From Oscillospiraceae bacterium (GTDB lineage Bacteria; Bacillota; Clostridia; Oscillospirales; Ruminococcaceae), in the NCBI GenBank assembly GCA_004555865.1, contig SFJO01000002.1, positions 90,201-154,200 of the forward strand: a DNA stretch of 64,000 bases, read 5' to 3'. The notes under the pieces were generated by a model. The model was not told the DNA's origin and made no database searches. It worked only from the letters and a program-made list of their open reading frames with translations. Shown here in pieces: positions 1 to 64,000 of this stretch (position 1 is the stretch's first letter; each line of letters starts with the position of its first letter). The position numbers and the translations under genes are program-made.

Positions 1-454
1 ACCGGCGCAGATACCCATCCAGCCCGTCGGCAAACTGGGCGGCCCGGAACGGTGCCCGGATGGTTTCGTCCCGGGTCGAATAGCTGTTGTACAGCACCAC
101 ATCCCGCCCATCCTTCAACTCACCGGCCAGCGCGGCCAGAAACTCCGGCCGCACCAGGTCGTCGCTGTCCACAAAGGCGAGCCATGCGCCCTCCGCCGCC
201 CGGATGGCCTGGTTGCGCGCGGCGGACTGGCCGCCGTTTTCCCGGTGCAGCACCCGCACCTGCCGGAAGGCCTTGGCGTATTCCTCGCAGACCGCCCCGC
301 TGCCGTCGGTGGAGCCATCGTCTGCCAGAAGCACTTCATAGGAAAAGCCGGCCGGGCAGGTTTGGTTCAGCAAGCCGTCCAGGCAGGGGCGCAGATAGGC
401 CATTACGTTATACACCGGAATAATAATACTCAGTGTAATTCCCGCGTGTTCCAT
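1..454 (-). CDS. Glycosyltransferase family 2 (N-terminal part only; gene runs off the left edge)
   Basis: Manual reverse translation from ATG at 452-454: MEHAGITLSIIIPVYNVMAYLRPCLDGLLNQT..LLADDGSTDGS..ENGGQSAARN..FVDSDD, the classic GT-A/GT2 N-terminus with DxD. AAAGGAG RBS lies just upstream. Absent from the ORF track because it is open at the edge. Confidence 0.8.
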   Translation of the reverse strand, partial: MEHAGITLSIIIPVYNVMAYLRPCLDGLLNQTCPAGFSYEVLLADDGSTDGSGAVCEEYAKAFRQVRVLHRENGGQSAARNQAIRAAEGAWLAFVDSDDLVRPEFLAALAGELKDGRDVVLYNSYSTRDETIRAPFRAAQFADGLDGYLRR

Positions 455-580
455 GAACCTGCTCCTTTTTGCGCAAATCTGCGTGTGTTTTCGGTCAATC
501 GCTGCGGATGTTCGGGCTTGCAGTTCTCCCTGCTGCGTTTTCCACCGTTTTTTGATGTTGCGTGGAAAACGCAGGCCCAA

Positions 581-1717
581 TTACAAGGCCTTCCGGTATT
601 CCGCCAGCATTCTGGCGGCAATGCGGTCCCACAAAAAGTCCCGCTCCACCGTTTCGTGGGCCGCTTTTCCCACCGTTTCCTGCCGCTGCGGGTCTGCGGC
701 CAATTCGGCAATCACACGGGCATAAGCCTTTGCGTCAAAGCCGCGCTGCACAAAGCCGTTGACCCCGTCCTGCACCAGCAGGTCCGAGCCGCCGTTCAGG
801 CTGGTGAGCACCGGCAGGCCAAAGTACATGGCCTCCAACAGCACCATGCCGAAAATCTCATAGCGGGTGGGCAGCACAAACAGGTTGGCCCGGTCGTACA
901 GTTCATGCACCTGGCTTTGGGGCACCCGCTCAGTGTAGTCGATCCGGTCCCACACGCCAAGCTCTTTGGCGTAGGCAAAGCATTCATCCCGGTAGGCCGC
1001 CTCGCCTTTTCCCACCAGCGTCAGGCGCAGGCCGGGCACGGTTTTGGCCGCCTCGGCCAGCACCTCGAACAAAAAGCGGATGTTCCGCCGCTCTTCCAGC
1101 ACGCCGATGTACAGCAGCTCAAAGTCCTCCCGGGCCGCAGCGGCCGGCCTGGCCGAAGGGTCATAGGCGGCCTTCAGCGTGTCCTTATCCAGGCCGACCC
1201 CCACCGGGATCACCCGCTCGAAGCCCTTTTTGCGCAGGAACTCGGCCGCCATGCGGCTTTTGGCAAACGCGGTCACCGCCCGGTTTTTACCGGGGCGATT
1301 GAACAGTGGGTCAAACACACGGCATTTCAGATTGTACCCCCGGGTGAAGTCGCTTCCGTAGGGGCCGTGGTACAAAAACACCGGTCGGCCGGGCTTTTGA
1401 TGGCGGTACAGCTGCCAGCTGGTCAGCTGGTCATACTCCGACACCTGCAGCACGTCGTACTGCCGGATTAGGTCGCCCAAGCCGGGAAAGATCGCATTTT
1501 TGAACAGATCGTACCCCTTGCGCCAGTGGATGATCACCGGGGTATCGCTGCCCGGGGTCTCCACCACCTGGTCATAGCTGGGGGACGAGGCGTTGTAGTA
1601 CACAATGTCGCATACGTGCCCTGCCCGGATGAAGGCCCGGGCCAGGCCGATCTCCTGGCTGTTGTAGCTGGCGGGGTTCATCACGCTGGCAAAGGTGCGC
1701 ACAAGCAGGATTTTCAT
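581..1717 (-). CDS. Glycosyltransferase family 1 (GT4-type, GT-B fold)
   Basis: 378-aa ORF with ATG start and GAGGAA RBS. The C-terminal half has the GT1/GT4 signature (LLYIGVLEERRNIRFL, VLPTRYEIFGMVLLEAMYFGLPVL). Confidence 0.85.
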   Translation of the reverse strand: MKILLVRTFASVMNPASYNSQEIGLARAFIRAGHVCDIVYYNASSPSYDQVVETPGSDTPVIIHWRKGYDLFKNAIFPGLGDLIRQYDVLQVSEYDQLTSWQLYRHQKPGRPVFLYHGPYGSDFTRGYNLKCRVFDPLFNRPGKNRAVTAFAKSRMAAEFLRKKGFERVIPVGVGLDKDTLKAAYDPSARPAAAAREDFELLYIGVLEERRNIRFLFEVLAEAAKTVPGLRLTLVGKGEAAYRDECFAYAKELGVWDRIDYTERVPQSQVHELYDRANLFVLPTRYEIFGMVLLEAMYFGLPVLTSLNGGSDLLVQDGVNGFVQRGFDAKAYARVIAELAADPQRQETVGKAAHETVERDFLWDRIAARMLAEYRKAL

Positions 1718-1726
1718 GGGAGTTCC

Positions 1727-2470
1727 TCACTTTTTGATGCAGTGCTTCAGGGCCAGATACCGCTCCCGCCCAAGCAGGCGGGCTGCCAGCCCGATGGCCC
1801 GAAAACGGGCCTTGCGCCACCAGGGCGACCAGGTGGCCGAAAAATGATGGATGGACCGGGTGTTCTCGGTTTTTACCACCATCTGGGTCTCATGTTCAAA
1901 GGGGCAGAAATACTCGCTGGGGTACAGCACAAAATTGCCCACCTGCTGCATCCGGTTGCCGCCGGTAAAGCCGTGGCGGCGCAGCATCTCGGTGGTGTAG
2001 GCCACAATGGTTTTGGTGTTCAGGCTGCCATCCTCCTGCACAAAGTGCAGCTTTGCATAGTCCTCCAGCAGCTCGCCCAGCAGCTCATCCCCCGGCAGGG
2101 CCGAGATGATGGAGCCGGGGTTGATGGTGTCCCGCAGCTCAAAGCCCATCAGATAGGGCGTCTCATCCAGCAGGTCGTCCACCGGGCGCAGCAGCTCCAC
2201 GTCGGTGCACAGGCACACCCCGCCGAAGTGATACAGAATCCAAAAGCGGGCATAATCCGCCACAAAGGCATATTTCTTCGCCCCGTAGGCCTCCGCCGTG
2301 TAGGGGATGCTCTCCACGTCGAAGTTGTCCTCATTCCACTCCCGAATTTCCCACCCGGGCATTTTTTCCCGCCAGGTGGCAATGCACCGCTGAATGAGCG
2401 GGGATTTTTCTCCCCGGCCGAACCAGCAGTAGTGAATGACCTTGGGCAGGCCCTTTGCAGTGTATTCCAT
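1727..2470 (-). CDS. Glycosyltransferase with DXD sugar-binding region (Caps_synth / Gly_transf_sug, GT32-like)
   Basis: 247-aa ORF. IHYCWFGRGEKSPLIQRCIATWREKMPGWEIREWNEDNF and FVADYARFWILYHFGGVCLCTDVE are typical of capsular-polysaccharide GT32-like enzymes. AAGGGAG RBS. Confidence 0.75.
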   Translation of the reverse strand: MEYTAKGLPKVIHYCWFGRGEKSPLIQRCIATWREKMPGWEIREWNEDNFDVESIPYTAEAYGAKKYAFVADYARFWILYHFGGVCLCTDVELLRPVDDLLDETPYLMGFELRDTINPGSIISALPGDELLGELLEDYAKLHFVQEDGSLNTKTIVAYTTEMLRRHGFTGGNRMQQVGNFVLYPSEYFCPFEHETQMVVKTENTRSIHHFSATWSPWWRKARFRAIGLAARLLGRERYLALKHCIKK

Positions 2471-2512
2471 GGGGCAAGCTCCCTTTCTGTTTGGTTGATG
2501 GACAAAGCCGGC

Positions 2513-3616
2513 TCAGCGCCGCCGGGCCGCTGCCCGCTGATACAGCGCCAGCGTATCCCGGGCGTTCTTCTCCCAGGAATAATTCTGCCGGATGTACTCC
2601 GCCTGGGCCTCGCCCGCCGGGGGCGGGGCCTGCAAAGCCCGGTTCAGGGCCTCGGCCAGGGCAGCCGGGTCGCCGTGGGCAAAGCTGGCCCCGAACTTCT
2701 CCAACAGCTGGGTGTTTTCGGGGATGTCGCTCACCAGGCAGGGGGTGCCGTAGCTCATGGCCTCCAGCAGGCTGATGGGCATCCCCTCCAGGTCGCTGGG
2801 CAGCACATACAGGGCCGCGTTCGTAAACAGCTCGTCCTTCTCCGCCCCGCGCACAAAGCCGGTGCGCACGGTGCGCGCGTCCTCGTCGGCTTTTTGGCAC
2901 ATTTCTTCATAATAGCCGCCGGAATGGCTGTCGCCCCCGGCGATCACCAGCTTTTTGCCGGTGTGCAGGCTGCGAAAGGCTTCCAGCAGGTAATGCAGAC
3001 CCTTTTCGGGCACGATGCGGGCCAAAAACAGCACATAGCCGTTTGGCTCAAGGCCGTATTTTTCCCGAATGATCCCGGCCGGGCGGCGGGTCGGTTCCGC
3101 CACGCCGTTGGGAATGAGGGTGGTCTCACGGCCGTAGGTCTCGCGGAAATACCGCTGCACGTTCTCGCTGAGCACGATGACCTCATCGGCGTACCGGGCA
3201 ATGACCTTCTCCCCCAGCTTCAGGTACCAGGTTCCGAAGCCGCCCCACTTGGCCCGCTGCCAGTCCAGCCCATGGACGGTGGCCACCGTGCGCTTCCCCA
3301 GAAAATGCGGCAGCGCCAGCATCACGCTGGGCCCCAGGGCGTGGTAGTGGATCACATCGTATCCGCCGAACAGGGCGTGCAGGGTGGCCAGAAACGAATA
3401 GATCACCGCGTCCAGGCTTTTTTTGTTGACGGTGGGCACCGTGACAATCCGTGCCCCGGCGTACTCGCTGCATTTGGGGGTGCCCTTTGCGGCCCGGTTG
3501 TACAGGGTAACGGTGTGGCCCATGGCGGTCAGCTGGCCCGTCAGCTCTTCCACCACTACTTCCACGCCGCCTTCCCGGCCGGGCACCCGCTTGTGGCCGA
3601 TCATGGCGATGTTCAT
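2513..3616 (-). CDS. Glycosyltransferase family 1 (GT4-type)
   Basis: ORF 2513..3622 begins with TTG. I prefer the ATG at 3616 (MNIAMIGHKRVPGREGGVEVVV), which sits 7 nt after AAAGGAGA. GT4 motifs LFLARIVPEKGLHYL and VLPSDLEGMPISLLEAMSYGTPCL are present. Confidence 0.85.
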   Translation of the reverse strand: MNIAMIGHKRVPGREGGVEVVVEELTGQLTAMGHTVTLYNRAAKGTPKCSEYAGARIVTVPTVNKKSLDAVIYSFLATLHALFGGYDVIHYHALGPSVMLALPHFLGKRTVATVHGLDWQRAKWGGFGTWYLKLGEKVIARYADEVIVLSENVQRYFRETYGRETTLIPNGVAEPTRRPAGIIREKYGLEPNGYVLFLARIVPEKGLHYLLEAFRSLHTGKKLVIAGGDSHSGGYYEEMCQKADEDARTVRTGFVRGAEKDELFTNAALYVLPSDLEGMPISLLEAMSYGTPCLVSDIPENTQLLEKFGASFAHGDPAALAEALNRALQAPPPAGEAQAEYIRQNYSWEKNARDTLALYQRAAARRR

Positions 3617-3638
3617 GAACAAGTCTCCTTTTATCGGG

Positions 3639-4658
3639 TCACTTCTTCTGCGCTTCGGGAATGAAGGCGTTCTCGCTCAGGCTGTATTTGCCGCCCTTGA
3701 GGAACTTGTGCTTCACCACCCACCAGCCGGGCACCCAGATGTACTTGTGCATGGCCGGGGACACGCTGCCGATCATCCAGCAGTTGCGGTCGCACTGCTT
3801 GGTCTGGGCGCGCACGGTTTTGGCCTGCTCGCTGTTCCACAGGGTATCCCAGTCCGGGCTTTCCTTCAAGTTTCCCATCACGGCCTTTTTTGCCATGCCG
3901 TTGCAGGGAATCACGTCGCAGAAGGGGTCGATGAAGAAGGCATCCTTGGACATATCGCAGGGCAGCAGCCGCTTGTTGCCGTAGATGTAGTTGATGAGGC
4001 CATGGTTGAAGTAGGCCCGGAACCACTTTTTGGGGCTTTTGCTCTGCAGCAGCTCGTTGATGAGGGCCTCAAAATTCTGGGCCACATGGTATTTGTCGTC
4101 GATCCTGTTGTCGGTCTTGCGGAAGTAGAAGCTGTTGTGCAGGGTGGCCGTGGCAAATTCCATGCCCATCTCATCGCTGAGCTTGTACAGCGGCACCAGG
4201 TCCTCACAGTTCATGTCCTGCACGGTCATGCCAAAGCCCACGTCCGGGTGGCCCATCTCCACCAGCGTTTTCAGGGTCTCATAGCCCCGGTTCCAGCCAT
4301 CGGGAATGCGGCGGATGGCATCGTTGGTGGCCTGCATTCCCTCGATGCTGATGCGGATGCCGATCTTGGGGAACTGCTTGCACAGGGCGATGATCCGGTC
4401 GGTGAAGTAGCCGTTGGTAGAGATGACGATGCGGTCGGTTTTTTTATACAGCTCTTCCACAATCTCCGGCAGGTCGCGGCGGATAAAAGGCTCGCCGCCG
4501 GTGATGTTGGTGAAGGCCATTTCCGGCAGCTTCTTGATGGTATCCATCTGGATCTCTTCCTCCGGGCGGGAGGGGTCGCGCCAGCAGTCGCACATATTGC
4601 ACTTGGCGTTGCAGCGGTAGGTAACAATCACTGTGCCATACAGGGTCCGTCTTGCCAT
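3639..4658 (-). CDS. Radical SAM protein with SPASM/twitch-like C-terminal Cys cluster
   Basis: CNAKCNMCDC (CxxxCxxC) lies near the N-terminus, with GGEPF shortly after. C-terminal cysteines are LLPCDMSKDAFFIDPFCDVIPCNG..CDRNCW. The start is uncertain: ATG 4658 is preferred, ATG 4670 is the alternative, and the maximal ORF reaches 4736. Confidence 0.8.
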   Translation of the reverse strand: MARRTLYGTVIVTYRCNAKCNMCDCWRDPSRPEEEIQMDTIKKLPEMAFTNITGGEPFIRRDLPEIVEELYKKTDRIVISTNGYFTDRIIALCKQFPKIGIRISIEGMQATNDAIRRIPDGWNRGYETLKTLVEMGHPDVGFGMTVQDMNCEDLVPLYKLSDEMGMEFATATLHNSFYFRKTDNRIDDKYHVAQNFEALINELLQSKSPKKWFRAYFNHGLINYIYGNKRLLPCDMSKDAFFIDPFCDVIPCNGMAKKAVMGNLKESPDWDTLWNSEQAKTVRAQTKQCDRNCWMIGSVSPAMHKYIWVPGWWVVKHKFLKGGKYSLSENAFIPEAQKK

Positions 4659-4802
4659 AAACTGATCCATCCTTTCAAAAGGGCACCGGGCAGTGCCCGC
4701 CATGCACCTGCCGCAAGCAATGCGGTTTCTCCGCAATTGTTCGCTTCAGCGCGCATTCTGTCAATACAATTCGTATTTAATCGTGTCAAAATACTTTTCG
4801 TT

Positions 4803-6038
4803 TTATTGTTTTCCAGTCAGCCGTTCATAAATGGGCAGCAGCTGGGCCAGATAGGCCTCCTCGCTGAAGGTCTCGGCGGCAAACGCGGCCGCGCTGCGGC
4901 AAAGGGCCTGATAGCCCTCCTCCGTCAGCCCATACAGCCGCCCGATGGCCGCCGCCAGGTCCTCGGCGTCGCCGGGGCGGAACAAAAAGCCGGTCTGACC
5001 CTCCTGCACCATTTCGGGAATGCCTCCGATCCGGCTGCCCAGCACCGGCTTGCCGACCGCCAACGCTTCCATCACCGAATAGGGGCCGTTCTCATACCAC
5101 TCGCTGGGCAGCACCACAGCCCGGCAGGCATTCAGCCGCTCGGTCAGCGGCTGGCCGGTCAAAAAGCCCAGGAACTTCACCCGGTCGCCCAAGCCCAAAT
5201 CGCGCACCTGCTGTTCCAGCTCGGCCCGCTGGGGGCCTTCCCCGGCAATTTCCAGGCAGGCATCCGGGCAGGCGGCCAGGGCGTTCAGCAGGGTGGGCAA
5301 CCCCTTCTCCGGAGTCAAGCGGCCCAGATAGAGGAGCTTTGCCTGCGCCTTGCAGGGCACCGGCGCAAACACCGTCCCGCCGGGCAGAAAGTTGGGAATA
5401 TGCCGGATGGGCGCTTTGGTAAAGCCGGCCCTTTGCAGCAGGTCGCGGTAAAAGCCCGACGGCGTAATGTAGCAGTCGATTTTGTTGTAGCTGCCCCGCA
5501 TCCGGTACAGCACCGCCTCGGCCGCGGCCAGCAGGCTTTTGGCCCGGCTGCCCTTCACGCAGCGCTTTTTCACGCAGGGGGCAAAGTTCCCCTTCAGGCA
5601 GTCCTCGCAGATGCCGTCCGGTGCCAGGCAGGTATAGTTGGGGCACACGCAGATCAGATCGTGCTGGGTGAACACCACCGGAACCCCGGCGGCCTTCGCC
5701 GCATCCACCACCGAGAGGGTGATCTGCCGGTGCACCAGGTTCAGGTGGACCACATCCGGCTTTTCCGCGGCCAGCAGGGCGGCGAACTTCTGCTTTGCCT
5801 CGTGGGAATACAGCAGCTTCAGGCCGCTTTTCAGCTGAGCCGCCGCCCCTTGCGGACCATTATACTCCACATTTGTGACAAAATATTGCGCCTGCTCACA
5901 GGGCAGATTTTTTTTGCTGTCCATTGCAAAAAAGATCACCTGATGACCGGCCCGACGCAGCGCCTCCGCCAGCGCAAAATAGTACGTTTCCGACCCACCC
6001 TTGCGGTAGTGGAATTTATTCACCAGCAGGATCTTCAT
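4803..6038 (-). CDS. Glycosyltransferase family 1 (GT4-type)
   Basis: ORF 4803..6164 trimmed to ATG 6038 (MKILLVNKFHYRKGGSETYYF), which is preceded by GGAAGGA. GT4 motifs LLYLGRLTPEKGL and VLPSEWYENGPYSVMEALAVGKPVL are present. Confidence 0.85.
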   Translation of the reverse strand: MKILLVNKFHYRKGGSETYYFALAEALRRAGHQVIFFAMDSKKNLPCEQAQYFVTNVEYNGPQGAAAQLKSGLKLLYSHEAKQKFAALLAAEKPDVVHLNLVHRQITLSVVDAAKAAGVPVVFTQHDLICVCPNYTCLAPDGICEDCLKGNFAPCVKKRCVKGSRAKSLLAAAEAVLYRMRGSYNKIDCYITPSGFYRDLLQRAGFTKAPIRHIPNFLPGGTVFAPVPCKAQAKLLYLGRLTPEKGLPTLLNALAACPDACLEIAGEGPQRAELEQQVRDLGLGDRVKFLGFLTGQPLTERLNACRAVVLPSEWYENGPYSVMEALAVGKPVLGSRIGGIPEMVQEGQTGFLFRPGDAEDLAAAIGRLYGLTEEGYQALCRSAAAFAAETFSEEAYLAQLLPIYERLTGKQ

Positions 6039-6152
6039 ACAAGCCGTCCTTCCGGGATGGTTTCCCTTGTTCTCCATGCCTTTGCCGCTTCCGGCTCCGG
6101 CTGTGCGGGGCGGCCCCGGGTTCCGGCTGCTGCCCATACCAATACAGAGTAT

Positions 6153-6181
6153 AGTATACACCAAATCGACGCTCTACGCAA
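6153..6181 (-). promoter_or_regulatory. Candidate sigma70 promoter for the glycosyltransferase operon
   Basis: Minus strand reads TTGCGT-17 nt-TATACT, about 110 nt upstream of the ATG at 6038. Confidence 0.35.
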
Positions 6182-6464
6182 TGAAAAGCATCCCGCGGCC
6201 GCGCTCCGCCGGGCACCGGGCAGCCCACGGCGGGCCGCCCGCGCAGGGCTGTTTTCGTTCCCGGCCGGCGGGGCTTCTGCGGGGCCGCTTCTTTTTGTGG
6301 GATAAGGCCGAAAGGGCCGCCATTTGCATCCTTTTGGGGAATATTTGATCTTTTTATTACGCTTTGTATTTTTGCTCTGTGTTTTTACGGTGTGAATCCA
6401 ACGTGCCGAGACGTGCCGCACCGTCATGCCCTGGCGAAGTCCCGGGGCTCTTTTTGTGAAAACG

Positions 6465-6512
6465 CTCAAAAATAAACGGACAGGCCGCTTTTGCATTGCG
6501 TGCTTGTCCGTT
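6465..6512 (-). terminator. Intrinsic terminator downstream of the priming transferase gene
   Basis: Minus strand has AACGGACAAG..CCTGTCCGTT stem followed by TATTTTTGAG, about 90 nt after the stop at 6603. Confidence 0.5.
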
Positions 6513-6602
6513 CGCGTTGTTTTTTCGATTGTTTTCTGCGGTGCGTCCCACCCAGGCGGGCACCGCGTGTTCCGGTGCTTCCGGCAGCCGGGCCGTATTC
6601 GC

Positions 6603-8015
6603 TCAATAAGCGCCGTCCCCCCGCAGCACCACGCCCACGGTGCGGGCAATGATGCGCAGGTCGGTCCAAAGGCCCTGCTCCTCAATGTATTTCAGGTCCA
6701 GGCGCATCCACTCATCAAAGCTCAGGTTGCTTCGGCCGCTCACCTGCCAATAGCAGGTCAGGCCGGGGCGAACGGCCAAACGGCCCCAGTCCCAGTCGCT
6801 GTACTGAGCCACCTCTTTGGGCAGCGGCGGGCGTGGGCCGACGATGCTCATGTCGCCCTTCAGAATGTTCACCAGCTGGGGCAGCTCGTCAATGCTGGTT
6901 TTGCGCAGCCAGCGGCCCACCGGGGTAATGCGGGGGTCGTTGGTCATCTTGAACACCGGCCCGTCCACCTCGTTCTGATCCTGCAATTCGGCCAGCCGCT
7001 CCTCCGCATCCTGATACATGCTGCGGAACTTGTACATATAGAATTCTTTGCCGTTCTTGCCGGTGCGCTTCTGCTTAAAGATCACCGGGCCGGGGCTGGT
7101 GGCCTTCACGGCAATGGCGGCCCCCAGCATCAGCGGCGAGGTGAGCACCAGCCCTACCCCGCTTCCCACCAGATCCATCAGCCGCTTGGTGGCCGCCCAC
7201 AGGGGGCCTTTGTCCGGTGCGCGGCGCACATTGATCATCTTCAGGTCCGCCACCGTTTCCACATGGGGGCTGGCCGGAATGAAATCGTTGTAGGAGGGAA
7301 TGATGGAGATTTTCGCGCTGTATCGGCCGCTGGCGGCCACCAGGTCGCCGATGCAGTCCGCCTGCCGGGCCGGCAGCGCCACCACCACTTCCTCGATTTT
7401 TTCCTTCTGCAGCACCTGTCGGAACTGGGCTACCGGGCCGCGCCAGGCGCCCATGTCCGCCACCTGCTCGTCCGACACATAACCCCGGTAGTTGTAGCCG
7501 GTGTAAGGCCGGGCTTTCAGTTCTTCATAATAGCGATGGGCCAGCGGGCCGCTGCCCACCAGCAGCACCGCCCGGGTGTTGTGGCCTTGGGTGCGCACAA
7601 CCCGCAGCAGGGCGCGCAGCACCGCGCGCTTGCCTACCAGACCAACCACGGAGAACAGCAGCAGAAAAGCAACCTGCCAGCGGGCAAAGTCACCCATTTT
7701 CAAGAAATACAGCACAAAGCCCAGGGCTACCACGCCGAAGCCGTTGGCCATGGCCAGGCTCACCGTCTCCTTCCAGAAACTTCGGAAGCGGTAGCTGCCG
7801 TACATATTCAGGAAAACCAGCACCCCCACCATCAGGGTACTGTACACCAGCGCCATGGGGATGTAATGGTCCTCCAGCAGCAGCGCCGGGTTGGTAATGC
7901 CGAACATCAGGCCCTGCCGGATGTACACCGAGAGCAGATAGCTCACCACCAGCACACACCAATCCAGGGCGGCGTTGATGAAATTGAACAATTTCTGGTG
8001 TCCGGTCGTCTGCAT
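6603..8015 (-). CDS. Polyprenyl-phosphate sugar-phosphate transferase (WbaP/EpsE-type priming glycosyltransferase)
   Basis: 470 aa with an N-terminal multi-TM region followed by a Bac_transf domain (VIFKQKRTGKNGKEFYMYKFRSMY, DELPQLVNILKGDMSIVGPRPPLP, LTCYWQVSGRS). AAAGGAG RBS. Confidence 0.9.
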   Translation of the reverse strand: MQTTGHQKLFNFINAALDWCVLVVSYLLSVYIRQGLMFGITNPALLLEDHYIPMALVYSTLMVGVLVFLNMYGSYRFRSFWKETVSLAMANGFGVVALGFVLYFLKMGDFARWQVAFLLLFSVVGLVGKRAVLRALLRVVRTQGHNTRAVLLVGSGPLAHRYYEELKARPYTGYNYRGYVSDEQVADMGAWRGPVAQFRQVLQKEKIEEVVVALPARQADCIGDLVAASGRYSAKISIIPSYNDFIPASPHVETVADLKMINVRRAPDKGPLWAATKRLMDLVGSGVGLVLTSPLMLGAAIAVKATSPGPVIFKQKRTGKNGKEFYMYKFRSMYQDAEERLAELQDQNEVDGPVFKMTNDPRITPVGRWLRKTSIDELPQLVNILKGDMSIVGPRPPLPKEVAQYSDWDWGRLAVRPGLTCYWQVSGRSNLSFDEWMRLDLKYIEEQGLWTDLRIIARTVGVVLRGDGAY

Positions 8016-8125
8016 GTTCTTGCTCCTTTATGGGCGGCGCTTTTGTGTGGTTCCCAAAGCGGCCCTGTGTTTTCTGCACGGACGTCCCTGCCAACCCGTT
8101 TCCAGGGGCTTTGGGGCGGCGCGGT

Positions 8126-8515
8126 TTATTCCACGGTGGTGATGTCCTTCTCCAGATCCACCAGCCAGCAGCACACCGCCGGGTCGGCCGAGAGCTGGGC
8201 CTGTTTGGTCATGGCCTCGTCCTCGTCCTCAAACCAAAGCAGGAAGAAAAAGCCCTCGTCCGGCTTGCCGTAATACAGCCAGGTGCCGTCGGCGTGCATT
8301 CCATCTTCCAGATGATCCAGGTCCAGTTCGTCCTGAAGGGCCGTGCCCTCCTCGCAGTACACAGTTTCCGGCTCCACCTGCATGGAGGCAATGGCCCGCA
8401 GCGAGCAGTCCAGATATTCCCGCCGGGTCAGGCCCTCACTGTCCGCCCGGCCGTAGCCGGAAAGAAATGCGCTGACCAGCAGGTCCCGCAGCTCGATCAT
8501 CTTCATTTCGCTCAT
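8126..8515 (-). CDS. Hypothetical acidic protein (129 aa)
   Basis: ORF trimmed to ATG 8515 (MSEMKMIELRDLL), preceded by GGGGGAGA. Protein-like composition with a D/E-rich C-terminal half. No family recognised. Confidence 0.5.
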   Translation of the reverse strand: MSEMKMIELRDLLVSAFLSGYGRADSEGLTRREYLDCSLRAIASMQVEPETVYCEEGTALQDELDLDHLEDGMHADGTWLYYGKPDEGFFFLLWFEDEDEAMTKQAQLSADPAVCCWLVDLEKDITTVE

Positions 8516-8609
8516 AGGTTCTCCCCCGCCGCACACAGCCCGCTCGGTTCGCGGCGGTGTGCGTTTCTATCCTGCAAAGTTGCTGTTTTTTATGATTTGT
8601 ATCGAAAAC

Positions 8610-8638
8610 ATTGTACCACGTTCCGCCGCTTCTGTACA
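8610..8638 (-). promoter_or_regulatory. Candidate extended -10 promoter for the 129-aa ORF
   Basis: Minus strand reads TGTACA-17 nt-TACAAT with TGG immediately upstream of the -10 (TGGTACAAT). Confidence 0.35.
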
Positions 8639-8685
8639 GCGGCAGACCGCGATGCCCCGCCGCTAAAATAGGCTCCTGCAAAACG

Positions 8686-8718
8686 AAAAAACGCCCCCGC
8701 CTTTGCAGACGGGGGCGC
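8686..8718 (-). terminator. Intrinsic terminator of the butyryl-CoA operon
   Basis: Minus strand has CGCCCCCG-loop-CGGGGGCG stem followed by TTTTTTCGTTTTG, about 75 nt after the etfA stop. Confidence 0.65.
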
Positions 8719-8791
8719 AAAGCCTGTCCGAGGACAAGCCTAAAAAATCAGAGGAACACGGGTTGCTCCGCAGAGCAGATCAGCAATTCGC

Positions 8792-9895
8792 TTATTCAGC
8801 AGCCTTGGCAGCCTTGATGGAAGCGATCAGCTGAGGCACGACCTTGAACAGGTCGCCGCAGATGCCGTAATCGGCAACACCGAAGATGGGAGCCATGTCG
8901 TTCTTGTTCACGGCAATGATCATCTCGGAGTCCTGCATACCGGCGACATGCTGAATGGCGCCGGAGATACCCAGAGCCACGTAGATCTTGGGATGCACGG
9001 TCTTACCGGTCTGGCCGACCTGATGGTCAGAGCTGATCCAGCCGGAGTCAACCACAGCACGGGAAGCGCCCACGACGCCGCCCAGCTCAGCAGCCAGCTC
9101 CTCGGCCAGCTTGATGCCAGCCTGAGGATCCTTGCTGATACCACGGCCCACAGACACAACCACGTCGGCGCCGATCAGGTCAACCATCTTCTTGGCAGCC
9201 TTCTCGATGCTCAGAACCTTGGTCTTGCAGTCAGCCTCGGTCAGCTCGAAGGCGGGCTTCACGATCTGGCAGGCCTCAGCCTTGGCAGCGTCAAACGCGC
9301 TCTTCTTCATAACGCCGGGACGGACGGTGGACATCTGAGGACGGAAACGGGGGCAGATGATGGTAGCCATCAGATGGCCGCCGAAAGCGGGACGGGTCAT
9401 CTTCAGGTTACGATCTTCCATGTCGAACTTCTGGCTGTCCACATCGATGGTGGAGGAGGTGCGCAGGAAGTCCATGTACTTGGCGGTGTCGATGTCCAGG
9501 TGAGTGGCATCGGCGGTCAGGCCGGTGTGCAGACGAGCAGCGCAGCGGGGGCCCAGGTCACGGCCGATGTTGGTCGCGCCGATCAGGAACACCTCGGGCT
9601 TGTACTCGTGGATCACATCGCAGATAACCTTGGTGTAGGCATCGGTGGTGTAGTCCTTCAGCAGGGGGCTGTCGCAAACCAGAACCTTATCGGCGCCGTA
9701 GCCGCCCAGTTCCTTCGCAATGCCCTCAACGTTCTCGCCCAGCAGCAGGCCGGACAGCTCGCAGCCCAGCTCGTCGGCCAGCTTGCGGGCCTCGCTGATC
9801 AGCTCAAAGTCGGTGGGCATCAGCTTGCCCTCGCGCTGCTCGCAGAAAACCCAAACGCCCTTAAAGGCGGCGGTATCAGTGCAATCGTATGCCAT
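8792..9895 (-). CDS. etfA: Electron transfer flavoprotein subunit alpha (butyryl-CoA dehydrogenase-associated)
   Basis: ORF trimmed to ATG 9895 (MAYDCTD), preceded by AAAGGAGA. FAD-binding C-terminal motifs GASRAVVDSGWISSDHQVGQTGKTVHPKIYVALGISGAIQH are present. Sits directly after etfB and bcd. Confidence 0.93.
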   Translation of the reverse strand: MAYDCTDTAAFKGVWVFCEQREGKLMPTDFELISEARKLADELGCELSGLLLGENVEGIAKELGGYGADKVLVCDSPLLKDYTTDAYTKVICDVIHEYKPEVFLIGATNIGRDLGPRCAARLHTGLTADATHLDIDTAKYMDFLRTSSTIDVDSQKFDMEDRNLKMTRPAFGGHLMATIICPRFRPQMSTVRPGVMKKSAFDAAKAEACQIVKPAFELTEADCKTKVLSIEKAAKKMVDLIGADVVVSVGRGISKDPQAGIKLAEELAAELGGVVGASRAVVDSGWISSDHQVGQTGKTVHPKIYVALGISGAIQHVAGMQDSEMIIAVNKNDMAPIFGVADYGICGDLFKVVPQLIASIKAAKAAE

Positions 9896-9915
9896 AGTTG
9901 GTGAATCTCCTTTCA

Positions 9916-10710
9916 TCAAATCAGGTGCTTAGCAGCCAGAATACCGGCCATCTGAGCAGCGACGTCATCACCCTCCAGCATGGTGCCGGCGCCCTTCTGG
10001 GGCGGGGTGAAGGACTTGAACACGTTCGTCGGGGAGCCCTTCAGGCCGATGGTATCGACCTCGATCAGGGGATCGTCCTTCAGAGCGTTGTAGTCGAACA
10101 CGTCCATGGGCTTGGAGTAGCACTCGAAGATGCCGCCAACGGACATATAACGGGGCTCGTTCAGCTCCTTAACGCAGGTCAGCAGGCAGGGGGTCTCGGC
10201 CTGAATCATCATGAAGCCGTCCTCCAGCATGCGCTTGGCGGTCACAACGCCGTCCTCCACCTTCACGTCAGCCACATAGGTGATCTGAGGCAGGTGCAGC
10301 TTCTCAGCGATCTGAGGACCAACCTGAGCGGTATCGCCATCGATGGCCTGACGGCCGCAGAAGACAACATCGCCCTTTTCCACGCCGATCTTGTTGATGG
10401 CAGCGGCCAGGATCTGAGAGGTAGCGAAGGTATCGCTGCCGCCGAACTCACGGCCGGAAACCAGCACGGCACGGTCAGCGCCGCGGGCAATCAGTTCACG
10501 CAGCATGCCCTCTGCCGGCGGGGGACCCATGGTGACCACGACAACTTCGCAGCCGGTCTGATCCTTCAGACGCAGAGCAGCCTCAACAGCAGCCAGGTCA
10601 TCGGGGTTGGTGATGGTGGCCATGGACGCACGGTCCAGGGTGCCGTTCTCGTTCACCGCAACCTTACCGGAGGTATCGGGAACCTGTTTCACACAAACAA
10701 TTGCTTTCAT
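9916..10710 (-). CDS. etfB: Electron transfer flavoprotein subunit beta
   Basis: 264 aa starting MKAIVCVKQVPDTSGKVAVNENGTLDR, a typical EtfB N-terminus. AAGGAGG RBS. Lies between bcd and etfA. Confidence 0.93.
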   Translation of the reverse strand: MKAIVCVKQVPDTSGKVAVNENGTLDRASMATITNPDDLAAVEAALRLKDQTGCEVVVVTMGPPPAEGMLRELIARGADRAVLVSGREFGGSDTFATSQILAAAINKIGVEKGDVVFCGRQAIDGDTAQVGPQIAEKLHLPQITYVADVKVEDGVVTAKRMLEDGFMMIQAETPCLLTCVKELNEPRYMSVGGIFECYSKPMDVFDYNALKDDPLIEVDTIGLKGSPTNVFKSFTPPQKGAGTMLEGDDVAAQMAGILAAKHLI

Positions 10711-10724
10711 CTCGTTTTGCCTCC

Positions 10725-11894
10725 TTACTTCAGCAGATCGCCGGAAATAACCATCATCTGCACTTCGCTGGTGCCCTCGTAGATCTCAGTGATCTTGGCA
10801 TCGCGCATCATGCGCTCGATGGGGTAGTCACGGGTGTAGCCGTAACCGCCGAACAGCTGCAGGCAGCGACGGGTCACATCGCTGGCGGTGCGGGCGGCGA
10901 TCAGCTTCGCCTCAGCGGCCTCCACGGTGTAGTGCTCCTTGGAGCCCTCCATGGCAGCCTGCTTCTTCATGGCAGCACGGTAAACCAGCAGACGGGCAGC
11001 CTCCACACGGGCCTTCATCTCAGCCAGCTCGAACTGAGTGTTCTGGAACTGAGCGATGCTGCGGCCGAACTGCTTGCGCTCCTTGACGTAGGCAACGGTC
11101 TCGTCCAGAGCACCCTGAGCAATGCCCAGAGCCTGAGAAGCGATGCCGATACGGCCGCCGTCCAGAGTCTTCATAGCAATCTGGAAGCCCTTGCCCTTGA
11201 CGCCCAGCAGACGATCCTTGGGGATCTTGCAGTCTTCCATGATCAGCTCGCAGGTAGAAGAGCCACGGATGCCCATCTTCTTCTCATGCTTACCGACGGA
11301 GAAGCCCTCATCGGTGCGCTCCACGATGAACGCGCTGATCTCCTTAACCTTGCGGCCCTTCTTGTTCACAACGGTACCGGTCACGGCGATGATGATGAAC
11401 ACATTGGCGTAGCCAGCGTTGGTGATGAAGATCTTGGAGCCGTTCAGCAGCCAGTAATCGCCCATATCCACGGCGGTGGTCTGCTGGCCCTGCGCGTCGG
11501 TGCCGGCGCCGGGCTCGGTCAGGCCGAAGGCGCCAATCCACTCGCCGCTGCACAGCTTGGGCAGGTACTTCATCTTCTGCTCCTCGGTGCCGTTCTCAAA
11601 GATGGGAGCGGCGCACAGGGAGGTGTGAGCGGAAACGATAACACCGGTGGTGCCGCAGACCTTGCTCAGCTCTTCAACGGCCATCGCGTAAGACAGCACG
11701 TCAGCGCCGGCTCCGCCGTACTTCTTGGGGAAGTAGATGCCCATCATGCCCAGCTTGGCCATCTTGGCCACGGTCTCCTCGGGATAGCGCTCCTGCTCAT
11801 CCACTTCGGCGGCCAGAGGCTTGACTTCGTTCTGAGCGAACTCACGGTACATCTTCTGAACCATCAGCTGCTCTTTGCTCAAGGTAAAATCCAT
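10725..11894 (-). CDS. bcd: Butyryl-CoA dehydrogenase (short-chain acyl-CoA dehydrogenase)
   Basis: 389-aa acyl-CoA dehydrogenase fold (GAFGLTEPGAGTDA, QLFGGYGYTRDYPIERMMRDAKITEIYEGTSEVQ). Operon context is with etfBA, hbd, crt and thl. Confidence 0.93.
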   Translation of the reverse strand: MDFTLSKEQLMVQKMYREFAQNEVKPLAAEVDEQERYPEETVAKMAKLGMMGIYFPKKYGGAGADVLSYAMAVEELSKVCGTTGVIVSAHTSLCAAPIFENGTEEQKMKYLPKLCSGEWIGAFGLTEPGAGTDAQGQQTTAVDMGDYWLLNGSKIFITNAGYANVFIIIAVTGTVVNKKGRKVKEISAFIVERTDEGFSVGKHEKKMGIRGSSTCELIMEDCKIPKDRLLGVKGKGFQIAMKTLDGGRIGIASQALGIAQGALDETVAYVKERKQFGRSIAQFQNTQFELAEMKARVEAARLLVYRAAMKKQAAMEGSKEHYTVEAAEAKLIAARTASDVTRRCLQLFGGYGYTRDYPIERMMRDAKITEIYEGTSEVQMMVISGDLLK

Positions 11895-11975
11895 GGTAAG
11901 TCCTCCAGTTTCTTTAATATATGTAACCCATACCAGGGGCGGGCATCCGCTACCCGCCCCTGATGGGGAACATGT

Positions 11976-12818
11976 TTACTTGCTGTAGTTGTAGAAACCG
12001 ACGCCGGTCTTGCGGCCCAGCTTGCCGCCACGAACCATCTTCTTCAGCAGAGGATGGGGGCGATACTTGGGATCGCCGGTCTCGTCATACAGCACATTCA
12101 TGATAGCCAGCACGATGTCCAGGCCCACCAGGTCGCCCAGCTCCAGGGGACCCATGGGATGGTTGGCGCCCAGCTTCATGGCGGTGTCGATGCCCTCAAC
12201 CGAGGCAACGCCATCGGCGTAGATGCCGATGCCTTCGTTGATCATGGGGATCAGGATGCGGTTGACCACGAAGCCGGCGGCCTCGTTCACCTGCACGGGG
12301 GTCTTGCCGATCTCAACGCTGATGGCCTTGATCTTCTCAACCACCTCATCGGGGGTGTTCAGGCCGGCGATGACCTCAACCAGCTTCATAACCGGAGCGG
12401 GGTTGAAGAAGTGCATGCCAACCACAGGGCGGTTGATGCCCTTGCCGATCTCGGTGATGGACAGGCTGGAGGTGTTGGTGGCAAAAATCACGTCGGGGTT
12501 CTTGCAGATGGTCTCCAGCTCCTTGAAGGTCTGCTGCTTCACAGCCATGACTTCCAGAGCAGCCTCAACAACCAGATCGCAATCGGTGCAGATGTCCTTC
12601 ACGCCGGTGTGGATCTTGTTCAGGATGGCATCGGCAGCAGCCTGATCCATCTTGCCCTTGGCGATGCGCTTCTCAAAACCAGCAGCGATTTTCTTCTTGC
12701 CGTTGGCGGCAAACTCCTCGTTGATGTCGCACAGATAAACTTCGTAGCCCTCAGCCTGAGCAAAGGCCTGGGCAATGCCGGAACCCATGGTGCCGGCGCC
12801 AATGATACCAACCTTCAT
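11976..12818 (-). CDS. hbd: 3-hydroxybutyryl-CoA dehydrogenase
   Basis: Trimmed to ATG 12818 ([17 protein letters not shown], Rossmann GxGxxG), preceded by GGAGGA. 280 aa. Confidence 0.93.
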
Positions 12819-12939
12819 GGTAGGATCCTCCATAATTCAGCGCAATGCGCTTGTTTGATGTTTAACGTTATTTTTTTGACATTCCGGAGTAAAGAACGGC
12901 GACCGGCTGTTGTGCCAGCCGCCGTTCTTCCGAAATTGA

Positions 12940-13725
12940 TCAGTTGTTGGTGAAAACCGCCTTGGGCTTCGGCTTTTCCTTGGAGAGGAAGCAGCCCATG
13001 CCCTCCTTCTGGTCGTGGGTCTCGAAGCAAGCGCCGAAGAGCTTTTCCTCAATCACCACAGCCTCGTCCATACCAACTTCTAGGCCCTCGTTGATGGCCT
13101 TCTTGCAGTTGCGCACGGCGATGGGAGCGTTGCGGGCGATCTTGCCCGCCAGCTTCATGGCGTTCTCCATCAGTTCCGCCTGCGGATACACCGCATTCAC
13201 CAGGCCAATGCGCAGGGCCTCGTCCGCCTTGATGTTCGCGGCGGTGTAGACCAGCTGCTTGGCCATTCCGGGGCCAACCAGGCGCGCCAGGCGCTGCGTG
13301 CCGCCGAAACCGGGGGTGATGCCCAGGCCAACCTCGGGCTGGCCGAACATGGCGTTGTCAGAGCAGATGCGGAAGTCGCAGCACATGGCCAGCTCGTTGC
13401 CGCCGCCCAGAGCGAAACCGTTCACCGCAGCGATCACCGGGATGGGGAAGGTTTCGATCATGCGGAATACGTCGTTGCCCATTTTGCCGAAGGCTTCGCC
13501 CTCCGCCTTGGTCATCACGCTCATGCTGCCGATGTCGGCGCCGGCCACGAAGCTCTTTTCGCCCGCACCGGTCACCACCACACAGCGGATGGCGTTCTGA
13601 TCAATGCCCTCAAACACGGCCTTCAGATCGGCCAGCACCTGGGGATTCAGAGCGTTCAGGGCTTCGGGGCGGTTGATGGTAACCAGACCCACAGCGCCCT
13701 GCGCTTCATAGTTTACAAAACCCAA
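12940..13725 (-). CDS. crt: Short-chain enoyl-CoA hydratase (crotonase)
   Basis: 261-aa crotonase fold (VVVTGAGEKSFVAGADI, AAVNGFALGGGNELAMCCD). TTG start at 13725 lies 9 nt after AAAGGAG. No in-frame ATG is nearby. Confidence 0.9.
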   Translation of the reverse strand: MGFVNYEAQGAVGLVTINRPEALNALNPQVLADLKAVFEGIDQNAIRCVVVTGAGEKSFVAGADIGSMSVMTKAEGEAFGKMGNDVFRMIETFPIPVIAAVNGFALGGGNELAMCCDFRICSDNAMFGQPEVGLGITPGFGGTQRLARLVGPGMAKQLVYTAANIKADEALRIGLVNAVYPQAELMENAMKLAGKIARNAPIAVRNCKKAINEGLEVGMDEAVVIEEKLFGACFETHDQKEGMGCFLSKEKPKPKAVFTNN

Positions 13726-13776
13726 CTTCGTACACTCCTTTACAGTCGTGTTGATTGGATTGGCGAAAGGCCAAAC

Positions 13777-14994
13777 TCAGTCACGCTCCACGATGGTAGC
13801 GCAGCCCATGCCGCCGCCGATGCACAGGGTAGCCAGGCCCTTGTGAGCGCCGCGATGCTTCATGGCGTACAGCAGGGTGACCAGGATACGAGCGCCGGAA
13901 GCACCCACGGGGTGACCGATGGCGATGGCGCCGCCGTTCACGTTCAGCTTGCTCTGGTCAAAGCCCAGAGCCTCGCCCACGGCGATGGACTGAGCAGCGA
14001 AAGCCTCATTGGCCTCGATCAGGTCCATGTCGTTCACGGTCAGGCCAGCCTTGGCCATGGCCTTCTTGGTGGCGGCGATGGGGCCCAGGCCCATGACCTC
14101 GGGCTCAACACCGGCCAGAGCGCCGGAAACCCAGGTAGCCAGAGGCTCGATGCCCAGCTCCTTGGCCTTCTCCTCGCTCATCACAACGATGGCAGCGGCG
14201 CCGTCGTTGATGGCGGAAGAGTTGCCGGCGGTCACAATGCCGTCGGGCTTGAAGGCGGGCTTCAGCTTCGCCAGGGTCTCCATGGTGCTGGCGCGGGGGC
14301 CTTCGTCGGTATCAAACACGATGTCGCCCTTCTTGCCCTTGATGACAACGGGGACGATCTCTTCCTTGAAGGCGCCGTCGGCGATGGCCTTCACGGCCTT
14401 CTCCTGGCTGTGGCAAGCGAAGGCATCCAGCTGCTCACGGTTGATGGGGCTGTAGCCGTACTTCTTCTGGTAGGTCTCGTTGGTGCAGATGTTCTCAGCG
14501 GTCATGCCCATGTGCTTGTTGAAGCCGGTAGCATCCCACAGAGCATCGTTGACCATGGTATCGATCAGCTCGCTCTTGCCCATGGGAGCGCCCATGCGGT
14601 AGCCGTAGCGGCCCTTCATCATAGCGAAGGGAGCCATGTTCATGTTCTCCATACCGCCAGCAACCACGATGTCGGCATCGCCGGCCTCGATCATCTGAGC
14701 GGCCATGTTCACGCAGTTCAGGCCGGAACCGCAAACAACGTTCACGGTCACAGCGGGGGTCTCGATGGGCAGGCCAGCCTTCAGAGCGGCCTGACGGGCA
14801 ACGTTCTGGCCCAGACCGGCCTGGATAACGCAGCCCATGTACACATGGTCAACCTGCTCGGGCTTCACGCCGGCGCGGTTCAGAGCTTCCTTGATCACGA
14901 TGGAGCCCAGCTCAGCAGCGGGCACATTTGCCAGAGTACCGCCGAACTTGCCAACAGCAGTACGGCAGGCGCTGGCCAAAACAATCTTTTTCAT
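13777..14994 (-). CDS. thlA: Acetyl-CoA acetyltransferase (thiolase)
   Basis: Trimmed to ATG 14994 ([19 protein letters not shown]), preceded by AAGGAGG. Thiolase active-site motifs [10 protein letters not shown] and [25 protein letters not shown] are present. Confidence 0.93.
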
Positions 14995-15108
14995 TGGGGT
15001 AACCTCCTTAAGTTCCTGATACATATTTTGCACACACTCTATACAAACCGGGTGTAGGGCCCGGTGTGTATCAAATTAAATAAGAAGCAGCCGGTTTTCA
15101 GCCTCTGC

Positions 15109-15609
15109 TCACCGCGCGGCACCGCCGTGCTTTTCGCGGAACTTCTCTTCCATGCGGCGGGCCACATTGGGGGTCACAAACGAAGAGACATCCGAACCAT
15201 AACAGGCAACTTCCTTCGCTATGGTACTGCTTAAATACGCATATTGCAAGCTTGTTGTGAAAAACATTGTGTCGATGTTCGGCTCCACAATGTGGTTGGT
15301 CTGGGCGATCTGCATCTCGTATTCGAAATCCGTCACCGCGCGCAGGCCGCGCACCATCACGTCTGCCTTCATCTTGCGGGCAAACTCCACCGTCAGCCCG
15401 TCAAATGTTTCCACCTGAACATTGGGCCACTGGGCCGTGCATTCCCGCAGCATCTCCACCCGCTCTTCCACGGTAAACAGCGGCGTTTTTGCACTGTTGG
15501 CCAATACGCCGATGATTACCTCATCCATCACCCGGGCGGCCCGCCCGATGATGTCCAGATGGCCCCGCGTCACAGGATCGAAACTGCCGGGGTAAATTGC
15601 TCGTGCCAT
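15109..15609 (-). CDS. coaD: Phosphopantetheine adenylyltransferase
   Basis: Trimmed to ATG 15609 (MARAIYPGSFDPVTRGHLDII, the HxGH-type nucleotidyltransferase motif of CoaD). 166 aa. Confidence 0.92.
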   Translation of the reverse strand: MARAIYPGSFDPVTRGHLDIIGRAARVMDEVIIGVLANSAKTPLFTVEERVEMLRECTAQWPNVQVETFDGLTVEFARKMKADVMVRGLRAVTDFEYEMQIAQTNHIVEPNIDTMFFTTSLQYAYLSSTIAKEVACYGSDVSSFVTPNVARRMEEKFREKHGGAAR

Positions 15610-15671
15610 AACACTGATCCGTCCTTTAGGAATAACAAAGAGGCGCAGCGCTGCACACTTCACCTAAGACT

Positions 15672-15700
15672 ACTATAACATAGCAGCCTGTCTTTGCCAA
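15672..15700 (-). promoter_or_regulatory. Candidate sigma70 promoter for coaD
   Basis: Minus strand reads TTGGCA-17 nt-TATAGT, about 60 nt upstream of the coaD ATG. Confidence 0.4.
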
Positions 15701-16012
15701 AGATTTATCAATGATTCCACAGAGAAACCGAAAAATTGGCGCAATGCACACAAAAACCGTTGTTTCTTCGGCATTGCCGCTTCATCGTTTCCGCGAACCA
15801 AACCGGCCTGCCGCCCCGCATCCGCCCTTTTCGGCGCATCATGAGGGGGCCTGCCGCCTATTTCTCAACACTCGTCTTGCCCGCCTTGGGCTGCCCCTAT
15901 GGCCGCCCGGCGGAATCGGGCCGCGCCCTTTTCCGTTTCCCTATTTATAATAGGAAGTGCAGGAAAAGAAAGCCCCCGGCAACAGAAAGCCGTGGATTTC
16001 AACCCGGTTTTC

Positions 16013-16041
16013 TTGACCCCTTGTGCGAATGATGTTACAAT
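16013..16041 (+). promoter_or_regulatory. Sigma70 promoter of the CoA-transferase gene
   Basis: TTGACC-17 nt-TACAAT, about 100 nt upstream of ATG 16143. The leader is A/T-rich and ends in GAAAGGA. Confidence 0.6.
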
Positions 16042-16142
16042 GGGGCCAGAGCCTGTATATTCGATATTATAAAGCAAAGCGTCGTAAATGACAATAAAAC
16101 CATCAAAAAAAATCTCAAAGAAAATGAAAGGATTTGTGAACA

Positions 16143-17489
16143 ATGGATCTGAAAGAAATTTATGCTTCGAAATTGGTCAGCGCCGAACAGGCCGCTGCCG
16201 TGGTGAAGTCCGGTGACTGGGTGGATTATGGCTGGACCACCGGCACCCCCGTGGCCGTGGATAAGGCCCTGGCCGCCCGCCTGCCTCAGCTGGAGAACGT
16301 GAATTTCCGCGGCGGCATTCTGATGTGGGTGCCCGAGATCTTCAAGATCGAGGACCCCGCGGCCCACATGACCTGGAACAGCTGGCACATGAGCGGCATT
16401 GAGCGCAAGGCCGTGGCCCAGGGCTTCAGCTTCTATTCCCCCATCCGTTACAGCGAGCTGCCCCGCTATTACCGTGAGTCCGCCAACAAGCCCGACGTGG
16501 CCATCTTCCAGGTTGCCCCCATGGACGAGCACGGCTACTTCAACTTCGGCCCCAACGCCAGCCACATGGCCGCCCTGTGTGAGACTTCCAAGTGCGTCAT
16601 CGTTGAGGTGAACGAGAATATGCCCCGCTGCCTGGGCGGCATGGAGGAGAGCGTCCACGTATCCCAGGTGGATATGATTGTGGAGGGCGACAACCCCACC
16701 ATTGCCGAGATGGGCGGCGCTGCCGCTGCCACTGAGGTGGACCAGGCGGTTGCCAAGCTGATCGTGGAGCAGATCCCCAACGGCGCCTGCCTGCAGTTGG
16801 GCATCGGCGGTATGCCCAACGCCGTGGGCAGCCTGATTGCCCAGAGCGACCTGAAGGACCTGGGCGTTCACACCGAGATGTACGTGGATGCCTTTGTGGA
16901 CATTGCCAACGCCGGCAAGATCACCGGTGCCAACAAGGCCATCGACAAGGGCCGTCAGGTGTACGCCTTTGGTGCGGGCACCAAGAAGCTGTATGACTAC
17001 CTGAACAATAACCCCGCCTGCATGAGCGCCCCCGTGGATTACACCAACGACGTGCGCACCATCAGCCAGCTGGACAACTTCATGTCCATCAACAACGCGG
17101 TGGACCTGGACCTGTTCGGTCAGGTAAACGCCGAGAGCGCCGGTGTGAAGAACATCAGCGGTGCAGGCGGCCAGCTGGACTTCGTACTGGGTGCCTACCT
17201 GTCCAAGGGCGGCAAGAGCTTCATCTGCTGCTCTTCCACTTTCATGGACAAAAAGACCGGCCAGCTGCAGAGCCGCATTCGCCCCACCCTGGCCAACGGC
17301 TCCATCGTGACCGATACCCGCGCCAACATTCACTATCTGGTAACCGAGTACGGCCTGGTCAACCTGAAGGGCCTGTCCACCTGGCAGAAGGCGGAGGCCA
17401 TCATCTCCGTGGCACACCCCGACTTCCGTGACCAGCTGATCGCCGACGCCGAAAAGATGCACATCTGGCGCCGCAGCAACAAGCGCTGA
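16143..17489 (+). CDS. but: Butyryl-CoA:acetate CoA-transferase (acetyl-CoA hydrolase/transferase family)
   Basis: 448-aa 4-hydroxybutyrate-CoA-transferase-like protein ([19 protein letters not shown]). It is placed next to the butyryl-CoA operon, as in butyrate producers that use the CoA-transferase route. Confidence 0.88.
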
Positions 17490-17553
17490 GTTTGAATCGG
17501 AACCCATTCTGCGTTAAGAGTTTGTCTTGATTCTGGTCTACCAATTGCAATAA

Positions 17554-17624
17554 AACGCCCCGGCTGCATGGCCGTTTCCTTTCATTGAGGAACTCGCAAT
17601 GCCGCCGGGGCGTTTCGTTGTTTC
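17554..17624 (+). terminator. Possible terminator after the CoA-transferase gene (long-loop hairpin)
   Basis: AACGCCCCGGC (17554-17564) pairs perfectly with GCCGGGGCGTT (17604-17614) and is followed by TCGTTGTTTC. The loop of about 39 nt is unusually long. Confidence 0.4.
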
Positions 17625-17881
17625 AGGCGCGCTTATCCCGTCGGGCGTATCGGATCGTTTGTGCGGTTTATGAAGCCATGGGCACCGTGCGAGCTTGGCA
17701 GCAGCCGATTGAGCTTGGCACTGGGAATTCAGGAGGTGGGTTCAGCTGCTGGCAGGCCCCCTTGCGAGGGCGATGTTCCGGCTGCTGTTCCGCCGCGTGA
17801 ACGAAACCGAAGAAGCCGCGGTTGAAAAAGAGCTGCGGAACGAGGGCATTGCGGAGTAAATAACCGCCATGCATGAAATTT

Positions 17882-17932
17882 AATGGATGCCCAAGGGACA
17901 AAATCCCCCCCTTGGACATCCATTACTTTTTT
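17882..17932 (+). terminator. Strong hairpin plus T-tract with no obvious gene upstream
   Basis: AATGGATGCCCAAGGG / CCCTTGGACATCCATT (15 of 16 bp) followed by ACTTTTTT. It lies about 400 nt after the nearest plus-strand stop. Confidence 0.55.
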
Positions 17933-18025
17933 ATATCATGTTTTTTACAAATTCAGATTCTCCACAGACCTTTGGCCTTTTCAAATAAAATGTATCCAAC
18001 CATTAAAGTTACTCTTTGAATGCAG

Positions 18026-18050
18026 AAAAACCGCCAAAAAGGCGGTTTTT
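18026..18050. terminator. Bidirectional hairpin terminator at the 3' side of tRNA-Pro
   Basis: AAAAACCGCC-AAAAA-GGCGGTTTTT, with A/T tracts on both sides. It lies 10 nt beyond the tRNA 3' end on the minus strand. Confidence 0.6.
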
Positions 18051-18060
18051 CTGCGAAAGG

Positions 18061-18136
18061 TGGTCCGAGTGACAGGATTCGAACCTGCGGCATCCTGCTC
18101 CCAAAGCAGGCGCGCTACCAACTGCGCTACACCCGG
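18061..18136 (-). tRNA. tRNA-Pro (anticodon UGG)
   Basis: Reverse complement CCGGGTGTAGCGCAGTTGGTAGCGCGCCTGCTTTGGGAGCAGGATGCCGCAGGTTCGAATCCTGTCACTCGGACCA folds by hand into a cloverleaf. It has a 7-bp acceptor, D arm GCGC/GCGC, anticodon loop TTTGGGA, T loop TTCGAAT and an encoded CCA. Confidence 0.92.
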
Positions 18137-18178
18137 TTGTATACTGCTGCGGCAAAACGGCATCCCGCCGCAACAGTT

Positions 18179-18207
18179 ATTATACTGAATTTTTCAGAGG
18201 CCGTCAA
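18179..18207 (-). promoter_or_regulatory. Sigma70 promoter of tRNA-Pro
   Basis: Minus strand reads TTGACG-17 nt-TATAAT, about 42 nt upstream of the mature tRNA 5' end. Confidence 0.6.
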
Positions 18208-18284
18208 TGTGCGGGCCGCAACTTTGTCCTTGCCTGCTGCAAAATACCGCTTTCACCGCATTGCAGCAAAACGCTCAGCATCCC

Positions 18285-19739
18285 TCAACCCACCAGATAC
18301 AGCAGCAGAGGTGCCAGCGCCACCGCGGCGCTCAGGGCAAAGCGCGCCCAGAGGGTGCCACCGTCCACGGCCAGGCTGCCCTCCCGCTGGGGGCGGCTGG
18401 CCCGCCATGGGGCATACAAAACCAGCATACCGCCCACGGCCAGCACCAGAACCGCCATCAAAAGGGCATCGGTATTCTGCAAAGCCCCTTCCGACAGGCG
18501 GCCCAGCAAATTCACCAGGGCATCCCCTTCCCGGCTCCAGGGCTTCAGCCGCCCGGCCAGCATCCAGCGCAGGTTCATCTCGCCGGAGTACACCGCCGTG
18601 TAGGTGAGCACCGAGCAGCCGAAATAGGCCGCCCCGGCCGCCGCTTCCAGCAGCACGGTCTGCTTGGCATAGCCCGGCCACACCAGCAGCGCCAGTGCAG
18701 CACAGGGGGCCAGCACCACGGCCCAATAGGGGTAGGCCGCCGCGCCGATGAAAAAGCTGCCGTATCCGGCCAGCACGGCCCACAGCGCCCAGGCCGGGCG
18801 GGCCTGCTCGTCCATACGGCTGAGCCAGCACACCAGCACCGTGGCCCCAAACAGAAGCACAAAGGCCGAAATGGTTGCACCGCCCAGGTCCAAGTTGCGG
18901 CCGAACAAAAAGCGAATGAACCGCCGCTCGTCAAACTGGGTGGGGGTATTCATTTTGTCCCGCAGGAACAGCAGCTTCGACAGCAGCGACAGACTGCACG
19001 CCCCAGCGCTTGCCCCGGCAATGCGCCACAGCCGCTTTTCTTCCAACAGCAACAGGGGCAGAAAGACCATGAGGGCGAACATCTTAAAGGTGACGGCCAG
19101 GGCAAACCAGCCGATGAAGCCCCGCTCATCCTTTTTCAGCCAGGCCCACAGGCCCATCAGGGTGAAGAACACATTGAAAATGTCGATCTGCCCAATGCAG
19201 AACAGGCCGTTCAGCAGAAACAGCGAGGTGGAAAAGCCCCAGCAGGCCCACAGGCCCTGCTCCTTTGGGCGGCCCAGCTGGCGGGCAATGCCCAGAATCG
19301 CCCAGTTTGCCCCCACAAAGGGCAGCATTCCGGCCAAGCGCACCCACACCATGGCGATGAGGTTGGTCTCAAAGGTCAGGCCGGTGGCCAGTTCCCACAG
19401 GTACACCGGCAGGTTCCACACCGCAAGCAGCACATACACCCAAATGTCGTAGGGCACCTCGCCGGTCTGGCCGGTGGCCTGGCCGATGGGCAGCGCCGTG
19501 GCCAGCTGGTAAAACTGATTCAGGCGGCCGGTGCGCAGCGCATCCCAAAAGCTGATGCTGTGGCGCACGATCAGGGGCAGGTCGGTGTAGTTGTAGCACA
19601 CCAGGCACACCGCCAGCAGCACGGTCAGGGCGGCCCAGCGCACCCGGCCCGGGGCCGCCTGGGTTGCGGGAAGTTCCGGCTGCCCGAACACCCCCAGCCG
19701 GGGCAAAGGGTGCCGTTTCTGATTCTTCGCAGCGGTCAT
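18285..19739 (-). CDS. Polytopic integral membrane protein, function unknown (GT-C / polymerase-like topology)
   Basis: 484-aa ORF with ATG and AGAGGAG RBS. Many hydrophobic helices run throughout (LTVLLAVCLVCY, WVYVLLAVWNLPVYLW, FALMVFLPLLLL, and others). No soluble domain was recognised. Confidence 0.6.
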   Translation of the reverse strand: MTAAKNQKRHPLPRLGVFGQPELPATQAAPGRVRWAALTVLLAVCLVCYNYTDLPLIVRHSISFWDALRTGRLNQFYQLATALPIGQATGQTGEVPYDIWVYVLLAVWNLPVYLWELATGLTFETNLIAMVWVRLAGMLPFVGANWAILGIARQLGRPKEQGLWACWGFSTSLFLLNGLFCIGQIDIFNVFFTLMGLWAWLKKDERGFIGWFALAVTFKMFALMVFLPLLLLEEKRLWRIAGASAGACSLSLLSKLLFLRDKMNTPTQFDERRFIRFLFGRNLDLGGATISAFVLLFGATVLVCWLSRMDEQARPAWALWAVLAGYGSFFIGAAAYPYWAVVLAPCAALALLVWPGYAKQTVLLEAAAGAAYFGCSVLTYTAVYSGEMNLRWMLAGRLKPWSREGDALVNLLGRLSEGALQNTDALLMAVLVLAVGGMLVLYAPWRASRPQREGSLAVDGGTLWARFALSAAVALAPLLLYLVG

Positions 19740-19796
19740 GGCAAAAACTCCTCTTGTCTTTCGTGTGGCTGTTTCACTTCCGGCAAACTTCCATGC

Positions 19797-19866
19797 AAAA
19801 AGGCCGTCGTACCGCGCCTGGGCCGTATAGGGTCAGGGGCGCGGCACAGGCGGCCTTTGCTTTTTT
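19797..19866. terminator. Two-tier hairpin terminator after ribF
   Basis: AAAGGCCG..ACCGCGCC / GGCGCGGC..CGGCCTTT with T/A tracts on both sides. It lies 25 nt downstream of the ribF stop. Confidence 0.5.
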
Positions 19867-19890
19867 GCGTTGGGGCATTGGGCGCTTGAT

Positions 19891-20820
19891 TCAGCGCAGC
19901 GGCGCAGCATCAAAATACTTTCGGGCTTTTTCGGCGGCATTCATCACGCAGGCGGTCAGATCGTCCAGATGGGCGAATTTGCGGCTGGGCTCCAGAAATG
20001 CATAGAACTCCACCACCGGGCGCTGGCCATACAGCTGCCCGTCAAAGCCCGGAATGAAGGTCTCGCAGGTGGCTGCCGCCCCCTCCTCGCTCACCGTGGG
20101 CCTCCGGCCGAAGCCGGTCGCGCTGGGGTACCAGGTACCGTCCACCAGCGTGCGGGTGATGTACACCCCCTCTTCGGGGGTCTGGAACCCGGCCGGGTAC
20201 ACCTGATTCAGTGTGGGAAAGCCCAGCGTATGGCCGAGGCCCTTTCCCCGCTGCACCGGAAAGTCGATCTGATACGGCGCGCCCAGCATGGCGTTGGCGG
20301 CGGGCACATCACCGTGCAGCAGCGCATAACGGATGCGGGTGCTGCTCACCGGGCGGCCCTCAAACATCTGCATGGGCACCACCTGAAGGGTCAGGCCCCG
20401 CTGGGCGCACAGCTGCTCCAGCACCTCCACGTTTCCGGCCTTGTTCCTGCCAAAGGTAAAGTTTTCGCCGCAGCACAGCACCTTGGCCCTAAAACAGCCC
20501 ACCAGCAGATCGTCCACGAACTGCTCCGGCGTCAGGCTTCGGAACTCTTCAAAGGCCGGGGCCATGTAGTGCTGCACCCCCATGGCCGCCACCCGACGGT
20601 GCTTTTCCTCGGTGGGCAGCAGGCGCGGGCCTTTGATACGGCTTTCCGGCGGCAGGCGGAAGGTAAACAGCGCCGGGGCCAGGCCCTGCCGCCGGGCGGC
20701 TTCCACCGCCGTTTGGATTACCGCCTGATGGCCCTTATGCACACCGTCAAAAAAACCCATCGCCACGGCGCTGCCCTGCAGGGGCACCGCCATGGCCCGC
20801 ATCTGCTGGGCCACTTCCAT
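19891..20820 (-). CDS. ribF: Bifunctional riboflavin kinase / FMN adenylyltransferase
   Basis: 309 aa with AVAMGFFDGVHKGHQ at the N-terminus and a C-terminal riboflavin-kinase domain (GFPTLN, RPTV). Last gene of the nusA-infB operon. Confidence 0.92.
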   Translation of the reverse strand: MEVAQQMRAMAVPLQGSAVAMGFFDGVHKGHQAVIQTAVEAARRQGLAPALFTFRLPPESRIKGPRLLPTEEKHRRVAAMGVQHYMAPAFEEFRSLTPEQFVDDLLVGCFRAKVLCCGENFTFGRNKAGNVEVLEQLCAQRGLTLQVVPMQMFEGRPVSSTRIRYALLHGDVPAANAMLGAPYQIDFPVQRGKGLGHTLGFPTLNQVYPAGFQTPEEGVYITRTLVDGTWYPSATGFGRRPTVSEEGAAATCETFIPGFDGQLYGQRPVVEFYAFLEPSRKFAHLDDLTACVMNAAEKARKYFDAAPLR

Positions 20821-20825
20821 TCGCT

Positions 20826-21734
20826 TTAACCTCTCTCCACAAACAATTTTTCCACCTTCAGGGTACCGCCCTCGGTGCGGGCCAGCCCCAGAAAGGTTCC
20901 ATCCGTCCCATACACACGCCAGCGGCCGTCCGGCTTCCGGCAGCGGTAGGTGGGGGCACCGTTCATCAGGCGGGCCACCGTTGCCTCATCGGCCTGATAC
21001 TCGGGCAGGTGGGCAAACACGGTATCCGTCGGCAGAAGCAGCTCGGCCAGGGTGCCGTTTTGCTTTGCCTCATAAATTTCTTCCAGCGTATGGCTGTCCT
21101 CCAGCCGGTATTCTCCCGCCTGAAGCCGCTGCAGGGCGGACATGGTGGCCGGTACTCCCAGGGCGCGGCCGATGTCCTCCAGCAGCACCCGCACATAGGT
21201 GCCCTTGGAGCAGGCGATCTTCAGCCGGTATTCATCCGGCCCGGCCTGGCCCATGTAGTCGAGGGAATACACGGTGATGGGCCGCGGGGTACGCTCCACC
21301 TCCAGCCCCTGGCGGGCCGCCTTGTAAAGGGGCTGCCCGTTCACTTTCACGGCGGAGTACATGGGCGGAAGCTGCATCTGCTGCCCCAAAAAACGGGGCA
21401 GAACCTTCTGCAGCTCCTGCGCGCCCACATTCACAGGGGCGGTGCGGGTCACGGTACCGGTGATGTCGCCGGTGTCCGTGGCCATGCCCAGGCGCATGGT
21501 TGCCAGATAGGTCTTATCGTGGTTTTCCTGCATATCCACTGCTTTGCGGGCCATGCCCACAAACACGGGCAGAACGCCGGTGGCCATGGGGTCCAGCGTT
21601 CCGGAATGCCCCAGCCCCCGGGTGCCCAGCACCCCGCGCAGCTTTGCCAGCACGTCAAAGCTGGTCCAGCCGGTGGGTTTGTTCACCACCAGAATGCCCT
21701 GATACGGACTTGGGCCTTCATTCCTTCTGCTCAC
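20826..21734 (-). CDS. truB: tRNA pseudouridine(55) synthase
   Basis: 302 aa with GILVVNKPTGWTSFDVLAKLR and GHSGTLDPMATGVL (catalytic Asp motif). GTG start lies 10 nt after AAGGAG and overlaps the nrnA end by 17 nt. Confidence 0.92.
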   Translation of the reverse strand: MSRRNEGPSPYQGILVVNKPTGWTSFDVLAKLRGVLGTRGLGHSGTLDPMATGVLPVFVGMARKAVDMQENHDKTYLATMRLGMATDTGDITGTVTRTAPVNVGAQELQKVLPRFLGQQMQLPPMYSAVKVNGQPLYKAARQGLEVERTPRPITVYSLDYMGQAGPDEYRLKIACSKGTYVRVLLEDIGRALGVPATMSALQRLQAGEYRLEDSHTLEEIYEAKQNGTLAELLLPTDTVFAHLPEYQADEATVARLMNGAPTYRCRKPDGRWRVYGTDGTFLGLARTEGGTLKVEKLFVERG

Positions 21735-22689
21735 AGCGCGCCAGCTCCTTCTTCACTTCGGCCAGAACGGCAGCCTTGGCATTGTCCAGGTTGCCCATCA
21801 GCTCACAGCCGGCCGCCCGCACATGGCCGCCGCCGCCCAGGCGTTTTGCAATGGCGCAGGCATCCACCTCATCGGTGGTGCGCACGCTGATCTTATAGCT
21901 TCCGCCGGGCTGCTGGCGCAGGGTCAGGCCCACCTCCACGCCCTCAATGGCGCGGGGCAGGCTGGTCAGATCCTCCAGGTCGCTGGGGGCTACCCCGCTG
22001 GAGAGAATGTCCTCCCGCGTCAGGTAGATCAACGCGCAGCGGCCGTCAAAATAGTACTCCAGGTTGTTCAGGGCCAGGCGCTCGGCCTCCACCCGCTGGG
22101 GCTTTTTGCTCTCGAACAGGCGGGCGTTCAGCTCGCTTGCGCGGGCCCCCGCCTCCATCAGCCAGGCAGCCGTAATGTGGCTGCGGGCCGTGGTGTTGGC
22201 AAAACGGAAGCAGCCGGTGTCGGTGGCAATGCCGGTGTACAGGCAGTCAGCGATCTGGGCGGTGATTTCCACCCCCATCTGCCCCAGCAGATCGTACATG
22301 ATCTCGGAGGCAGCCGCCGCGTCTGCATCCAGCAGGGTGGCGTCGGCATAGCCGGAGTTGCTGGAATGATGGTCGATGCACAGCTCGATCTGATCCACAT
22401 ACCGCTGCAGGGCATCGCCGAACAGCTGAATGCCTGCCACGTCCACTGCCACCACATGGGCGGGGGTGAACTGGCCCTCGAAGCACTCAATGTTCAGATA
22501 ATCATACTGCGCGGGAATGGGGTCGTTGCACAGCACCGCCGCCTGCTTGTTCAGCGCGTGAAAGGCCCAGTACAGTGCCGCGCCGCAGCCCAGAGTGTCG
22601 CCGTCCGGGTTTTTATGGCACAGTATGAGCACATTGTCCATGTCACACAGCCGCTGCGCGGTCTGGCTCAGATCCAGAAATTCAGTCAT
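21718..22689 (-). CDS. nrnA: DHH/DHHA1 phosphoesterase (NrnA-type oligoribonuclease / pAp phosphatase)
   Basis: Trimmed to ATG 22689 (MTEFLDLSQ), preceded by AGGAGGAG. Motifs HKNPDGDTLG, DHH (CIDHHSSN) and GGGH are present. Confidence 0.85.
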   Translation of the reverse strand: MTEFLDLSQTAQRLCDMDNVLILCHKNPDGDTLGCGAALYWAFHALNKQAAVLCNDPIPAQYDYLNIECFEGQFTPAHVVAVDVAGIQLFGDALQRYVDQIELCIDHHSSNSGYADATLLDADAAAASEIMYDLLGQMGVEITAQIADCLYTGIATDTGCFRFANTTARSHITAAWLMEAGARASELNARLFESKKPQRVEAERLALNNLEYYFDGRCALIYLTREDILSSGVAPSDLEDLTSLPRAIEGVEVGLTLRQQPGGSYKISVRTTDEVDACAIAKRLGGGGHVRAAGCELMGNLDNAKAAVLAEVKKELARCEQKE

Positions 22690-22754
22690 GGTCTCCTCCT
22701 GGCGGGGTGTTTCGCGGTGCAAGGAACCCCGCACGGCAGCCCCTCCGCTGCCTG

Positions 22755-23138
22755 TTACTCCTCTTCGCCGGCGGCCTCGGCGGGCGCTGCGCCCTCCTGC
22801 AGGTCTGCCAGCAGCTGGTTGATGTGGGCCGCATAGGCAGCGCCCTCATCCACCACAAATACAAACCGGGGGGCCTTCCGGATGTGCATCCGGCGGCTGA
22901 TCTCGGTGCGCACGTGGCCCGATGCCTTGTTCAGGGCCGCCACTGCGCCTTCGGGGCCGTCCTTGCGGCCCATCACACTGATGTGCACCTTGGCCACATC
23001 CAGATCCGGGGTCACATCCAGCCGGGTGACGGTCAGCAGGCCTTCGGCCAGGCGAGGGTCCTTCATCTGGCCGATGATCCCGATCAGCTCCCGCTTCATA
23101 TCCTGGGCCATCCGGCCCTGGTTCTTGCTGTTTGCCAT
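22755..23138 (-). CDS. rbfA: Ribosome-binding factor A
   Basis: Trimmed to ATG 23138 (MANSKNQGRMAQDMKRELIGIIGQMKDPRL). Typical RbfA size (127 aa) and position after infB. Confidence 0.9.
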   Translation of the reverse strand: MANSKNQGRMAQDMKRELIGIIGQMKDPRLAEGLLTVTRLDVTPDLDVAKVHISVMGRKDGPEGAVAALNKASGHVRTEISRRMHIRKAPRFVFVVDEGAAYAAHINQLLADLQEGAAPAEAAGEEE

Positions 23139-23266
23139 TTGTTCTCTCCTATGGCAGGGCTGCACCCTCCTTCCGCCAGGCGGTTGGAACGGCACAGCCC
23201 TGCCCTGTTCCCGTTACGGGTTTCTTTCTTCAAAAGCAGGCCGGGAACGCAGCGCGCTGCGGAATA

Positions 23267-26029
23267 TCAATCCCGGTACTCCTCCAGCACATAGGCCTCG
23301 AAGACGTCGCCTTCCTTCACGTCGGCAAACTTCTCCAGCGTAACGCCGCACTCGTAGCCCTGGGCCACATCCTTCACGTCGTCCTTGAAGCGGCGCAGGC
23401 TGCTGATCTCATCCTCGGCCATAACGATGCCGTCACGCACAACGCGGATCTTGCTGGCGCGGGTCACCTTGCCCTCGGTCACGTAGCAGCCGGCCACCTG
23501 GCCCACGCTGCTGATCTTGTACACCTGACGCACTTCCAGACGGCCCTGCTCCACTTCGCGGATCTTGGGGGCCAGCATACCCTTCATTGCGTCGGTCACA
23601 TCGTTGATGGCGTCGTAGATGACGCGGTACATACGCATCTCCACTTCCGCCTTGGCGGCCTCTTCTTTGGCGATGGGGTCGGGGCGCACGTTGAAGCCGA
23701 TGATGATGGCGTTGCTGGCGTCGGCCAGCATCACGTCGCTGGTGTTGATGGCACCGACACCGGCGTGGATGACCTTCACCCGCACCTCGTCGTTGCTGAT
23801 CTTCTCCAGGCTCTGCTTCACAGCCTCGGCGCTGCCCTGCACGTCCGCCTTCACGATGATGTCCAGCTGCTTGCGCTCGCCCTCGGCGATCTGGCTGAAC
23901 AGGTTATCCAGAGTGGTCTTCTGGTAGCTGGCGAACTGCTTCTCCTTGGCTTCCTCGGCGCGCTTGTCGGCCAGTTCACGGGCCAGGCGCTCATCCTGCA
24001 CGGCCTCGAACAGGTCGCCGGCGGCGGGCACCTCGGTCAGGCCGGTGATCTCCACGGGGGTGGAGGGGCCGGCCTCGTCAATGCTGCGGCCCTTATCGTT
24101 GCGCATGGTACGCACACGGCCCACAGCGGTACCGGCAATGATGCAGTCGCCCTTGCGCAGGGTACCGTTCTGCACCAGAATGGTGGCGATGGGGCCCTGG
24201 CCCTTGTCCAGACGGGCTTCCACCACGGCGCCCTTGGCGCGGCGGTTGGGGTTGGCCTTCAGCTCCTTCACTTCCGCCACCAGATTGATGTTCTCCAGCA
24301 GCTCGTGAATGCCCATGCCGGTCATGGCAGAAACGGGCACGCAGATCACATCGCCGCCCCAGGCTTCCGGAACCAGCTCATACTTGGTCAGCTGCTCCAT
24401 CACGCGCTCGGGGTTGGCGGTGGGCTTATCCATCTTGTTGATGGCCACAATGATGGACACATTGGCAGCCTTGGCATGGTTGATGGACTCAATGGTCTGG
24501 GGCATGATGCCGTCGTCGGCAGCCACCACCAGAACCGCAATGTCGGTCATGTTCGCGCCGCGGGCACGCATGCTGGTGAACGCCTCATGGCCCGGGGTAT
24601 CCAGGAAGGTGATGGGCTTGCCGTCCACACTGACCTGGTACGCGCCGATGTGCTGGGTGATGCCGCCGGCCTCGCCCTGGGTCACATGGGTCTTGCGGAT
24701 GGCGTCCAGAATGCTGGTCTTGCCGTGGTCAACGTGACCCATAACCACCACAACAGGGGGACGCTCCACCAGATCGGCCTCGTTGTCCTCTTCCACCTCG
24801 AACAGACGCTCCTCGATGGAAACATGGACCTCATGCTCGACCTTGGCGTGGAATTCCTCGGCCACCAGAGAGGCGGTGTCAAAATCCACCACGTCGTTCA
24901 CGGTGTGCATCTCGCCCATCATCATGAACTTCTTGATGACCTCGGCGGCGCTCTTCTTCAGGCGGGTGGCCAGCTCGCCCACGGTGATCTCATCGGGGAT
25001 CATCACCTTCAGCTGGGCCTTGCGGGCCTTCTCCAGCTGGATGCGCTGCAGCTTCTCGGCCTCGGTCTCACGGCGGCGCTGGAAGGGCTGGTTCTTCTTG
25101 TTCCGGTTGTTGAACTTCTGCTTGTTGCCGGCTGGCGTGGGCTTGCGGCGGTTCTCCACGGGCTTGGTGGAGGCCAGCTCGGTGTAGCGCTCGTTGTACT
25201 TATCCAGGTTGGTGTCGCTGGTGCGGGTGTCCACGGTCACAGTCACCTGCTCGCGCTTGATCTGCACGGGCTGGGCGCTGGCCTGGCCCGGCTTGAAGGC
25301 GGGCTGCGCCTGACGGCCGCTCTTGCCGGTGTTCTCCGGCTTCTTATGCTCGGGCTTCTTGGCAGCCTGCGCGGCAGCCTGGGCAAAGCGGGCAGCCTTC
25401 TCGGCAGCGGCCTTCTCAGCGGCCGCTTTTTTGGCAGCGGCTTCCTCGGCGGCGGCCTTTTCCGCAGCGGCCTTTTCGGCGGCAGCCTTCTCGGCAGCAG
25501 CCTTGGCGGCGGCTTCGGCGGCCGCTTTTTCAGCCGCAGCCTTCTCGGCGGCGGCCTTTTCCGCAGCAGCCTTCTCGGCGGCGGCGCGCTCCGCCACTTC
25601 CTGGGCGTGCTGGGCCACCTGCTGGCGGCGCTTCTTGCCGTGGGCCAGCTCCACGATGGAACCGTCGGCGCGGCGCAGCACAGCGGCAGGCTCCACTTCC
25701 TGCTTCGGTTCTTCCTTCTTCGCGGGGGCAGCCTCCTCCTTGGCGGCAGGGGCGGCGGGCTTCTCGGCGGCCTTGGGGGCTGCCTTCTTCTCCGCCTTGA
25801 CGGGGGCAGACTTCTGCTCGCTCTCAAAATAGGCGGTCAGGTCCTGCTCCTGAGCGCCCTTGGTCAGCTGATCCATCACCAGGTTCAGCTCTTCTTTGCT
25901 CAGGTTTGCGCCGGGCTTCTTGGCCTCGCCGGTCACGGCGGCCAGCTCGTCGATCACCTGCTTGGCAGGCTGGCCCAGGTCCCGGGCCAGGTCACTCACT
26001 TTATACTTAATCAGCAAATCGTTCGCCAT
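23267..26029 (-). CDS. infB: Translation initiation factor IF-2
   Basis: 920 aa with a GTPase domain ([28 protein letters not shown]) and the conserved C-terminal domains. The N-terminal region is an Ala/Glu/Lys-rich repeat. Confidence 0.96.
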
Positions 26030-26363
26030 TCGCTTTTTCCTCCTTCTCTGTATGAGGCAGGCCGCTCAGGTGCTTTTCGCACAGGCGGGCCAGGTTTTCG
26101 TCCGTAACGGCATATACGCCCACAGGCTTATGGGTCACAGCGCACAACTGTTCCTGGGTGAGCGGCATGGACTGAACGTGCAGAATGCCCTCACAGAATT
26201 CTCTGGTTTTGCGGGCGGTGCGGGGGCTGATGTCCTGAGCCGTAAGCACCAGAACCGCCTTGCCCTTCATCACGCTTTCGGCCACGGCGTCAAAGCCCAT
26301 GACCAGTTTGCCTGCCTTGCGGCACAGGCCCAGCGCGCCCAGCATCAGGTTCTGGTCAGCCAT
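26007..26363 (-). CDS. ylxQ: L7Ae/L30e-family RNA-binding protein (YlxQ-like)
   Basis: Trimmed to ATG 26363 ([27 protein letters not shown]), preceded by GGGAGGTG. Conserved position between ylxR and infB. Overlaps the infB start by 23 nt. Confidence 0.8.
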
Positions 26364-26631
26364 CCGCTTCACCTCCCAATTCCTTCTCCAGCCGGTCGTA
26401 TACCTCCGGGGGGATGGGCTGCTCGAAGGCATGCTCCAGCCGCTTGGCCTTGCGTGCCTTGGCCAGGCACTGGGTGCTGCGGCACAGGTAAGCCCCGCGG
26501 CCGGGCATCTTGCCGGTCAAATCCACGTTGATTGCCCCCTCGGCGCTGCGCACAATGCGCACCAGCTCCTTTTTGGGCTTGCCCTCATTGCAGCCGACGC
26601 AGCGGCGAATGGGTACTTTTCTCGGTTGCAT
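26356..26631 (-). CDS. ylxR: YlxR/RnpM family RNA-binding protein (DUF448)
   Basis: 91 aa with RRCVGCNEGKPKKELVRIV..GRGAYLC. Conserved position after nusA. Confidence 0.85.
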   Translation of the reverse strand: MQPRKVPIRRCVGCNEGKPKKELVRIVRSAEGAINVDLTGKMPGRGAYLCRSTQCLAKARKAKRLEHAFEQPIPPEVYDRLEKELGGEADG

Positions 26632-26663
26632 GTTCCTTCTTCAGCTCCTTTGTTCCGGCGAGA

Positions 26664-27746
26664 TTATTCCTGCGCTTCTTTGGCAGGGCGCTCCTCGCCG
26701 TAATAGCCGCTCTCGGGGCAGATGTCAATATTATAGCCGGTCAGGCGGGCGCACAGGCGGGCGTTCTGGCCCTTGTTGCCGATGGCCAGGCTCAGCTGGT
26801 TGTCGGGCACCGTCACGCGGCAGGAGCGGTTCTCGCCGTCCAGAATCTCCACGTTCAGCACCTTGGCGGGGCTGAGGGCGGCGCTGATGAACTCGCTCAC
26901 GTCCTCGCTCCACTTCACCACGTCGATCTTCTCGCCGTTCAGCTCCTCCACGATCTTGGAGACGCGGGCGCCGTGGGCACCGATGCAGGCGCCCTGGGGG
27001 TCCACGTTGGGGTCCTTGCTGGCCACGGCGATCTTGGTGCGCATACCGGCCTCGCGGCTGATGGCCTTGATCTCCACGGTACCGTCGAAGATCTCGGGCA
27101 CTTCCATCTCAAACATACGCTTCACAAGGCCGGGATGGGTGCGGCTGATGAGCACCTTGGGGCCGCGCTCGGTGACGGCCACGTCCACCACATACACCTG
27201 CACCACCTGACCCTCGGTGAAGGTCTCGCCAGGCACCTGCTCGTTCTTGGGCAGGTAGGCCTCGCCGCCCTTGCCCAAATCCAGGGCAACCACGCCGCGC
27301 AGGGTGTCGATGCGGGTGACGGTGCCGGTGACGATCTCATGCGCCTTGGACTGCATCTCGGTGAACTGCTGGTTGCGCTCGGCCTCGCGGATGCCCTGCC
27401 GAATCACGTGCTTGGCGGTCACAGCGGCAATGCGGCCGAACTCCTTGGTCTTGAGGGGGGTCACCAGCCGGTCGCCGGCCTCCAGGCTCTTGCGGAACTC
27501 ATGGGCCTGGGCCACGCTCACCTGGGTGTGAGGGTTCTCCACCTCTTCCACCACGTCCCGCACCAGGGACACATTGAACTTGCCCTTGGCCGGGTCGATC
27601 TCCACCAGAACGTTGTCGTCCTCCACCTCGTAGTCCTTCTTCACGGCGATGATGATGGCGTTGCTGATGCGCTCGATGAGATAATCGGCGGTCAGGCCGC
27701 GCTCTTTTTCCAACATGGCCAGGGCTTCAAAAAACTCTGCGTTCAT
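26664..27746 (-). CDS. nusA: Transcription termination/antitermination factor NusA
   Basis: Trimmed to ATG 27746 (MNAEFFEALAMLEKERG), preceded by GGGAGGA. S1 and KH domains are recognisable (GACIGAHGARV, AIGNKGQNARL). Confidence 0.94.
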   Translation of the reverse strand: MNAEFFEALAMLEKERGLTADYLIERISNAIIIAVKKDYEVEDDNVLVEIDPAKGKFNVSLVRDVVEEVENPHTQVSVAQAHEFRKSLEAGDRLVTPLKTKEFGRIAAVTAKHVIRQGIREAERNQQFTEMQSKAHEIVTGTVTRIDTLRGVVALDLGKGGEAYLPKNEQVPGETFTEGQVVQVYVVDVAVTERGPKVLISRTHPGLVKRMFEMEVPEIFDGTVEIKAISREAGMRTKIAVASKDPNVDPQGACIGAHGARVSKIVEELNGEKIDVVKWSEDVSEFISAALSPAKVLNVEILDGENRSCRVTVPDNQLSLAIGNKGQNARLCARLTGYNIDICPESGYYGEERPAKEAQE

Positions 27747-27929
27747 TTTTCTGGTATCCTCCCATGATCTGCGCCCCGAAACACGGGGCGGTCTGTTGTT
27801 TTGTTGGCTGCCGGGCCGCGCACTGCGGCGGCCGGCGGGGCGGCCCATCGGGAAATTCCGAAGCCGCCGTTTTCTGTTTTACGCAAGGTTATTTATGGAA
27901 TGCAGACCATCGGCCTGCGGGGTCACAGT

Positions 27930-28418
27930 TCAGAACAGGTCTTCATCGTCGCACAGCTTCACAAAGCTGGCGGCGGAAATGTCAAAGCTCACAGCGCCCT
28001 CAGCGGTGTCCAGCGTAACGGTGCCGCCCTCACGCCCGGCCAGAATGCCCTCCAGCTCCCGGCGGCCGGCCTCGTCCGGCCGGATGAGCCGCGCAGCCAC
28101 CTTCTGGCCCTTGAGCTTATCGTAATGCTCCTCCCGGGTCAGCCGGCGGCCCAGCCCCGGGCTGCCCACCTCCAGAAAGTAGCTCTGATCAATGGGGTCC
28201 GCCTCATCGATCACCGGATCAATGGCGTGGGAGACCAGCGCACAGGTGTCGGTGTCCATGGTGCCGTCGGGCTTGTCGATCAGCACGCGCAGGTACCAGT
28301 CCGGGCCTTCCTTTTCAAAGCGAACGTCCCAGAGGGAAAGGCCCATGCCCTCCACCACCGGGCGCACCAGCGTCTCCACAACACCTGCGGTATTTTTGCC
28401 TCCCGCCGTTTTTGCCAT
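27930..28418 (-). CDS. rimP: Ribosome maturation factor RimP
   Basis: Trimmed to ATG 28418 (MAKTAGGKNTAGVVETLVRPVVEGMGLSLWDVRFEKEG), preceded by GGGAGG. First gene upstream of nusA. Confidence 0.9.
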   Translation of the reverse strand: MAKTAGGKNTAGVVETLVRPVVEGMGLSLWDVRFEKEGPDWYLRVLIDKPDGTMDTDTCALVSHAIDPVIDEADPIDQSYFLEVGSPGLGRRLTREEHYDKLKGQKVAARLIRPDEAGRRELEGILAGREGGTVTLDTAEGAVSFDISAASFVKLCDDEDLF

Positions 28419-28440
28419 GCTTAAAAGCCTCCCACATACA

Positions 28441-28470
28441 AGAAGAGCGGACCTTGCGGTCCACTCTTCT
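28441..28470 (-). promoter_or_regulatory. Leader hairpin of the rimP-nusA operon (possible NusA-dependent attenuator)
   Basis: Minus strand has a 13-bp stem AGAAGAGUGGACC-GCAA-GGUCCGCUCUUCU followed by UGUAUGUG. It lies between the predicted promoter and the rimP RBS. Confidence 0.4.
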
Positions 28471-28495
28471 AAGTTAACTATCATCGTACTATGCC

Positions 28496-28524
28496 ACTAT
28501 AACACAAACCCGTTCGCTTTGCAA
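28496..28524 (-). promoter_or_regulatory. Sigma70 promoter of the rimP-nusA-infB operon
   Basis: Minus strand reads TTGCAA-17 nt-TATAGT, about 75 nt upstream of the rimP ATG. Confidence 0.6.
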
Positions 28525-28592
28525 GCATTCCCGCAGAAAAACCCGACTTTTCGCACATATTAGGGCTGTTTTGAGGCTGCTCGGGCCAAATT

Positions 28593-29765
28593 TCAATCTT
28601 TTTGTGCAAACAGGCGGCGCTTCAGCCAGGCCGCGGCCGGCTGTTCGGCATACCGCGTCATCAGCGCCGACACAAGCAGGGCCGTGCCCCAGCACAGCAG
28701 ATTGTACGCCTGCTGCCAGTTTGCGTCCCCCAGCTGGTTCGGCGGGGTGTCGCCGGCCCAGGGCGGCAGATGCCAGCGGTATTTCAGCCACACCGCCAGG
28801 CTCTGGTGCCATAGGTAGAAATTGTAGCTGATGGCCGCCAGCCACTGCCACAGCCGCCGGCCCGGCAGCTGCGGGCCAAGGCACAGGCCCAAAAGCGCGA
28901 TGCACTGCAGCAGCGCCAGCGGCAGCCGATGCACCAGCTGCCAGCGCTGGCCGTTTGGGGCATAGGCCAGATCCTTCTGCATCTGAAAAACACACCAGAG
29001 GGCCGCAAGCCCCACAGCCAGCGCCGCCGCCCGGAAGGGCAGGCGGGCCGCGTACCGGCACAAAGCTTCATAAAGCTCCGCCCCGGCCATGCCCATGGCC
29101 CACACGCCCAGAAAGGCGGGCAGTTGATTGAACGCCATCTGGTAGGCCGCGCCGGAGCATTTCAGTGCAAAGCCCCAGCTGTACGCAAGCTGCCCGGCGT
29201 ACAGGGCCGCCAGGCACCCCAGCGGCCAGCGCCAGAAGGCCCGGGCCAGCAGCGGGAACAGCAGATAAAAGCCCGCCAGCACTCCCACCGTCCAGGTGAC
29301 GCTGCCCAGGCTGGTAAACAGGTAGCTGCGGGGAAACAGCGTATGGGTCAGCGTCAGGTGCGCGGCCAGGTCCTTCCCCAGCCCGGCCGACCAGCCCTCG
29401 CTGCGCAGGGCAAGCAGCAGCGCAAGCAGCACCGCCGCATAATAGCAGGGCAGAATGCGCAGGGCTCTGCGCCGCCAGAAGCCCTCGCAGCCGGGGAAGC
29501 CGCCCCGGGCCGCCCGGGCCCGGGCATAGGGCAGCCACAGGCAGAACGCCGACAGCAGGATCATGCCGTCCACCCAGATGTACCCGGTGCGTACAGCCAG
29601 CTGCAGAGGGCCGGGGTTGATCCAGGTCTGCTGCCAGATGTGGAACCAGCCCACCATGCCGACCGCCATCGCCCGGAACACATCCGCCCCCAGCGGGCGC
29701 TGGGGTTCCTGCGGCGGCAGCAGCCGGCCCAGCACCTCGGTACCGCCCCGGCTCAAAAGGCCCAT
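28593..29765 (-). CDS. Membrane acyltransferase family 3 protein (O-acyltransferase)
   Basis: 390 aa with about 10 TM helices. The N-terminal GADVFRAMAVGMVGWFHIWQ matches the LDxLR..H start of the Acyl_transf_3 family. Overlaps the upstream aminopeptidase stop by 13 nt. Confidence 0.78.
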   Translation of the reverse strand: MGLLSRGGTEVLGRLLPPQEPQRPLGADVFRAMAVGMVGWFHIWQQTWINPGPLQLAVRTGYIWVDGMILLSAFCLWLPYARARAARGGFPGCEGFWRRRALRILPCYYAAVLLALLLALRSEGWSAGLGKDLAAHLTLTHTLFPRSYLFTSLGSVTWTVGVLAGFYLLFPLLARAFWRWPLGCLAALYAGQLAYSWGFALKCSGAAYQMAFNQLPAFLGVWAMGMAGAELYEALCRYAARLPFRAAALAVGLAALWCVFQMQKDLAYAPNGQRWQLVHRLPLALLQCIALLGLCLGPQLPGRRLWQWLAAISYNFYLWHQSLAVWLKYRWHLPPWAGDTPPNQLGDANWQQAYNLLCWGTALLVSALMTRYAEQPAAAWLKRRLFAQKD

Positions 29766-30988
29766 TCCCCGTTTTTGAAGATCTGCACGGTTTTGCCGTC
29801 GGCAGTCAGGCCGGTGATGTCCATATCCGGGCTGCCCACCATCACATCCTCGTGAATGGCCGAGTCGTTCATGCCCAGGGCCTGCCGCTGTTCCCGGGTC
29901 ATGGCCGTGCCGCCCTGAATGGTGCCCGGATACCCGGCGCCAAAGGCAATGTGGCAGGCCGCGTTTTCGTCAAACAGAGTGTTGTAGAACAGCACGCCGC
30001 TGCGGCTGATGGGGCTGGAGGCGGGCACCAGGGCCACCTCGCCGATGTGGCAGGCCCCCTCGTCGCTGGCCAGCAGCTCTCCCAGCAGCGCATCGTTCTT
30101 CTCCGCGCTGTGGGCTACGACCGCACCGTCCCGGAAGGTCACCGAAAAGCCCTCGATGAGCTGGCCGTTGTACACATAGGGCTTCGTGCCCTTGACCACG
30201 CCGTTCACACGCAGGCGATGCGGGCAGGTAAACACCTCTTCGGTGGGCACATTGGCAATGAAGTCCACCCCGTTCTCCGCCTTGCTGGAAGCGCCTTCCC
30301 ACAGGCTTCCCTCGGCCAGGCCCACGGTCAGATCGGTGCCGTTGGCCGCGGTCATGTGAATGCTCTGCAGCTTCCAGGCGTTCAGCTGATCCCGCCGTGA
30401 GCCGGTACGGGCCACATGTCGCCGCCACTCGCCCACCGGGTCGCCGCCGGTCACCCGGCACACGTCAAAAATCAGGCTCCATAGCTTTTCCACCGCTTCG
30501 TCCACCGGCAGCCCGGGGAATACTTTGGCCGCCCAGGCCGGAGCGGGCACCGCAGCCACGCACCACTGCACCCGGTCGTTCATGGTGTAGTCGTTCCAGG
30601 GCTTCATCGCCTTGCGGCGGGCCATACTCACCCGATTCAGCTTGGCGGCATCCAGCCCGGCAAATGCCTCCGGGTCGCTGGCATGAATGGCCAGCAGGCA
30701 GCAGCCCCCATCACTCTCGGCATAGTCCAGCCAGCTGCGCAGCTCATAGGGCAGCACCTGGCTCAGGGCGTTCTCCTCCCCCATCTCCATGCGGATGCGG
30801 GCCAGCTGCTCGTCCTCATAGCGAACGATCACGTCTCTGGCCCCGGCCTCATAACCGGCCCTGGCGCAGCAGTGGGCAAAAAAGGCCATGTCCACCGGGC
30901 AGCGAATGAGAAACGCCTGCCCCGGGCGCACGTTTACGCCCACTTTTACAATAAAATCGGCATATTTCTGAAGAAGTTCCTGATTCAT
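29753..30988 (-). CDS. Aminopeptidase, M29 family (AmpS/PepS-like)
   Basis: ORF 29753..31297 trimmed to ATG 30988 (MNQELLQKYADFIVKVGVNVRPGQ), preceded by GAGGGA. The C-terminal EVALVP..FYNTLFDENAACHIAFG..HEDVM motifs are typical of M29. Confidence 0.88.
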   Translation of the reverse strand: MNQELLQKYADFIVKVGVNVRPGQAFLIRCPVDMAFFAHCCARAGYEAGARDVIVRYEDEQLARIRMEMGEENALSQVLPYELRSWLDYAESDGGCCLLAIHASDPEAFAGLDAAKLNRVSMARRKAMKPWNDYTMNDRVQWCVAAVPAPAWAAKVFPGLPVDEAVEKLWSLIFDVCRVTGGDPVGEWRRHVARTGSRRDQLNAWKLQSIHMTAANGTDLTVGLAEGSLWEGASSKAENGVDFIANVPTEEVFTCPHRLRVNGVVKGTKPYVYNGQLIEGFSVTFRDGAVVAHSAEKNDALLGELLASDEGACHIGEVALVPASSPISRSGVLFYNTLFDENAACHIAFGAGYPGTIQGGTAMTREQRQALGMNDSAIHEDVMVGSPDMDITGLTADGKTVQIFKNGEWAF

Positions 30989-31097
30989 GGGAATCCCTCG
31001 CTTTCCTGTTGTTCTGAATATGGTTTGGGGTAACTGATTGCTTTTTCGCCGCCGCTTTTCGGCTTTCCATCGAGGGGAAGGCTTTTTGCCGCGGCAA

Positions 31098-32837
31098 TTA
31101 ACCAGCCGCCGGGCATTGGTACACGTGCACCGTGTAGGTCGCCAGGCGTCCATCATGGCACACCTCCCGGGCCGTGCGGCCCTCGGCGGCCAGCCAACTC
31201 TCCAGCCCCTCGTCCAGATCGCCGGAAAGCAACAGCCAATAGGTTCGCCCTTCTTCCAGTTCCGGCGGCTCACTCCGGTCAAAGTCATCGTGCTCATTTT
31301 CCGGGAAGTAATACTCCAGGCTGGTCCATTCCAGATAATACATATCCGTGAGGATGCCGTCTGCCGGGGTCAGGTCTGCCATCCCGGCCAGCACCTGCCG
31401 GTAGCGCTCGTTCTGCTCTTTGGCCGATTCCACCTTGTCCTGATAATCCGGCACGCCCACGGCCACGACCACCGCCGCCAGCAGAACGCTCAGCAGCGTG
31501 CCCCACCGCATACGGCTCAGGCACACGCCGAACAAAAGCCAGACAATCACTGCCGCCGGGTACAGGTACTTGGTGGCAAACATGGGCCGGATCAGGGCCG
31601 ACACGGCCAGCCCCACCGCCATGGTGCCGAACACCGCCGCCAGTCCGGTCAAAATCCACAGGCTCGTGCCGTTCAGGCCCACCACTTTTTTCTCGTCCGG
31701 CCGCCGGGCAAGGCCCGTCTCCCGGGTCAGGGCCATGCCCACTGCGGTGACAAACAGCAGCAGGCAGAAGTAAATCGCCGTTCCGCTTCCGGAATCAAAC
31801 AGGAACTCCAGGCACTGGCGCAGAGTCGGCGTCTTGGTCATCCAGTAGTCCTCGGTGGTGCGCCGGAAGGTGGTAAGCAGCACCACAAACCAAGGCAGAT
31901 AGCCCGCCACCGTGGTCAGATACACCGCCGCCAGCTTTTTGAAGGGAACCAGTTTGCACAGCACCCCGGCCAGCAGGCCCACATACAGAAAGGCCACCGT
32001 CACCAGCGCGTAATAGTGGCAGTAGGCCGCGGCCAGCGAGGCCAGCACAAAGCCCACACAGTCCCGGTTTTGCGCACCTTTGGTGAGCAGGCGGTACAGC
32101 TCATAAAAGGCCAGCAGCACAAACAGCGCGGCCCAGCTGTACATGCGCACCTCCAGATCGTACTTCTGGGCGCAGAGCAGAAAGGACGAAAACAGGCACA
32201 GCAGCGCCCCCGGCCACCAGCCGAACTCCCGGCGCAGGAAGGTAACCGCCGCGGCCAGCGTCAGCCCAAAGGGCACCACCGACGCCAGATGATACACCCA
32301 GCCATGGTTGCCCAGCAGCCGGTTGAAGCCCATCAGGATGAGGTAATACAGGGGCGGGTGCACATCCTCCGCCGTGCTCTCCAGCATTTCCGGAATAGTC
32401 TGCCGGGCCAGACGGATGGAAAACCCTTCATCGCCCCAGAAGTTGTTGTCAAAAATGCGGGCAAAGTGCAACCCAAACAGCACCGCCGCCAGCAGCGCCG
32501 CCCACAGCCAGGCCGTGCGGGCCAGCCACTCCGGCAGCCGAAACGCCGCCTGCGCCCGGGCCAGCAGGCGCTCGGCCAGCACCCCCGCCAACGCCAGCGC
32601 GCAGGTGAGGGCCAGATACTTCAGCGCAAACAGCCCCGATTGGCTCAGCGCCTGCATCACCGGGACCTCCACATGAAATCTCGCGTCCAGAAGGGCCAGC
32701 GCCAGAGCATTCAGCCACAGGGCCGCCGTTCCAAAGTGCAGCAGGGCCTCTCCCGTGCTCTCTTTGCCCAACAGCCAGCGGCGCAAACCGAGGCTGAAGG
32801 CCGCCGGAGCAAAAAAGCAAAATGCAGCGATCCGCAT
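31098..32837 (-). CDS. GT-C fold membrane glycosyltransferase (family 39 / ArnT-PMT-like)
   Basis: ORF trimmed to ATG 32837 (MRIAAFCFFAP), preceded by AAAGGAGA. 579 aa with more than 10 TM helices, an FWGDEGFSIRLA first-loop DE motif and a soluble C-terminal domain. Confidence 0.7.
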   Translation of the reverse strand: MRIAAFCFFAPAAFSLGLRRWLLGKESTGEALLHFGTAALWLNALALALLDARFHVEVPVMQALSQSGLFALKYLALTCALALAGVLAERLLARAQAAFRLPEWLARTAWLWAALLAAVLFGLHFARIFDNNFWGDEGFSIRLARQTIPEMLESTAEDVHPPLYYLILMGFNRLLGNHGWVYHLASVVPFGLTLAAAVTFLRREFGWWPGALLCLFSSFLLCAQKYDLEVRMYSWAALFVLLAFYELYRLLTKGAQNRDCVGFVLASLAAAYCHYYALVTVAFLYVGLLAGVLCKLVPFKKLAAVYLTTVAGYLPWFVVLLTTFRRTTEDYWMTKTPTLRQCLEFLFDSGSGTAIYFCLLLFVTAVGMALTRETGLARRPDEKKVVGLNGTSLWILTGLAAVFGTMAVGLAVSALIRPMFATKYLYPAAVIVWLLFGVCLSRMRWGTLLSVLLAAVVVAVGVPDYQDKVESAKEQNERYRQVLAGMADLTPADGILTDMYYLEWTSLEYYFPENEHDDFDRSEPPELEEGRTYWLLLSGDLDEGLESWLAAEGRTAREVCHDGRLATYTVHVYQCPAAG

Positions 32838-33089
32838 GAATTTGTATCTCCTTTTGCAGCGCCCGCCCGTTCCGCCGGTGCGCCGTTGTCTCTGCGTTTT
32901 TCTCGTATTCCTTATATAATACGGTATAGTTATAACAGACCACCCGATTTTTTTCAATCGGGCATTCCCTTCTCTATGACCGGTTTTCGCATAAAACAAA
33001 CGGCAGGCCGCCCGACCTTTGCGGGGTTCCGCAAACGTCGAACGGCCTGCCGGGCGCGTTCTTTCGGGCGCGTCGTCAAACCATCAATT

Positions 33090-33770
33090 TTACCACACGG
33101 CGGCCAGCAGCACGGTGAGCAGGCCCGCCACACCAATGGAGACGCCGCTCATGGCGCCCTCCAGCTCGCCCATCTGCAGAGCGGTGGTGGTGCCCGCCGC
33201 ATGGCTGCTGGTGCCCACAGCCACGCCGATGGCCACCGGGTCCTTGAAGTGCAGCAGCTTTGCCAGCGTGGGGGCCAGCACCGCGCCGGTGACGCCGGTG
33301 ATGATGACGCACACCGCCGTCACGCCCTTCAGGCCGCCGCACTGCTCGCTGAGGGCCACCGCAATGGGGGTGGTCACGCTGCGGGGCAGCAGGCTGTACA
33401 GCAGGCTGTCCTCCAGCATGAACAGCTTGCACAGCCCGTGAATCAGCGCCACATTGGTCAGGCTTCCCACCAGGCAGCCCAGCACCACCGGCAGGAAATT
33501 CTCCTGCAGCACCTTGCGCTGCCGGTAGATGGACAGGCCGATCACCGCCGTGGCCGGGGTGAGCAGCATGTTGATCATATCGCCGCCCAGGTCAAAGGCC
33601 TCCAGCGGGATGTTGCACACGCTCAGCACCGCCGCCGCCAGCACAATGCCGATGAGCATGGGGTTGGCAATGGGGGTCTTGAGCTTTTTGTTGATCTGCA
33701 CGCCCAGCTCGTAGGCGGCCAGACAGATGAAAATGCCGGTGACCGGCGTGGAAAGAAGCATCTCTCTCAT
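33090..33770 (-). CDS. lrgB: LrgB/CidB family murein hydrolase modulator (antiholin-like membrane protein)
   Basis: 226 aa from ATG 33770 (MREMLLSTPVTGIFICLAAYELG..LLPRSVTTPIAVALSE..GTSSHAAGT). 4-nt overlap with the lrgA stop. Confidence 0.88.
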   Translation of the reverse strand: MREMLLSTPVTGIFICLAAYELGVQINKKLKTPIANPMLIGIVLAAAVLSVCNIPLEAFDLGGDMINMLLTPATAVIGLSIYRQRKVLQENFLPVVLGCLVGSLTNVALIHGLCKLFMLEDSLLYSLLPRSVTTPIAVALSEQCGGLKGVTAVCVIITGVTGAVLAPTLAKLLHFKDPVAIGVAVGTSSHAAGTTTALQMGELEGAMSGVSIGVAGLLTVLLAAVW

Positions 33771-34141
33771 CGTTTCTTCTCCTTTCCGTTCATGAGCTTC
33801 TGCAGCAGCGTCACGGTAAACCCGGTGATTGCAAAGGTAATCACCGTGCAGAATACGCACACACCCAGCAGCAGCAGGCCGGTGCTTTTCAGAATTTCCA
33901 GCTCTTCCAGAATGTTGGCGCACATGGGTACAAAGAAAAACGCCATATTCTTCTGCAGAAAGTCGGCCACATCCTCCACCTGTTCCACCTTGACGATGCC
34001 AGTCATCAGGCAGACAAACAGCAGCACCATGCCCACCACGCTGCCGGGCACCGACACCGGCGAAAGCTCGCCGATGACCGCTCCCAGCAGGCACAGCCCG
34101 AACAGCACCAGGCACTGCTGCAAATGATTGAATCGCTTCAC
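33767..34141 (-). CDS. lrgA: LrgA/CidA holin-like protein
   Basis: 124 aa with 4 TM helices (LLGAVIGELSPVSVPGSVVGMVLLF). GTG start lies 7 nt after GGAGGGA. Confidence 0.85.
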   Translation of the reverse strand: MKRFNHLQQCLVLFGLCLLGAVIGELSPVSVPGSVVGMVLLFVCLMTGIVKVEQVEDVADFLQKNMAFFFVPMCANILEELEILKSTGLLLLGVCVFCTVITFAITGFTVTLLQKLMNGKEKKR

Positions 34142-34239
34142 AGTTCTTTCCCTCCTCGCTCATGCTTTGCCGGCGGCCGCGCCGCCGTACCCCTTCTTTT
34201 TGCTGCACCGCCGCGTCAATGTGAAAAAACGGCAGGCAC

Positions 34240-34275
34240 GAAAACAGGGCCGCGAAGTGAATCTCGCGGCCCTGC
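34240..34275 (-). terminator. Intrinsic terminator of glyQS
   Basis: Minus strand has CAGGGCCGCGA-loop-TCGCGGCCCTG followed by TTTTC, about 60 nt after the glyQS stop. Confidence 0.6.
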
Positions 34276-34336
34276 CCGGTCTGAATTACGCTTTGCTGTA
34301 TGCCTGAAAAGCTTCCGGCGTACTGCCCGGCGCTTT

Positions 34337-35752
34337 TCAGAACTCGATCTTCTTTTCGATGTATTCCTTCAGCTCGCTGATGGGAATGCGCACCTGCTCC
34401 ATGGTGTCGCGGTCACGCACAGTCACGCAGCCGTCGCCTTCTTCGGTCTCGCTGCCGAAGGTCTGGAAGTCCACGGTGATGCACAGGGGGGTGCCGATCT
34501 CGTCCTCACGGCGGTAGCGCTTGCCGATGGAGCCGGCGTCGTCAAAGTCCACCATGAAGTGCTTGCTCAACTCCTGCCAGATGGGCATCGCCTTGTCGCT
34601 CAGCTTCTTGGACAGGGGCAGCACCGCCGCCTTATAGGGGGCCAGCGCCGGATGCAGGCGCAGAACCACGCGCACATCCTCCTTGCCCTTGGCATCGGTC
34701 AGGTGCTCCTCATCGTAGGCCTCGCACAGGAAGGCCAGAGCCACACGGTCCGCGCCCAGCGAAGGCTCGATGACGTAGGGGATGTAGTGCTCGCCGGTCT
34801 CGGGATCGAAGTACTCCAGGCTCTTGCCGCTGGCCTCCTGATGGCGGCCCAGGTCGTAGTTGGTGCGGTCGGCAATGCCCCACAGCTCACCCCAATCGGT
34901 GAACGGGAAGGCGTACTCAATGTCGGTGGTGGCACGGCTGTAGAAGGCCAGCTCGGCGGGCTCATGGTCGCGCAGGCGCAGGTTCTCCTCCTGAATGCCC
35001 AGGCTCAGCAGCCAGTTCTTGCAGAAGTCCTTCCAGTAGGCGAACCACTCCAGATCGGTGTCCGGCTTGCAGAAGAACTCGCACTCCATCTGCTCAAACT
35101 CGCGGGTACGGAAGGTGAAGTTGCCGGGAGTGATCTCATTGCGGAAAGCCTTGCCCACCTGGCACACGCCGAAGGGCAGCTTGCGGCGGGTGGTGCGCTG
35201 GATGTTGGCAAAGTTCACGAAGATGCCCTGGGCGGTCTCGGGCCGCAGATAGCAGGTGCTGGAGGAGTCCTCCGTCACGCCGATGGCGGTCTTGAACATC
35301 AGATTGAACTTGCGGATGGGAGTGAAGTCGTGCTTGCCGCACACGGGGCAGACCATATCTTCATGCTCGGCGATGAACGCATCCATCTCATCAAAGCTCA
35401 TGGCGTCCACGTTCACCTCGGGATGCTCCTGGCTGATGAGCTTGTCGGCGCGATGACGGGCCTTGCAGCTCTTGCAGTCCAGCAGGGGATCGGAGAAGCT
35501 GGCCACATGGCCGGTGGTCACCCAGGTCTGGGGGTTCATGATGATGGCGGCATCCAGGCCCACGTTGGTGGGGCTTTCCTGCACGAATTTCTTCATCCAG
35601 GCCCGCTTTACGTTGTTCTTGAACTCCACGCCCAGAGGGCCGTAGTCCCAGCTGTTGGCCAGGCCGCCGTAGATCTCGCTGCCCGGGTATACAAAGCCGC
35701 GGTTCTTGCACAGATTGACGATGGTTTCAAAGGACTTTTCGCTGTTTTTCAT
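34337..35752 (-). CDS. glyQS: Glycine--tRNA ligase (homodimeric alpha2 type)
   Basis: 471 aa with class II aaRS motifs ([32 protein letters not shown]). AAGGAG RBS. Confidence 0.95.
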
Positions 35753-35851
35753 ATTTTACTCCTTACTGCACGGCTGGCTGCCGCACCGCATTTCAAGCGG
35801 CCGCCCGGGCGGGGCTTCTCCCGCTGCCCTGCGGCCGCACGTATGGTTTTT

Positions 35852-35880
35852 ATTATAAGCGCAAGCGCCCCCGGTGTAAA
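35852..35880 (-). promoter_or_regulatory. Sigma70 promoter of glyQS
   Basis: Minus strand reads TTTACA-17 nt-TATAAT, about 100 nt upstream of the ATG. Confidence 0.6.
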
Positions 35881-36014
35881 GGTGCGCGGTGCTTCTTTTT
35901 TGTCATTTGTGCTAAAAAGCCAGCAATTTTTTTGGTGTATGGAATGGTCCGTGTGCCCAAGCGCCGTTCGTTTTATCCGGTGCTTCCCCTCTTCGGCCTG
36001 CCGCTGCCTTCCTT

Positions 36015-36206
36015 ATGCGGGCTGCCCTTGGGCCGGAGCGGGGTTATCTGCTGAGCCACCGCGGCCCCATTGTGAGCGGCAAAAGCCTGATGAATGCCTT
36101 TGAAGCCATGGAAGAGCTGGAGCAGACCGCCTGGCTGGCCTGGCAGCTGCGCAGCTGCCCCGAACTTGTTCCCCCGATGGAGGCTTCTTATGTATCAATC
36201 TCATGA
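36015..36206 (+). pseudogene. Remnant of the C-terminus of a class II aldolase/adducin-family gene
   Basis: The 63-aa frame reads ..GYLLSHRGPIVSGKSLMNAFEAMEELEQTAWLAWQL. This resembles the LLxNHGxxxxGxxLxxAFxxxExLE end of class II aldolases. The frame is closed by TAA at 35913 and nothing aldolase-like precedes it. It overlaps the cupin start as in a coupled pair. Confidence 0.35.
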
Positions 36207-36540
36207 CCAATACCCCGTTCAGGTCATCCCCAACATGAAGGGCGGCGAAGGCCGCTTTGATGTGGAAACGCTGGTTCCGCCGCCGATGTTGGGCAAAGCC
36301 GGTACGCTGTTTGCCCGCGGCACACTGCCGCCCGGCTGCAGCGTGGGGCTGCACACCCACACCGCCAACATGGAAGTGTGCTACGTTCTTTCCGGCAGCG
36401 GCCTGGTCGAAGATGCACAGGCCGGATGTACCCGCCTGACCCCGGGAGGCGCCCACATCTGCCTGCCGGGTGACGCACACAAAATCGTCAACGACGGCAC
36501 CGTTCCGCTGGTGTATCTGGCTGTGGTGCTGAATCCTTGA
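36190..36540 (+). CDS. Cupin domain protein
   Basis: Trimmed to ATG 36190 (MYQSHDQYPV), preceded by GGAGG. Cupin motifs GCSVGLHTHTANMEVCYVLSG and PGDAHKIVNDG are present. 116 aa. Confidence 0.75.
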   Translation: MYQSHDQYPVQVIPNMKGGEGRFDVETLVPPPMLGKAGTLFARGTLPPGCSVGLHTHTANMEVCYVLSGSGLVEDAQAGCTRLTPGGAHICLPGDAHKIVNDGTVPLVYLAVVLNP

Positions 36541-36569
36541 TTCGATCCTCCGCTTTCGTTTTCTCACAA

Positions 36570-36615
36570 AAGGCCCGCCGCCGGAATGCTGCTACGCATT
36601 CCGGCTGCGGGCCTT
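36570..36615. terminator. Convergent-gene hairpin terminator (cupin / EamA)
   Basis: AAGGCCCGCcGCCGGAATG / CATTCCGGCtGCGGGCCTT long stem between two convergent stops. The T-tracts on both sides are weak. Confidence 0.5.
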
Positions 36616-36631
36616 TGTTCGTCCAAACCGA

Positions 36632-37543
36632 TTATTGCTTCTGCTTCTTCCCGCTCTCCCGGGCAATAAGCAGCACCATGCTGAGAATGGCGGCCACGCC
36701 CAGCACATCGCAGAGCGTAAAGCGGGTATGAAGCCACACGGCCGAAATCACCATGGCCGCCACCGGCTCCGCGCAGGCGATCATGCTGGCCTTTACGGCG
36801 CCGAGGCAGGCAACGCCCTCCAGATAGAGGCTGTATGCGCCGGCCGTGCCCAGCAGCACCACCACCGCCAGCGTCAGCAGAACCGACGGGGTCAGGTGCA
36901 CCGGCTGGGCCCACATGCGGGTCGCCGCGCTAAGCACCACGCCGCCGATGAGCATACCCCAGCCGGTAACCACAGTGCTGCCGTACTTTTTGATCAGCCG
37001 CACCGGCAGCAGGGTGTACAGCGCCAGCGAAAGCGCCGAGGCCATGCCCCAGGCCAGAGCCAGCGGAGAAATGGCCAGGTTGCCCAGCTTTCCGTGGGTG
37101 GCCAGCAGGAAGGTTCCGCCGACGGCCAGAACCACGCCCACGCTCTCCAGCCGGGTGGGCCACCGACGAACCAGGATGCAGCTGTAAATCAGCACCAGCA
37201 CCTGCCCGGTACACTGCAGCGCCGTGGTTGTGCCGGAGTTGGAGTAGGAAATCGCCGTCATATAAGTATACTGGCTGAACATCAGCCCCAACACCGCAAA
37301 CAACAGCAGGCCGGCGGCATCCTTTTTATCGCGCCACACGGCGGCATAGCTTCGCCCCTGCTTGGCCAGCCCCAGTGCAATCAGCACCACGCCCGCGCCC
37401 AGCATACGCACGCAGGTCACCCACTGCGAGCTGGCTGCTTCCTGTTGAAAAATGTACTGGCCGCAGGTGCCGGAAAAGCCCCACAGAATGCCGCCCAGCA
37501 AGGTGACCAGCATTCCCCAGGCCGCGTTGTTGTTCTTCTTCAT
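36632..37543 (-). CDS. EamA/DMT-family transporter
   Basis: 303 aa with 10 TM helices and two EamA-like halves (GGILWGFSGTCGQYIF). GAGGAGA RBS. Confidence 0.85.
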   Translation of the reverse strand: MKKNNNAAWGMLVTLLGGILWGFSGTCGQYIFQQEAASSQWVTCVRMLGAGVVLIALGLAKQGRSYAAVWRDKKDAAGLLLFAVLGLMFSQYTYMTAISYSNSGTTTALQCTGQVLVLIYSCILVRRWPTRLESVGVVLAVGGTFLLATHGKLGNLAISPLALAWGMASALSLALYTLLPVRLIKKYGSTVVTGWGMLIGGVVLSAATRMWAQPVHLTPSVLLTLAVVVLLGTAGAYSLYLEGVACLGAVKASMIACAEPVAAMVISAVWLHTRFTLCDVLGVAAILSMVLLIARESGKKQKQ

Positions 37544-37922
37544 TTGTTCTGTTTCTCCTCAATGATCAAGGCATCGCAACAGGCAGCCTGGAAGCGATTT
37601 GGCAGTTCCGCGCTGCCGGCTCAGTATAACAGGCCGCCGCGTTGGAGGCACCCCCTGCCCCTTCTGCGGTACCGAATGCAAGAAAATTTTTCCTGCCGCC
37701 AAAATTCTGAAACATTTTCCCTCTGCCGCTCGTATTATAAACAGTGCAGGGCAACGCCTCTGGGCTGCCCGCACGGGCAGGAAGCCCCCGCAAGCCGCTT
37801 TCTGCCTGTATTAACTGCCATTCTCTTCCTTTGCAAATAACCCCTAAGGCGCAGAAAGCCCCTGGTCGGTTCCGTTTAGCCGCCCGGGGGCTTTCTGCGT
37901 CTTACAGTCGCTTACCATGAAA

Positions 37923-38579
37923 TCACAGCGGCCAGTCGGTCAGCCGATGCAGCCGCACATCGGCAAGCGCTTCCATCCGGGGCCAATCCTCCCGGCTGGC
38001 CTCGTCGTCCACCATCACGGTCAAAAAGCCCGCATCGTGTGCCGTGCGCAGGGCCTGAAGAGAATCCTCAAACACCGCCGTGCGGGCCGTGGCTGCCCCC
38101 AGCTGTTCGGCGGCCGCCCGATAGATGGCCGGGCCCTGCTTGCTGCCGTACTCATCGCAGGTGAGCACCGCGCGGAATTTATCCCACAGGCCCAGCCGGG
38201 TCATGGCGGCCTGCACATCCCGGATGCTGCTGGCGCTGGCCAGGGCCATGGGCACACCCCGGGCCGCAAACCGCTCCACAAGCTCCTTTGCGCCGGGCTT
38301 GAGCTGCAGGTGCTCGGCGTACTGGCGGCGGGTATACTCCGCCGTCTGCTCCGCCAGCTGTTCCGGGGTGACCGGCAGATGATACTCCTCCACCATCAGC
38401 ACGGCGCACTGCCGGGCGCTGAGAGGGATCAGCCGCCGGATAAAGCCCTCCGGCGGGTGGACCCCATACCGCCCCAGCAAAACGCCGGGTGCGTTGGCCC
38501 ACATCTGCATCGAATCCAGCAGGGTACCGTCCATATCAAACACAGCGGCTTGCAGGGCAGGCAGGTTCGTTGTTTTCAT
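37923..38579 (-). CDS. HAD-superfamily hydrolase, subfamily IA (phosphatase / beta-phosphoglucomutase-like)
   Basis: 218 aa with the DMDGTLLDS motif I, ASAS motif II region and a FEDSLQALRTAHDAG motif III/IV region. The RBS is embedded in the thiM end. Confidence 0.85.
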   Translation of the reverse strand: MKTTNLPALQAAVFDMDGTLLDSMQMWANAPGVLLGRYGVHPPEGFIRRLIPLSARQCAVLMVEEYHLPVTPEQLAEQTAEYTRRQYAEHLQLKPGAKELVERFAARGVPMALASASSIRDVQAAMTRLGLWDKFRAVLTCDEYGSKQGPAIYRAAAEQLGAATARTAVFEDSLQALRTAHDAGFLTVMVDDEASREDWPRMEALADVRLHRLTDWPL

Positions 38580-38582
38580 CGC

Positions 38583-39392
38583 TCACAGCTCCTCCCATTG
38601 GGCGCGTGCGGCCAGCGTGGGGCCGTCCAGCCGGTTTACGGCATCAATCAGGCGCACCCGATAGCTGCCGCTGCCTTCATCGGGGGCCAGGGCCGCCCTG
38701 GCCAGCTCCCCCGCCGTTTTCATCGCGCACACGGCCGTACACACGGCGGCAAATGGCTGCTCCGGGCTGGCCGCCAGCAGCGCCCCGGTGAGCGCGCTGA
38801 GCATACAGCCGGTGCCGGTTACCAGGCCCATCTCAGCGCAGCCGCCCAGGCAGCGGGCCGCCCGGGCGCCGTCCGTCACCAGATCCGTCTCGCCGGTCAC
38901 GGCCACCACTGCATGAATGCGCCGGGCCAGCGCCTCGGCCATGGCCCGCTCCTGCTCGGGGGCGCATTCTCCCGGGGCCGCGTCCACGCCGCCGTGGTTT
39001 TCACCGCCGGCCGCCAGCACCCGGATCTCGCTCCCGTTGCCCCGCACGGCGGCAAACCGCACCTCTTCCAGCAGGGTGTACGCCGCCCGGGTGCGCAGGG
39101 TCGAAGCCCCGGCCCCCACCGGGTCCAGCACCACGGGGATGCCCATCCGGTTGGCCTGGTGGCCGCTTTTCACCATTGCCTCCAGCTTGCGGGGGCTGAG
39201 CATCCCCAGGTTCAGCACCAGCGCCCGGCAGGCGGCGGTGATCTCGGCGCTCTCCTCCGGGTCATCCGCCATGATGGGCCTTGCCCCGGCCGCCAGCAGC
39301 ACATTGGCGCAGTCGTTGATGGTCACGCTGTTGGTAATGCAGTGAACCATGGGCCGGGCCGGGCGCAGGGCCTCAAAGCAGCGTTGCAGCAT
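38583..39392 (-). CDS. thiM: Hydroxyethylthiazole kinase
   Basis: 269 aa with VHCITNSVTINDCANVLLAAGARPIMADDPEE and TGTGCMLSALTGALLA, typical of ThiM. AAAGGAGAG RBS. Confidence 0.9.
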   Translation of the reverse strand: MLQRCFEALRPARPMVHCITNSVTINDCANVLLAAGARPIMADDPEESAEITAACRALVLNLGMLSPRKLEAMVKSGHQANRMGIPVVLDPVGAGASTLRTRAAYTLLEEVRFAAVRGNGSEIRVLAAGGENHGGVDAAPGECAPEQERAMAEALARRIHAVVAVTGETDLVTDGARAARCLGGCAEMGLVTGTGCMLSALTGALLAASPEQPFAAVCTAVCAMKTAGELARAALAPDEGSGSYRVRLIDAVNRLDGPTLAARAQWEEL

Positions 39393-39454
39393 GGGTGTTC
39401 TCTCCTTTTCTGCGCGGCACAGGGTGGTTTCTGCCCGCTTGTTGCAATACTGAT

Positions 39455-39483
39455 ATTATAAACGCCGGCGGGGCAGCTGTCCA
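39455..39483 (-). promoter_or_regulatory. Sigma70 promoter of thiM-HAD
   Basis: Minus strand reads TGGACA-17 nt-TATAAT, about 60 nt upstream of the thiM ATG. Confidence 0.55.
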
Positions 39484-39504
39484 CCCGCCGGGCACAGGCC
39501 GCAG

Positions 39505-39556
39505 CAAAAAAGCAGGTTGGCGGAGATTCAGCGTCTGCTGCTCCGTCGGCCTGCTT
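39505..39556 (-). terminator. Intrinsic terminator of argF
   Basis: Minus strand has AGCAGGCCGACGGAG-loop-CTCCGCCAACCTGCT (with G-U pairs) followed by TTTTTTG, about 25 nt after the stop. Confidence 0.6.
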
Positions 39557-39580
39557 TCGGGTTCGCTGTTGTACAAGCGG

Positions 39581-40573
39581 TCAATTCATGGTTGCTGCCA
39601 TAACCGCCTTGATGGTATGCATCCGGTTTTCGGCTTCGTCAAACACGATGGACTGGGGCCCCTCGAACACCTCGTCGGTGACCTCCATGGCGTCCCGGTT
39701 AAAGCGCTCGCCCATCTCCTTGCCCACGGTGGTCTCGTGGTCATGGAAGGCGGGCAGGCAGTGCATGAAGCGGGCCTGCGGGCCTGCGTTGGCCATGAGG
39801 GCCGCGTTCACCTGATAGGGGGCCAGGTCGGCAATGCGCTCGGCCCAGATCTCCACCGGCTCGCCCATGCTCACCCACACATCGGTGTAGATGATGTCGG
39901 CCCCCTTGGTGGCCTCCATGGGGTCGCTGATAAAGCGCAGGGTGCTGCCGCTCTCCTTGGCAATGGCCTGGCAGGTCTTTACCAGCTCGGGATCCGGGAA
40001 GTACTTCTCCGGCGCGCAGGCCACAAAATCCAGCCCCAGCTTGGCGCAGCCCACCATCAGCGAATTGCCCATGTTGTAGCGGGCATCGCCCATGTAAACC
40101 ATCTTCAGCCCCTTCAGGCGGCCGAAATGCTCCCGAATGGTGAGCATATCCGCCAGAATCTGGGTGGGATGGAACTCGTTGGTCAGGCCGTTCCACACCG
40201 GCACACCCGCATAATGGGCCAGCTTCTCCACGATCTCCTGCCCATAGCCCCGGTATTCAATGCCGTCAAACATACGGCCCAGCACACGGGCGGTGTCGGC
40301 AATGCTCTCCTTCTTGCCGATCTGGCTTCCGGTGGGGTCCAGATAGGTCACCTGCATGCCCAGGTCATGGGCGGCCACCTCAAAGCTGCACCGGGTGCGG
40401 GTGGAGGTCTTTTCAAAAATCAGTGCGATGTTGCGGCCGTGCAGGGTGTCGTGGGGAATGTGTGCCTTCTTCTTGGCCTTCAGGTCCGCGGCCAGGTCCA
40501 GCAGGCCCTCGATCTCTTCCGGGGTAAAATCCAGCAGCTTCAAAAAGTTTCTGCCCTTCAAATCCATTGCCAT
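39581..40573 (-). CDS. argF: Ornithine carbamoyltransferase
   Basis: Trimmed to ATG 40573 ([21 protein letters not shown]), 5 nt after GGAAGGAGA. Motifs [25 protein letters not shown] and HCLPAFH are present. Discrimination from putrescine carbamoyltransferase was not possible by eye. Confidence 0.9.
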
Positions 40574-40657
40574 AGGGGTCTCCTTCCATATTCGGCAGCA
40601 GGCGGCGCGGTTTTCAAGCCGGTGTCCCGCTTTGTGCTGCATATTTTTTGGAATATA

Positions 40658-40692
40658 CGCATTTAATTTCAGTTCCGACGCATATTTATGCA
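40658..40692. promoter_or_regulatory. Two tandem ARG-box-like operators (ArgR/AhrC) upstream of argF
   Basis: The minus-strand sequence of 40679-40692 reads TGCATAAATATGCG (GCATA-TT-TATGC palindrome on the plus strand). The minus-strand sequence of 40658-40671 reads TGAAATTAAATGCG. Each matches about 9-10 of 14 positions of TGAATAAAAATTCA, and the starts are 21 bp apart. Confidence 0.4.
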
Positions 40693-40951
40693 AATCATGG
40701 TTCTATTGTAGCCCACTGCCCGGCAAAATGCAAGGGGGCACGCAGGGCAGGCTCCGGGCATTCACCTCATTACCTACTGATGTACTTGACAATATTGGTA
40801 TAATTTAACTGACCCCTTTTTCTTTTACCTTTAAGATACTTTTCTGCGTTCCTGCGCGGGGCGGCTTCTCATCGGCCCTGGGGGGCGCTTTTTACACCAT
40901 CCTCTGCCGGGCTGCTTTCAGGCCCGGCCGTTTACACGTAAAGGAGACTGC

Positions 40952-42019
40952 ATGAGCCAGACCATTCTGCAATTGCAGAACATTGAAAAATCCTTCGACG
41001 GCACCCCGGTTCTGCGGGGTATCTCGCTGGACGCTGCCGCCGGGGAGTTTATCACGCTGCTCGGCTCTTCCGGCTGCGGAAAAACCACCACACTGCGCAT
41101 CATTGCCGGGTTGGAATGCCCCGATGCGGGCCGGGTGCTGCTGGAGGGCCGGGATGTGACCGGCACCCCGCCGGAAAAGCGGGATGTAAACACCGTATTC
41201 CAGAATTACGCCCTTTTTCCCCATATGACGGTAGCCGCCAACATCGGGTACAGCCTGAAGCTGCGCCGCCGCCCCAATGAGGAGATCGCCAAAGCCGTGG
41301 CCCAGGCGCTGGAGCTGGTGCAGCTGACCGGCTACGAAAACCGGATGCCCGCCCAGCTTTCCGGCGGGCAGAAGCAGCGGGTGGCCATCGCCCGGGCGCT
41401 GGTAAACCGGCCCCGGGTCCTTCTGCTGGACGAGCCCCTCGGCGCGCTGGACCTTCAGCTGCGCCGCCAGATGCAGCTGGAGCTGAAGGCCCTTCAGCAG
41501 CAGCTTGGCATCACCTTCATCTACATCACCCACGACCAGGAAGAAGCCCTCACCATGTCCGACCGCATTGCCGTGATGCGGGACGGGCAGTTTGTGCAGA
41601 TCGGCACCCCGGCCCAGGTATACGATGAGCCCCGCACCAGCTTTGTGGCTCGGTTTGTGGGCAGCGCCAACATCCTGCAGGGCACCGTGGTGGCGGCCGA
41701 GGGCGGCCTTGTCGCCGCCCGGGTGGCCGGCTGCCCCGTGTGCGCCCGGGCTGGGCAAACCGAGTTCCTGCCCGGCCAGCCCATCGCGCTGGCCCTGCGC
41801 AGCGAACAGGTGGACTTTGCCCCCGAGGGCAGCGGCATTCCCGCCGTTGTAAAGGAAAAGAGCTTTGCGGGCGGAATGCTTCGCATTGCGCTGGAGCTGC
41901 CGGACGGCAGCCGCCTTGTGGTCAGCCGCCACGGCATTGACCAGAGCCTTGCTCCCGGCCAAAAGCTCTGCGTACGCTGGGCGCCCGAGGCCGCCGTGCC
42001 CGTGGAGGTGGATGACTGA
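40952..42019 (+). CDS. potA: Spermidine/putrescine ABC transporter ATP-binding protein
   Basis: 355 aa with Walker [25 protein letters not shown] and Walker B LLLDEPL, plus a TOBE-like C-terminus. AAAGGAGA RBS. Confidence 0.92.
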
Positions 42020-42900
42020 TGCCAAGCCGCAAAAACACCCGGCGCACCCCGCTTACCAGCCGGTGGATGGGGCTGACGCTGGTCCCCCTGTACCTGTTCA
42101 CGCTGGTGCTGGTGCTTGGCCCGCTGGTGTACATGCTGGTGCTCAGCTTTGAAACCCGCGCCGATGTGTGGGGGGTCATTCCCCAGTTCACCTGGGCCAA
42201 CTACAAAAACATTTTTCAGCCCGTCTACCTCAACACCTTTGTGCAGTCGCTGAAACTGGCGCTGCTGTGCACCGGGCTGATTCTGCTCATCGGCTACCCC
42301 TTCGGCTATTTTATAGCCCGGCTTTCGCCCCGGGGCAAGAAATTCATGACGGCCGCTTTGATGATCCCCTTCTGGACCAACAGCCTCATCCGGCTGTATG
42401 GCTGGATCATCGTGCTGCGCAGCGGCGGCACACTGGACAAGGTGCTCATGGCGCTGCACCTGACCCAGCGCCCCCTGAAGCTGCTGTACACCTACCCGGC
42501 CGTGGTGGTGGGCATGGTGTACGCCCTGCTTCAGTTCATGATTCTGGCGGTGTATTCCAGCGCCGAAAAGATGGACTGGAGCCTGGTGGAGGCCGCCCGC
42601 GACCTGGGGGCCAGCCCTGCCCAGGCCTTTTTCACCGTCACCCTCAAGCTGACCATGCCGGGCCTTCTCTCCGGCGTGATCCTCACCTTCATTCCCAGCA
42701 TGGGGCTGTTCTTCATTGCGGACATTCTGGGCGGCAACAAGGTGGTGCTGGTGGGCAGCCTGATTCAGGATCAGCTTCTGCAGGCCCACAACTGGCCCTT
42801 TGCCGCGGCGCTGAGCGTGGTGCTGATGCTTCTCACCAGCCTGATGATCGGGCTGTACAAGCGGGTGACCCACACCACCCGGCTGGAGGGCCTGCTATGA
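42019..42900 (+). CDS. potB: Spermidine/putrescine ABC transporter permease
   Basis: 293 aa with 6 TM helices and the EAA-type loop EAARDLGASPAQAFFTVTLKL. The ATG overlaps the potA stop. Confidence 0.9.
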   Translation: MPSRKNTRRTPLTSRWMGLTLVPLYLFTLVLVLGPLVYMLVLSFETRADVWGVIPQFTWANYKNIFQPVYLNTFVQSLKLALLCTGLILLIGYPFGYFIARLSPRGKKFMTAALMIPFWTNSLIRLYGWIIVLRSGGTLDKVLMALHLTQRPLKLLYTYPAVVVGMVYALLQFMILAVYSSAEKMDWSLVEAARDLGASPAQAFFTVTLKLTMPGLLSGVILTFIPSMGLFFIADILGGNKVVLVGSLIQDQLLQAHNWPFAAALSVVLMLLTSLMIGLYKRVTHTTRLEGLL

Positions 42901-43694
42901 AAAAAAAGCGCCGCATCTCGTTTTCCACGGTTTATCTGGCCCTGGGGCTGGTCATCATCTATCTGCCCATTGCCCTGGTCATTCTCTACTCCTTCAACGA
43001 GAGCAAGATTTCCAGCGTGTGGGGCGGCTTCTCGCTGAAATGGTACCGCACCCTGTTTGCGGATAAGGCCATGTTCCAGGCGCTGGGCAACAGCCTGATC
43101 CTGGGGCTTTCCTCCAGCCTGGCCGCCGGTGTGGTCGGCACGCTTGGGGCCGTGGGGTTTGACCGGGTGCGCCCCCGCAGCCGCAGGCTGATCGAATACC
43201 TGACCAGCCTGCCCCTCATGACCCCCGAGATCATTCTGGGCATGGTGTTCATGGCGTTTTTCGGTATGCTGGGCATTCCCTTCGGCATGGGCACCCTGAT
43301 TCTGTCCCACACCACCTTCTGCATCCCCTATGTGTTCATGCTGGTGCAGGCGCGGCTGGTGGGCATGGACCGCAGCCTGGCCGAGGCCGCCCGCGACCTG
43401 GGGGCCGGGGAACGGCAGGTGTTTTTCACCATCACCCTGCCGCTGCTGCTGCCTGCCATCGTCTCCGGTATGCTTCTGAGCTTCGCCATGAGCCTGGACG
43501 ATGTGATCATCAGCCTGTTTGTAACCGGCGTTAACGTAAACACCCTGCCCATCAAGGTGTACACAGCCCTGAAAACCGGTGTTACGCCGGAGATCAACGC
43601 CCTGTGCACCCTGCTGCTGGCGGCTACCCTGCTGCTGGTGGGGCTGAGCATGCTGTGGAGCAAGATCAGCCGCCTGACCGGCAGCGGGCGCTGA
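42897..43694 (+). CDS. potC: Spermidine/putrescine ABC transporter permease
   Basis: ATG 42897 overlaps the potB stop (ATGA). 265 aa (MKKKRRISFSTVYLALGL) with the loop EAARDLGAGERQVFFTITLPL. Confidence 0.9.
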   Translation: MKKKRRISFSTVYLALGLVIIYLPIALVILYSFNESKISSVWGGFSLKWYRTLFADKAMFQALGNSLILGLSSSLAAGVVGTLGAVGFDRVRPRSRRLIEYLTSLPLMTPEIILGMVFMAFFGMLGIPFGMGTLILSHTTFCIPYVFMLVQARLVGMDRSLAEAARDLGAGERQVFFTITLPLLLPAIVSGMLLSFAMSLDDVIISLFVTGVNVNTLPIKVYTALKTGVTPEINALCTLLLAATLLLVGLSMLWSKISRLTGSGR

Positions 43695-43843
43695 GCCTTC
43701 CTTTCCTCGATTTTCCCGGCAGCTCGGGTGACTTTTCCACCAGGCACATTCGGCTTCGTGGAAAACTCCGCCCGTCTCTTCCGGCAAAATATCGCCCCGA
43801 TCTGGGGCGCACACACTGTTTTTTACACAGGAGGATTTTTACC

Positions 43844-44932
43844 ATGAACCGCAAACTGAACTCCGTTCTGGCTCTGGCTCTGGCGGGCAGTCTGGCTCTG
43901 CTCTCCGGCTGCGGCCAGGCCACTTCCAGCAGCGAGGGCGCTTCGTCCGCCGCTTCCGGCGATACCCTGCTGAACCTGTACACCTGGGAGGGTATGTTCC
44001 CCCAGGAGGTGCTGGACGGCTTCACCGCCGAGACCGGCATTCAGATCAACTACTCCAGCTTTGATACCGATGAGACCATGCTGGCCAAGCTTGAGGCGGC
44101 CAAGGGCAGCGATTACGATCTGGTGATCGCCGACGACTACATTGTGGAAACCGCCATCTCCGAGGGTCTGGTGGCTAAGCTGGACAAAACCAAGCTGAGC
44201 AATCTGGGCAATGTGAACCCCATCTATCAGGGCCAGTTCTTTGACCCCGAGGATGCCTACACCGTGCCCTACGGCGCCGGTGTGCAGACCATTGTGTACG
44301 ACCCCGCTCTGGTGGAAAAGCCCATCACCTGCTACGCCGACCTGTGGGATGAAAGCCTGAAGGACAATCTGGCCGTCATCGGCAACTACCGCGTGGTGGA
44401 CGGTATGGCCCTGAAGGTGCTGGGCGAGAGCTACAACACCGCGGACCCCGCCGTGCTGGAGCAGGCCAAGGCCAAGCTGCTGGAGCTGGCCCCCAACATC
44501 CGACTCATCAAGGACGCCAACACGCAGGATGACCTGCTGAGCGGCGAGGTGGGTGCCGCCGTGATGTACACCAGTCAGGTGACCACGGCCTGCCTGGCCA
44601 ACCCGGACCTGCAGGTGGTTTACCCCACCGAGGGCGTGGGCTTCGGCATCATGGCCCAGTTCATTCCCTCCAACGCCCCGCATTCCGATGCAGCCCATGC
44701 CTTCATCGACTACATTCTTCGCCCCGAAGTGGCCAAGAGCTGCTTTGAGTGGATGGGCTACTACTGCACCAACAAGGCCGCCGACAGCCTGATCGACCCC
44801 GCCTACCAGTCTTTCCTGACCCTGCCGGAGGACTTCGACGGCAAGACCGAGATGATCCAGAACGTGAGTGCCGAAACCGAAGAGATCCACGCCCAGATGT
44901 GGACCGAGTTCAAGGCCGCCTGCGGGCAGTAA
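43844..44932 (+). CDS. potD: Spermidine/putrescine-binding lipoprotein
   Basis: ATG 43844 follows CAGGAGGA. Lipoprotein signal MNRKLNSVLALALAGSLALLSGC. PotD/PotF-type SBP (362 aa). Confidence 0.9.
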   Translation: MNRKLNSVLALALAGSLALLSGCGQATSSSEGASSAASGDTLLNLYTWEGMFPQEVLDGFTAETGIQINYSSFDTDETMLAKLEAAKGSDYDLVIADDYIVETAISEGLVAKLDKTKLSNLGNVNPIYQGQFFDPEDAYTVPYGAGVQTIVYDPALVEKPITCYADLWDESLKDNLAVIGNYRVVDGMALKVLGESYNTADPAVLEQAKAKLLELAPNIRLIKDANTQDDLLSGEVGAAVMYTSQVTTACLANPDLQVVYPTEGVGFGIMAQFIPSNAPHSDAAHAFIDYILRPEVAKSCFEWMGYYCTNKAADSLIDPAYQSFLTLPEDFDGKTEMIQNVSAETEEIHAQMWTEFKAACGQ

Positions 44933-44951
44933 TCCCCACACAAACCCAAAT

Positions 44952-45010
44952 GCACCCCGGCTGGGAAGCGCAGTATGCTGCGTTTCTCCGCCGGGGTGCT
45001 TGTTGTTTTT
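44952..45010 (+). terminator. Intrinsic terminator of potABCD
   Basis: GCACCCCGGC..(inner hairpin)..GCCGGGGTGC followed by TTGTTGTTTTT. Confidence 0.6.
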
Positions 45011-45040
45011 ATGGAGCCATTGATGTGCAGGCGCTGCCGC

Positions 45041-47221
45041 TCAGCCCAGGCCGAACAGCTGCTTCAGCCGCTGCCAGAAGCTGGGCTTCTCGGTCTGCTG
45101 GGCCGTGGTCTCGGTCTCGCTGGTCTCGGCGGCCGGAGCCTCCGGCTCCTCCACCTTCATCACAAACTTGATGCTGGCCTCCACGCCGTCCGGGGTACCG
45201 GTGTAGGTGGTGTAGCTCTCCGCCTCGGTCTGCAGGGCGTCCAGGGTATCCAGGGCATCGTCGATCTGCTTGGTGTCCACATCACCGGCCTTTTCCTCGA
45301 TCTTATCCCGGAACTCGTCCACGCCGTCCAGCAGCTCCTGGGTGCCGTCCACCAAATCCACCGTGCCGTCCAGCAGTTTCTGCGTGCCGTCCTTCAGGTC
45401 GCCGGTGCCATCCAACAGCTTGCCTGTGCCATCGGCCAGATCGCCAGTGCCGCTCTTGAACTGGCCAATGGCCTCCTTGAACTGGCCGCTGTAGCCGCTC
45501 AGGGTTGCGGCGCCGCCCACCAGCTGCTGCGCACCGGCAGCCAGCTGGCTGGTGCCGCCGTAGATGGTCTCGCCGTCCAGCGGGTTCTCGCCGTTGTACA
45601 GTGAGGTGGTCAGGTCATTCATCAGGCCCATCAGCTCGTTGGCGGTGGTGCTCACCTGGCCCACCTGCTGCTTCATGGCGGTGGTGTCCAGCCCGGCCAC
45701 GGGGGCCAGTGCCTCCTGAATGGTCTTGCCCTGAGCCGCCACCTGGGCCGCGGTCTTTTCACCAGCCGCCTGGGCGGCCGCCGCCACGGCTTCCTGATTG
45801 GCCTCGCTCTGCAGGCCCTCCGCTACACCCGCAAGCGCCGCCTGCACGGCCGCCTTCTGCTCTTCGCTGAAGCCCAGTTCCTCATTTTCCAGCAGCTCTC
45901 CGATGGCTTCTGCATAGGCCTGGGAGGTCTGCGCGGCGGTGTCCGCTGCCGCATCGGCCACAGCCTGGCCCGCAGTGCTCGCCGCATTGGTGGCCGCATC
46001 GGTCACGGCTTGGGTCACCGTATCCTGAGCCGCTTTCAGCTGGCTGGTTTCGGGGATGCTGCCCAGTACGCCCTGAATGTCGCCCATCTGGCCCTCCAGG
46101 TCCGCCTGAAGCTGGGCCGCGCGGGCCAGCCCGGGCAGCATCCGTTCGTCCATCTGGCCCTTCATCTTGGCCAGACCGGCGTACAGGGTCTCCGTGCCGC
46201 TCTTTGCGCCGCTCACACCCGCGTCAAACTCGGTGTACTTGGCGGAGAACTCGCCCATTTTGTCGTTCAGCTCTTTGGCGCCGTCGTCCAGGTCCTTCGC
46301 GCCATCCTTCAGGTCGCTGGCGCCGTCATCCAGCTCCTTCGCGCCGTCGTGCAGGTCGTGGGCGCCGTCATCCAGCTCCGCCGAGCCGTCCTTCAGTTCG
46401 TCCATGCCGTCCCGCACCTCGTTCAGGGTCTCGTCCAGCGAGGGGATGTCGTCCACGGTGTCCCGCAGATCCTCCACGCTGCTGGAGGCCGCCAGCAGAA
46501 TGGTGGGCATCACAAAGGCGTCGGTGTCCGCTTCCAGCGTCACCTCGTCCAGCAGCTTGTCGTTCAGGTCGGAGAGGTCGCCGGTCAGCAGGCCCTTGAA
46601 GGTCTCCTGCATACCGGGCAGGGTCACAAAGGCCACCAGCTGGGTCTGGGAATCGGTCTGCACCGTGCCGTGCTCCGCCTTGACGTTGGTGAAGTCATCG
46701 GCACCCAGCGCCATGCTCACCACCGTGGCAAAGGGGGTGTACACACTGCGGGCCGCCCCGCCGATCTGGTAGGTCTTTTTCAGGTGGTTGGTGAGCTTCA
46801 CCGTAATTTTCACATGGCCGGCCTTGCCCAGCATCTCAGCGGCGGTCATCTCCTGGCCATTCAGCTCATAGCGGATGCTGGCGGTAACCGGCGGGGTCTG
46901 GGTGCTGTTGCCCTGATAATACACATCGTGGTCGTCGGTGTCCCAGGTGAGGGCATCGCCATTCAGGGTATAAGCCGCATCGCTTTTCAGGTTGGTGATG
47001 TCGGTCAGGCTGGTGCGGTCGGTCACGCCCCGAAGGCCGTTGTCGCTGTGCAGCCAGTCGCTGACGACCTGGCTCTGAATGCTGCCGTCCGGGTTCAAAA
47101 ACAGGAAAACATTCTCATCCTTGGTCACCGGGCTGTCGGCCGCAAAGGCCATGGTGCAGCACCCTGCCGCCAGGGCGGTGCAGGTAATCAGACTGATGGC
47201 TTTTTTCATGGAAGTATTCAT
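45041..47221 (-). CDS. Exported protein with two blocks of xxxLxxG heptad repeats (YhgE/Pip-N-like, MMPL-associated)
   Basis: ORF trimmed to ATG 47221 (MNTSMKKAISLITCTALAAGCCTMAFAADSP, a signal peptide). One repeat block reads DGAHDLHDGAKELDDGASDLKDGAKDLDDGAKELNDK. The other reads DGTGKLLDGTGDLKDGTQKLLDGTVDLVDGTQELLDGVDEF. No C-terminal TM helix. It starts 4 nt after the MMPL stop. Confidence 0.7.
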   Translation of the reverse strand: MNTSMKKAISLITCTALAAGCCTMAFAADSPVTKDENVFLFLNPDGSIQSQVVSDWLHSDNGLRGVTDRTSLTDITNLKSDAAYTLNGDALTWDTDDHDVYYQGNSTQTPPVTASIRYELNGQEMTAAEMLGKAGHVKITVKLTNHLKKTYQIGGAARSVYTPFATVVSMALGADDFTNVKAEHGTVQTDSQTQLVAFVTLPGMQETFKGLLTGDLSDLNDKLLDEVTLEADTDAFVMPTILLAASSSVEDLRDTVDDIPSLDETLNEVRDGMDELKDGSAELDDGAHDLHDGAKELDDGASDLKDGAKDLDDGAKELNDKMGEFSAKYTEFDAGVSGAKSGTETLYAGLAKMKGQMDERMLPGLARAAQLQADLEGQMGDIQGVLGSIPETSQLKAAQDTVTQAVTDAATNAASTAGQAVADAAADTAAQTSQAYAEAIGELLENEELGFSEEQKAAVQAALAGVAEGLQSEANQEAVAAAAQAAGEKTAAQVAAQGKTIQEALAPVAGLDTTAMKQQVGQVSTTANELMGLMNDLTTSLYNGENPLDGETIYGGTSQLAAGAQQLVGGAATLSGYSGQFKEAIGQFKSGTGDLADGTGKLLDGTGDLKDGTQKLLDGTVDLVDGTQELLDGVDEFRDKIEEKAGDVDTKQIDDALDTLDALQTEAESYTTYTGTPDGVEASIKFVMKVEEPEAPAAETSETETTAQQTEKPSFWQRLKQLFGLG

Positions 47222-47225
47222 CCGT

Positions 47226-49379
47226 TCAGACCTCTTTTCTCGTTTTGTGGAAGGCAAACGCTCCATGCTGCGCCGGGGCAGCTTCCGCCTTGCCGGGCTT
47301 GGGCCAGCGGCGGGTGGTGTGGGCGATGACCGGCGCAAACACAATCAGCAGCGCCGGAAGGATCAGGATAATCACGGCCATGCTGATCAGCGCGCCGCGG
47401 CTGATCAGGTGGCACAGGCTGCTGATCAGCTCCATTTGGGAGATGGCTGCCACGCTGGCGGTGGCCGCAAAGAAGGTCAGGCCGCTGGTCAGAATGCTCT
47501 GGCTGCACTGTTCCACCGCAATGTGGGCGGCCTCTTTCACGCCGGCCCCCTTCTCCAGCTCCTCTTTGAAGCGAGTGGTGGTCAGAATGGCGTAGTCCAC
47601 CGTGGCGCCCAGCTGAATGGTGCCCACCACGATGCTGGCCACAAAGGGCAGCTGGGTTCCGGTAAAGTACGGAATGCCCATGTTGATGGCGATGGCGCTC
47701 TCGATCGCGCCCACCAGCAGCACCGGAATGGACGCGGAACCGAAGCTGATGAGGATGATGACAAACACCGCCGCGATGGAGGTGACGTTCACATTGCGGA
47801 AGTCCACATCCGCCACCTGAATCAGGTCCTTGGTCATGGCGCCCTCGCCGCTGATAACGCCCTGGGGGTCGTAGCTCTTCACAATGGCGTCCAGCTCTTC
47901 CAGCTGGTGGTTCTGCTCATCTGCGCCGCTCTTGTAACTGGAGTTTACCAGAATCATCCGGTGGCCGCCTGCATGGAAGATGTCCCGCAGATCGGCCGGC
48001 ACCAGAGTTTCGGGAATGGCCCCGCCCAAAAACTTTTCGTAGCTGAGCACCTGGTTCACGCCGTCCACCGCCGCCATCTCATTGGAAAGCTCGGTGAGCT
48101 GCCGGTTGGTGAGGTTTTCGTCCACGATCACAAAATGGGAGGTGGTCATGTTGAAGTCGTCCTTCAGGCGGTTGGTGCCCACAATGCCGTCCATGGTCTG
48201 GGGCAGGCTGTCGAACAGGGTGTAGTAGATGTCCACCTTGTTCTGGGCAATGCCAAAGGGAATGACCAGAATCAAAAAGCAGATCAGCAGCGGCAGGTAA
48301 TGCTTCGTCACAAACTTTGCCGTGCGGGGCAGCTTGGGAACCAGGGTGCGGTGGTTGAACTTCTCAATGGGCTTACGGAACTGCATCAGCAGAGCTGGCA
48401 GCACCGTAACGGTACACACAACGCCCAGCGCAACGCCCTTGGCCATCACAATGCCGATGTCCGCGCCCAGGGTCAGGCTCATGGTGCACATGGCCAAAAA
48501 GCCCGCGATGGTGGTGAGGGACGAGGCCGAAATGGATGAAGCCGTGTTGCAGATGGCCCGGGTCATACACTCTTCCAACTGCGCGTCGGTAAGATTTGTG
48601 CCTCCCAGGTCGGCCTTTTCTTCCTCAAAGCGGTGCAGCAGGAAGATGGAGAAGTCCATGGTCACACCCAGCTGAAGCACCGTGGCCAGCGCCTCGGTGA
48701 TGTAGCTGATCTGGCCCAGGAAGATGTTGGTGCCGAAGTTGTAGGCAATGGGGAACGCCAGCCCCAGCATAAAGATGAAGGGCACCACCGTGCTCTTCAG
48801 GCTGAGGAACAGCACCACCAGCGAGCAGCCCACCGCACACAGCACATACAGCGGGATCTCCTGGTCGATCAGGGCCTTGGTGTCCGCCAGAATGGCGGAC
48901 ATACCGCCGATGAAGCAATCCTTGCGCAGGATCGTTTTGATCTGCTGAATGGCGGCCATGGTCTCGGCGCTGGCGCTGGTGCCCTCAAACTGCACCAGCA
49001 GCATGGTGGCGCCGCTGTTGTTGTAGAAAAAGTCCCGCACATCGGCCGGAAGCATCTCGCTGGGAATGGTCACATCCAGCATATCGCTGGTCCAGACCAC
49101 CTTGCGCACGCCCGGCACCTGGGCAAGTTCCTCCTTCATCTTCAGGGTCTCAGCGGTGGGTAGGTTTTCCACCGTGAGCATGGCCGTGCTGGCCATGTGG
49201 AAGTCGTCCTCCAGATAGGTTTCGCCGATCATGGAGTCCAGCTCTGCCGGAAGATAGGTCAGAATGTCGTAATTGATGTAGGTGCCGATCGCGCCCAGCA
49301 AAGACGGAATAAGCAGCAGCACTGCCACAAACAGCACCAGCCTCCGGTGGCGAACCACAAACCGGGCAAGTCGTTTCAT
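47226..49379 (-). CDS. MMPL-family (RND superfamily) membrane transporter
   Basis: Trimmed to ATG 49379 (MKRLARFVVRHRRLVLFVAVLLL), preceded by AAAGGAGAG. 717 aa with two 6-TM bundles, each following a large loop, as in MMPL/RND proteins. Confidence 0.88.
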   Translation of the reverse strand: MKRLARFVVRHRRLVLFVAVLLLIPSLLGAIGTYINYDILTYLPAELDSMIGETYLEDDFHMASTAMLTVENLPTAETLKMKEELAQVPGVRKVVWTSDMLDVTIPSEMLPADVRDFFYNNSGATMLLVQFEGTSASAETMAAIQQIKTILRKDCFIGGMSAILADTKALIDQEIPLYVLCAVGCSLVVLFLSLKSTVVPFIFMLGLAFPIAYNFGTNIFLGQISYITEALATVLQLGVTMDFSIFLLHRFEEEKADLGGTNLTDAQLEECMTRAICNTASSISASSLTTIAGFLAMCTMSLTLGADIGIVMAKGVALGVVCTVTVLPALLMQFRKPIEKFNHRTLVPKLPRTAKFVTKHYLPLLICFLILVIPFGIAQNKVDIYYTLFDSLPQTMDGIVGTNRLKDDFNMTTSHFVIVDENLTNRQLTELSNEMAAVDGVNQVLSYEKFLGGAIPETLVPADLRDIFHAGGHRMILVNSSYKSGADEQNHQLEELDAIVKSYDPQGVISGEGAMTKDLIQVADVDFRNVNVTSIAAVFVIILISFGSASIPVLLVGAIESAIAINMGIPYFTGTQLPFVASIVVGTIQLGATVDYAILTTTRFKEELEKGAGVKEAAHIAVEQCSQSILTSGLTFFAATASVAAISQMELISSLCHLISRGALISMAVIILILPALLIVFAPVIAHTTRRWPKPGKAEAAPAQHGAFAFHKTRKEV

Positions 49380-49399
49380 GGGATTCTCTCCTTTCAAAA

Positions 49400-49412
49400 T
49401 GACTATTAGTCA
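49400..49412. promoter_or_regulatory. Operator-like palindrome 1 (TGACTA-T-TAGTCA)
   Basis: Perfect 6-1-6 inverted repeat TGACTATTAGTCA flanked by AAAA/ATTTT. It lies between the predicted MMPL promoter and its RBS. Confidence 0.45.
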
Positions 49413-49426
49413 ATTTTGTCTCATTC

Positions 49427-49455
49427 AGTATACGAGTTTCGCAGTGCAAATGCAA
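49427..49455 (-). promoter_or_regulatory. Sigma70 promoter of the MMPL operon
   Basis: Minus strand reads TTGCAT-17 nt-TATACT. It is bracketed by palindromes 1 and 2. Confidence 0.5.
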
Positions 49456-49464
49456 TAGTGAAAA

Positions 49465-49477
49465 TGACCAATAGTCA
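49465..49477. promoter_or_regulatory. Operator-like palindrome 2 (TGACCA-A-TAGTCA)
   Basis: AAAATGACCAATAGTCAATTTC, the same motif as copy 1 with 1-2 changes. It lies just upstream of the MMPL -35. Confidence 0.4.
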
Positions 49478-49491
49478 ATTTCAAATAAAAC

Positions 49492-49504
49492 CGACTATTA
49501 GTCA
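49492..49504. promoter_or_regulatory. Operator-like palindrome 3 (CGACTA-T-TAGTCA)
   Basis: AAAACCGACTATTAGTCATTTTT, a third copy, about 27 bp upstream of the predicted TetR -35. Confidence 0.4.
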
Positions 49505-49530
49505 TTTTTAATCAATTGGGCGATTCGCCC

Positions 49531-49559
49531 TTGTAAATCCCCCTTGAATCGCCTATACT
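49531..49559 (+). promoter_or_regulatory. Candidate sigma70 promoter of the TetR gene
   Basis: TTGTAA-17 nt-TATACT. This gives a long leader of about 140 nt before ATG 49708. Confidence 0.45.
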
Positions 49560-49707
49560 TTGAACAGCGAACCGCAAAATGCGCCGAATCCTGCCGGGCC
49601 GAACAGCCGTCCCAACCGGCCTTTTGGCAGGATATACGCCCGCCGGGCCGGGTATTTTCCGTGCCCCGCGGAGCTTTTTCACAGAACAAGGAAAGGAGAG
49701 CCGTCGT

Positions 49708-50301
49708 ATGCCCAAACAATCCCCAACCCAGCGGGAAGACCGGGAGCAGAACCTTCTGGATGCCGCCTACCGCCTGTTTATGAGCAAGGGCCAGCCCAAA
49801 ACCTCCATTGACGACATTGTGCAGGAGGCCCAGGTGGCCAAAGGCTCTTTTTATACCTACTTCAAAAATAAGGACGACCTGACCCAGAAGCTGGTGGACC
49901 GGCTGTGCACCCGCATTCTGCGAGAGAGTTACGCCGCCAGCCGCCAGATGCCCGCCGCCGACTTTGCCGACCGGGTGGTGCACCTGATGGACCAGATCAT
50001 CGAGCACTTCAAGCGCAACAAGCTGCAGCTGTACCTCATCCGCCGCAACTTCAGCTGGCCCATGGTGGAGCATGAGCTGAGCCAGCCCTCCGACCCGGTG
50101 TGGCAGGATCTGGCCAGCGCCCTGGAGCATAGCCCCCTGATGGAGCGCTACACCTCGGAAGAGCTGTTCCGGCTGATCTTTGTGCTGGTGGAAATGTGCG
50201 GCTCCATCTGCTATGCCTCCATCATCGAAGGCCGCCCCGCCGGCATTGAGCAGATGAAGCCCATCCTGTACGACATTGTGCGCAAGAGCCTGGAGGGCTG
50301 A
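49708..50301 (+). CDS. TetR/AcrR family transcriptional regulator
   Basis: Trimmed to ATG 49708, preceded by GAAAGGAGAG. The HTH region is NLLDAAYRLFMSKGQPKTSIDDIVQEAQVAKGSFYTYFKNKDDL. Divergent from the MMPL operon. Confidence 0.9.
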   Translation: MPKQSPTQREDREQNLLDAAYRLFMSKGQPKTSIDDIVQEAQVAKGSFYTYFKNKDDLTQKLVDRLCTRILRESYAASRQMPAADFADRVVHLMDQIIEHFKRNKLQLYLIRRNFSWPMVEHELSQPSDPVWQDLASALEHSPLMERYTSEELFRLIFVLVEMCGSICYASIIEGRPAGIEQMKPILYDIVRKSLEG

Positions 50302-50365
50302 CCGGCGCACTTCCCCGCTTTTGCAGGCCGCCCCGCGGCTTATACGCAACGAAACACCACAAAAA

Positions 50366-50405
50366 ACAGCGCCTGACCGGACGACCGCATCCGATCAGGC
50401 GCTGT
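50366..50405. terminator. Bidirectional terminator between the TetR gene and ftsH
   Basis: ACAGCGCCTGA-18 nt loop-TCAGGCGCTGT, with A6 upstream and T-rich sequence downstream. Confidence 0.6.
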
Positions 50406-50472
50406 TCTGTTGTTTCTGTTCTTGCAGTTTCAGCCGTTCAGGGGGTTGTGTGCCGCTCTGCGCACACCGGCA

Positions 50473-52326
50473 TTATTCCTGCGTGCCCGGCATATCCTGC
50501 GGCAGCTGCGCCGCAGGCTCGTTCAGCATGGCCATAAATTCATCGCCGGTGATGGTCTCTTTTTCATACAGGTACTGGGCCAGCTGATCCAGCTTGCCGC
50601 GGTTTTGCAGTAGCAGCTGGGCCGCCTTTTCATGCTGCTTTTTCACCAGGGCCACCACCTGCCGGTCAATGTTGGTCTGGGTTTCGGTCGAGCAGGCCAG
50701 CGAGGCATCGCCGCCCAGATACTGGTTGGTCACGGTTTCCAGCGCCACCATGTCAAAATCTTCGCTCATGCCGTATCGGGTGATCATGGCACGGGCCAGC
50801 TTGGTGGCCTGCTCAATGTCGTTGGAGGCGCCGGTGGTCACCGAGCCGAAGGCCACTTCCTCGGCGGCACGGCCGCCGGTGAGGGTGGCGATCTTGTTTT
50901 CGATCTCCACCTTGCTCATCAGGTAGTGGTTGCCCTCGTCCACCTGCATGGTATAGCCCAGCGCGCCGGAGGTGCGGGGCACGATGGTGATCTTCTGCAC
51001 CGGGGCCGAGTGGCTTTGCAGCGCCGCCACCAGGGCATGGCCGATTTCGTGGTACGCCACAATGCGCTTTTCTTCGTCGGTGAGAATGGCGTTCTTTTTC
51101 TGGTAGCCAGCGATGACCACCTCAATGCTCTCCTCAAGGTCCGCCTGGGTGGCCGAATGCCGCCCGGCCCGCACGGCCCGCAGGGCTGCCTCGTTGATGA
51201 TGTTGGCCAGCTCTGCGCCGGAAGCGCCGGAGGCCATCCGGGCGATCTTGCCGAAGTCCACATCGCCCGCCACCTTGATCTTCTTGGCATGTACCCGCAG
51301 AATGGCTTCACGGCCCTTCAGGTCCGGCAGCTCCACCGGCACCCGCCGGTCAAAACGGCCGGGGCGGGTCAGGGCCGGGTCCAGCGAATCCGGCCGGTTG
51401 GTGGCCGCCAGAATGATCACGCCGGTGTTGTCCTCAAAGCCGTCCATCTCGGTCAGCAGCTGGTTCAGGGTCTGCTCCCGCTCGTCGTTGGTACTCAGCT
51501 GGCCGTCCCGCTTTTTGCCGATGGCGTCGATCTCGTCAATGAACACGATGCAGGGGGCCTTCTCCTTCGCTTGACGGAACAGGTCGCGCACCTTGGAAGC
51601 GCCCATGCCCACGAACATCTCCACGAATTCCGAGCCGGACATGGAGAAGAAGGGCACGTTGGCCTCACCGGCCACCGCCTTGGCCAGCAGGGTTTTGCCG
51701 GTACCCGGAGGGCCCACCAACAGCACGCCCTTGGGCATGGAAGCGCCGATGTCCCGGTATTTGTTCGGATTGTGCAGGTAATCCACGATTTCGGAGAGGT
51801 TCTCCTTGGCCTCGTCCTCACCGGCCACATCCGTAAACTTGATGCCCTCCGAGGATTTCACATAGACCTTCGCGTTGGATTTGCCCGCGCCGAACATCAT
51901 GGAGTTCGGCCCGCCCATTTTCTTCATCATCTGCTTGGTGAACATCTGCCCCAGGCCCACAAAAATCACAATGGGCAGCACCCAGCTGAGCAAAAAGCTC
52001 AGCACGGGCGACATCTGCTCCTGAATCTCGCTGGCAAACTGTGCCCCGTGGTCATACAGGCGCTGGGTTAGTTCCGGGTCGCTCATCAGGCCGGTTTTGT
52101 ACAGCTGCGTGTTGTCCTTGTCCGTAAAGAGGATCTGATTGTCCTGCAATTCCACCTTGCCGATGTTGTCGTTGTAGGTCATCTCCATGAAGGTGTTGTA
52201 ATCCACTTCCTTGACCTGCCGCTGGCTGATCATGGGCATGACCAGCATATTGAACAGCAGAAGAAGCAGGATCACAATGCAGTAATAGGAGATGAGGGGT
52301 TTCTTGGGTGTTTTTACCTCATTCAT
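50473..52326 (-). CDS. ftsH: ATP-dependent zinc metalloprotease FtsH
   Basis: Trimmed to ATG 52326 ([25 protein letters not shown]). Walker A GPPGTGKT, Walker [12 protein letters not shown] region and zinc site HEIGHAL are present. Confidence 0.95.
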
Positions 52327-52574
52327 GAAAAAAACTCCATTCTGTATGGGAATCCAGCCTGCCCAGCGGCCCCTTTGCACGCCGCCGGCTCCAAATTTTT
52401 CCGGCCGAATTCGGATGATGTAACGGTTATACCATTCAAGTATGTACAAACTTGTAACAAACCTTGGCGTGTTTGCAGAGGCTTTTTACCAAAATCAAAT
52501 TTATGTCTCAAACCGAGGTCCCGTCTCCCGCTTCGGTGCCGCATTTCATGCGCCCGGCCCGCCCAACCTGCCGC

Positions 52575-52623
52575 AAAAAAGCAGACAGCCCGCGGAGGTG
52601 CTTTCCCCCATTGACTTGTCTGC
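52575..52623 (-). terminator. Intrinsic terminator after the 263-aa membrane protein gene
   Basis: Minus strand has GCAGACA-33 nt-TGTCTGC followed by TTTTTTGCGG, about 120 nt after the stop at 52741. Confidence 0.5.
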
Positions 52624-52740
52624 CTGTTTATCCCGGCATTTTTCCCGCATTGTTTTTCCGGCTGTACTTTTTTGAGCTAAGGCAACACCGCACAATTTCC
52701 GCCGGGCGGCTTAAGCACCGCTGCGGTATTGCCCCCAAAA

Positions 52741-53532
52741 TCATCCCAGCTCGTTCAGGCCGCTGACGCACAGAATCACAAAAAACCCCAGCAGCAGCAC
52801 CCACCCCAGCACCTGAATCATATAAAAGGTGTCGCTCGGCTCTACCTCGCCCTTCACGTACCAGCTGAGGCTGATGCGATTCAGCGATTCTCCGAACAAA
52901 ATTATCAGCACCGCAAGGCCCAGCACCAGGCAGGCCATCCCATAATACTTCAGGCTGCCCTTCACCACGGTGTCACCGGCGGCGGCGCGGCCCAGCCACC
53001 CGGGGCTGACCCAATCGTCCAGCGCGCGCTCGCCTGTTTCGTAGCTGAAGCCCACATCCGGAATCAGCGCACCGCTTTCGTGCCGCTCGTAGAGCTGGCC
53101 CTGCCCATCCGCAAAGCCCTCAAAAACGTTCTTTTCCTGCCAGGTGATGGTCACCGGCCAGCAGGGCTGGCTTTTCTCCAGCCCCAAGCCCTCTTCGCGC
53201 TGCTCCTCGCGGCCGAGGGTCACCCGGCCCTCGCCGGTTCCGGCCTGGGCAGCGTCCACCCGCACATACACCGTTTCACCGGGTCGATAGTCGCCGTCCA
53301 CCTGCACCGTCACCGGCGTATCGCCGTATACGGTGCCCTGATACAAGCCATCGCCGCGCTGGCGCAGGCTGCCGTTGCCAAAGGCAAGCACCGGCTTGCC
53401 GCCAGCCAGCAGGTAGGCCGCCAAAAACACCGCAGCCAGAGCGGCCGCCAAAATCAGAGCCGCTCTGCGCCCCCACAGAAACTTTTCCCGGGTTGTTTTT
53501 CGGCCGAACTCATCCAGAAACCGTTCGAGCAT
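52741..53532 (-). CDS. Hypothetical membrane protein (1 N-terminal and 2 C-terminal TM helices)
   Basis: ORF trimmed to ATG 53532 (MLERFLDEFGRK), preceded by AAAGGAGGG. TM helices are AALILAAALAAVFLAAYLLAG, MACLVLGLAVLIILF and VLGWVLLLGFFVILCV. The central domain of about 150 aa has no recognised family. A TGGTACAAT extended -10 lies at 53600-53608. Confidence 0.55.
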   Translation of the reverse strand: MLERFLDEFGRKTTREKFLWGRRAALILAAALAAVFLAAYLLAGGKPVLAFGNGSLRQRGDGLYQGTVYGDTPVTVQVDGDYRPGETVYVRVDAAQAGTGEGRVTLGREEQREEGLGLEKSQPCWPVTITWQEKNVFEGFADGQGQLYERHESGALIPDVGFSYETGERALDDWVSPGWLGRAAAGDTVVKGSLKYYGMACLVLGLAVLIILFGESLNRISLSWYVKGEVEPSDTFYMIQVLGWVLLLGFFVILCVSGLNELG

Positions 53533-53607
53533 TCGATAGCCCTCCTTTGCTTTTTTCCGGGTTGCGGCCAGGCCCGACCGAACTGTACGGAACATTTGTA
53601 TTGTACC

Positions 53608-53645
53608 ACAAAAAGGGTGGGTGCCCAACGCGAGCACCCACCCTT
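53608..53645 (-). terminator. Strong intrinsic terminator closing the tandem-module non-coding unit
   Basis: Minus strand has AGGGTGGGTGC-UCGCGUUGG-GCACCCACCCU followed by UUUUGUGG. On the plus strand no T-tract follows, so it is minus-strand specific. Confidence 0.7.
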
Positions 53646-54555
53646 GTGATTCCTAATACATTGGTCTCAAAGCCTCATCTCAGATGTGGAAGTGGTGAAC
53701 GGATGAACATTTCATAGGGTCCACGTTCCTTCTTTTTCTGATTTTGGAATTGATGCAACGTTTTAGCTGTTCATTGGTTTCAAAGCCTCATGGTTTGGAT
53801 TTCCGTATCTCGCGGTGGGTGGATAATTTGCCCATCGTGGCTTCTTACACCGGCCCAAATGCCGCGCGCCTTGGGGAATGCTGCTTAGTACATCGGTTTC
53901 AAAGCCTCATCTCAAAGGTTGGAATTGAACCATCCGTCTCTGTCACGCTGCCGGCCTGCTCCGGCCCAATGTCAGGGGTGGATGTGGGGACGCATCACAA
54001 ATCGCTTCATTCTGCGTCATCCTTTCCTTGGTTTGGTTGGGGATGTTCTTCAGTACATTGGCTGCAATGCCTCTTTGCCATCCGGCTTATCCATGCGCCC
54101 GGTCCGCCGTCGTGCGTTGCGGGTGCGTTTGTTTGGTGCAAACCATTCGGGGTTCTTTGAACCCTCTGTTGTTTCAGCTGTTCATTGGAGTAACCCTTTG
54201 TAGATTTCTGGTTCGTGTGAAACGAGATTTTATGGTTGCTTCCGGCAGCCTTTGCGCCGGGCCGTCAAATCACTTTTCGCTTGGCTCAAAATCTATATTA
54301 AAAGGTTTTTTATCGTTCTCTCCGGCAGTCGACCGGGGTTCTGGTCCGTTTCTTACGGTAAAGCCCTTCCTTGGTCTCTTACAGGATCACATCCTGGGGT
54401 GTGAGGGTACCGTTTATCTGCCGACCCCGGGCTGCCAATGCTGCACGGGTTCTTCAGTCTTTGCCATCGGGATCAAGCTCCTTTCCGACCACCGAGGGGG
54501 TTTGGATTTCGGCATCCCCTTCTGCTTTTTGCTTCGGTGGTGTTCTCTTTTGTTT
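53612..54555 (-). ncRNA. Candidate ~0.95-kb non-coding transcript built from tandem diverged modules (unclassified)
   Basis: Bounded by the TGGAAA-17-TATAAT promoter (54562-54590) and the terminator at 53608-53645. No protein-like ORF occurs in any frame. Repeated conserved cores and many local hairpins are present. The ends are inferred, not measured. Confidence 0.4.
53659..54481. repeat. Tandem array of ~7 diverged 110-170-bp modules sharing a 20-nt core
   Basis: Plus-strand core CATYGGTYTCAAAGCCTCAT starts at 53659, 53772 and 53891 (18-20 of 20 identical). Degenerate copies start at 54056 (CATTGGCTGCAATGCCTCTT), 54183, about 54351 (weak) and 54465 (CATCGGGATCAAGCTCC). Flanks also align: CCGGCCCAA at 53850 and 53961, and GGTTTGGATTTC at 53792 and 54499. 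Confidence 0.65.
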
Positions 54556-54561
54556 GATTTT

Positions 54562-54590
54562 ATTATAGCCAACTCCCGCCTTTGTTTCCA
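54562..54590 (-). promoter_or_regulatory. Candidate sigma70 promoter of the tandem-module unit
   Basis: Minus strand reads TGGAAA-17 nt-TATAAT, with an A/T-rich block immediately upstream (54601-54720 is 37 of 120 G+C). Confidence 0.45.
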
Positions 54591-54623
54591 TTGACAAATT
54601 GCACGTAGTTTGTTGATTGTTTT

Positions 54624-54642
54624 TGTGCAATTGTGTTGCACA
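54624..54642. promoter_or_regulatory. Perfect 7-5-7 palindrome TGTGCAA-TTGTG-TTGCACA (operator/activator-site candidate)
   Basis: Seen directly in the sequence. A third half-site TTGCAC lies at 54599-54604. A related GTGCAA-GGTG-TTGCAC occurs at 63514-63529. Confidence 0.35.
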
Positions 54643-54790
54643 TATGGACAATTGTTTCATTTTTATATTCAAATCAAACGAAATAAAGTTGTTTTTCAAA
54701 TTTACATTGTGGCACGTTCCGGTCAATGGTTTTCCCGTTTCCGGTACTTCACGCTAAAAAATTCCGCTGCATCGATCCAAAGCGGCCAAA

Positions 54791-54815
54791 CAAAAAAGGC
54801 GGCGTGCCGCCGCCC
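54791..54815 (-). terminator. Intrinsic terminator of the metG-tatD-small ORF operon
   Basis: Minus strand has GGCGGC-AC-GCCGCC followed by TTTTTTGTTTGG, about 45 nt after the stop at 54859. Confidence 0.65.
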
Positions 54816-54858
54816 GCAAAACGGGAGGTTGGCACGCCGCCTGAATGCAGCGAAGGGA

Positions 54859-55089
54859 TTACTTCTCCTCGATGCTGTACTCGAAGCCGTACTCGGCCTT
54901 CAGGGCTTCCACCTGATCCTTGGTGTCCTCAATGAAGGTCGGCTCATACACGCTGTTGCCGTTGTGAGCCTTCTTGTAGTCCTCCAGAATCTGGGTCAGC
55001 TTGCCCCAGGCTTCGTCCTGTGTGGCCTGTGCCATCTCCTGGGGGAACTGGATGATGTACTCGCGATGTTTGGGAATGCGTGCTTTCAT
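54859..55089 (-). CDS. Small hypothetical protein (76 aa)
   Basis: Trimmed to ATG 55089 (MKARIPKHREYIIQFPQEMAQATQDEAW), preceded by AAAGGAGA. Protein-like and charged. Last gene of the metG-tatD operon. Confidence 0.55.
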   Translation of the reverse strand: MKARIPKHREYIIQFPQEMAQATQDEAWGKLTQILEDYKKAHNGNSVYEPTFIEDTKDQVEALKAEYGFEYSIEEK

Positions 55090-55127
55090 GGTAATTTCTC
55101 CTTTTATTGGTTCAATCGTTGTGCGGT

Positions 55128-55946
55128 TCAAACGGTTCCGGGTCCGCCCTCTTCCAGGCCGAACACCCGCCGGGCGTTGGCCGCGGTTCGGGTCAGCAGT
55201 TCCTCCTCGGGCACGTCCAGCTCCCGGGCCAGCACGGCGGCGGTGTGGGCGATCAGCCCCGAGTCGTTCCGCTTGCCCCGGAAGGGCACCGGCGCCATAT
55301 AAGGGCAGTCGGTCTCCAGCAGCAGCTGTTCCGGCGGGGTCGCCTTGGCCGCCTCCAGCGCGCGGCGCGCCCCCTTAAAGGTGGCCGACCCGCCAAACCC
55401 CAAATACAGCCCCTGGGCGGTAAGCCATTCGGCGTCGTCCGCACTGCCGGAATAGCAGTGCAGAATGCCCTTGGGCTTATACTTGCGCAGCAGCTCGTAC
55501 ATGGGGGCATGGGCCTCCCGGTCGTGCAGGATGATGGGCTTGTCCAGCTCCCGGGCCAGCTTCAGCTGGGCTTCCAGCAGGTCCAGCTGGGCCTGCTCCG
55601 GAATGGGCCAGTGGTGGTCCAGCCCGCACTCGCCGACGGCCACCACCCGCTCGTCCTCAAACAGAGGGGCCATATCCCGCAGCTCGGCAACCCAATCGCC
55701 CCGGTACACGGCCACCGTGGCCGCGTCTTCCTCAATCAGGCTCTCCGGGTGAATGCCCACCGCGGCCCACACATAGGGGAACTTGTGTGCCAGCGCCACC
55801 GCCAGGGCGGCATCGCCGGAGTGGGTGGCGCACTCGCACACCCCCACCACGCCCTCTTCGGGCAGGCGGGCCAGCAACTCCTCCCGGTCCGGGTCGAAGC
55901 GGGTGCTGCAATAGTGGGCGTGGGTATCAAAAATAGGGCCTTTCAT
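55128..55946 (-). CDS. tatD: TatD-family metal-dependent hydrolase (DNase)
   Basis: 272 aa with IFDTHAHY, GECGLDHH, ILHDREAH, ILHCYSG and LLLETDCPYM motifs. Confidence 0.9.
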   Translation of the reverse strand: MKGPIFDTHAHYCSTRFDPDREELLARLPEEGVVGVCECATHSGDAALAVALAHKFPYVWAAVGIHPESLIEEDAATVAVYRGDWVAELRDMAPLFEDERVVAVGECGLDHHWPIPEQAQLDLLEAQLKLARELDKPIILHDREAHAPMYELLRKYKPKGILHCYSGSADDAEWLTAQGLYLGFGGSATFKGARRALEAAKATPPEQLLLETDCPYMAPVPFRGKRNDSGLIAHTAAVLARELDVPEEELLTRTAANARRVFGLEEGGPGTV

Positions 55947-55956
55947 CGCGTTTGCC

Positions 55957-57954
55957 TCAGCAGAGCTGAGCGCCGGGCTTCACGGTCTCCGGCAGCTGCA
56001 GCACCGTCACGTTGCCCTCATCGTCCTCGGCGGAAACGATCATGCCCTCGCTCACATACTTGCCCTTCATCATGGGCCGGGGGGCCAGGTTGGCCACGAT
56101 GCACAAATGCTTGCCGATCAGGTCCTCCGGGGCATACCACTTGGCAATGCCGGAGAGGATGGTGCGCTCGCGCTCGCCGTCAAACAGGGTAAACTTCAGC
56201 AGCTTCTTGCTCTCCTTCAGGCGCTCACAGGTCAGCACCTTCGCCACACGCATCTCGCACTTGGCAAAGTCGTCGATGGTGATCTCGGGCAGATGCTCCT
56301 GCTCCTTCGCCTCAGCCTGCTCGGCCTTGGGGGCCTCGGCGGGCTTCTCAGCAGCCTTTGCGGCCTCGGCAGCGGCCTTGCGGGCAGCGTCCTGCGCGGC
56401 CAGCTCGGCCAGCTCCTTGTTCACGTCAATGCGGGGGAACAGCGCCTCGCCCTTGTGGACGGTGTAGCTGGCGCGCTTGCCCCAGCTCAGGTCCTCAAAG
56501 CTCAGCTCGCCCTCGGCCAGGCCCAGCTGGGCAGCCATCTTGGGGGCGGTGTTGGGCAGGTAGGCATTCAGCAGAATGGCCGCCATGCGCAGGCTCTCGC
56601 ACAGGTTGTACAGCACCTGCTGCAGTTGCTCCTTCTTGCTCTCGTCCTTGGCCAGGGCCCAGGGCGCGGTCTCGTCAATGTACTTGTTGGCCCGCTGAAT
56701 GGCCTTGAAGATCTCCTGCAGGGCCTGGGGAATGAGCAGCTCGTCCATATCCTTGGCCACCTGGGCGGGCATGGCGCTCACCACAGCCTTCAGGTCCTCG
56801 TCAAACTCGGTGGCTGCGCCGGTGGGGGCCACGGTGCCGCCGAAGTACTTTTCGCACATGGCCACGGTGCGGCTGAGCAAGTTGCCCAGGTCGTTGGCCA
56901 GGTCGGAGTTGATGCGGTTGATGAGGGCCTCGTTGGTGAACATACCGTCGTTGCCGAAGGGGATCTCACGCAGCAGGAAGTAGCGGATGGCGTCCACGCC
57001 GTAGCGCTGGCACAGGACCACAGGGTCCACCACGTTGCCCACGGACTTGCTCATCTTGCCGCCGTTCATCAGCAGCCAGCCATGGCCGAACACCCGCTTG
57101 GGCAGGGGCAGGTCCAGCGCCATCAGCATGGCAGGCCACAGAATGGTGTGGAAGCGCAGGATCTCCTTGCCCACCATGTGAATGTCGGCGGGCCAGAACT
57201 TGTCGTAGTCGCTGTATTTCTCGTTGCCGTAGCCCAGCGCGGTGATGTAGTTGCTCAGGGCGTCCACCCACACATACATGGTGTGCTTGGTGTCAAAGGG
57301 AACGGGAATGCCCCAGGGCACGGTAGTGCGGGACACGCAGGTGTCCTGCAGGCCCTGCTTGATGAAGGCGATCATCTCGTTCTTGCGGCTTTCCGGCTGG
57401 ATGAACTGAGGGTTCTCCTCATACCACTTCAGCAGACGGTCGGCGTACTTGCTGGTCTTGAAGAAGTAGGCTTCCTCCTCGGCCTCGTACACATCGCGGC
57501 CGCAGTCGGGGCACTTTCCGTCCTTCAGCTGGCTGTCGGTCCAGAAGCTCTCGCAGGGCTTGCAGTAATGGCCCTTGTACACGCTCTTGTAAATGTCGCC
57601 CTTGTCGTGCAGCGTGGTGAAGATCTTCTGGCAGCTCTCCATATGGTAATCATCGGTGGTGCGGATGAACCGGTCATAGCTGATGTCCAGCAATTTCCAC
57701 AGGTCCTTCACGCCGCCGGGGCCTTCCACAATGTTGTCCACATACTGCTTGGGGGTCACGCCGGCCGCGGCGGCCTTATCCTGAATCTTCTGGCCGTGCT
57801 CGTCGGTGCCGGTGAGGAACATCACCTCTTTGCCCTGCAGCCGCTTGAAGCGGGCCAGCGCATCGCAGGCCACGGTGGTGTAGCTGTGGCCGATGTGCAG
57901 CTTATCGCTGGGATAGTAAATGGGGGTGGTGATGTAGAACGTATTCTTATCCAT
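55957..57954 (-). CDS. metG: Methionine--tRNA ligase (with C-terminal tRNA-binding domain)
   Basis: ORF 55957..58239 trimmed to ATG 57954 (MDKNTFYITTPIYYPSDKLHIGHSYTT, the HIGH motif), preceded by GAAAGGAAG. A KMSKS motif, a zinc knuckle CKPC..CPDC and an EMAP/Trbp111-like C-terminus are present. Confidence 0.95.
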   Translation of the reverse strand: MDKNTFYITTPIYYPSDKLHIGHSYTTVACDALARFKRLQGKEVMFLTGTDEHGQKIQDKAAAAGVTPKQYVDNIVEGPGGVKDLWKLLDISYDRFIRTTDDYHMESCQKIFTTLHDKGDIYKSVYKGHYCKPCESFWTDSQLKDGKCPDCGRDVYEAEEEAYFFKTSKYADRLLKWYEENPQFIQPESRKNEMIAFIKQGLQDTCVSRTTVPWGIPVPFDTKHTMYVWVDALSNYITALGYGNEKYSDYDKFWPADIHMVGKEILRFHTILWPAMLMALDLPLPKRVFGHGWLLMNGGKMSKSVGNVVDPVVLCQRYGVDAIRYFLLREIPFGNDGMFTNEALINRINSDLANDLGNLLSRTVAMCEKYFGGTVAPTGAATEFDEDLKAVVSAMPAQVAKDMDELLIPQALQEIFKAIQRANKYIDETAPWALAKDESKKEQLQQVLYNLCESLRMAAILLNAYLPNTAPKMAAQLGLAEGELSFEDLSWGKRASYTVHKGEALFPRIDVNKELAELAAQDAARKAAAEAAKAAEKPAEAPKAEQAEAKEQEHLPEITIDDFAKCEMRVAKVLTCERLKESKKLLKFTLFDGERERTILSGIAKWYAPEDLIGKHLCIVANLAPRPMMKGKYVSEGMIVSAEDDEGNVTVLQLPETVKPGAQLC

Positions 57955-58034
57955 GTTGTTTCTTCCTTTCACAGAAGGCCGCGAATGGAACGGACCTTCG
58001 TATTGCCTGCATGGCCGGCAACCGCCGACCCATA

Positions 58035-58053
58035 ATAATCTATTATAGATTAT
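58035..58053. promoter_or_regulatory. Perfect 19-bp palindrome ATAATCTAT-T-ATAGATTAT overlapping the metG -10
   Basis: Read directly from the sequence. It overlaps the predicted -10 (58049-58054) and the transcription start of metG. Confidence 0.4.
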
Positions 58054-58076
58054 AAAAGGCTTTGCCGCAAAGTCAA
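58049..58076 (-). promoter_or_regulatory. Sigma70 promoter of metG
   Basis: Minus strand reads TTGACT-16 nt-TATAAT, about 95 nt upstream of the ATG. Confidence 0.55.
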
Positions 58077-58232
58077 GCGGCCCACCACGGCAGCGCCCCG
58101 CCGGTTTGTTGCCAAAGTCACAGAAATTCTGCCTTCGGTTTGTATAAACTGATGATGAAACGGTGCAGACGAAAGGGGCCCGCCCGCCGTTTTCCGGGCG
58201 GTGAAGCCCGGCCGTATGCGCGGTTCCGTGCA

Positions 58233-58261
58233 TGGACAAACGCTGCCGGGGCCGCTATAAT
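58233..58261 (+). promoter_or_regulatory. Sigma70 promoter of the flavodiiron protein gene
   Basis: TGGACA-17 nt-TATAAT, about 80 nt upstream of ATG 58342. Confidence 0.55.
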
Positions 58262-58341
58262 CGAAGCACGGGGGTGTTCCTGCCCCCTGCTGGTTTTTGA
58301 TTCACCCGGTCAAGATTATAAAAAGAAAGAAGGCATTCTTC

Positions 58342-59541
58342 ATGAAAGATGTGCATCTTATCGCAGCCGATACCTATTGGCTGGGCGGCAGCGACCGCCG
58401 CCTGGCCATGTTTGAGAATCTCTTTCCCATTCCCCGGGGCGTGAGCTACAACTCCTACCTGATCCTGGACGAAAAGACTCTGCTGCTGGATACGGTGGAT
58501 TCTGCCGTGGCCCAGCCCTGGCTGGAGAACCTCACCGCTCTGCTGGCCGGCCGCCCGCTGGACTATCTGGTCATCAGCCACATGGAACCGGACCACTGCG
58601 CCCAGATCGCCCGGCTGACCGCCCTCTGGCCCGACCTGAAGCTGGTGGTAAACGCCAAAACCTGCCCCATGCTGCGGCAGTTCTTCGGCACCGACTGGCC
58701 CGACCGGCAGGAGGTTGTGGCCGAGGGCAGCACCCTGAGCACCGGCCGCCACACCCTGCGGTTTGCCATGGCCCCCATGGTGCACTGGCCCGAGGTGATG
58801 GTGAGCTTTGACGAGGCCACCGGGGCGCTGTACACGGCCGATGGCTTCGGCACCTTCGGCGCGCTGGACGGCGCGGTTTTTGCCGATCAGGTAAACTTTG
58901 AGCGGGACTGGCTGGACGATGCCCGCCGCTATTACGCCAACATCGTGGGCAAATACGGCGCTTCCGTGCAGGGGCTGCTGAAAAAGGCCGCCGCACTGCC
59001 GGTAAAGATGCTCTGCCCCCTGCACGGGCCCATCTGGCGCAAGGATCTGGATTGGTTTCTGGAAAAGTATGACCGGTGGAGCCGCTGGCAACCGGAGGGC
59101 AGCGGCGTGATGGTGGTGTACGGCAGCATGTACGGCAACACCGCCCGGGCGGCCGAGCTGTTCGCCGGGCTTCTGGCCGAGGGCGGCGCTGAGGACCTGC
59201 GGGTGTACGACGCTTCGATCACGCCGGTCAGCCATCTCATCGGCGAGGCCTTCCGCTGCAAGCAGATCGTTCTGGCTTGCCCCACCTACAACGGCGGGGT
59301 GTACCCGGCCATTGAGGCCTTTGTAAACGACATGAAGGCCCTGGCGCTTCAGGGCCGCACCTTTGCTCTGCTGGAAAACGGCAGCTGGGCCCCCGCGGCC
59401 GCCCGCCTGCTGCGCCCCAGCCTGGAGGCCATGAAGAACACCACCGTGCTGGAGCCGTTGGTCACCATCCGTGGCGCTTTGCGGGAGGACCAAATGGAAC
59501 AGCTGTCCGCCTTGCGGGATGCCGTTCTTGCCGGCTGCTGA
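58342..59541 (+). CDS. fprA: Flavodiiron protein (FprA-type A-flavoprotein: metallo-beta-lactamase fold + flavodoxin)
   Basis: Trimmed to ATG 58342 (MKDVHLIAADTYWLGGSDRRLAMFENLFPIPRGVSYNSYLI). The HMEPDH di-iron ligand motif is present. The flavodoxin-like C-terminus reads VVYGSMYGNTARAAE. Confidence 0.88.
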   Translation: MKDVHLIAADTYWLGGSDRRLAMFENLFPIPRGVSYNSYLILDEKTLLLDTVDSAVAQPWLENLTALLAGRPLDYLVISHMEPDHCAQIARLTALWPDLKLVVNAKTCPMLRQFFGTDWPDRQEVVAEGSTLSTGRHTLRFAMAPMVHWPEVMVSFDEATGALYTADGFGTFGALDGAVFADQVNFERDWLDDARRYYANIVGKYGASVQGLLKKAAALPVKMLCPLHGPIWRKDLDWFLEKYDRWSRWQPEGSGVMVVYGSMYGNTARAAELFAGLLAEGGAEDLRVYDASITPVSHLIGEAFRCKQIVLACPTYNGGVYPAIEAFVNDMKALALQGRTFALLENGSWAPAAARLLRPSLEAMKNTTVLEPLVTIRGALREDQMEQLSALRDAVLAGC

Positions 59542-59676
59542 GCCCTGCCTCGCCAAAAGCCGCTTTTCCCCCACAGAAGGCCGCCTGTCCGCACCGCTTC
59601 TTGCCGGCCCGGGGCCGCGGCTCCTCAGCAATTTTTCGGATTTGTCTATTTTTTAACAAATTTTTTCATTTTTCCC

Positions 59677-59705
59677 TTGCGCCCCGCCCCAAGGTACTGT
59701 ATACT
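59677..59705 (+). promoter_or_regulatory. Candidate sigma70 promoter of acyP
   Basis: TTGCGC-17 nt-TATACT preceded by a T-rich block. It gives a GC-rich leader of about 120 nt. Confidence 0.45.
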
Positions 59706-59828
59706 GAGGGCAATGAATCCGGCCGGCCTTCTGGCCAAGGGCCAGCGCACCCGCCCATGCTGACAGGGCAGGGGCGGCAGGGCGGCCCGGCCAACAAACC
59801 TTTGCGGATAAAACAAGGAGGCAATCGT

Positions 59829-60110
59829 ATGGCAACTGCAAAAATGCGCAAGCACTTCATTCTGGAAGGCCAGGTTCAGGGCGTGGGTCTGCGTTTCCGG
59901 GCTGAGTACGCCACCCAGATGATCCCCGTCACCGGCTGGATCAAAAACTGTGAGGACGGCGTGGTCGAGCTGGAGCTTCAGGGCAGCGAAGAGGACATCA
60001 ACCGCTTCGTGGCCGAACTGGAGAAGGGCCGCTATGTGCAGGTGGAAAAGCGCATTGTGAAGGACCTGCCTCTGGTGGAGGACGAAGTGGGCTTCAAAGT
60101 GCTTGAGTGA
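59829..60110 (+). CDS. acyP: Acylphosphatase
   Basis: ATG 59829 follows AGGAGG. 93 aa with ILEGQVQGVGLRFRAEYATQMIPVTGWIKNCEDGVVELELQG, the acylphosphatase signature. Confidence 0.88.
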   Translation: MATAKMRKHFILEGQVQGVGLRFRAEYATQMIPVTGWIKNCEDGVVELELQGSEEDINRFVAELEKGRYVQVEKRIVKDLPLVEDEVGFKVLE

Positions 60111-60161
60111 TTCCGGCGAGCCGTTTTGTCCATATTGCAGCACCGCATTCAGTTCAAAGCA

Positions 60162-60194
60162 GCGCCTCGGGGCCAGTGCCCCGGGGCGTTTTTA
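60162..60194 (+). terminator. Intrinsic terminator of acyP
   Basis: CGCCTCGGGGC-CAGT-GCCCCGGGGCG followed by TTTTTAT. Confidence 0.7.
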
Positions 60195-60364
60195 TATTCC
60201 GAAGCGTCCAAAAGTCATACTTTTCCCCGCTGCTTCCCGGGGTTCTATGCGTCCGGATGTGTACTCTTTGCACGCACAATTGGAACATTTATCCTGCTTG
60301 GCCCGGTGCGCCGGACGGCCCTTTGGCATAAACGCCGAAACCGTTTCGCGCGCGCCGTTTTGGC

Positions 60365-60393
60365 TTGCCCACACCCCGAAAAGATGTTATAGT
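60365..60393 (+). promoter_or_regulatory. Candidate sigma70 promoter of fhs
   Basis: TTGCCC-17 nt-TATAGT, about 105 nt upstream of ATG 60503. Confidence 0.45.
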
Positions 60394-60502
60394 AGATTTT
60401 GGGCCGCGCAGGCGGTGTCGCCTGTGCATATGCAGGCCCCAGGCAAGTCAGCCGGGGGGTGAAGCCCACCCTATGCCGGTATGGAAAAGGACGGTAATTG
60501 CT

Positions 60503-62179
60503 ATGAAGAGTGACATCGAAATCGCCCAGGCTGCCCAGATGCAGCCCATCACCCAGGTTGCCGAAAAGCTGGGTCTCACCGAGGATGAGATCAGCCTGTA
60601 CGGCAAGTACAAGGCCAAGATCGACCATCGCCTGCTTCAGCAGCCCCACAAGCAGGGCAAGCTGATTCTGGTAACGGCCATCAGCCCCACCCCCGCGGGC
60701 GAGGGCAAAACCACCACCAGCGTGGGCCTGGCCGATGCAATGAATGCCCTGGGCAAAAAGACCATGCTCTGCCTGCGTGAGCCCAGCCTGGGCCCCGTGT
60801 TCGGCGTAAAGGGCGGCGCGGCCGGCGGCGGCTACGCCCAGGTGGTGCCCATGGAGGACATCAACCTGCACTTCACCGGCGATCTGCATGCCATCGGCGC
60901 AGCCAACAACCTGCTGGCCGCCATGGTGGACAACAGCGTCTATCAGGGCAACCCCCATAACATTGACCCCCGGCGCATCGTGTGGAAGCGCTGCGTAGAT
61001 ATGAACGACCGTCAGCTGCGCTTTGTGGTGGACGGCATCGGCGGCAAGGTGAACGGCACCCCCCGTGAGGACGGCTTCGACATCACCGTTGCCAGCGAGG
61101 TCATGGCCATCTTCTGCCTGGCCACCGACCTGGAGGACCTGAAGGCCCGCCTGAGCCGCATTGTGGTGGCGTACAGCTACGACGGCAAGCCGGTCACCGC
61201 CGGTGACATCGGCGCGGCCGGCGCCATGACGGCCCTGCTGAAGGACGCCATCGACCCCAACCTGGTGCAGACGCTGGAGAACAACCCCGCCATCATCCAC
61301 GGCGGCCCCTTCGCCAACATTGCCCACGGCTGCAACAGCGTAATGGCCACCAAGCTCAGCCTGTCTCTGGCCGATTATGTGGTCACCGAGGCCGGTTTCG
61401 GCGCCGACCTGGGCGCGGAGAAATTCCTGGACATCAAGTGCCGCATGGCCGGCCTGGCCCCCAGCGCCGTGGTGTTGGTTGCCACCGTGCGCGCCCTGAA
61501 GCATCACGGCGGCTGCCCCAAAACCGAGCTGAACCAGCCCAGCGTGGAACTGGTGAAGGCCGGTGCTGCCAATCTGGCCCGCCACATCGACAACATGAAG
61601 AACCAGTTCGGCCTGCCCGTGTGTGTGGCCGTGAACGCCTTCCCCACCGACACCCCGGAAGAGCTGGCCGCGGTGGAAGAGCTGTGCGCTGAAATGGGTG
61701 TGCCCTGCGCCCTGAGCGAGGTATTCGCCAAGGGCGGCGAGGGCGGCAAGGCCCTGGCCGAGCAGGTTCTGAAGCTGATCGAGAGTGCCCCCGAAGGCGG
61801 CTGCCCCATCCGCTACACCTACCCCGCCGAGGCCAGCCTGACCGAGAAGATTGAGGCTGTGTGCAAGAACATCTACCGGGCCGACGGCGTGACCTACTCT
61901 CCCGCCGCCAAGAAGGCGCTGGACGAGTTCACCGCCCTGGGCTACGGCAGCCTGCCCGTGTGCATCGCCAAGACCCAGTACAGCTTCAGCGACGACGCCA
62001 AGCTGCTGGCCGCGCCCGAGCACTTCACCATGAACGTGCGGGATGCCCGCCTGTCGGCCGGTGCCGGGTTCGTGGTGGTCATCATGGGCAACATCATGAC
62101 CATGCCCGGCCTGCCCAAGAAGCCCGCCGCCGAGTCCATTGATGTGGATGCCAACGGCAAGATCACCGGCCTGTTCTGA
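60503..62179 (+). CDS. fhs: Formate--tetrahydrofolate ligase
   Basis: ORF trimmed to ATG 60503 ([25 protein letters not shown]). [16 protein letters not shown]-loop and [13 protein letters not shown] are present. 558 aa. Confidence 0.95.
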
Positions 62180-62210
62180 TCCTTTGGCTGTTTTTTGATT
62201 GAAAGATTCT

Positions 62211-62246
62211 GCGGCGCACCGTAAAATGGTGCGCCGCATTTTTTTG
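62211..62246 (+). terminator. Intrinsic terminator of fhs
   Basis: GCGGCGCACC-GTAAAAT-GGTGCGCCGC followed by ATTTTTTT. Confidence 0.75.
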
Positions 62247-62320
62247 CTGTGCGCCCGCTTCGCCCGCAAAAGATCGGGCTGAATAAGCAGGCCCGAACCA
62301 TTCAGCGTATATACAAAAGA

Positions 62321-62369
62321 ACAGACACAGTCCCTCGACGGTTTTCCGCCGGGACTGTGTCTGTTTTTG
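62321..62369. terminator. Bidirectional hairpin terminator downstream of the SGNH hydrolase gene
   Basis: ACAGACACAGTCCC-16 nt-GGGACTGTGTCTGT with T-tracts on both strands, about 50 nt after the stop at 62419. Confidence 0.65.
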
Positions 62370-62418
62370 TTTTGGATCATCCGATTCGTTCAAAATGGCC
62401 GCGGAATCCGCTTTTCTC

Positions 62419-63387
62419 TCAGCTCTCGATGTAGTAGGAGCTGCCATTCTCATAGGTGTTGCGGCGGTTGTACACCGTGTGGGTCAGAATGTAATTCTCC
62501 CACACCCGGTAGCCCTCGGGGGACATATGCACACAGTCGTAGTTGCCCAGATACTCGGTGCGCATCTGGCCCTCTTCGTCCACCAGGGCCTCCTGAATGT
62601 CCAGGAAATACACGCCCCACTTGGCCGCCAGAACCGCCAGCTGGTCGTTCACCTGGCGGAAGCGCTCGTTGGTCAGGCTCATCTGGTTGGGCAGGCGCTT
62701 TTCCTCCCGGATGGGGGGCAGGGCCTGCACATAGATGCCCACACCGTCGGGCAGCTCGTCGGTCAGCCGCTCCAGCATCCGGTCGTAGTAGGCGATGAAG
62801 GATTCATCGGTGGTGTTGTTCAGGGTGTTCACGCCCAGCTCCACGTACACATTGTCCGGCTGGCTGTCGATCAGGGCCTGCATGGGCACCTGCTCCTCGC
62901 CCGCCAGATTCTTCACGGCGGCGTCGTCCACCACCTGTTTTACGCCCATTCCCTTGTAGGCGCAGAAGTACGAGCGGTCCTTCGCCTCCAGCCCTGTATA
63001 GGTCTGGAACCCCTGGGTCAGGCTGTCGCCCAGGAACGTCACGCCGTTCAGGTAACTGGAATCCGCCTTGCCGTTGGCGGGCAGGGCCAGCATCCGGTAA
63101 TCCGCCGAGCGGATCTCCCCGTCAATGGTCTGCTCCACCGGCTCGCGGGTGTTCCAGCTGCCATCGTCCTCCCGGCCGGTCTGGGCCTTCAGCGGGGCCG
63201 GGGCGGCCGTTGCCTGCGGCTCCTCCGTAGCGGCGGGGGCGGGCTCTGCCTGTTTGCCGCACCGCACCAGCAAAAGCGCCGCTGCAAGCACTGCGCCAAG
63301 CACCACGATGGCTGCCACGAAGCGACGCCGGGCCGCCTTGCGCTTGCGGCGCCGGGTCTGTTCATAAAATTCACGATAGTTGGCCAT
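62419..63387 (-). CDS. SGNH/GDSL-family hydrolase with N-terminal membrane anchor
   Basis: ORF trimmed to ATG 63387 (MANYREFYEQTRRRKRKAARRRFVAAIVVLGAVLAAALLLV), preceded by GAGGAAAG. A GDS block (VTFLGDSLTQG) and a distal DCVH block are present. Confidence 0.75.
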   Translation of the reverse strand: MANYREFYEQTRRRKRKAARRRFVAAIVVLGAVLAAALLLVRCGKQAEPAPAATEEPQATAAPAPLKAQTGREDDGSWNTREPVEQTIDGEIRSADYRMLALPANGKADSSYLNGVTFLGDSLTQGFQTYTGLEAKDRSYFCAYKGMGVKQVVDDAAVKNLAGEEQVPMQALIDSQPDNVYVELGVNTLNNTTDESFIAYYDRMLERLTDELPDGVGIYVQALPPIREEKRLPNQMSLTNERFRQVNDQLAVLAAKWGVYFLDIQEALVDEEGQMRTEYLGNYDCVHMSPEGYRVWENYILTHTVYNRRNTYENGSSYYIES

Positions 63388-63490
63388 TTCACTTTCCTCT
63401 ATGCAAAGGGCCGCTGCGCCCGGTGCCAAAATGCAGGCTGTGCTGCCGCCGGGCATTTTTCGCAGCCGTTTTGATTGCGATACATTCACT

Positions 63491-63519
63491 ATTATATCGC
63501 CGCCCCGGCCCCGGTGCAA
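63491..63519 (-). promoter_or_regulatory. Sigma70 promoter of the SGNH hydrolase gene
   Basis: Minus strand reads TTGCAC-17 nt-TATAAT. The -35 is one arm of the GTGCAA-GGTG-TTGCAC palindrome (63514-63529). Confidence 0.5.
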
Positions 63520-63617
63520 GGTGTTGCACGACGGTTCTTTCTGAAAAAAGATGAAGGCGCCCGGCCGGCCCAGGCCGCATCTCCGCACGGCGTTTTTCCC
63601 CGCCCGGCGGTTTTCAC

Positions 63618-63646
63618 TTGACGAACCGCCCCGCAGCGCCTATACT
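63618..63646 (+). promoter_or_regulatory. Sigma70 promoter of degV
   Basis: TTGACG-17 nt-TATACT, about 95 nt upstream of ATG 63744. Confidence 0.5.
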
Positions 63647-63743
63647 GAAAGCAATGCATCTGGTTTTGAATACCAGATTCCGCTCTCCTTCGGGCTGCAG
63701 CGCCCGGGGCCGCGGCAAAAATCAATGAAAACGAGGGTTGCAT

Positions 63744-64000
63744 ATGACCTGGGCACTTGTTTCTGATTCCACCTGTGAGATCCGCTCCATCGACCATCTC
63801 GCCCCCGATACCGCCTTCTACACGGTTCCGCTGAAGATCCGTGTGGGCGAACGAGAATATGTGGACAACGCCATGCTGGACACCGAGGCCATGCTGGAAG
63901 CCATGGCCAACTACAACGGCCCCTCTTCCACCGCCTGCCCCGCCCCAGAGGAATGGGCCGAAAAGTTCCTGCTGGCGGATCAGGTGTTCGCCATTACCAT
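63744..64000 (+). CDS. DegV-family fatty-acid-binding protein (N-terminal part; runs off the right edge)
   Basis: ATG 63744. MTWALVSDSTCEIRS..YTVPLKIRVGEREYVDN matches the DegV N-terminus (xxDSTxDL, PLxIxxxxxxYxD). Confidence 0.8.
   Translation, partial: MTWALVSDSTCEIRSIDHLAPDTAFYTVPLKIRVGEREYVDNAMLDTEAMLEAMANYNGPSSTACPAPEEWAEKFLLADQVFAIT

What the first reader, a model, noticed from the sequence alone, without database searches (positions are those of the whole stretch)
53653..54481. The conserved core of each module is an SD-like GAGG-N11-AUG followed by a 1-2 codon mini-ORF whose stop is preserved with different stop codons
Seen on the minus strand: copy 53659 reads GAGGCUUUGAGACCA-AUG-UAU-UAG. 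Copy 53891 reads GAGGCUUUGAAACCG-AUG-UAC-UAA. Copy 54056 reads GAGGCAUUGCAGCCA-AUG-UAC-UGA. Copy 53772 reads GAGGCUUUGAAACCA-AUG-AAC-AGC-UAA. Copy 54183 reads AGGGUUACUCCA-AUG-AAC-AGC-UGA. Copy 54465 reads GGAGCUUGAUCCCG-AUG followed by a 17-codon frame created by a 6-nt insertion. So five modules encode Met-Tyr-stop or Met-Asn-Ser-stop. Tyr appears as UAU or UAC, and all three stop codons are used while stop identity is kept. The three best copies also contain an overlapping AUG-AGG-CUU-UGA (Met-Arg-Leu-stop). Inference: the pattern looks like selection on ribosome engagement with start-stop or minimal ORFs rather than on a protein. The RNA could titrate or stall initiating ribosomes or an SD/start-codon-binding factor. 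The sample is small (5-6 copies), so chance is not excluded.
Basis: partly seen in the sequence, partly recalled or inferred. Interest (0 to 1): 0.6.

Follow-up and report, generated by a model that had tools for sequence, protein, structure and literature searches.

The report
Abundant gut-bacterial RNA of tandem minigenes
The repeats belong to a separately transcribed, highly expressed RNA of about 0.9 kb, found across gut Oscillospiraceae and their relatives. Its conserved parts are ribosome-binding sites, each followed by a start codon, usually one codon and a stop, so it appears built to load ribosomes rather than to make a protein.

Summary
All six sequences read as stated on the minus strand.

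The stretch is one RNA gene, running from a promoter at 54590-54562 to a terminator at 53645-53613. Metatranscriptome contigs from three studies cover about 53640-54545 at high depth and none of the flanking genes.

Homologous RNAs occur in at least 24 other genera of the same family, which public record titles mostly name Oscillospiraceae. They share three features:
- a 13-34-codon leader ORF;
- 1-8 modules, each an SD-like site, a spacer ending in CC-purine, AUG or GUG, 0-2 codons and a stop;
- often some start-less copies of the same site.

I scored sites only on the sequence upstream of the start. Of 83 that carried a start codon, 62 had an in-frame stop after 0-2 codons. The other two frames gave 15 and 9, and the rest of the genome gave 4 of 125.

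The overlapping Met-Arg-Leu frame is not conserved. Copy 54465 is the conserved leader ORF, not a decayed module.

Selection on translation signals is well supported. What ribosome loading achieves (titration, parking or RNA protection) is not shown. The conserved spacer UGAG(U/A)CC is unexplained.

Rfam has no matching family, and five full-text searches plus term look-ups in two candidate papers found no description. Two earlier notes of this scan describe the same kind of RNA in other gut Clostridia.

The parts
54562..54590 (-). Sigma-70-type promoter (TGGAAA, 17 nt, TATAAT). The predicted transcript start is near 54556.
   Evidence: Consensus scan, 10 of 12 matches. The stretch is 100% identical in G003. 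RNA contigs end at 54537-54546.
53605..54556 (-). The whole RNA, about 0.95 kb from promoter to intrinsic terminator.
   Evidence: Metatranscriptome contigs of 823-927 nt with 0 mismatches cover 53638-54546, 53641-54543, 53641-54537 and 53673-54495. Depth is 24-276, and no contig lies on the flanking genes except four short pieces of 37-48 nt at depth 3-7, each with 3-4 mismatches. The body is 97.0% identical to G003, against 87-90% at third codon positions of the flanking genes. There is no Rfam match. The plus-strand ORFs here have no Pfam hit.
54414..54484 (-). Leader ORF with its SD (AAAGGAG, 10 nt, AUG at 54467-54465). It has 17 codons and a stop ending at 54414.
   Evidence: Homologous 13-34-codon ORFs open the long RNAs of other genera behind the same kind of site. 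Their peptides are poorly conserved except for an acidic stretch followed by Pro or Ser.
54369..54378 (-). Conserved start-less box in the 5' domain. It resembles a module spacer but is followed by AGG instead of AUG.
   Evidence: It is one of the few blocks conserved in the four-genus alignment. Start-less modules are common in relatives.
54174..54203 (-). Module 1 (weak SD AGGG). AUG at 54185-54183, then AAC AGC UGA.
   Evidence: Start and stop are kept in G003.
54050..54073 (-). Module 2. GAGG at 54073-54070, AUG at 54058-54056, then UAC UGA.
   Evidence: It is identical in G003.
53885..53908 (-). Module 3. GAGG at 53908-53905, AUG at 53893-53891, then UAC UAA.
53763..53789 (-). Module 4. 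GAGG at 53789-53786, AUG at 53774-53772, then AAC AGC UAA.
   Evidence: The upstream overlapping AUG is ACG in G003.
53653..53676 (-). Module 5. GAGG at 53676-53673, AUG at 53661-53659, then UAU UAG. It lies directly before the terminator.
   Evidence: G003 reads UAC UAA here. A module in this last position is also seen in G077, G049 and G246.
53613..53645 (-). Intrinsic terminator: 15-bp stem followed by a U run.
   Evidence: Scan. Changes on both arms in G003 keep the pairing. RNA contigs end at 53638-53641.

Best explanation
The interval is the 3' two-thirds of a stand-alone, abundant RNA gene that does not encode a protein of any size. It belongs to an undescribed RNA family of gut Oscillospiraceae and neighbouring families. 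The conserved units are working translation-initiation regions: an SD-like purine stretch, a spacer of about 10 nt with the consensus U-8 G-7 A-6 N N C-3 C-2 R-1, and AUG or GUG. Each closes after 0-2 sense codons with a stop.

The most likely mode of action is that 30S or 70S ribosomes with initiator tRNA load onto the leader ORF and onto each module, at most form one peptide bond, and terminate on the spot. What the RNA produces is then occupancy of the translation machinery (ribosome titration or parking), not a peptide and not control of a neighbouring gene.

Shown here:
- a discrete transcript with high RNA abundance;
- conservation across the family;
- selection on start, frame and stop.

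Inferred: that ribosomes actually bind, and what the cell gains from it.
For: 1. Discrete, abundant transcript. Contigs from four metatranscriptome runs of three studies cover only the promoter-to-terminator unit, at depth 24-276. Further contigs in the same runs match only the module cores, which fits homologous RNAs of other species being expressed too.
2. Purifying selection. The RNA body is 97.0% identical to G003, against 87-90% at third codon positions of tatD and the downstream gene, and 66% in the spacer after the terminator.
3. Family-wide homology. Related RNAs were found in G077, G049, G246 and G384 and in 20 further genera. Nearly all of those listed are named Oscillospiraceae, Faecousia, Acutalibacteraceae or Ruminococcus.
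4. Translation-type constraints:
   - 62 of 83 sites stop in frame after 0-2 codons, against 15 and 9 in the other frames and 4 of 125 in the genome control;
   - AUG and GUG interchange;
   - the SD is met by different registers of the anti-SD complement;
   - the sense codon varies freely;
   - insertions come in threes.
5. Tandem near-identical modules in G055 and G146 show recent copy-number expansion, as expected if dosage of sites matters.
6. Neighbouring genes differ between genera, so the RNA is not a leader of one gene.
Against: - There is no direct evidence of ribosome binding.
- The RNA contigs carry no strand information.
- The strongly conserved spacer UGAG(U/A)CC is not needed for an ordinary initiation site. 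Shuffling it does not weaken predicted pairing with the 16S 3' tail, so another ligand may read it.
- Start-less copies of the site are common in relatives.
- UAC is over-represented as the sense codon (25 of 83), which plain ribosome parking does not predict.
- Predicted accessibility of the modules is no higher than that of the rest of the RNA.
- UGG never appears in place of the stop, but only about 1.7 cases would be expected. That point alone does not separate a stop codon from a U-purine-purine motif.
Confidence: 0.55

Rival explanations
1. The modules are binding sites for a trans-acting protein or small RNA that reads the spacer and start region (UGAG(U/A)CC-R). The RNA would then be a sponge for that factor, and the nearby stop would be secondary.
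For: - Positions -8, -7, -6, -3 and -2 are the best conserved of the module.
- The same spacer occurs in start-less copies followed by CCR.
- The 11-nt spacer-plus-start motif is almost confined to this RNA locus in five genomes.
- The spacer order gives no gain in predicted 16S pairing.
Against: - This does not explain AUG/GUG interchange, in-frame stops at 0, 1 or 2 codons, or SD variants that share only complementarity to the anti-SD.
- No conserved partner gene: the only recurrent neighbour is a divergent DUF1292 gene in 10 of 16 loci, and it is not next to the RNA in this genome.
- No complementary partner lies within the RNA.
Confidence: 0.15
2. The RNA is a toxin-like minigene RNA in the manner of phage lambda bar or CreT. 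Translating the two-codon ORFs would trap a tRNA as peptidyl-tRNA, or overload peptidyl-tRNA hydrolase, and slow growth.
For: The layout of SD, AUG, one codon and stop is that of two-codon minigenes. Natural RNAs that act by being translated are in print: CreT (PMC8501985, abstract read) and the axe-txe minigene (PMC8708949, abstract). One codon, UAC, dominates, and this genome has a single tRNA-Tyr gene.
Against: - The codons used are not rare here. UAC and AAC are the preferred synonymous codons, at 12-16 per thousand, whereas AGA, AUA and CUA are the rare ones.
- The sense codon differs freely between modules and genera.
- The RNA is among the most abundant assembled transcripts of the organism in gut samples, which is unlike a repressed toxin.
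- No CRISPR or antitoxin partner is seen among the neighbours examined.
Confidence: 0.1
3. The RNA is really an mRNA for the small leader peptide. The downstream modules would be ribosome landing pads that protect the transcript from RNases, as STAB-SD elements do (recalled from memory: cryIIIA of Bacillus thuringiensis).
For: A leader ORF with a good SD is present in all the long forms examined. The short ~140-nt form also pairs one module with an 8-9-codon ORF. Start-less SD copies exist.
Against: The leader peptides are poorly conserved in sequence and length, whereas the modules are the best conserved parts. Protection does not require a start codon and an in-frame stop at each site.
Confidence: 0.1
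4. The RNA is a cis-regulatory leader of the downstream membrane-protein gene, or a type III toxin-antitoxin repeat RNA with that gene as the toxin.
For: It lies on the same strand, about 80 nt upstream of a 263-aa membrane-protein gene. The repeats precede a terminator, as in ToxI.
Against: - Downstream genes differ in every genus examined: metG, cyclophilin, rpoD, rlmA, carD and others.
- RNA contigs stop at the terminator.
- Module spacing is 56-165 nt, not about 36 nt.
- The downstream protein has no nuclease family hit.
Confidence: 0.03

Closest known systems
Two-codon toxic minigenes (phage lambda bar; recalled from memory) and the axe-txe minigene of Enterococcus plasmids (PMC8708949, abstract)
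   Same: SD, AUG, one or two sense codons and a stop. The effect comes from being translated, not from a product.
   Different: Those are single units inside phage or operon transcripts and depend on a limiting tRNA. Here there are 1-8 units in a dedicated, abundant, chromosomal RNA with common codons, conserved across a bacterial family.
CreT RNA toxins of CRISPR-associated CreTA modules (PMC8501985)
   Same: A small stand-alone RNA whose activity is its own translation from a strong SD and a very short ORF.
   Different: CreT has consecutive rare codons (AUA or AGA) and is repressed by CreA with Cas proteins. Here there are no rare codons, no cas genes among the neighbours examined, and expression is high.
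Start-Stop sites of E. coli (bioRxiv 10.1101/520783, read)
   Same: SD-like site and start codon closed at once by a stop. Those sites were shown by toeprinting to bind ribosomes and are thought to act through ribosome occupancy.
   Different: Those are single, out-of-frame sites inside genes and have no sense codon. Here most have one sense codon, though exact AUG-stop units occur in relatives, and they are arrayed in a separate RNA.
Multi-site sponge RNAs such as CsrB/RsmZ (recalled from memory)
   Same: A long non-coding RNA built from many copies of a short binding site, with copy number varying between species.
   Different: Those sites are GGA in hairpin loops, bound by CsrA. The modules here mostly lack GGA and carry start and stop codons in frame.

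Membership tests
Toxic two-codon minigenes (lambda bar type) | SD followed by AUG, one or two sense codons and a stop | tested here: met
Toxic two-codon minigenes (lambda bar type) | The last sense codon is read by a scarce tRNA | tested here: not met
   UAC, AAC and AGC are mid-rank codons and the preferred synonyms in this genome. The codon varies between modules.
Toxic two-codon minigenes (lambda bar type) | Growth inhibition through peptidyl-tRNA drop-off when Pth is limiting | not testable with these tools
   Needs an expression experiment.
CreT/CreA | Short ORF with consecutive rare codons | tested here: not met
CreT/CreA | Adjacent CreA guide and CRISPR-Cas locus | tested here: not met
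   The neighbours are metG, tatD, a small ORF, a membrane protein and ftsH. Other loci show no cas genes among the neighbours scanned.
Start-Stop sites | Start codon immediately followed by a stop | tested here: not met
   The five modules in the window have 1 or 2 sense codons. Exact AUG-stop units occur in three relatives.
Type III toxin-antitoxin RNA (ToxI type) | Short tandem repeats (about 36 nt) followed by a conserved endoribonuclease gene | tested here: not met
   Spacing is 113-165 nt here. Downstream genes vary.
CsrB/RsmZ-type sponges | Repeated GGA motifs presented in hairpin loops | tested here: not met
   The module consensus has no GGA. No module hairpin is evident.
Any Rfam family | Covariance-model match at the gathering score | tested here: not met
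   There is no match over the RNA in the window or in six homologous loci.

The most novel reading that the evidence does not exclude
Gut Oscillospirales carry an abundant RNA whose only product is ribosome occupancy. It would be a multivalent ribosome-loading RNA that parks or titrates 30S or 70S particles and initiator tRNA on tandem one-codon ORFs. The conserved UGAG(U/A)CC spacer would tune that binding, and site number would be adjusted by tandem duplication. That would make it a regulator or store of translation capacity of a kind not described for bacteria.
Probability: 0.25. Interest if true: 0.85.

Novelty: new variant of a known kind. Interest (0 to 1): 0.66.

Why it matters
Single minigenes and Start-Stop sites are known curiosities. 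This is a conserved, highly expressed RNA gene made of them, in a bacterial family that dominates animal and human guts. It gives a natural system for asking what ribosome loading without protein synthesis is for. It also adds an unannotated abundant RNA that will otherwise be misread in metatranscriptomes and small-ORF surveys.

Tried and rejected
- **Rfam:** searches at gathering and at permissive thresholds found no family.
- **BLAST of the whole RNA in 40 relatives:** found only the sister species G003. The family was reached only through module patterns and a sequence-only model.
- **Extended pairing of the spacer with the 16S 3' tail:** inconclusive.
  - The family's tail was read from six rRNA loci.
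  - Duplex prediction pairs the CC at -3/-2 with the tail's GG in 98% of modules.
  - The consensus UGA(G)UCC is complementary to GGAUCA with one bulge.
  - However, shuffling the spacer gives the same energy (-11.2 against -10.9, p = 0.48).
  - 23% of ordinary gene starts bind as well as the median module.
- **Accessibility:** predicted unpaired probability is 0.42 for modules and 0.40 for the rest. This is not informative.
- **Whole-RNA fold:** z = -2.3 on 20 shuffles. This is not used as evidence.
- **Intramolecular partner for the spacer:** none found.
- **Leader peptide as a conserved small protein:** the alignment shows little conservation.
- **Module as a mimic of one gene's start region:** the 11-nt motif heads only one ordinary gene among five genomes.
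- **metG linkage:** real in six genera but absent from 15 of 16 other loci, so I read it as inherited synteny.
- **Plus-strand ORFs across the region:** no Pfam hit, and a 1-nt indel in G003 breaks one of them.
- **Literature:** five full-text searches and term look-ups in two candidate papers found no description of this RNA.

Full report
**What is in the window**

Read on the minus strand, the stretch between a small ORF after metG-tatD (ending at 54859) and a membrane-protein gene (starting at 53532) has no credible ORF. It has a promoter-like site at 54590-54562 and a 15-bp intrinsic terminator at 53645-53613.

The 20-nt core is unique to this locus in the 2.05-Mb genome.

**It is one discrete and abundant transcript**

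The stretch is held by pig-gut and other gut or environmental runs. In four metatranscriptome assemblies from three studies, a single contig with no mismatches covers each of the following:
- 53638-54546
- 53641-54543
- 53641-54537
- 53673-54495

Word depth is 24-276. Apart from four short pieces of 37-48 nt at depth 3-7, each with 3-4 mismatches, no contig covers the flanking genes. The contig ends fall within about 10-20 nt of the predicted start and inside the terminator stem.

Contigs do not give the strand and cannot rank expression finely. Still, cover restricted to the promoter-to-terminator unit in three studies fits a stable, abundant RNA. Other contigs in the same runs match only the module cores, which suggests that homologous RNAs of other species are expressed there too.

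**It is conserved**

The sister species G003 has the locus at 97.0% identity over the RNA body. By comparison, third codon positions of tatD and the downstream gene are 87-90% identical, and the spacer after the terminator is 66% identical.

In G003:
- all module starts and stops are kept;
- one module changes UAU-UAG to UAC-UAA;
- the terminator changes on both arms and keeps its pairing;
- the overlapping AUG of module 4 becomes ACG.

**Finding the family**

BLAST found nothing further, but a degenerate pattern did. G077 has seven modules in a homologous RNA. G049, G246 and G384 have others. A four-genus alignment shows homology along the whole RNA.

A sequence-only model of 25 modules, run on 151 genomes of the family, gave clustered hits in many genera. 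I fetched twenty of these loci.

Nearly all the listed titles name Oscillospiraceae, Faecousia, Acutalibacteraceae, Ruminococcus or Clostridia MAGs from animal and human guts.

**Common architecture**

1. A leader ORF of 13-34 codons sits behind a good SD. The copy at 54465 is this ORF, not a decayed module.
2. There are 1-8 modules. Each has an SD-like stretch (AAAGG, GAGG or UAGGUG), a spacer with the consensus U-8 G-7 A-6 N N C-3 C-2 R-1, AUG or sometimes GUG, usually one sense codon, and a stop.
3. In many genera there are start-less copies of the same site, followed by CCR.
4. An intrinsic terminator closes the unit.

In G055 and G146 the modules are near-identical tandem repeats of 56 or about 110 nt, so arrays grow by duplication.

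**Test of the mini-ORF claim**

To avoid circularity I scored sites only on the 17 nt upstream of the start codon. Of 132 hits in 25 loci, 79 are followed by ATG and 4 by GTG.

| Set | Stop after 0-2 codons |
|---|---|
| Frame 0, 83 sites with a start codon | 62 (51 with exactly one codon) |
| Frame +1 | 15 |
| Frame +2 | 9 |
| Same matrix on the rest of this genome | 4 of 125 |

Most of the remaining 21 sites are the leader ORFs. Stops are UAA 40, UGA 15 and UAG 7. The sense codon is UAC in 25 of the 83 sites that carry a start codon, a count that includes some leader ORFs, but it is also GAA, GAC, AAG, GCA, AAA, UGC and others.

Variants with no sense codon or with two keep the frame. UGG never replaces the stop, but only about 1.7 cases would be expected, so that point alone is weak. 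At high matrix scores, 34 of 38 sites have a start codon. Some of the exceptions are the start-less class.

That is not what is seen for the start-bearing class.

**What it is not**

- It is not a leader of its neighbour. The RNA lies downstream of metG-tatD here, upstream of metG in five other genera, and divergent from a DUF1292 gene in 10 of 16 further loci. Downstream genes vary: cyclophilin, rpoD, rlmA, carD, a cellulase and others.
- It is not a ToxI-type array, going by spacing and context.
- It matches no Rfam family.
- Its codons are not rare in this genome. That argues against the rare-tRNA trap used by CreT and by bar-type minigenes.

**What remains unexplained**

The spacer UGAG(U/A)CC is as conserved as the start codon, and the motif is almost confined to this RNA in five genomes. 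It is complementary to the 16S stretch GGAUCA with one bulged base (tail read). Duplex prediction pairs the CC with that GG in 98% of modules. However, shuffled spacers bind as well, so I do not claim this pairing.

The excess of UAC, the start-less copies, and the acidic-then-Pro start of many leader ORFs are also unexplained.

**Mechanism**

The best reading is that ribosomes load on the leader ORF and on each module and terminate at once, so that the RNA acts through occupancy of the translation machinery. Selection on translation signals is well supported. Ribosome binding itself, and the benefit to the cell (titration, storage, or protection of the RNA), are inferred.

The rivals are a spacer-binding factor sponge, a tRNA or Pth trap, and a peptide mRNA with protective landing pads. 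Each is given with its odds in the rival-explanations section.

**Prior knowledge**

Single units are in print:
- Start-Stop sites (10.1101/520783);
- CreT (PMC8501985);
- the axe-txe minigene (PMC8708949);
- lambda bar (from memory).

Five full-text searches and term look-ups in two candidate papers found no description of a tandem-minigene RNA family.

Earlier notes of this scan (e1-2309052, e1-3956049) describe the same kind of RNA in other gut Clostridia. A later check recorded there rejected the claim that it is the first natural RNA acting by being translated, and I do not make that claim.

Noticed in passing
L082-L161, e.g. L086 5380-5570 and L124 2540-2850: A short form of the family. 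In 31 + 18 clustered loci, mostly Faecousia and other Oscillospiraceae, a promoter is followed at once by a single module (SD, UGAGUCC spacer, AUG UAC UAA). In the cluster members read through (about 140 nt) an 8-9-codon ORF beginning M-(x)-E-P then ends at the terminator stem. In L124, a longer (~300 nt) single-module form, the RNA lies about 1.5 kb upstream of an rRNA operon on the same strand.
   Followed up: partly
L046, L049, L051, L052, L054, L057, L060, L061, L152: Start-less copies of the module. The SD is stronger (GGAG), the UGAGUCC spacer is the same, and CCA, CCG or CCU stands where the start codon would be.
   Followed up: partly
L065-L080, immediately upstream of the RNA on the opposite strand: A small, very acidic DUF1292 (PF06949) protein gene is divergent from the RNA promoter in 10 of 16 genera. 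In this genome the only DUF1292 gene lies on another contig.
   Followed up: partly
window 54599-54720: An AT-rich block with TTGCAC/GTGCAA palindromes lies just upstream of the RNA promoter. It is largely conserved in G003 and may be an operator.
   Followed up: no
L033 2800-2990: Three GC-rich direct repeats of about 60 nt lie between the terminator of the G077 RNA and the metG promoter.
   Followed up: no
L208 around 740-765: In G120 one ordinary gene, for a membrane-anchored protein, has the module-type start region with the UGAGUCC spacer before its AUG.
   Followed up: no
window 52741-53532: The downstream gene encodes a 263-aa protein with hydrophobic stretches near the N-terminus and at the C-terminus that look like membrane segments. 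It has only a weak, sub-threshold TRAM-like match. It is 92% identical in G003 and is not linked to the RNA in other genera.
   Followed up: partly
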